Source: the human T2T-CHM13v2.0 reference genome, Homo sapiens | DNA: 64,000 nucleotides | Assembly: GCF_009914755.1 (NCBI RefSeq) | Contig: NC_060928.1 | Strand: one strand, 5' to 3' | Shown: positions 1 through 64,000 of the stretch, piece after piece | Position numbering within the stretch: position 1 is the first letter of the stretch | Layout: every line of letters starts with the position of its first letter | Made by a program: the position numbers and the translations under genes | Notes under the pieces: generated by a model | What the model was told of the DNA's origin: nothing | Seen by the model: only the letters and a program-made list of their open reading frames with translations | Database searches by the model: none

Positions 1-27
1 GTCTTTTCCCCATGTAAAATAAACTCC

Positions 28-354
<327 letters not shown>

Positions 355-1488
355 TCATTTGTCTTTTTTTTAGAGACAGGGTCTTACTATGTTGCCCAGG
401 CTAGTCTCAAACTCTCAAGCTCAAACAATCCTCCTGCCTCAGTCTCCCAAGTAGCTGGGACTATAGGTGTGTCCCACTGCATCTACTTCATCTGTCCTGA
501 TCATCCATCTATCCTTGACCTAAGACAGTGCCTGGTCCAGGGTAGGTGCTCAATAAATATTTGTTGAATGAAGAAATTCATGATTGTATGAATTTCTTCA
601 AGTGTGAACCTTCTACAGAGCCCCACACTTTTTTTTTCTTAAGTAGATATTTGGGTTAGAAATTTTCTAAAATGAATTATTCAGTTCCATGCTATCTGCA
701 GATAGAAGATACCAGAAAATTAAACCTACTCCAAATGACTCAGGGCACCATCATGAACACTGCCTATTATACTGGGCTATCATCCAGTTCTATTGAGCTC
801 ATGAATTTTTTTTTAACCTCTACCCAAATCACTGTGATTGTTGAATTTTTGGCTGTCTCTGCCATGTGTGGCTTTTCTCTCTTCGTTTTGGCTGGGCTAT
901 CAGCTCTTTCTCTCATAGAAGCACCTGCCACAGCTGTTTTCCTAATATTCATTTTTAACTTTGATAAAAACTGCATAATTGAGCTTGTGAGGAATGAATT
1001 TAAAATATAAGTAAATAGGCCCTGCCTGAGATGTAAGGGAATCTCTTAAGCACCCTATGTGACTGTTAAATTGTCCTTAGTAGCATTTATTTAACTTAAT
1101 TCAAAAAATTTTTTCCCACCCGTTGTTCATGCTGGATAAGTCAGGGAGTAGTCTCGTTGCAAGCAACAGAAACTGATTTTGGTTATCTCCAGAAAAGTGG
1201 GACTTTTTTGGAGCCCTGTGAAAGAGCGCATAAAATGGAAGCTATTCTATGTCACCAAGGAGCTCATAGTCTACACAAGGAAATTAGCTAAAACCATTTG
1301 GAGGCAATAACAGAAGAGGCAATTGTATCATTCTTTCTGTTGAGTCTCCATGTTATGTATACAAACTCTAAATGAGCAGGAGTTCTGAGGAAGAATGGGT
1401 CTCTCTCCACTGAGAAGGTCACATTAGACTTTAAAGTAGAGGCGAGATGGGATTGGGAGCCTAAGGGGGTTTATAATTTGCTTAAGTG

Positions 1489-3592
<2,104 letters not shown>

Positions 3593-3749
3593 AGAGACTC
3601 TTTCGATGAAGGCTTTTTGGGTGAAATTCACGTGATTACACAGCTTTGAAAGATAGCAATAGATATGTAAAAAGTATTCACTCAACCTCACAAAATGAAT
3701 GCATGATGAATAGAGGTGCTGGAGGACACGGACTTGGTCTTATTTATAG

Positions 3750-3954
3750 CTGTGTATTAGTTTGCTAGGGCTGCCAAACATAGTACCACATACTATGTGG
3801 CTTAAATAACAGAAATGTATTTTCTTTCATTTCCAGGCTAGAAGTCTGAAATCAAGGTGTTGGCAGGGACGGTTTCTTCTGAAGCCTCTCTCCTTGGCTT
3901 CTAGGTGACTATCCTGTGACTTCACAGGGTCCTCTGTGTTTGTGTCCAAATTTC

Positions 3955-3955
<1 letters not shown>
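3750..3955 (-). mobile_element. MLT1 (MaLR) LTR fragment
   Basis: TGTATTAGTTTTGCTAGGGCTGCC...AACAGAAATGTATT...GAAGTCTGAAATCAAGGTGTTGGCAGGG is typical of MLT1B/C. Confidence 0.7.
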
Positions 3956-8245
<4,290 letters not shown>

Positions 8246-8626
8246 AACTGTTTCTTTACACAAGGGGTGCAACCTACATCATAAATTGACTTTTTGAGTT
8301 TGTCAAATCTTTTGACGAGCACAAACAATAACCACCATTTACTGAACAACAAAATATGTATGAGACACCCTGGCACGTGTTAGCTCTGTGGCTTTGGGGA
8401 GATTACTTAGCCTCTTTGTTCCTTAATTTTCTAACTTTCAAAATGAGGCAAAAATTACTTACTTCAAAGGGTTGTTGTTGTGAGGGTGGAATGAGTTTCT
8501 TACTAGATGTAGACTCCTGGAATAGCTCCTAGAACGTAGTAAGCACAATCTGGCATTTGCTGTTGATCACCTTTATTATTGCTGTTGCTGTTTTGTCCAA
8601 TTACTCTGCACAGCAGGAATTAGTAG

Positions 8627-9132
<506 letters not shown>

Positions 9133-9257
9133 TGCCTCCGGGTTCAAGCGATTCTTCCGCCTTAGCCTCCTGAGTACCTGGGATTACAGGCACACGCCAC
9201 TACTGCCTGGCTAATTTTGTATTTTTAGTAGAAACAGGGTTTTGCCATGTTGGCTAG

Positions 9258-9353
<96 letters not shown>

Positions 9354-9786
9354 TGACCACAAGAGATGGAAATACACCTGGAGCTTACTTCGGGGGATGT
9401 ATACAGGGCTGTCTCATGGAACTCAGGCACCTGATATAACTGCATATATCAGTCAGTACCTCTCAGTGGCAAATCAGAGAAACCAACTCTGGTTTTGCTA
9501 AAACAAAAGGGAACTTAGAGACAGAAAGAAGGGGGCACACAAGGCTGAAGGCTGAGGACAGCTGAGGCAGAGCCAAGGCAGCCTGGAGGGGTGGGCAGGA
9601 GACTTACCAGGATCGCATGGGCAGGCAGCCACCACTGCAGTCACTTGCATGGGGTTTGTGACCTGGGAGAGGCCAGCTGAAGACACGTGCCTGTGTGTGG
9701 CAGTCCCTGGCTGTGGGCAGAAGAATTTGGCTCCCCTCAGTATGGTGAAGGTGGCCTGGAATGACCCTTCTTTGAAAGGCGACCCA

Positions 9787-10108
9787 CTGTTTTAGTTTAT
9801 TTGGGCAGCTGTTAAAAATGCCACAGACTGGGTGGCTCACAAACAGCAGAAATGTATTTCTCACGGTTCTGGAGTCTGGGAAGTCCAAGATCAAGGTGCC
9901 AGCACATTTGATGTCTGGTTAGGACCAAGTTCCTGGTTTGTAGAAAGTACCTTCTCCCTGTATCCTCACATGGTGGAAGGGGTGAATGAGCTCCTGTGAG
10001 TCTCTTTTATAAGGCCACTAATCCCAAAGCCCTCACCTCCTGATACCATTACCTTAAAAGGATTTCAACACATGAATTTGGGGGAAACATAAACATTCAG
10101 ACATAGTG
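9787..10108 (-). mobile_element. MLT1A-type MaLR LTR
   Basis: ...CAGAAATGTATTTCTCACGGTTCTGGAGTCTGGGAAGTCCAAGATCAAGGTGCCAGCA...AACATTCAGACATAG. Confidence 0.8.
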
Positions 10109-10349
10109 CTCACAGTGGAAATGGGGGCCTGTTTTGGAAGCTAATGGGTACTGGGCAGCCAAAAACACACAAATCTGCACCTCATGAGGCCCTGACCGGG
10201 GACTTGCCAGGGACAGGAATGCCCACAGGACTGTCTCCAAGTCCCATTTCAGCCCTTATTTTATTTCTGCTTCACTCTTCTCTCTTTCTTTTCCTGAAAA
10301 CTCTCTCTGCAACCTATTATCATTCCCGGAGTAGAAAAGGCCTTAGAAT

Positions 10350-12142
<1,793 letters not shown>

Positions 12143-13278
12143 TAAAATTTAAATAAATAATTGGTGCCAAGTGCATCACTACTCCCCTCCTCCTGCTCTG
12201 AGAACACATATTTTTGGGTGGGAGACGTGGGACCAGACATAAGGAAGAAAAAGCAGGAATGCTAACAGCCTCGGGCAGTTTAGCGGAGACAGGAAGGTCC
12301 AGCTTCTCCTCCCTTCCCTCCCAGTTCACCCTAGGGAACGTACTGGTTTTTCTTCACTTTAGACTGGTGGGCAGGGGTCTCTGCAGACAGCAGGAATAGC
12401 TGCTGCAATGGAGAAGGAGGAGCTTGTGGGAGGAAATGCAGGAGGTGATATTCCCTCCAAGGGAAGCATATGGCTACCAAGAGCAGGTCATGGGGGAAAG
12501 GCCAGCACATGGGATAGGAAAGTGGTCCTTTTAGTAGGACAGAGGACTAACTCTGTTGGGAAAGGCTTCTAGAAGCCCATTTGCTGTAAAGGCATCATTG
12601 GCAGCTGAGGTCAGAGGAAGGAGAAAGATGTTCTACAACAGAGGAAAGAGAAATAATTGGACCCGGGGTGGAGTATCTCGGTGGAGCTAGAGACAGAGAA
12701 TGATGCTCCTACATTAACTTGATGTGACCCCTCCTGCTGCCCTCCCCTCCCCATCTTGAATTAAATTTGCATCCATCACAAATTGCTGGGGGTGGGGTCT
12801 GTAAGGAGACAGCAGAGGCCAGGGTCAGCATGGCCCCCAGCTCGCTTCTGGATTTTGCTAACATCGTATCTGTTGGAAACGGATGCATCCCCCTCTTTCT
12901 GGGAAGGATGGCTCCTTTGTGACTGCTAGCCAGCAATTGTGAGATCCCAGAGCAATTTTGCTGTTGATTAGATTGCCTATTTTTGTATTCACTTTGGATC
13001 TCCATAGATCTGGGAGAGCAGAAGGTCTCTCTCAAGGGTTATAACAGTGACTTTGCCATTTGGCAGAGATTTATGGAGCTCGCCTTTGGTATCTCAGAAA
13101 GTTGAACTCTCGATTTTCTCTCTGAATCTGTTCCAGTCTCATTTTCTGCATCCCAGTAAATGGCACCACCAGCCACTCAGTTGCTCAAGCTAAATTCCTA
13201 TCAGTCACTGTCAATTTTTTCTTTTCCTTCCTTCTATCCATCAGCGAGTAAGGTGGACTTGATCTCTACCCATGGTGG

Positions 13279-13390
13279 CCTAGGATGACCACCCATCCAG
13301 GTTTGCCAAGGACTTTCTCATTTTAGCACTGAAGTTCCTGTGTCCCAGGAAACCCCTCAGACCCAGCAAACTGGGGTCGTTGGTCACCCT
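13279..13390. mobile_element. MER81-like hAT MITE
   Basis: Terminal inverted repeats TAGGATGACCA...TGGTCACCCT, about 110 bp. Confidence 0.6.
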
Positions 13391-13934
13391 CATCTTTCAC
13401 AGCCATGTGAATCCAATTGGCACTAGTCTGTCCCTTCCTAGCCAGCATCCCTGCTTCCTTCTGGACCTACAAACATTCTCCACACAGCAGCAGAGTCAGC
13501 TGGTAACTGAATGAATCAGAGGATAGGATTCCTCTGTCTGCTTGAGACCCTTCAATGCACTTCAACCCACGAGAGCCCCCTTACAGCCCTGTACGATCAG
13601 CTCTGGCTTTGCTTGGGCCTCTCTGCCACAGCGCTTCCTCATTTGCATTCTAGAGCCACATGCTTCAATGTGCCCAGGCCCTTCTTCCATGTCTACCCTT
13701 GTTGTCCCTCCTCCCTGACATGCTGTCCCTGAATCTCCACAAGGGGCTTGCTTCTCATCATTCAGGTCTCAGCACACAGGTCACTATCTCAGAAAGGACC
13801 ACCCAGGTCTGAATTAGCTTTCCGTTTCCTGACTTAGTGAAGGCTAAAGTTGGTCAGTTTCTAATCATTGGCCTCTTTATCTCATAACTCTGTTTTAATC
13901 TCCTGATGTATTTGTCACTGCTAAAACAACTTTG

Positions 13935-19218
<5,284 letters not shown>

Positions 19219-19639
19219 TCAGAAATCATTTGGATTACAACAGCTTGGTTCCTGAACTTGATCGTTAGCTGAAGCTTTTCTGATACCAGGCACAAAGGTC
19301 AGCATCGTTTCAGAGAGTGTACCCTTTTCTTAAAAGTTGTTGGAATTTCTATGTCCCCAATACTATGTTATAGTTAAAATGGCAGCTGTGTTTTTCCATA
19401 TAGGCTCCATATTGTCATACCAGGTATTTCAAATTTATGCCAAAGTCCCTGAATCTGCTATGCTGAGGACTAGAAGAAGAAATTGACCATTTGACTTTCC
19501 TTAAGGTCACTTCCTTGCTTCTCTTGGAGAGAGGAATTATTCTTTACACAATAAGCTTCCTAGGCGGGACTGGAAACAGCACCACGCAGTAGATGGGACA
19601 TAGATTTAGGACAGAGATTGCAAAGTGGCAGCCTCTTTG

Positions 19640-19862
19640 CAGCTCGGGATTTCTTGACTATGGCACTAACGACTTTCTGGGCTGGATCATTCTTGGTTGT
19701 GGGGTCGGCCCTGTGCATTGTATTATAGGATCTTTAGCAGCATCGCTGGCCTCTACCAGTAGATGCCAGTTACACTCCTTGCCCCTAGTTATGACAACAC
19801 AAATGTCTCAAAGCTTTGCTAAATATCCCCTGTGGGCAAAACTGCCCCTAGCTGAGATCCTG
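19640..19862. mobile_element. MER20 (hAT-Charlie) DNA transposon
   Basis: ...GGCACTAACGACTTTCTGGGCTGGATCATTCTTGGTTGTGGGG...CCTGTGCATTGTA...GATGCCAGT...GGGCAAAACTGCCCC matches MER20. Confidence 0.75.
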
Positions 19863-20473
19863 TGCTGTGGCTATTTTAAGCAGAGAGGGGTTTAATTCCA
19901 GGAATGAGAAGGTGCTTTCAGATCCACACTAACATCATTGCGGGAGCCAGGCTGGGCTTCAGAAACACACAGAACTGGCCTTTCCCTGGCCCTGCCTCTC
20001 AGCCCCATTCAGCGGGTGCTCTCTATCATTCCCTTGCCCTGGAAGAGGTCCCCCTTGACTCATTCACATCCCCCAGGCTCCAAAGGCTTTGATTTTGCAT
20101 CAGTGTCCGACAGACCTGTTTGCAAATTGTTGGTTCTGCTTCTTGCCAGCTGGGCACTCTTGGGCAAATTATTTAATTTTCTTGAGCTTGGTTTCCCCAT
20201 CTCTGAGCGTCTTTCTCAACTCACATTCCCTGTCTGCCTTGAGACTCTGTGAGAGTCTCAACTCCTCTTTCTTTTTCCCTTCATCTTTTATTTTCCTTGA
20301 CATCTTTTTTCCTTCTCTGTGTCTTTCCTTCAATGACTAAAGTACATTGATCAAATGTAAGGTTTGATGGTGTGCTCTTTAAAAAACAGTGTGTCGCAAA
20401 ACAAAACCTCTATCAAAGAAAATTGGGAAAAACAAGGAACATTTAAAATACTCCCTTTAATCTTATCTCCCTA

Positions 20474-21512
<1,039 letters not shown>

Positions 21513-21594
21513 CCCCATATTTCTGTTTTGAATTTATCATTTCTTTGTTACATTGTATCATAAACATTTTGATGTTGCTACATTGTTTTCATAA

Positions 21595-22690
<1,096 letters not shown>

Positions 22691-23879
22691 TCAATCATGA
22701 AAAATGCCAATTTTTGAAGTACATATTAAAACCGTGAATAGGACACTTTTCCCGCTAGTACAATTTGTTTGAAACATTAATGTCTAACAGTGATGAGGGA
22801 GAAATGAAATAGATATTGGTGATTCACATGAACAGAACCTTTGAGGGAAAACTAGAAATATAAATGATCTGTCTACTGTTTATTATACTGTTCAGTGGGG
22901 ATATTTTTTCCCACTGTGTTTGCCTAATTTTACATAGCTATATTGTCAAATCTATAGCTCTTTTGGGTTATCTCATTCATGGTTTTTCTGTGATCTGAGT
23001 TTTAAAGTCTTTCTCCTGGAATTAATTTTTTTTCCATTGTTTTCCATCCCGAATCAACATCCCTGGAATTAATTTTGATATATGATATGATATATGTCTA
23101 AGTCAATTTTTTTTTTCTAATTGACAATTGGTTACTCTAGAAAATTTATTAGTAATCCTTAACTTTAAAAATTGATTTGAAATGCCTTTTTAACCTAACA
23201 GCAGGAATCTATTTCTGGGTCATTTTATTCAACCATTCATCTTGCTGCTCCTTGGTTATTACCACATTGTTTTGTTCATTGTAGTTTATTACATTGTAGT
23301 TTATTATTTATTTATTAGATTGTAGTTTATTATTTTGTATTTATATAAATACAAATTTATACAAATATTAGTTTAGTATTTATTATTTATTACATTGTAG
23401 TTTACTAGTGTGTTTTGATATCTTATAGAGCTTGTTTCATCTCATTTCTTTAGTTTCTTCTGAATTTTCTTCTATATTCTTGTCCTCTCTATTCTTCTGT
23501 ATTGGTTTTACAGATGCTTTCTTTTTTGTTGTTTGCTTTATTTTTTCCTTTGGAAACAGGGTCTCACTATTTTGCCTAGGCTGGGCTCCAACTCTCCATC
23601 CTTCCATCTCAGCCTCCTGAGGAGCTAGGATCACAGGCATGTACGACCTTGCCCAGCTACTCAGATGAGGTTAGAATTTTCTTGCCAATGTCCTATCTTC
23701 TCCCTGGGTGGGGGATGCCAGGGTGGGCTGGCCCAAGTGTTTCGGTCCCTAATGCCCTCATAGCACATATGTGTGTGTCAGACAGGCCTGCTTAGGCGGG
23801 TCACCACAACAAGAGGTTTGACGTGAGTGTGTGTAGAACCAAGGAACAAGCTCTAAAACAGGGGCTTCCAACCAGAGAG

Positions 23880-23970
23880 AAGGGATTAAACCCGCCTTAG
23901 GGTGGGACTGGGTTGATTAAATTAAGGAGATTGCAGGCATGGGTGGGGCTAAGTGGGACCTATTTAAGGC
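23880..23970 (+). promoter_or_regulatory. SLC34A2: Putative distal alternative promoter of SLC34A2: DUX4 motif, TAATCC site, KLF/SP boxes, TATA-like box
   Basis: TGATTAAATTA 23914-23924 (reverse complement TAATTTAATCA = TAAYBBAATCA); GGGATTA 23882-23888; CCCGCC and GGGTGGG boxes; TATTTAA 23961-23967. Confidence 0.65.
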
Positions 23971-23989
23971 CTCTTATCTTCCCCGGTCT

Positions 23990-24328
23990 CAGACTAGTGG
24001 CTTCCAGTTCTGACTGAAGCGGTCTCCAGCTCTGAAGCGGTCTCCAGCTCTGAAGCTATCTCCAGCTCTGAAGCGGTCTCCAGCTCTGAAGCGATCTCCA
24101 GCTCTGAAGCGGTCTCCAGCTCTGAAACGATCTCCAGCTCTGAAACAATCTCCAGCTCTGAAGCGGTCTCCAGCTCTGAAACAATCTCCAGCTCTGAAGC
24201 GGTCTCCAGCTCTGAAACAGTCTCCAGCTCTGAAGCGGTCTCCAGCTCTGAAGCGGCCTCCAGCTATGAAGCGGTCTCCAGCTTTGACTCCAGTTGTTTC
24301 CAGCTCTTCTGGACTGACTTCTTTCCAG
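23990..24328 (+). other. SLC34A2: Putative distal alternative first exon of SLC34A2 (start approximate)
   Basis: Begins about 25-30 nt after the TATA-like box and ends at donor CAG|GTAGGA (24328/24329). Confidence 0.6.
24014..24283 (+). repeat. 18-bp minisatellite (CTGAAGCGGTCTCCAGCT)x15
   Basis: 15 consecutive units with variants (CTATCT, CGATCT, AACAAT, AACAGT, GGCCTC, ATGAAG). Confidence 0.95.
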
Positions 24329-24854
24329 GTAGGAAGACCAATGCAGGGTCTGAGGGATCTGGAACCTTCACCACAGTATAACTAATTTCTTCAAGTCCTG
24401 AGTGGGCAAAGGTGGTCTCTGGGGAGATGGTGAAGGGTGGGGTATCAGAGTGTCATGTGGGGCTTGGAATGATGAAGGAAGTTGGGGTGACCAGTCAAGG
24501 AGGTCCCCATTTTCCAGCCCGGCAGGCTCTCCGTGTGTTGTTGGGAGTGGAGTAAGGGGCTAGTCCCTTTGTCCAGTGAAATGAGAGTGTGCTCGTGTGT
24601 CAATGAGCTCCCCATGGGGCCTGTTGGAGAGCTTGGGTCTCATTTAGGAGATGATGTCCACAGATTCTTGCTTAGGCTTATGAGAGGTTGGTAGAGTTGT
24701 GAATCTGGTTTGAATCCTGAGTGGACCAGAAACTTGGGCAAAATCTAAACTCCCAAGCCAGACTCCTCATCTGCAAAATGGCGATAAAATTACTGGATAA
24801 TCTAGGGTTGTTGTGAGAATTTAACAATTGAGTGTTCAGGCTTTTGACATTTAT

Positions 24855-29541
<4,687 letters not shown>

Positions 29542-31459
29542 CGATGAAAGTATTTTAGATGTTTGTATTTATACATAAGGCTCTATGTTTGAAGTACTAA
29601 ATGGTGAGAGTATTTTGTATCTCAGATGGAATAACGATAGGAAAATGTTCTTCAGCAAATTGTACTCTCCTAAAGGGAGAGATTATAGAGTGATGAACAC
29701 AGACACGCCATCTACCTTTCCTCCAGACTTTGTAAAAAAAAATTATATAAATTACAATCCCAAACTAGAATCAGATACCATCCCTGATCTACTACCAAGA
29801 TCTATACACATTAAGAGAACAATGTTCGGGATTGAACCTGTTTTGCCTTTTTAATCGGAACACAAAAGGGATACCTTTTTCTTTCTCCAAGTTTTTGAAA
29901 TTTTGGTCTCCCTCCTACATTCACTCCTTGTTGAAAGTAATGGAAAGGCAATTAGGTCTGTGTCCCAAATGAAAGCCCACAGTCAGGAGGGGATTCTCAT
30001 TGAGGTGACTGTCCTGTTAAGACCTGCTCCTGTGAACCCCCAAGCACAGGGCAGAGCAGGACATGAACTAAGAGCCAGGCTTTGCCGAATCCGGGTCGAG
30101 TTCACCGACAGCAGTGTGTGCAGCACGCTTCCTCCTCTGCACCCTGGCAGTAGAGCCCTTCCTCATTGTAAAGCCAAGTGGTGTCTGCAGTCCGCCTTGC
30201 CCAGGGCTGGAGGCAGAGCTGAGCTTGGTGAACAGGTGCCAGGGGATTCCTGTCATCAGTGGACTATGCTTTAGAAGCTGCTTGTTGCAAAGGTACTGGT
30301 TGATCATTGTCTGAGAGTTGGATCTGAAGGCCAACACCCACTAGCAAAACCATCATCCCTGTAATAACAGCAACCCAAGCAGATTTGATTTCTCCAGTGA
30401 AGGTTCTAGATGAGTCTAATCAAGGCTTCCCACCCATCTTCTCCCAACACCAGAGTTTCCCTGTGAAAACGATCATGGTTAACTCGCACTGAATACTATT
30501 TATGTGCCAAGTACCATTCCACATTCTTTACATATTTTAGCTCACTTTACTCCAACGGGGACCATTATTCCCAGTTTGCACATAAGCAAATGGAGCCAGG
30601 GAAAGCAAGGGGCAGAACAGGGAACTGATTTCCCGGAGTTTCGGCCCAGAGTCAGTGTGCTTAGCCACCGCCAACACCAGCCCCAGAGCTCTAGGCTCCT
30701 GGAAGTCGTGCTCCCGAGTCCTTCCCCTTGCACAGTGGAGAGAACTCGATGTTGGAATGAAACCAGCTAATTCCAGTAGGGTGCTTCCGCTGTTGTGAGG
30801 AGCTGGGCAACTAGTAAGCTCACTGAGCCTCACTGTGCTCCACTATAAAACCAGGAGAGTGCGCAGCAGAGGAGAGGGTCTGGGTTTCAGAATAAGAAGC
30901 AGGTTTTCTTCCTGCTCAGCAAATCCTGGGTAATTGTATCATATCCCCTAACCCCTTAAACCTCAGCTAGAGAGGGCGCCAGTCTTAGCCCCAGGGAAGG
31001 CTTTCGTGTGCACATTGGAGACAAAGCCTGCCCAGCAGTGCCCGGCACAGAACTGGGGAGCTGTTGGGATAAGCATGGGGGTGGACTCTCCCTGGGACAG
31101 ATCCTATCTCACAGCAGTTTGGAGAACTGTTGTATACACACGCAGGTGACACGAGGCAGAGCAGGATGTGAAACGAGCGCAGTGGTTTGCCAAACCCGCA
31201 GCAGGCTTAGGACGGAGTGGTGAGAACAGCCCCCTTCCTTTTCCTCAGCTTGACGGTCCCAGCCTTTCCCATTGCGGACCTAGAGCCCAGACTCCCAGGG
31301 CAGAAAGCGCCCCACAGACTGATAAAGGTGAACAATCCAGGCTTTGTTTCCAAGGGCTTTATCCCTGACTTTCCAACTGGCTTTTATCTGTGTCTTCACG
31401 TCTCTGACCTCTTGAGCCTCACAGGAGCTAGACTAGAAGGTTCAAGTTCTTGAGGAGAA

Positions 31460-31900
31460 GGCAGGGGCGGGAGAGCCCCACTTGCGGGAATCTCGTGCGG
31501 ACCGAGTCGGGGCGGGAGAGGGCGCGCACCAGCCAGGCTAGGGCGCGCGGGGCGCCGAGGGGCGCGGGGCCGTTTGGGGCCGTTCGGGCCAGTTCGCGCG
31601 GCGGGGCCCGTCGGAGCTTTTCTCTCGGCAGCCTGGCTGGCCGCGCGTCTTCTCCGCGCAGCGGGCGAAGTCGCGATGGGTTCATTAAGGCGGCAGGTAG
31701 GCAGTGCCCCGGCGGCGGCTGCGGCAGGCGGTCCTGGAATGTGCGAGGGGCGTGATGACAGCGGCCAGCCTCTTTGCGCAACACCTTCGCCATATATACC
31801 CGGGGCGCTGCGCTCCACCTGGCCGCCGCCTCCAGCCCAGCACCTGCGGAGGGAGCGCTGGTGAGTACCGCCGCCGGGGCAGGGGCGCTTCCTCGCTCTT
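31460..31900 (+). promoter_or_regulatory. SLC34A2: CpG-island main promoter of SLC34A2 with GC boxes and TATA (TATATA 31793-31798)
   Basis: Very high CpG/GC density, GGGGCGGG boxes, TATA about 25-30 nt before exon 1. Confidence 0.9.
31821..31860 (+). other. SLC34A2: SLC34A2 non-coding exon 1 (start approximate)
   Basis: Ends at strong donor CTG|GTGAGT (31860/31861); joins ACC-ATG of exon 2. Confidence 0.85.
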
Positions 31901-32434
31901 TCAAGGACTTTGATTCACTTAATTCTTGCAAATACCTCTCGGTGCTGACTTCAAGGAACTTGGCTGGCTTTGGGCCGCAGAAGTGAAAAACACAAAGCTC
32001 TCCACAATGTTCAAGTTGTTTTCTTCTTAATGTTACGGTTATTGCTTTTATTACAGCTTTTGCTGCTACACTCTTACGATCGACAGTGTTATTAATCAGC
32101 CACACTTGTGGATTCTAAAATGATCACTGTTTTGAGAGTCGTGGTTTGGAAGAGGAAAGGCCCAGGGGATAGAAATCTCCACCTAGGAATCAGGATAGCT
32201 AGGCTCTTTGTGGCTGGGTCACCAACTAGCCATGTGACAACGCTAGTCCCTGTGAGCCCCTGGGCTGCCGTCTTCCATTCTTTATAAGAAGGGGAATGCG
32301 ACATCTCAGGACCATGAAAATTCTAGGTTTGTGGTGGCTGCCTGGTGATGTGACACTGCCCCCCACCCAAGTGTGACTTCCACGTGGTACAGTGCTTGTT
32401 TGCAGTTATTTAAGGTGCCTAGGAGACAGTCTTA

Positions 32435-32534
32435 GTTTGTTTCTATTAGGGCCCGTGGCCATCAGCGAAGGGTCCGTCCTTCAGCCGTCTTGGGGAGCAA
32501 AGCCCGCAATTTATGTTTTCCAAGCCACAAATGG
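32435..32534 (+). other. SLC34A2: Putative alternative first exon 1b (start approximate)
   Basis: TATTTAA at 32407-32413 upstream; donor TGG|GTGAGC at 32534/32535. Confidence 0.55.
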
Positions 32535-33747
32535 GTGAGCAGGCTGGGGAGATAACTTACAAGGAGATGTGCACAGGAGTGGTTGGGTTCGGGGACTGCG
32601 CATCCTCAGGCCAGAAAGTTGGGGGCTGCATGGCATGGAGTTAGTTCAGGTTCCCTGCAACGGTGCCTGCCACCGGTGGCTCGCACTGCGCTGAAGAGAG
32701 TTGGAATCTCGTTTTCTTTGAGGAGGTCCCTTTTTCAAACATGTTGATTTCATGGAAGCAGCTTGTGGATTTCATCACTCGAGTCCCCTCTTCCTGTTTG
32801 GGTGCCCCAGGGGGTTTCTGTGTTAGCCCTGATCGCTCTGGGCCTTGTCGTTCTTTCCTTTTTCCTTCTTCCCTTGTGTGCTGGCAGTTCTTTAACTTGT
32901 CCTGGGTTGGGTATTCTTGGAAAACTGTGCTTGTAGGAGTGGCCGTTGTTTCAGATTGTTAAAGAAAAACAAAAATAAAAAAGATTGCCTCTTTTGTCCC
33001 ATGCCCGCTGATCATGATCTTCTCTGCTTTTGTAATTTGGGGAATGGGTGATAAGAAAGGCGTGCTTTGTAAAAGGTTTGGATGCTAAACAAATTGCCCC
33101 ATCCAAAACTCCCCAAATTGCTCAACTGTCTCAATGAAGCAAGTCCCCTGTGGTATGAGGATGGGCTTCTGATTGTTGCTGTTAGACACAAAGGGGACAA
33201 AAAAATAGCCCGAATTCAATGCAATGAGGAAAACAGCCTCACAGAATCAGAGTGCTTTGGAATAAACTGGGCTTTAGTAACCAGTTTCAGGCATCTTCCA
33301 CTCCTCCATCCTCACCCACACCCCCACTTCCATTCTGGGGACCGCAGGGAGCAATCAGGACATCCCAGGGAATTTATTCATCTCAGTGAATTTTTAAAAT
33401 GCAAAGGTACAAAAAGAGGGCTATAAAAAGATTGCGGTATTTTTAAGATGTTTATATTTACAAATTTAACTGCTTTAACCTCCCCCCCCAATACAATGCA
33501 GCACAACTGATATAGTTACAAGTTATTTACAGGATTTATTTTAAGATATCATAAATACAAATTGATAGTGCATGGTGAGGGTGTGGTTTGGTGATATGGC
33601 CCAAGTTTAAAGTTTATTAGTGTGCCACATCAAAAATGTAAACTCAAGTTATCTATCAATGTGAGGCCCAGGCCAATTGCTTCCTTGACTCCTCTCATCA
33701 CTACCACCATTGTGTCCTTGAAGAGATTATTATTAGCAGTAATGTAG

Positions 33748-38135
<4,388 letters not shown>

Positions 38136-38470
38136 CCGTTGCACCCTGCTTTTGACTGAAGGAGAGAGTCAAGACAAAAACAAGTTTACGAGATTAAAGG
38201 TGGTACATGCAGCTAACTCAACACTGTACGAGGTAGTTTGCTTTAGCGACTGGGTGAGTGTTTGAAGGGGAACCACAGAGGAAATATGGTGCTTAATATG
38301 CCACACTTAGGGGGCATAAGTGTGAAATCTTTCCCTTCCTTTTACTGCCGCCTCCGGCCGAAACCCCCACCCAGTTGATGCTTTGCAACCAATGGTTCTT
38401 CCTCTTATAGCATCTCGGTGTGCCTCCTTTCCATGACTGCTGCTTTAAGCTGTTTTCTCATCCACAGACC

Positions 38471-38582
38471 ATGGCTCCCTGGCCTGAATTGGGAGATGCC
38501 CAGCCCAACCCCGATAAGTACCTCGAAGGGGCCGCAGGTCAGCAGCCCACTGCCCCTGATAAAAGCAAAGAGACCAACAAAA
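38471..38582 (+). CDS. SLC34A2: NaPi-IIb coding exon 2 (exon starts 38468; MAPWPELGDAQ...SKETNK)
   Basis: CACAG|ACCATGG Kozak start; donor GTAAGT 38583; 112 nt. Confidence 0.97.
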
Positions 38583-38674
38583 GTAAGTGTCGCTCGTTTG
38601 TCTGCAGATCGGCCTTTGTGAGGACCCCAGGAGACTCAGGTCTGATTCCTCATTACCCCTTTTGCTTGTTTCAG

Positions 38675-38812
38675 CAGATAACACTGAGGCACCTGTAACC
38701 AAGATTGAACTTCTGCCGTCCTACTCCACGGCTACACTGATAGATGAGCCCACTGAGGTGGATGACCCCTGGAACCTACCCACTCTTCAGGACTCGGGGA
38801 TCAAGTGGTCAG
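38675..38812 (+). CDS. SLC34A2: NaPi-IIb exon 3 (TDNTEAPV...SGIKWS); NAGNAG acceptor, alternative start 38678
   Basis: TTTCAG|CAG|ATAAC; donor GTAAAA; 138 nt, frame continuous. Confidence 0.97.
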
Positions 38813-38965
38813 GTAAAAGTGAGGCCAGCTGAGACATTCAGGAGGGAAACTTCCTGTGGTTCACGGTGTCATCATCCTCCTGTCCCTCCCCCTTTTCATT
38901 GTTCTGATTCCCTTGAAGCAAGGGTCCTGGCTAGGGATGTCACCCTCTCATCTTTTTTTTTTTAG

Positions 38966-39160
<195 letters not shown>

Positions 39161-40171
39161 TGATCCACCCTCCTCGACCTTCCAAAGTGCTGAGATTACA
39201 GGCATGAGCCACAGCACCCGGCCACCCTCCCATCTTTGAGGTAGAGTCAAAGCATGTTGGAGTAATTGGGGGTCATTCATTCAACAAATGTGCCAGGCAC
39301 TGTGGTTATAGCAAAGATGGACATTGTCTGGCTCCTTATAATTCGCTGTGGGTGATGAGGTTCCAGGTACTGCTTTGGAGATGCTGTGGATACAGTGATG
39401 AACAGAAAAGGCCCCTCTTCTCAGAGAGCTTTCAGAGGGGTCCCCTCACCAAAATGTGGGCATATTTCTAGTAAAAGAAAATATGCAGCCAGACAGCTGG
39501 ATGCAAGCAATCACTGTTTCATTTCCAAATGTATGTAGGGCAGAAGGTCTGTCTGTGAACTAGACAGCAAGGAGGAAAAAGGAGATTGGGGTGTGGGGTG
39601 GGGAGGAGAGGTAGGAAGGAAAGAGCTGGGAGGGGGAAGATGAGAACCATTTTAAAAGCCAGTGGAGTAAACAGCACTTAAGGATGTAGCATCCCAGGAT
39701 GTATGATGCCCCAAGCCCTCCATAAATTGAGGCTGATTGCTGCTGTGCAGCTGCATTCTAGAAAATACTCTGTGCTGTTTGGAACGTGACAGCCATTATC
39801 TCCGACCCTGCACTTAGCAGGTGGCTAGTGCTGTCAACTGCCTCACTCAGTGACACTGTGGCTCAGCTGAGCATGGAGCCTGGTTTTTCTGTCGCAGACC
39901 ACATTGAACCCCTCCTCCCAAACGCAAATCCTTTAGAGGCACTTTACCAGGGGTTTCAGCTAAATGGACCACAGCGGTAACTGCTTTGAAAGCTGCAGCG
40001 ATGGCTGCTTCCCATCTGTAAGGCTGGCTAGACATAAGAACTTAACGGCTGCCAGGCTGGGAAGGGAGGGGAGGTCGGGGGAGCTCTGAGCTCATTGCCA
40101 AACTTCTCAGGGTTTCCAACACTAAAAGTTTCATGCCTTTCTCTCTCTCCCCCCATCCCACCCCCCTGCAG

Positions 40172-40300
40172 AGAGAGACACCAAAGGGAAGATTCTCTGT
40201 TTCTTCCAAGGGATTGGGAGATTGATTTTACTTCTCGGATTTCTCTACTTTTTCGTGTGCTCCCTGGATATTCTTAGTAGCGCCTTCCAGCTGGTTGGAG
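40172..40300 (+). CDS. SLC34A2: NaPi-IIb exon 4 (ERDTKGKILCFFQG...FQLVG)
   Basis: CTGCAG| ... |GTAAGA; 129 nt; first TM segment. Confidence 0.97.
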
Positions 40301-40983
40301 GTAAGAATGAAAGGGTGAGAGGTCTGCGGGTGAGGGGCATTATCTTGAAATGTGGTTCCGAGAGTAAAACTCAGCAAGCCCTCTCCAGCTGCAGCCTCCT
40401 GGAGTGTTTTAGGACTGGAACCGACCTCAGATCATTTATGAAGTCTATGCTTTCCGTTATAGAAGAGAAAACTGAGGCCTATACAAAGGGCTATGACTTG
40501 GCCCAGGTGGCTTAGGCCAGGAGCTGGGGCTAGACTATTCCAAGCTATCCGCCAGTTGAGTTTGTCCACAAACCCCAGGCAGGAAGTTGTCTGACATACA
40601 GACTTAGCTGAGGAATTCCTATATCCTCCACACCAGAGAGAATTCTGGAATGAGAAAGAGTGCCCTTTCAAATATGGGCCCTTGCTGGGGGAAGGACAGG
40701 GCCCCTTCTCTGGGCTGGAGGAATCTGCATCCATTGTACTTACCTTCACAGCCCTTAGGGCTGCGTGTGCCCATGCAGTGTGAGAACCCAGGAGTGAAGT
40801 CACCATGTGCTTGGTTCCCTTTGTACCTCAATGGTGATGTCAGAAACAAACAAGCAGCACTCCGTCTACTGGGTGCAGGCATTTTCGGGGGCCCTCTATC
40901 AAACATTCTTTCCCAGAGCCCTCCCATTTACGGAGAGATCATGAACCAGCCCTGAGACTCACAGCCTGTGATTAGCAGAGTAA

Positions 40984-41418
<435 letters not shown>

Positions 41419-42097
41419 TGAGCCACCGTGCCTGGCCTCCTGAACATTGCTTCTGGGCTCCCTGGTCCATGGGAGCATCAGCTAGGGGCTTTGCTGTCTG
41501 GTTATCTCAGACAAATCACCTGCATCCTCTGGGCTTCCACCTTCTTTATACAATGGACTTGGGAATGCATTGATGGTCTCAGGTACACTCTTGAGAATAA
41601 CTCTCCCAGCATTCAATTACAGGCTGGTGCTAGGGCTAAGGGTGGATAGAGAGATCTACTCTTGGAGGATAAATCTGAATTGGGTATACACCCCAGAGAC
41701 ATCCAGGAGGCTCATTGGAACCCACTGGTCCCAGTATGGAGTTGAGGCTGGGTTCCTGAGCACAGAAGGGCTTGCTGACTGAGGAGTGTTTGAAGAGTGG
41801 GAGGATGCAGGGTGAAGGAACAAAAGTAACCAGGGGCTCACAGTGGGTCGGGAACCAGGGCAGAGAGACAGAGACAGGAGGCACGTGTGGGCAGCTAGTA
41901 GATTTCCTGCCTTATCGGGGCAGCACTGGGAAGAGGCATGGGGAAGCAAGATTCCTTGGGTGCCTGCAGCGATGGAGGCTGGACTCTGCAACCCACAGCC
42001 AGCTGGCCTTGGATGGAGACTTCTGTTTACTCAGTGCCCACCTAATCCCCCTCGATCACGTTGTGATTGTTTTTGTTTGTTTGTTTGTTTTTCCCAG

Positions 42098-42241
42098 GAA
42101 AAATGGCAGGACAGTTCTTCAGCAACAGCTCTATTATGTCCAACCCTTTGTTGGGGCTGGTGATCGGGGTGCTGGTGACCGTCTTGGTGCAGAGCTCCAG
42201 CACCTCAACGTCCATCGTTGTCAGCATGGTGTCCTCTTCAT
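42098..42241 (+). CDS. SLC34A2: NaPi-IIb exon 5 (GKMAGQFF...VQSSSTSTS...), first QSSS signature
   Basis: CCCAG| ... |GTGAGT; 144 nt; SLC34 QSSS motif. Confidence 0.97.
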
Positions 42242-42481
42242 GTGAGTCGGGGCACCCATGAGCCCACCTGCATTCCAGACACTCTCCTGTCTATCTGAGG
42301 GTGGGAAGGACGGGGGAGGAATTCACTCTGAATATGTCCAGGCCTTGCCACCATTGTCTTGGTATCTTGCCCCAGCTACAATGTGTTTCCCTCTTGATCC
42401 AAGGCAACTTCCTGTTTCCATTTCGATGGCAGGATCTGGAAATAGACCCTGCTGCTGGAGTTCTCAGCTCTGAATTCTCTA

Positions 42482-42705
42482 GTACTGTACTTTCCAGACC
42501 TGTAGCCACTAGCCACATGTGGCAGTTTAATTTTGTTGAACCTTAATTGATTTAAAATTAAAATATAACATTCAGTTCCTCAGTTGTACTAGTTACATTT
42601 CAAGTGTTAAAGAGCCACATGTGGCTGGCTGGCAGCTACCCTATTGAGAAGTAGAGACATAGAACATTTCCTTCACTGCAGAAAGTTAGTTCTCTGGGAC
42701 AGGGC
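42482..42705. mobile_element. MER3-like hAT DNA transposon
   Basis: GTAGCCACTAGCCACATGTGGC...TTCAGTTCCTCAGTTGTACTAG...CATAGAACATTTCC. Confidence 0.7.
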
Positions 42706-43371
42706 CACTCTCAGTGCTAAGAAGAAAGACAACTTAATCACATCACAAATTGCTCTGGGACAACCGAGCTTGGGAGATGGCACACTAAACTTGTACCTGT
42801 CTGATAATTGCTGCAGCTACGTTGGACAGACCCTCTGAGGGGGACCAGTTTGAACTGATTATTATTATTTTTTTTTCTATTTTCTTTTTAAATAGAGACT
42901 TGGGTCTCACTGTGTTGCCCAGGCTGGTCTCAAACTTCTGGGCTCAAGTGATCCTCCCAAAATGCTGGGATTACAGGCCTGAGCCACAGCCCCTGACCAG
43001 AACTATTTTTCTTCCCAAGCTAGCATCTTAGCCAAAATTAACTAGAATGTTTCTCGTCCAGTTAGAAAAAGGTATTACACTTTCAAAATATTTTACTTGT
43101 TTATATCAAAAAAGGTGCAGCAATATGCTGATTTTGTTGGAAAAAGTTACACTGCCTAGAATTAAATGTCTGATATCCAGCACAGAAATGATGCTTCCTG
43201 GCTGGGCCTAGTGGCTCACGCCTATAATCCCAGCACTCTGGGAGGCTGAGGTGGGAGGCTCACCTGAGGTTGGGAATCTGAGACCAGCCTGACCAACACG
43301 GTGAAACCCCGTCTCTACTAAAAATACAAAAATTAGCTGGATGTGGTGGTGCATGCCTCCAGTCTCAGCTA

Positions 43372-43524
<153 letters not shown>

Positions 43525-43849
43525 TTAAAGGCGAGCCTGTGTGCCATGCACAACTGACTCAACTGTACATGCAAGCCCTGCACTCATCCACCTAAGTCCT
43601 TAATCAGTGGGTGCCTCCTGGTCTCCTTCAGGCTAGCCTTGGATCTGCAATAGGGAGGAAGGAGGAAGCTAGAAAGGCACTTTCTTCAGATTCATAGTGA
43701 GGTGCAGAGTGAGGTGCAAAAAAAAAGTTTAAGAATTCACTTGCATAGAGGATAAAAACTACTTCTTTAGAGGATACCAGCATAGGTAACTTTAGCCTGC
43801 CTCCAGGCTGCCTTTCTAAGCTTGCTAATGGTACTTTTCCATCCTCTAG

Positions 43850-43961
43850 TGCTCACTGTTCGGGCTGCCATCCCCATTATCATGGGGGCCAACATTGGAA
43901 CGTCAATCACCAACACTATTGTTGCGCTCATGCAGGTGGGAGATCGGAGTGAGTTCAGAAG
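43850..43961 (+). CDS. SLC34A2: NaPi-IIb exon 6 ([19 protein letters not shown]...SEFR)
   Basis: CTCTAG| ... |GTAAGA; 112 nt; GANIGT motif. Confidence 0.97.
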
Positions 43962-44286
43962 GTAAGAGGCTCAAAACCAGCCTTTGCGACATCAGCTCTA
44001 TTGTTCTTGGCCACGCTGTTGTAACTGCTTTTAACCAGCCAAAGATGACATGCTTATCAGGTTCATTCCTGGAGTTCCTAGAAGTAACCACAGGGAGGTA
44101 TGGCTAGGGTTGGATCACATACTCACCAGCTGATTAGACTCAGCTCCCTGATCGGCAGAGCAGGGATAATACTATCTATCACTACTGAGTTGTTGTAGGA
44201 TTAAATATACAACCCAGCAGGTGAGTGTTCAGAGCACCCAGCACATTGAGTTCACTAAATAAATGCAAACTCTAGCTAGAAACTTA

Positions 44287-44667
<381 letters not shown>

Positions 44668-45616
44668 TTAAACTTCCACTTTCGGTCAGCTCAACCCATG
44701 CCACCTTTTCTTTGTTCTTCACTTACAAGTTAATAAAAAACAAAACCTAGTTTCTGCGTATGCAGAAACTCTGAAACTAGAGCAGGTAGAATGCTGGAAA
44801 CTCTTTTCTTTCAAAAAGGTTAATGTGAAAATTAAGTGTTTCTTAGCCTCTTCTAGCTAGTTTTTTTTTTTTTTCAGTTTTTTTTTAAAAGGTAAGCTGT
44901 TTCATTGAAGACATAAAAATCCAGAACAGAGTTTTTTAAATCTGGAGATAAGATGGAATCGAGGAGGAATCTTTGAACCTCCTCAGATGGATGCAAAATG
45001 TTTTAGCCTTGTTTCCCATGGAAACTATTCATGTTTCATCACTTTCAAGAACTTAAAAAAAGTTTAAGAATTCACTTGCATAGAGGTCTTTTTAAGTTAA
45101 ATTTTTTTATTGATACAAAATATTTTTACACCTTTCTGGGAAACATGTGATATTTTGTTACATTCATAGAATGTGTAGTGATCAAATCAGGGTATTTGAG
45201 GTGCCCACCGCTTTGGGGATTTATGATTTCTATGTGTTTGGAACAATTGAAAACTCCAGCATAGAGGGCTTTGGTTGCCTTCATACTGGTCCCCACCTTT
45301 CCAAAAGAAGGTAGCCTTCAATATACATGATACAAAAGTGCCCTTGATGCAATTCTTCGAAACAGTGATTGCTGAGCTAATTATTCCAGCCGTAACATGC
45401 TTGCTGGCCCGCAGCTTCTTCATCTGGCCAATGGGAATATAGATACCAGCCACTTTGGGGATCGATATGAGAGAACAAAAATGAGATTGTGTACATGTGC
45501 ACACTTCCATAGGTGACACCTAGCAGAGGGTGGCAGATGATACAGGTAATGACCCACCTCACATGGTGCCCACTTGCTTAGTGACTAATCTGGCTGTCGG
45601 GGTTTCCCTCCCATAG

Positions 45617-45812
45617 AGCTTTTGCAGGAGCCACTGTCCATGACTTCTTCAACTGGCTGTCCGTGTTGGTGCTCTTGCCCGTGGAGGTGGCCACCCATTA
45701 CCTCGAGATCATAACCCAGCTTATAGTGGAGAGCTTCCACTTCAAGAATGGAGAAGATGCCCCAGATCTTCTGAAAGTCATCACTAAGCCCTTCACAAAG
45801 CTCATTGTCCAG
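45617..45812 (+). CDS. SLC34A2: NaPi-IIb exon 7 ([14 protein letters not shown]...KLIVQ)
   Basis: CCATAG| ... |GTAACT; 196 nt. Confidence 0.97.
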
Positions 45813-46707
45813 GTAACTTAGCTCCTTCAGAGAGAGAAGGAGACTAACTTCCTACCCACAACATCCCCTACCTGAGCTGACAGATATAGAGTGTCTACAA
45901 CACTATTCTGGGCCTGGCATGGTGGCTCACCCTTGTTTTCCCAGCACTTTGGGAGGCCGAGGCAGGTGGATTGCTTGAGGTCAGGAATCTGAGACCAGCC
46001 TGGCCAACATGGCATAACCCTGTCTATACTAAAATGCAAAACATTAGCTGGGCATGGTGGCGTGCACCTGTAGTCCCAGCTATGTGGGGGCTGAGAAAGG
46101 AGGATCGCTTGAACCCCGGGAGGTCAAGGCTGCAGTGAGCTGAGAATTGTGCCATTGCACTCCAGCCTGGGTGACAAAGTGAGACTGTTTTTAAAAAATA
46201 AATAGATGAATAAACACTACTCTGTAGCTGCCTCTGGAAAAGGCCAAGGGAGGCAGAACTTTTGGGCCACCTGATAGAGTGACTGACCTTGATGGTTACT
46301 TTGACTTCCATAACATGCCACCTTTATTGGGGTGGAGGTGCTTCTTAAGACTGGACACTTGAGACCACTTTGTTCCCACTGCTGTCCTCAACACCAGTGG
46401 ACTTGATAAAGTATGATCTACCCTTTCCTGCCTAGAGTCATCTCAGCCCCTTCTCCCTGGGTCCTTGCTAGGACCTTGTGTTTTCACTCTTACTGGTTTT
46501 CTTGGCCATTCAGTCATCCAGAAAATATCTACTGTCTGCTCCCTAGATATCAGTGCCTCTGCAGATAGAGTGAGTCCCACTTTGCCTCTCTGGGGGCTCA
46601 CAGTCACATTTATCTCCTTAGAGCCCCTCTCACTTCAACCCCCTGGGTTTGTGTCCTAAATCGGTTCTGAGGATATGCTGATGGTTTCCTGTCTACTGTT
46701 TCCACAG

Positions 46708-46803
46708 CTGGATAAAAAAGTTATCAGCCAAATTGCAATGAACGATGAAAAAGCGAAAAACAAGAGTCTTGTCAAGATTTGGTGCAAAACTTTTACCAAC
46801 AAG
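46708..46803 (+). CDS. SLC34A2: NaPi-IIb exon 8 (LDKKVISQIA...TFTNK)
   Basis: CACAG| ... |GTACGT; 96 nt. Confidence 0.97.
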
Positions 46804-47570
46804 GTACGTTTCCAAGAATATTCCCGGGGCGGGGAGTGAACCTTTGCATCTGAACATGAAACTAAATCTTGCCTTCAAGGAAGGTAAATAGAAAGTCAGG
46901 GGAAAGAAATATTGGGAGTCCCTGAAAAATCAAAAGTGACCAGTGAATGCCTTTAGAAAACAAGTCCTTGAATGAATGCCAAATGCAGGTAAACAGTAGG
47001 ACAGACAGACTCCCTTTTGCCCCATCCCAGGGATACATTATTTCTGGTTTGTTATTTCCATGCCTCTTGGAGAAGGCTTAGCTCTGCCTGCCGCTCTGTT
47101 CTCATTTTTGGAGAGACTTGTGGAAGTAGTCCAGCACGCCCTACGGGTGTTGGCAGCAAGTGTCCTCTCTCTTACTTTCCAGACTTTTCCAGAGTATTCC
47201 CCCTGCTCGGGCCCAGAGCATTCATGCCCTCTGTCAGGAACCTACCCAGGCTGCTTTGCACCTGGGTTGTGGCTTGCCCTTGCTTCTGGGGTGTACATGT
47301 ATTTTTTTTGTGGGGTGCTAAAGACTGGAGACTAGAATAAACAAAGTAGATGTTTTTAAATGATGAAGGCTGATTTCAGTTGTCCTCAGTTATTCTAAGA
47401 TTTCTAATAAAGGTGAGAAATAAGTCTTCAAGAGAAAAGAACTGTTCTGTTGGGGCCATACTGCATGCACCATGGGTGGTGTCTGCGCCTGTTCATTCCC
47501 ACCCCCGCCATTGCCTCCCATTCCCCACTAAAAGCCAGTGTTGTGGGCATTTGTCATGTTTGTCATCCAG

Positions 47571-47691
47571 ACCCAGATTAACGTCACTGTTCCCTCGACT
47601 GCTAACTGCACCTCCCCTTCCCTCTGTTGGACGGATGGCATCCAAAACTGGACCATGAAGAATGTGACCTACAAGGAGAACATCGCCAAAT
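47571..47691 (+). CDS. SLC34A2: NaPi-IIb exon 9 (TQINVTVPSTANCTSPSLCWTDGIQNWTMKNVTYKENIAK), glycosylated large extracellular loop
   Basis: TCCAG| ... |GTGAGT; 121 nt; several N-x-T sequons. Confidence 0.97.
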
Positions 47692-49056
47692 GTGAGTGGA
47701 GCTCAGTGGATTGGCCACTATGACAGGTGTTGTCTGGGGGTGACCTATTTATCCGTGTGAAGTCCCAGTAAGTGAAGGAAAGGACAGTAGGAGTCACCAA
47801 GCACCTGCCCTACATCAAGCAGTGAGCAACATGCTTTCACAGCAGAGGAAACTATGGCTTAGGAACTGAGGTGACAGGCCTGAGGTCCCACAGCAAGGGC
47901 AGAACTGGAACTTGAAGTCCATTTCCTTTGCCAGCTCCACACCACCTCAGAAAAGCTCAACAGATTCTAGAGGATTCCCTCTACATGCTTTGTTCAGATT
48001 CCTTTAGTCAATAACTCTAGGGGCCAGGCATGGTGTCTCAAGGCTATAATCCCAGCACTTTGGGGAGGCCGAGATGGGCTGGTCACTTGAAGCCAGGAGT
48101 TTGAGACCAGCCTGGCCAACATGGTGAAACCCTGTTTCTACTAAAAATAATACAAAAAAAGTAGGCATGGTGGCTCAAGCCTATAATTCCAGCCAAGATT
48201 GCACCACTACACTCCAGCCTGGGCAACAGGGAGATAGTCTGTCTCAAAATAAAATAACTTTAGGGAGACGACAACCCGATTTGAAGGAAGATGTGGGACC
48301 CACATAGAACAGATGTATTCACTCAATTAGTCCCTACTGTACAGCAGGCCCCATTTCAGGGCACTGGGGCTGTAGCTCTTGAACGGGCAGTGAGCTTGCA
48401 TGATGCTCTGATTATTAAGAAGCTGTAATGTTTTTTCCAACCCAGCCATCCTTCGTTATTCTAATTACTCCTTACATATACTTTTGTATATCTCTGCTTC
48501 TCTCTTCTCACCCTCCCACCACATTAATTCTGAGCACTATATCTTAATACTCTAGGTATGATTACCCCAAAGAATCAAGTTAACTTACCACCTCCCACAT
48601 TCTAGGCACTATACATTCATTCATATAACCATGTTTTGCTGGGATTATCTGGGGGATGCAGAAGGGGCTTTATAATTAGCAATGCCCCTTACTTTGACTT
48701 GCCCATCGAATCCCTCAAAGCATACTTATCATTAGTAAAAAAAAAAAATTAGACCATCGACAGCATGGTCTTTAGAGACAGAACTGGGCTGAGTCTACCC
48801 CTGAACAGTTGTGTGATTTTTAAAGCCATCACTTCATCTTCCAGCCTCATGCGATCCCACTGATTATGACATAGTTTCAGTGGTGCCCCTTGCTGCGAAG
48901 GAGGCTGAGAAGGGCTGTCTTGATTTGGGGCTGCCATCTGTTAAACTAACAACCAGGAATCTGTTTGTAGGAAAGACAGGATCTGGGGGAATAAATAACA
49001 ATCTGTAGCCGTGGTGGCTCCATGCCCTCCTGACAAGATTCTTTGTGGTCTTTCAG

Positions 49057-49224
49057 GCCAGCATATCTTTGTGAATTTCCACCTCCCGGATCTTGCTGTG
49101 GGCACCATCTTGCTCATACTCTCCCTGCTGGTCCTCTGTGGTTGCCTGATCATGATTGTCAAGATCCTGGGCTCTGTGCTCAAGGGGCAGGTCGCCACTG
49201 TCATCAAGAAGACCATCAACACTG
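49057..49224 (+). CDS. SLC34A2: NaPi-IIb exon 10 ([12 protein letters not shown]...KKTINT)
   Basis: TTCAG| ... |GTAGGT; 168 nt. Confidence 0.97.
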
Positions 49225-50266
49225 GTAGGTACACTGCCCTCACTTGTAGGCCTTGAGGGATGGTCACTGCATGGGGTGTGGGGGTCCTTTAGATTCCCAT
49301 CTAGCAATGGCCTCTGCATGGAGTTTCTCTCTCAGATTGGATCAGCACCAGAAGTGAGGATGTCATTCACCTGGAAATGTTCTTGGCATCCTGGGTGGGG
49401 TCTAGGGAGCAGGCCCAAGTTTCCATTGCATCTTGGCAAGGTCCTGAGCAGGAGTTCATATCTAGAGAGCTGTGAGTCAGGCCTTCCTTCTTAGCGGGTT
49501 TCCTGTATGCTCAGAGCTTTACTGGCTCTGTCAAGACCCCTTAGAAAAAGGACCCCAGGTGTCTGCCCTCGCCCCCACCTCCCTTCACTCTTGTAAAGGA
49601 AATGTGATGCATAAATACATCAGCATCTAGAGGTGGCCAATGAGACTGCTGGCTAAGAGGATTTCCTGCCAAGTAGGGTGTCCTGGCCAATGAGAGCTCG
49701 CTAAGCCAATGACATCATCACTTCATGAAAGCTCAGTGAAATATAGCCAAGAAAATTCGCCCCCCACCCCAGATTGTCTTGGGGAACAGAGCAACTCTGG
49801 GTGCTTCTGGGAAATGCAGGGCCTGATCCGGTGCTAGTTGGGTGGAGGACTCAGTTGGCAGGCATGTTCCAAGCTGCTACAGTTTCTTGATGCTCTTTAA
49901 GGCAGAAATGAAGGTTGAAGGTCAAATGTGGGTGCTGACAGGAGACCAGGGCAGGCGAGGAAGCATGCTCTCAGCACTTTCTGGAAGGAGAGTGGTTACT
50001 TGGGTGGGTTCACTCTTTCTAACCTGACCTCCAGGGAATCTGTGTTTTTGTTTTCATAACACTTACCTGTATCCTTGGTTTTTCCATCTGAATATGCGGA
50101 GCAAAAGACAATGGGGAATGAAACTGGATTCTAAAACTCTACTCTGTAATCTGAGACCATATATGGGATGATGTACAACCTCACCCCTAAGCCCAGCCCC
50201 TACCCCAGGCCACCAGGCCATACCTTCCCCGGAGAGGCCATGACATCTCTTCCTTCTGTCTTCCAG

Positions 50267-50383
50267 ATTTCCCCTTTCCCTTTGCATGGTTGACTGGCTA
50301 CCTGGCCATCCTCGTCGGGGCAGGCATGACCTTCATCGTACAGAGCAGCTCTGTGTTCACGTCGGCCTTGACCCCCCTGATTG
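50267..50383 (+). CDS. SLC34A2: NaPi-IIb exon 11 (DFPFPFAW...[15 protein letters not shown]), second QSSS signature
   Basis: TCCAG| ... |GTGAGT; 117 nt. Confidence 0.97.
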
Positions 50384-50475
50384 GTGAGTTACACCCTGGC
50401 TTCTCCCTCTGGCCACCACTGCCATTTCCTGTCATCCCATGGGGCTGATATGTTTGTGTTTTGTGTTTCCCCCAG

Positions 50476-50600
50476 GAATCGGCGTGATAACCATTGAGAG
50501 GGCTTATCCACTCACGCTGGGCTCCAACATCGGCACCACCACCACCGCCATCCTGGCCGCCTTAGCCAGCCCTGGCAATGCATTGAGGAGTTCACTCCAG
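50476..50600 (+). CDS. SLC34A2: NaPi-IIb exon 12 ([22 protein letters not shown]...SSLQ)
   Basis: CCCAG| ... |GTCAGG; 125 nt; GSNIGT motif. Confidence 0.97.
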
Positions 50601-51042
50601 GTCAGGACTTGGGGCACGGGGACAGGGGCCCTGGGAGTGGGACCACCCATGGTCTTGCAAACTGGTCTCTAACAAGAGCCAGGCTTTTCTCTGTACTATC
50701 CAAAATATGGAACTAATATGTGGAGGGGAAGCCACGGGTAAAGTTTTCAGGACCTTGATATGAGAACAATCAAAACTATCAGTTCTGAGAGAAGCAGTAA
50801 GACCCTCATAACTGGTGGTTGTTTCAGCAAAAGTGGGGTGGCCCCTTGATATAGATGTGGAAAAGGTACTTAGGAAGCACAGACACCACCTCCCATCTCC
50901 TCACTGCCTCCTATGGGGAACTTTACAATTAGGAGAACTCCTTGGCATGGACCATCTATGTTACTTTGTGCAAGACCTTTGGGATTTGAATTTATTTATT
51001 TATTTTTATTTTATTTTTTTGAGACAGAGTCTCGCACTGTAG

Positions 51043-51222
<180 letters not shown>

Positions 51223-51449
51223 TGAACTCTGGACCTCATGATGTGCTTGCCTTGGCCTCCCAAAGTGCTGGGATTACAGGCGTGAGCCACTGCACCCAGC
51301 CGGGGATTTGAATTCTTATCTCACCATTTACATACTAAGTGACCTTTGGCAAGTGATCTAACCTGAGCGTCAATTCCCTCATCTGAAAGATGGAGGACAT
51401 AACCCCTATCTCATTAGGATTATTATAAAGATCTGATGAGGCAAAGCCA

Positions 51450-51702
51450 TCTGTGCAACAGAAATAGAAATTCAGGCATCTAATATAAATTAACCGCATA
51501 TGTCATCCTAAAATTTTTTAGTAGATACATTTTTAAAAGTAGAAACAGGCTGATTCATTCTTCAATAATGTATTTGATCTAAACCATTATCACTTTAATA
51601 TGTCATCTGTCAAAAATTGAGAGTCTTTGAAATCTGGTGTGTATTTCATACTTAAAGCACATCTCAGTGTGGACATGCGGCTAGTGTATTGGACAGTGCT
51701 GG
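51450..51702. mobile_element. MER33-like hAT DNA transposon
   Basis: ...GAAATCTGGTGTGTATTTCATACTTAAAGCACATCTCA...GTATTGGACAGTGC. Confidence 0.65.
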
Positions 51703-52105
51703 TCCACAGCCTGGGCATGGAAATTGGCACCTTGGGAAAGTGACCAAGCGCCTGGCCTCTGGAGCCAGGCTCCCAGGATGTGAATTTCCACCTCTTCCAT
51801 CTCCCACCTGTGGGACTTGAGGAGCCTCCATTTTCTCATGTCAAGAAATAATGGTTGCCACTCTGTAGAGTGTTTTTTGAGAATTGAGATAATGCACAGT
51901 TGAGTGCTCCTGGCCCTCCCAGACACATAGTAGGTCCTCATGGAATCCAGGTACCCTCTGGGCTGAGCCATAAGGACAAAGAAGGCCTGGAAGGCCCGAG
52001 ACTGTGCTGCCTGTGATGCCTGCTAGCTTACCTCCCCCTCCTCCTCCCTACTGCCACCCGCATTGGGCAACAGGCCCCTCACCTGTCCAACCTCTTGTGT
52101 TGCAG

Positions 52106-52720
52106 ATCGCCCTGTGCCACTTTTTCTTCAACATCTCCGGCATCTTGCTGTGGTACCCGATCCCGTTCACTCGCCTGCCCATCCGCATGGCCAAGGGGCT
52201 GGGCAACATCTCTGCCAAGTATCGCTGGTTCGCCGTCTTCTACCTGATCATCTTCTTCTTCCTGATCCCGCTGACGGTGTTTGGCCTCTCGCTGGCCGGC
52301 TGGCGGGTGCTGGTTGGTGTCGGGGTTCCCGTCGTCTTCATCATCATCCTGGTACTGTGCCTCCGACTCCTGCAGTCTCGCTGCCCACGCGTCCTGCCGA
52401 AGAAACTCCAGAACTGGAACTTCCTGCCGCTGTGGATGCGCTCGCTGAAGCCCTGGGATGCCGTCGTCTCCAAGTTCACCGGCTGCTTCCAGATGCGCTG
52501 CTGCTGCTGCTGCCGCGTGTGCTGCCGCGCGTGCTGCTTGCTGTGTGGCTGCCCCAAGTGCTGCCGCTGCAGCAAGTGCTGCGAGGACTTGGAGGAGGCG
52601 CAGGAGGGGCAGGATGTCCCTGTCAAGGCTCCTGAGACCTTTGATAACATAACCATTAGCAGAGAGGCTCAGGGTGAGGTCCCTGCCTCGGACTCAAAGA
52701 CCGAATGCACGGCCTTGTAG
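52106..52720 (+). CDS. SLC34A2: NaPi-IIb exon 13 coding part ([12 protein letters not shown]...Cys-rich tail...ECTAL*)
   Basis: TGCAG| acceptor; 615 nt; summed CDS = 2073 nt = 690 aa + stop. Confidence 0.98.
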
Positions 52721-54719
52721 GGGACGCCCCAGATTGTCAGGGATGGGGGGATGGTCCTTGAGTTTTGCATGCTCTCCTCCCTCCCACTTCTGCACCCTTT
52801 CACCACCTCGAGGAGATTTGCTCCCCATTAGCGAATGAAATTGATGCAGTCCTACCTAACTCGATTCCCTTTGGCTTGGTGGGTAGGCCTGCAGGGCACT
52901 TTTATTCCAACCCCTGGTCACTCAGTAATCTTTTACTCCAGGAAGGCACAGGATGGTACCTAAAGAGAATTAGAGAATGAACCTGGCGGGACGGATGTCT
53001 AATCCTGCACCTAGCTGGGTTGGTCAGTAGAACCTATTTTCAGACTCAAAAACCATCTTCAGAAAGAAAAGGCCCAGGGAAGGAATGTATGAGAGGCTCT
53101 CCCAGATGAGGAAGTGTACTCTCTATGACTATCAAGCTCAGGCCTCTCCCTTTTTTTAAACCAAAGTCTGGCAACCAAGAGCAGCAGCTCCATGGCCTCC
53201 TTGCCCCAGATCAGCCTGGGTCAGGGGACATAGTGTCATTGTTTGGAAACTGCAGACCACAAGGTGTGGGTCTATCCCACTTCCTAGTGCTCCCCACATT
53301 CCCCATCAGGGCTTCCTCACGTGGACAGGTGTGCTAGTCCAGGCAGTTCACTTGCAGTTTCCTTGTCCTCATGCTTCGGGGATGGGAGCCACGCCTGAAC
53401 TAGAGTTCAGGCTGGATACATGTGCTCACCTGCTGCTCTTGTCTTCCTAAGAGACAGAGAGTGGGGCAGATGGAGGAGAAGAAAGTGAGGAATGAGTAGC
53501 ATAGCATTCTGCCAAAAGGGCCCCAGATTCTTAATTTAGCAAACTAAGAAGCCCAATTAAAAAGCATTGTGGCTAAAGTCTAACGCTCCTCTCTTGGTCA
53601 GATAACAAAAGCCCTCCCTGTTGGATCTTTTGAAATAAAACGTGCAAGTTATCCAGGCTCGTAGCCTGCATGCTGCCACCTTGAATCCCAGGGAGTATCT
53701 GCACCTGGAATAGCTCTCCACCCCTCTCTGCCTCCTTACTTTCTGTGCAAGATGACTTCCTGGGTTAACTTCCTTCTTTCCATCCACCCACCCACTGGAA
53801 TCTCTTTCCAAACATTTTTCCATTTTCCCACAGATGGGCTTTGATTAGCTGTCCTCTCTCCATGCCTGCAAAGCTCCAGATTTTTGGGGAAAGCTGTACC
53901 CAACTGGACTGCCCAGTGAACTGGGATCATTGAGTACAGTCGAGCACACGTGTGTGCATGGGTCAAAGGGGTGTGTTCCTTCTCATCCTAGATGCCTTCT
54001 CTGTGCCTTCCACAGCCTCCTGCCTGATTACACCACTGCCCCCGCCCCACCCTCAGCCATCCCAATTCTTCCTGGCCAGTGCGCTCCAGCCTTATCTAGG
54101 AAAGGAGGAGTGGGTGTAGCCGTGCAGCAAGATTGGGGCCTCCCCCATCCCAGCTTCTCCACCATCCCAGCAAGTCAGGATATCAGACAGTCCTCCCCTG
54201 ACCCTCCCCCTTGTAGATATCAATTCCCAAACAGAGCCAAATACTCTATATCTATAGTCACAGCCCTGTACAGCATTTTTCATAAGTTATATAGTAAATG
54301 GTCTGCATGATTTGTGCTTCTAGTGCTCTCATTTGGAAATGAGGCAGGCTTCTTCTATGAAATGTAAAGAAAGAAACCACTTTGTATATTTTGTAATACC
54401 ACCTCTGTGGCCATGCCTGCCCCGCCCACTCTGTATATATGTAAGTTAAACCCGGGCAGGGGCTGTGGCCGTCTTTGTACTCTGGTGATTTTTAAAAATT
54501 GAATCTTTGTACTTGCATTGATTGTATAATAATTTTGAGACCAGGTCTCGCTGTGTTGCTCAGGCTGGTCTCAAACTCCTGAGATCAAGCAATCCGCCCA
54601 CCTCAGCCTCCCAAAGTGCTGAGATCACAGGCGTGAGCCACCACCAGGCCTGATTGTAATTTTTTTTTTTTTTTTTTTACTGGTTATGGGAAGGGAGAAA
54701 TAAAATCATCAAACCCAAA
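52721..54719 (+). other. SLC34A2: SLC34A2 3'UTR (about 2 kb) including an antisense FLAM at about 54535-54650
   Basis: Follows stop codon, ends after AATAAA with a downstream GU-rich element. Confidence 0.8.
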
Positions 54720-54736
54720 AGGAGTGTGTTGTTTTT
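54699..54736 (+). terminator. SLC34A2: Polyadenylation signal AATAAA (54699-54704) with GT-rich downstream element
   Basis: AATAAA followed about 17 nt later by GGAGTGTGTTGTTTTT. Confidence 0.8.
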
Positions 54737-54785
54737 AATTACAGGGAAATAGGGACCTCCTTGGATCTATTTTATAAAAATGTGA

Positions 54786-55099
<314 letters not shown>

Positions 55100-55281
55100 A
55101 AAAATGTGAGGTCTCTTCCTTCACTGAATGTCACTACCCACCACTTACCATCTGACCCTCCAGCTGCATAATTTGTGGAGCCTCTTGTTCAAAAACCTGG
55201 AGAAAAGTGTCATTTTATATTGTTCAATGCCAATTTCAAACACAAACATAAGACCTATTAACTTGTCTGTGGAATCATTGA

Positions 55282-55666
<385 letters not shown>

Positions 55667-56055
55667 TAGCCTGACTTCACTTTTTGTGCACATTCTGCCA
55701 ATGCTCTCTGCCTTCCTGATGAGTTTAAGGAAGAACTGAAAGGAAAAAGAGCAATGGGCCACACTTTCCATATCAGCATTTTTCAGCCTAAGTGAGAAAA
55801 GACAGGGTAGGGTTTCTTAGTTGTTCCTTGCTTGTTTTCTTGGAGTGCCATTACCTTCTTGCTGCATTCAAAGAAAGTTCTGGTTTGAATGGAAAGTATG
55901 GCCTTTCAGTGCTGTGCGTTCTGCCAACAACTGCGCTAGTCAAAATAATAACATGTTGGTTGGGTGCGGTGGCTCATGCCTCTAATCCCAGCACTTTGGG
56001 AGGGAGGCTGAGGCGGGTGGATCGGAAGGTCAGGAGATCGAGACCATCCTGGCTA

Positions 56056-56278
<223 letters not shown>

Positions 56279-56833
56279 TTAAGAAACATTTGTAGGACTA
56301 AGCTGGTCACACCTCTTTGTAGGCCAGCTGTGCTGAGGAATGAATCCGTATTGCAGAGCACAGTGAATTTGGGCTTGGAATCACTCAGGTTGCTGGGTTC
56401 CACTCGTAGCTCTGTCATTTACTGTCTCAATAGCAACTTCCTCATCTGGAATATGGGACAGTAACACTTGGCTTCCTGTGATTATGAAAATGAAGCAATA
56501 TATGTAAATATTTAGCCAGGGTGGGTTTACTGTAAGTGCTTGGCATATGGCTCTGCCTCAAAATATAGGGGATGAGCATGCATGGCAGATGTACAAGACA
56601 CACTTCCCACGCTTGTTTGCATTTTTCTTCCTCTGAGTATTTCCAAAGTGACATGCCAAGTCAAGAAGGCTGCTATCAACCCAAGAAACCGAGGCCAGGA
56701 CTGGCCTGGGATTATTAGGATGAGCTGAATAAATGTCATGTGGCCTGGGAGCAGTCCCCGGACTGGGCTCTGCAGCCACGGGACAGGAGTCAAGGACCAC
56801 TCAGCATTTCCAAAACAAATCGTTGCTCTGTAA

Positions 56834-57184
<351 letters not shown>

Positions 57185-57199
57185 TAAAAGGGTTTTTTA

Positions 57200-57678
<479 letters not shown>

Positions 57679-57929
57679 TTACAGTGGCTTTTTCTTAATG
57701 CAGCCATTGATCTGTTTTGGAGGAGATAGAATTTACCTCTCATGCCACACCCTCACTACCAGTGACTCCTTCTCCCAACCGGTAGTTAATATTTACAATA
57801 TTATTATAATTGTGATAAACTGCAGAACTGAATAGTGCACCAACATTTGCTTTCTTTGTTTTCATCAGTGCCGTCACCTACCTATAAATAATCTTTCCCA
57901 ATTGCTTCCAATCATCTGATAACCTTTTG

Positions 57930-58065
57930 GTTCTTCCCTCCCCTCTCTCTTCCCCTTCCCTCATCTCCTCTCCCCTTCCCGCCCCCCTCTCTCTCTTTCT
58001 TTCCCTCACCTTCTGCACTTTCTCCCTCCCTCTCTCACTCCCTTTCTCTTTCTCTCTCTTTCTTT
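57930..58065. repeat. Low-complexity polypyrimidine (CT-rich) tract
   Basis: About 135 nt that are nearly all C/T. Confidence 0.85.
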
Positions 58066-58189
58066 CGTACCCAAGAAAGGATACAGAGAAAATAAAATTT
58101 TTGAGTCTATGCATTGAGTCCATGTGTGTGTGAAAATGTATTTTAACCTCAAGATTGATCAATAGTTTGAAAACCACTGCCTTGGCATA

Positions 58190-58469
58190 AGGAAGGTATT
58201 GCTCCATTGTCTTCTAGAATCTTGTGGATAAGAGACCTGGAGCAGAAACAGGCCCAGCATCCAGCCAGCACTGTCACCAGACTTGCAAATGAAGCCACCA
58301 TAAAGGATACAGCCAGCATCCTGCCTGACTGGTGGGGCCAGCAGAACAACCCCTGCCAAAAACGCCCAGCCCTGATTGCTGACCATGGAGTAAACAAATA
58401 AAATGGTGATTATTTTTAAGACGTTACAATTTTGAGTTGTTTGTTACACAGCGCAAGATAACTGATACA
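58190..58469 (+). mobile_element. MLT1 (F/H-like) LTR 3' part
   Basis: Ends ...AAATAAAATGGTGATTATTTTTAAG...TTTGTTACACAGCGCAAGATAACTGATACA, a typical MLT1 terminus. Confidence 0.7.
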
Positions 58470-58772
58470 GAATTCAACACTCTGAAGTGTAGACTGTGGC
58501 TTCAGTCTGATGTATTTCCTGCAGCTCACTGCCCACCCCTTGTCCTTCTTACTGTGGCTCCTTTGGTTACATCCTTCAGAGAATAAATCTCCTATCTCTT
58601 GCCTGCAGTGGTGACACAGGTTCACCAGGGTGCCTTATTTAATTATTAGCTTCAGGCCAGACACAATGACTCAAGCTTGTAATCCCAGTGCTTTGGGAGG
58701 CTGAGGTGGGAAAACCACTTAAGCCCAGGAGTTCAAGACCAGCCTGGGCAACAAAGTGAGACCCTGTCACTA

Positions 58773-58952
<180 letters not shown>

Positions 58953-59745
58953 TCAGGAGCTACTCAGGAGGCTACTGAGGAGGCTGAGGCATGAGAATTG
59001 CTTGAACCTGGGAGGCAGAGGTTGTAGTGAACTGAGAATCGTGCCACTGGGCGACAGAATGAAACTGTGTCTCAGAATAACAACAATAATAATAATTTTA
59101 AAAAATTAGCCAGGTATGATGGTGTGAGCCTATAGTCTCAGCTACTTGGAAGGCTGAGGCAAGAGGATCACTAAAGCCCAGGAGTTGGAGTTTGCAGTGA
59201 GCTATGATTGCACCACTGCACAGCAGCCTGGGCAACAGAGCAAGACTCTGTCTCTAAAAAAAAATTGTTTTTTTTTTTTTTTGAGACGGAATTTTGCTCT
59301 TGTCTCCCAGGCTGGAATACAAAGGCACGATCTTGGCTCACTACAACCTCTACCTCCCAGTTCAAGTGATTCTCCTGCCTCAGCCTCCTGGGTAGCTGAG
59401 GTTACAGGCACTCAGCTCCACACCGAGCTAATTTTTGTATTTTTAGTAGAGACAGGGTTTCACCATGTTGGCCAGGCTTGTCTTGAACTTCTGACCTAAG
59501 GTGATCCACCCGCCTTAGCCTCCCAAAGTGCTGGGATTACAGGTGTGAGCCACCATGCCTGGTCTAAAAAATATTTTTTTGAGTTAAAAAAAAAATCACT
59601 AGCTTCATGTCATTGGTGTGCTGTATTAGCAGACTAAATCATTTTCCACAGGCCCTGGTTAACCTATGGCCTGTGAGGACAGCATAAATTACGCTGCCAT
59701 GAAGTAAAATTATGCCTTCTCATTTGGCTCAGGTTAATTACCTAG

Positions 59746-60081
<336 letters not shown>

Positions 60082-61578
60082 TAGGCTGGTCTCAAACTCC
60101 TGACCTCAAGTGATTCACCTGCCTCAGCCTCCCAAAGTGCTGGGATTACAGGTGTGAGCCACCACGCCTGGCCACCTTACAGAATTTAGAATCAATTGAA
60201 AAATAAGACACACAGGACAGAATGATGGAGATGAAAATATTCATTTTATTATTTATTAAGGAAGCTAATTGTAAGATGCGGCATTTAGAATTGCCAGGAG
60301 GTGGGGACAGGAGAGCTTACTAACACTTTACCTTTGAATTAAACCAATTTTCTTACCCAGGCTCAGGCAGAGGTGAATCTACAGGCCTTTCCCATGAGAA
60401 TGGAGACTGTCCTGAGGTTTCCCAGCTGACCCATGGGTGGGCAAGCTCCAGAGCTCAGTGTGCTTTGTTTCTCCTCCCAGAATTGACAATCAGATGCCAT
60501 GGAAGCCCAGATGTGACAACTGTGGATGCTCTAGGGGGTTGAAGGTCCTGTTCTAACATTCTAGTAAGGTCAGGCGCAGAGGCTCATGCCTGTAATCCCA
60601 ACATTTTGGGAGGCGAAGGCAGGCGGATCACTTGAGGAGTTCAAGACCAGCCTCGCTAACATGGAGAAACCTCATCTCTACTAAAAATACAAAAATTAGC
60701 CAGGCATGGTGGTGCACGGCTGTAATCTCAGCTACTCAGGAGGCTAAGGCACGAGGATTGTGTGAGCTTGGGAAGCGGAGGTTGCAATGAGTCAAGATCG
60801 CCACTGCACTCCAGCCTGGGCAACAGAACAAGACTCTGTCTCATAAAATAAAAAACAAACAAACAAAGAAACATCATAATAGGAACTGCAGGTGACTTCC
60901 CTAAATAGGCATTTTCTTTCTTTCTTTTTTCTTATATAATCCTCATTATTTTGGAGGCATTTTCTTTTTTTAAAAAATATATATTTTTTCAGAGTCAGTA
61001 TCCCTCTTGTCACCCAGGCTGGAGTGTAGTGGCATGATCATGGCTCACTGCAGCCTCCAACTCCTAGGCCCGAGCAATCCTCCCCCCTCAGCCTCCCAAC
61101 CTGCTGAGATTACAGGTGTGAGCCACTGCACCCAGCCCTACATAGGCATTTTCCATTCATCACCTCACTGACTTATCATAGCCTGAGGAATAGGAGTTAT
61201 TTATCTCCACTTAATAGAGAGAGATGCAGAAGCTTCCAGGGACATAGCTGAGGGTCCCAAGATGAGAGGATTAAGATCCACAGCCCACCCCTCAGACCAG
61301 TGAATTGTGCTGCCTTGGGACTCACTGACCTCACAGTACTCATGGTTATTAAAGCAGGACAGACGCATGGGAGTTGAAGAATCAAGGTGTCTGGAAGGAA
61401 GGACTTAGAGAAAGGCTGCAGAGCCACCCAGGTGTAAGAGTAAAGGGCAGGCCGGGTGCGGTGGCTCATGCGTGTAATCTCAGAACTTCGGGAGGCCGAG
61501 GCACAAGTATCCCTTGAGGTCAGGAGTTCGAGACCAGCCTGGCCAACATGGTGAAACCCTGTCTCTACTAAAAATTCA

Positions 61579-61782
<204 letters not shown>

Positions 61783-62109
61783 TCAGAGACTCAGTCTTAC
61801 TGAAAGTCATAAACACGTGACAAACACCCACCACTCTCTGTGCCAGCCCCCAAGCCCAGCTTCCTCGTCCTCAGGAGTGACCTGGTCCTTGCATCTCACA
61901 ACTGCATGAAGTATTTGTGGGACACGTCGTGTGTCAAGGCAGGAAGATCACTTCCCAAATATCCACCACTGCGGGGAAAGGGAATGGAGTTATCACCACA
62001 GGCCGCCTCGGAACCGCGTGAGAACCTTGAGGTTAGCTGGTGGAGGGGATAAGCTCTCACTCACCCGTCTTCCCTTTGGAGTTTATCATCCCTGGTAGCC
62101 AATGAGGAC

Positions 62110-62738
<629 letters not shown>

Positions 62739-62842
62739 CACCAATGGGGAAATTTGGTCAGAAAATTGTGTCCACTTCTGGCCCTGTTCCTGCCCCTGGC
62801 CCCAACATTCTGTATGAAAACAGTGAGAAAATCTTGTTCCTT

Positions 62843-63149
62843 CTGTTAAAATAATTAAATGAGAGGCCATTAGCCTGAAGTGACTCTAACACCCTGGAAT
62901 CCTACATAAAGAAAGAGAAACTTTACTCAGAATTTAAAGGAAAAGGAAGCTTAAGCTCAGCCCAGCACAGCAGCTACCTGGGCATTGGTTGTCTTCCCAT
63001 TAACCTCCTACTGGAATAGGCCAAGTAAAGCAATGGCTCAAACTTTAACCAATCACAGAGTTTCTTTGCTCTGCTTCTTCATTCACCCTATAAAAGCCTC
63101 ACCTTTATGCCCCTGCCTGATTCATCATTGCCTGCTCAAATACACTCTT

Positions 63150-63150
<1 letters not shown>
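62843..63150 (+). mobile_element. ERV1 solo LTR (MER31/MER67-like)
   Basis: Starts TGTTAAAATAATTAAATGAGAGGCCATTAG; has CCAAT (about 63049) and TATAAAA (about 63089); appears to resume after 63975. Confidence 0.55.
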
Positions 63151-63976
<826 letters not shown>

Positions 63977-64000
63977 AATTTTAACATGCCCAACCTTACT

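What the first reader, a model, noticed from the sequence alone, without database searches (positions are those of the whole stretch)
24266..24328. A variant minisatellite unit creates an ATG that splices in-frame to NaPi-IIb: predicted 22-aa N-terminal extension
Seen: the 15th 18-bp unit has ATG (24266) where the others have CTG. From it, 63 nt (21 codons, MKRSPALTPVVSSSSGLTSFQ) run to the donor CAG|GTAGGA in phase 0. Exon 2 begins ACC-ATG at 38468, so the spliced mRNA reads MKRSPALTPVVSSSSGLTSFQ-T-MAPWPELG... (712 aa). The ATG has G at -3. Inference: the distal-promoter transcript encodes an N-terminally extended transporter with new Ser/Thr-Pro phosphosites, which could also be a DUX4/embryo-specific neo-peptide.
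Basis: partly seen in the sequence, partly recalled or inferred. Interest (0 to 1): 0.85.

Follow-up and report, generated by a model that had tools for sequence, protein, structure and literature searches.

The report
DUX4-driven SLC34A2 first exon with in-frame ATG
An already reported embryo- and DUX4-specific alternative first exon of the phosphate transporter gene SLC34A2 holds a single start codon that would add 22 residues to the protein's N-terminus, a plausible but untested and probably accidental variant.

Summary
An 18-bp minisatellite (24014-24287, 15.2 copies) has CTG at the head of units 1-14 and ATG at unit 15 (24266). From that ATG, 63 nt run open to CAG|GTAGGA (donor 24329). 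Joined to exon 2 (38468) this gives a 712-codon ORF.

The exon is real and already in print, but only in supplements and a figure:
- A DUX4 ChIP peak is linked to SLC34A2 by 3118 and 3218 spliced reads in DUX4 myoblasts, against 2 and 0 in controls (Young 2013).
- A 340-bp first-exon model is one of 32 transcript 5' ends that rise from oocyte to 4-cell (Tohonen 2015). I predict 338 bp from a TATA-like box, an initiator and the donor.

ATG 24266 is the only ATG in that exon, so it would be the first AUG of the transcript. Its context is adequate (G at -3) and the leader is unusually unstructured.

My searches found no paper that reports the N-terminal extension. Translation from it, the exact junction and its conservation are all untested. 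The in-frame arrangement follows from the repeat's 18-bp period, so it is no sign of selection. Interest is moderate to low.

The parts
23914..23924 (-). DUX4-type binding motif (TAATTTAATCA on the minus strand), about 72 bp upstream of the predicted start site
   Evidence: 2 matches to TAAYYYAATCA in 64 kb, against 0.38 expected; 6 of 100 shuffles reach 2. The motif itself is recalled from Geng 2012 and was not checked in a paper. The centre of the DUX4 ChIP peak in Young 2013 Table S4 lies 55.5 bp upstream of the embryo first-exon start.
23961..23968 (+). TATA-like box TATTTAAG
   Evidence: the only match to TAT[AT][AT]A[AT][AG] in 23900-24030. It lies 30 bp upstream of the initiator A.
23989..23995 (+). 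Initiator-like TCAGACT; predicted transcription start at A 23991
   Evidence: a YYANWYY match placed 30 bp after the TATA-like box. This is inferred, not mapped here.
23991..24328 (+). Predicted distal (DUX4- and cleavage-stage-specific) first exon of SLC34A2, 338 nt
   Evidence: Tohonen 2015 Supplementary Data 2 lists a 340-bp first-exon model on the + strand, 'Unannotated'. Young 2013 Table S4 gives the linking reads. The placement in the window rests on a recalled hg19 coordinate, good to about 40 bp.
24011..24013 (+). In-frame TGA that closes the frame upstream of the array
24014..24287 (+). 18-bp minisatellite, 15.2 copies, found only at this locus in the genome
   Evidence: Tandem Repeats Finder; all 13 genome matches to two units, with up to 3 mismatches, lie inside this array; the flanks match only themselves.
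24266..24328 (+). ATG of unit 15 plus 20 codons up to the donor (P0001)
   Evidence: The only ATGs in 23900-24340 are at 23939, upstream of the TATA-like box, and at 24266.
24329..24334 (+). Splice donor GTAGGA (CAG|GTAGGA), phase 0
   Evidence: it matches 7 of 9 positions of CAG|GTRAGT. The other 23 GT sites in 23991-24450 score 2-5; the 13 annotated SLC34A2 donors score 6-8.
38468..38582 (+). SLC34A2 exon 2; acceptor ...tcatccacag|ACC ATG; canonical ATG at 38471 in a strong context (A at -3, G at +4)
   Evidence: and the RefSeq table supplied with the finding.
23560..23661 (.). Alu-monomer-like fragment just upstream of the promoter, probably the FLAM_A named in the preprint
   Evidence: 44 further matches elsewhere in the genome, all within query positions 1-102 of window 23560-24013. 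The FLAM_A label comes from a figure legend and was not tested.

Best explanation
Window 23991-24328 is the DUX4-activated distal first exon of SLC34A2. A DUX4 site (23914-23924) sits upstream of a CpG-poor promoter of the TATA-plus-initiator type. Transcription runs through a locus-specific 18-bp minisatellite to the only good donor, at 24329, and splices into the gene, most simply to exon 2 at 38468.

One repeat unit carries ATG instead of CTG. This is the only AUG in the 338-nt leader. It has G at -3 and A at +4, and it lies in phase with the canonical AUG 66 nt downstream in the mRNA. By the scanning model, a sizeable share of ribosomes should start there and make a 712-residue NaPi-IIb. 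Its cytosolic N-terminus would carry 22 extra residues that are basic and then rich in Ser, Thr and Pro. The remaining ribosomes would leak to the strong canonical AUG and make the normal 690-residue protein.

The in-frame arrangement is a by-product of the 18-bp period, not a sign of selection.

Shown: the sequence facts, DUX4 binding, DUX4-dependent splicing into the gene, the embryo 5' end, and surface NaPi2b after a DUX4 pulse. Inferred: the exact start site, the direct junction to exon 2, initiation at 24266, and any effect of the extension.
For: Sequence:
- The ATG, the donor and the 712-codon ORF are as described.
- In the predicted distal exon joined to exon 2, the ATGs lie at mRNA positions 276, 342 and 367. 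The first AUG is therefore 24266.
- The donor scores 7 of 9 against 2-5 for the other 23 GT sites nearby.
- RNA folding of the leader (23995-24328) gives -80.4 kcal/mol against -106.6 (sd 5.1) for shuffles. All 100 shuffles fold better, so scanning should be unhindered.
- The RefSeq alternative exon 32434-32534 has no AG before it, so it cannot be an intervening exon.

Literature:
- Young 2013, PMC3836709, Table S4 (supplement passage; methods passage). DUX4 peak hg19 chr4:25649232-25649935, labelled 'Unique', linked to SLC34A2 by 3118 and 3218 spliced reads against 2 and 0.
- Tohonen 2015, PMC4569847, Supplementary Data 2 (whole file read; definition passage). FE411831, chr4:25649639-25649978, + strand, 'Unannotated', one of 32 first-exon models that accumulate from oocyte to 4-cell.
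- Yoshihara 2022, PMC9287684 (passages). [quoted passage not shown] The MX35 antibody stains the cell surface 6 h after a DUX4 pulse.
- Nanopore FSHD preprint, PMC12776069 (passages). The expressed isoform, SLC34A2-207, does not use the main promoter.
- Preprint 10.1101/2024.04.18.589901 (figure legend and passages). [quoted passage not shown]
Against: - No call shows ribosomes or peptides at 24266.
- The RefSeq table supplied with the finding lists no exon here.
- The 2013 linking reads only had to overlap the peak and the annotated gene, so the acceptor is not named.
- Sci Adv 2025, PMC12057663 (passages), reports a DUX4-myoblast isoform of SLC34A2 with a further novel exon. At least some distal transcripts may therefore carry an extra exon that could shift the frame.
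- A at +4 is not optimal and the canonical AUG has a stronger context.
- The ORF is what chance and the repeat period would give.
- Conservation and polymorphism of the ATG could not be tested.
- Placing the hg19 coordinates in the window relies on a recalled coordinate. One search failed to document a second anchor.
- I could not see how Ensembl annotates the coding sequence of SLC34A2-207.
Confidence: 0.55

Rival explanations
1. The distal exon is real but serves only as a 5' untranslated leader. Initiation at 24266 is minor, and the protein made in DUX4 cells and embryos is essentially the normal 690-residue NaPi-IIb. The ATG is a neutral variant of one repeat unit.
For: - The canonical AUG has the stronger context (A at -3, G at +4) against G at -3, A at +4 for 24266.
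- The ORF is no more than chance plus the repeat period.
- None of the passages read from eight papers on this gene or locus mentions an extended protein.
- RefSeq lists no such coding sequence (table supplied with the finding).
Against: - It is the first AUG, it has a purine at -3, and it sits in an unstructured leader. By the scanning model such an AUG is rarely skipped by most ribosomes (established knowledge, not tested here).
Confidence: 0.25
2. Most distal transcripts carry one or more unannotated exons between 24328 and 38468. The ATG at 24266 then opens a short upstream ORF, out of frame or terminated, that damps translation of the canonical ORF instead of extending it.
For: - Sci Adv 2025 reports an SLC34A2 isoform (PB.12232.51) with an entirely novel exon in DUX4 myoblasts.
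- The Young 2013 method does not name the acceptor.
- If the intron is retained, the frame ends after 39 codons.
Against: - The only annotated exon in between (32434-32534) lacks an acceptor.
- NaPi2b protein appears at the surface within 6 h of a DUX4 pulse.
- The nanopore study assigns expression to a single annotated isoform.
Confidence: 0.12
3. Nothing functional is here: a chance ORF in a silent intergenic minisatellite.
For: - No RefSeq exon is listed here.
- The ORF statistics are unremarkable.
Against: - Independent data sets place DUX4 binding, a 5' end and spliced reads here.
- The predicted exon length of 338 nt matches the 340-bp first-exon model.
Confidence: 0.03

Closest known systems
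DUX4-bound regions used as alternative promoters and first exons of annotated genes (Young et al. 2013, PMC3836709; validated examples HEY1, PPCS, NT5C1B)
   Same: A DUX4 site upstream, a new first exon spliced into the host gene, and strong DUX4 dependence. This very locus is a row of their Table S4.
   Different: The peak is labelled 'Unique' rather than an LTR. Here 23670-24013 and 24284-24760 match only themselves in the genome. The paper does not discuss coding consequences for SLC34A2; there are 0 occurrences of the gene name in its main text.
RefSeq SLC34A2 5' variants (exon 31821-31860 and alternative first exon 32434-32534)
   Same: Alternative first exons that all join exon 2 at 38468.
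   Different: Exon 31821-31860 has no ATG. Exon 32434-32534 has two ATGs in one frame, which form a 13-codon upstream ORF out of frame with the canonical start. Only the distal exon carries an in-frame ATG. The canonical promoter is a CpG island (observed/expected CpG 0.98); the distal one is CpG-poor (0.25) with a TATA-like box.
N-terminally extended proteoforms that arise from an alternative first exon or an upstream in-frame start (general class; PTEN-L is a recalled example of a CUG-started extension)
   Same: An upstream in-frame start adds residues to an otherwise unchanged protein.
   Different: Translation is not shown here. The start codon lies in a variant unit of a minisatellite, and 14 in-frame CTG codons precede it.
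MaLR LTR (MLT1A0) promoter, as named for this locus in preprint 10.1101/2024.04.18.589901
   Same: The preprint's figure legend says DUX4 binds the transposable elements MLT1A0 and FLAM_A in the SLC34A2 promoter region and shows a new transcript.
   Different: I could confirm only an Alu-like piece at 23560-23661. The core promoter and exon found no paralogues. The search tool may miss old, diverged LTR copies.

Membership tests
DUX4-activated alternative promoter / first exon | DUX4 recognition motif at the promoter | tested here: met
   TAATTTAATCA at 23914-23924 on the minus strand. The motif definition is recalled. 6 of 100 shuffles give as many matches, so the motif alone is weak evidence.
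DUX4-activated alternative promoter / first exon | DUX4 occupancy in vivo (ChIP-seq) | not testable with these tools
   Taken from Young 2013 Table S4, peak chr4:25649232-25649935 in hg19. The mapping to window ~23.6-24.3 kb uses a recalled hg19 coordinate.
DUX4-activated alternative promoter / first exon | DUX4-dependent spliced reads that join the region to the gene | not testable with these tools
   From the same table: 3118 and 3218 reads with DUX4 against 2 and 0 without, activation ratio 2052. The acceptor is not named.
DUX4-activated alternative promoter / first exon | A mapped 5' end at the site | not testable with these tools
   From Tohonen 2015 Supplementary Data 2: first-exon model FE411831, 340 bp, + strand. 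It agrees with the 338-nt exon predicted from the TATA-like box, initiator and donor.
N-terminally extended proteoform from an upstream in-frame AUG | The AUG is upstream of the annotated start, in frame, with no stop between | tested here: met
   This holds if 24328 joins 38468 directly.
N-terminally extended proteoform from an upstream in-frame AUG | First AUG of the transcript, in a usable context | tested here: met
   It is the only ATG between the TATA-like box and the donor, with G at -3 and A at +4.
N-terminally extended proteoform from an upstream in-frame AUG | Evidence of initiation (ribosome footprints) or of the peptide | not testable with these tools
   No data were reachable. The public Ribo-seq series GSE178760 is named in PMC12057663. 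An 18-residue string of the extension occurs in 0 papers.
LTR (MLT1A0)-derived promoter | Sequence similarity of the promoter or exon to other copies of the LTR family | tested here: inconclusive
   Window 23850-24340, 23670-24013 and 24284-24760 each match only themselves in the genome. The search is word-based and may miss copies 25-30% diverged. Young 2013 calls the peak 'Unique'; the preprint names MLT1A0.
Coding minisatellite / VNTR | Tandem array with a period divisible by 3 that is open in the translated frame | tested here: met
   Period 18, with 105 open codons from 24014 to the donor.
Coding minisatellite / VNTR | Copy number varies between individuals, and the array itself is translated | not testable with these tools
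   Only one human genome is held. The ATG lies in the last full unit, so the array is upstream of the predicted start unless a CUG codon is used.

The most novel reading that the evidence does not exclude
The C-to-A change in unit 15 is a recent, human- or ape-specific change that created a start codon. It gives cleavage-stage embryos, FSHD muscle, DUX4-positive tumours and HSV-1-infected cells their own NaPi-IIb proteoform, whose proline-directed Ser/Thr sites change trafficking or turnover. In addition, some ribosomes start at the 14 in-frame CUG codons (13 of them in the context GCUCUGA). That would add a hexapeptide-repeat extension of up to 84 more residues, whose length would vary with the minisatellite allele.
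Probability: 0.07. Interest if true: 0.7.

Novelty: new member of a known kind. Interest (0 to 1): 0.35.

Why it matters
SLC34A2/NaPi2b is used as a protein biomarker of FSHD and as a surface marker to sort DUX4-induced, 8-cell-like human cells.

If the DUX4-driven transcript encodes a 22-residue N-terminal tag, an isoform-specific antibody or a targeted mass-spectrometry assay could tell DUX4-driven NaPi2b from ordinary epithelial NaPi2b. That would sharpen the biomarker.

The extension would also be a candidate DUX4-specific peptide in tumours and in herpesvirus-infected cells.

The question can be answered from data that already exist: Ribo-seq series GSE178760 and the long-read sets.

If translation does not start there, the finding is only a note that the distal leader holds one harmless in-frame ATG.

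Tried and rejected
The structure of PB.12232.51 therefore stays unknown.
- Paper searches that gave nothing useful:
  - Ensembl transcript ids: only the nanopore preprint.
  - 'alternative first exon' with SLC34A2 and DUX4: 0 papers.
  - SLC34A2 with DUX4 and 'ribosome profiling': 1 paper, which does not treat this gene's start codon.
  - SLC34A2 with 'N-terminal extension': 1 paper, an unrelated CD74 review, seen as a listing only.
  - The VNTR search was badly framed; none of the 20 listed papers holds SLC34A2.
  - A search for a recalled hg19 fusion-breakpoint number, meant as a second coordinate anchor: 13 papers, and the 10 listed were all thyroid-cancer clinical papers with no link to SLC34A2. 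The SplitFusion paper gives no coordinates.
- Protein search with the last 40 residues of the stop-to-donor frame against longer proteins: 477 candidates, none scored at E of 10 or below. The 21-residue peptide alone was too short. The library is not known to hold primate proteins, so this says little.
- Rejected: the RefSeq exon 32434-32534 as an intervening exon, because it has no acceptor.
- Rejected: a minisatellite family found elsewhere in the genome. All 13 matches lie in this array.

Full report
**1. The observation**

The window holds an 18-bp tandem array at 24014-24287: 15.2 copies, 89% matches, consensus CTGAAGCGGTCTCCAGCT. Read in register from 24014, units 1-14 start with CTG, unit 15 (24266) starts with ATG and unit 16 with TTG.

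The frame of that ATG is closed by TGA at 24011-24013. It is then open for 105 codons to the sequence CAG|GTAGGA, whose GT is at 24329. From the ATG to the donor there are 21 codons (P0001). G lies at -3 and A at +4.

Exon 2 begins ACC ATG at 38468. A script that joined 24266-24328 to the RefSeq coding exons gave 712 codons with one stop at the end.

**2. Is the exon real?**

It is, and it has been in print for more than ten years, though only in supplements and a figure.

- Young et al. [quoted passage not shown] I saw the supplement passage and the methods passage. The table lists a peak at hg19 chr4:25649232-25649935, labelled 'Unique'. It is linked to SLC34A2 by 3118 and 3218 spliced reads in two DUX4-expressing myoblast lines, against 2 and 0 in controls.
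- Tohonen et al. 2015 (PMC4569847), Supplementary Data 2, lists FE411831 at chr4:25649639-25649978, + strand, 'Unannotated'. I read the whole file. It is one of 32 transcript far-5'-ends that accumulate from oocyte to 4-cell. The methods define these as sample-specific first exons.
- Yoshihara et al. 2022 (PMC9287684, passages) treat SLC34A2 as one of those minor genome-activation genes. They say it is rarely expressed in hESCs. They detect NaPi2b on the cell surface with antibody MX35 6 h after a DUX4 pulse.
- A nanopore study of FSHD cells (PMC12776069, passages) finds that the one expressed isoform, Ensembl SLC34A2-207, does not use the main promoter.

**3. Placing those coordinates in the window**

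I recall, from no call, that the hg19 RefSeq start of SLC34A2 is near chr4:25,657,435. That puts the ChIP peak at about window 23618-24321 and the first-exon model at about 24025-24364. The uncertainty is some tens of bases. A search meant to document a second anchor failed.

Three facts do not depend on that recall.

- The window has only two DUX4-type motifs, at 22687 and 23914.
- The first-exon model starts 55.5 bp downstream of the ChIP peak centre. The predicted start site lies 72 bp downstream of the 23914 motif.
- The first-exon model is 340 bp long. The exon I predict from sequence is 338 nt.

**4. Anatomy of the promoter and exon (inferred from sequence)**

- The DUX4 motif lies at 23914-23924 on the minus strand.
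- The only TATA-like match in 23900-24030 (TATTTAAG) is at 23961.
- An initiator match (TCAGACT) has its A at 23991, exactly 30 bp after the TATA-like box.
- The region is CpG-poor: observed/expected CpG is 0.25, against 0.98 for the canonical CpG-island promoter.
- Among 24 GT sites in 23991-24450, the donor at 24329 matches 7 of 9 consensus positions. The others match 2-5, and the 13 annotated SLC34A2 donors match 6-8.
- The only ATGs in 23900-24340 are at 23939, upstream of the TATA-like box, and at 24266. The latter would therefore be the first AUG of the transcript, at about +276.
- The leader folds far worse than its shuffles: -80.4 against -106.6 kcal/mol, z +5.2, and all 100 shuffles fold better. 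A direct repeat without self-complementarity should not hinder scanning.
- The RefSeq alternative exon 32434-32534 has no AG in front of it, so it is a first exon and cannot intervene.

**5. Origin of the sequence**

- The array is unique to this locus. All 13 genome matches to two units, with up to 3 mismatches, fall inside it.
- Windows 23850-24340, 23670-24013 and 24284-24760 each match only themselves.
- Window 23560-23661 is an Alu-monomer-like piece with many copies elsewhere in the genome. This fits the FLAM_A named in the preprint.
- The preprint's MLT1A0 label for the promoter region could be neither confirmed nor excluded, because the search may miss old, diverged LTR copies. Young 2013 called the peak 'Unique'.

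**6. Mechanism**

By the scanning model (established knowledge), a first AUG with a purine at -3 in an open leader captures a large share of ribosomes. The canonical AUG lies 66 nt further on in a stronger context (A at -3, G at +4) and would take what leaks past.

I therefore expect a mixture of a 712-residue and the 690-residue NaPi-IIb from the distal transcript. The extension has two basic residues and then 11 Ser, Thr or Pro among its 22 residues. It has two Ser/Thr-Pro dipeptides, and I noticed no long hydrophobic stretch in it by eye.

The N-terminus of SLC34 transporters is cytosolic (recalled). On that basis the extension should not disturb insertion into the membrane. This fits the surface staining, which does not tell the two forms apart.

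None of this is shown. No footprint, peptide or named junction was available to me.

**7. Evidence against, and chance**

- Sci Adv 2025 (PMC12057663, passages) describes a DUX4-myoblast isoform of SLC34A2 with a further novel exon. Some distal transcripts may therefore differ.
- The RefSeq table supplied with the finding has no exon here.
- The in-frame ORF is not statistically notable. 54% of shuffles of the 60 nt stay open, which gives about 18% once phase is included.
- 27 of the 37 near-ATG trinucleotides in the exon lie in this very frame. A start codon born in the array would usually be in frame. This argues for an accident of the 18-bp period rather than selection.
- Fixation in humans and presence in apes cannot be tested with the genomes held.

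**8. Novelty**

The distal promoter, its exon and its dependence on DUX4, the embryo and HSV-1 are known. My searches did not find the predicted N-terminal extension in print.

- An 18-residue string of the extension: 0 papers.
- SLC34A2 with 'N-terminal extension': 1 unrelated paper.
- SLC34A2 with DUX4 and 'ribosome profiling': 1 paper, which says nothing on this start.
- SLC34A2 with 'alternative promoter': 12 papers. Of the 11 listed, I opened three, and none discusses a coding change.

The library lacks most subscription journals and does not search supplements. I could not see the Ensembl or UniProt records for SLC34A2-207, which may already carry such a coding sequence.

The finding is a new, unverified member of a common kind: an alternative first exon with an upstream in-frame AUG.

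**9. Verdict**

- Observation: confirmed.
- Interpretation: partly supported.
- Distal exon real: about 0.9.
- Direct junction to exon 2 in most molecules: about 0.75.
- Meaningful initiation at 24266: about 0.55 overall.
- Interest: 0.35. Its practical value is for isoform-specific detection of a DUX4 biomarker, and existing data can answer the question cheaply. It is not surprising in kind.

Noticed in passing
window 22687-22697 (+): A second DUX4-type motif (TAATTCAATCA) lies 1.2 kb upstream of the first, just after an Alu tail and A-rich stretch at 22500-22610. These are the only two matches in 64 kb.
   Followed up: no
window 32434-32534 joined to 38468: The RefSeq alternative first exon carries two ATGs in one frame, at mRNA positions 80 and 98. 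They open a 13-codon upstream ORF that runs across the splice junction and over the canonical ATG, out of frame. It could damp translation of transcript variants 2 and 3.
   Followed up: partly
window 23995-24328: The minisatellite leader is much less structured than its shuffles: z +5.16, and 100 of 100 shuffles fold better. This is a by-product of a direct repeat with no self-complementarity.
   Followed up: partly
window 24014-24265: Fourteen in-frame CTG codons precede the ATG, 13 of them in the context CCAGCTCTGA (G at -3). Near-cognate initiation would add hexapeptide repeats to the extension.
   Followed up: no
window 23277-23344: An AT-rich tandem repeat (period 15, 4.9 copies; also read as period 26, 2.0 copies) lies in a long AT-rich stretch upstream of the distal promoter.
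   Followed up: no
window 23560-23661: An Alu-monomer-like fragment, apparently in antisense orientation, abuts the unique promoter sequence. One search found 44 further matches elsewhere in the genome, all within this part of the query.
   Followed up: partly
window 24014-24287: Unit variants are mostly G-to-A changes at or next to the unit's CpG (GCGG to GCGA, ACGA, ACAA or ACAG). This looks like CpG decay in a region that is methylated in the germ line.
   Followed up: no
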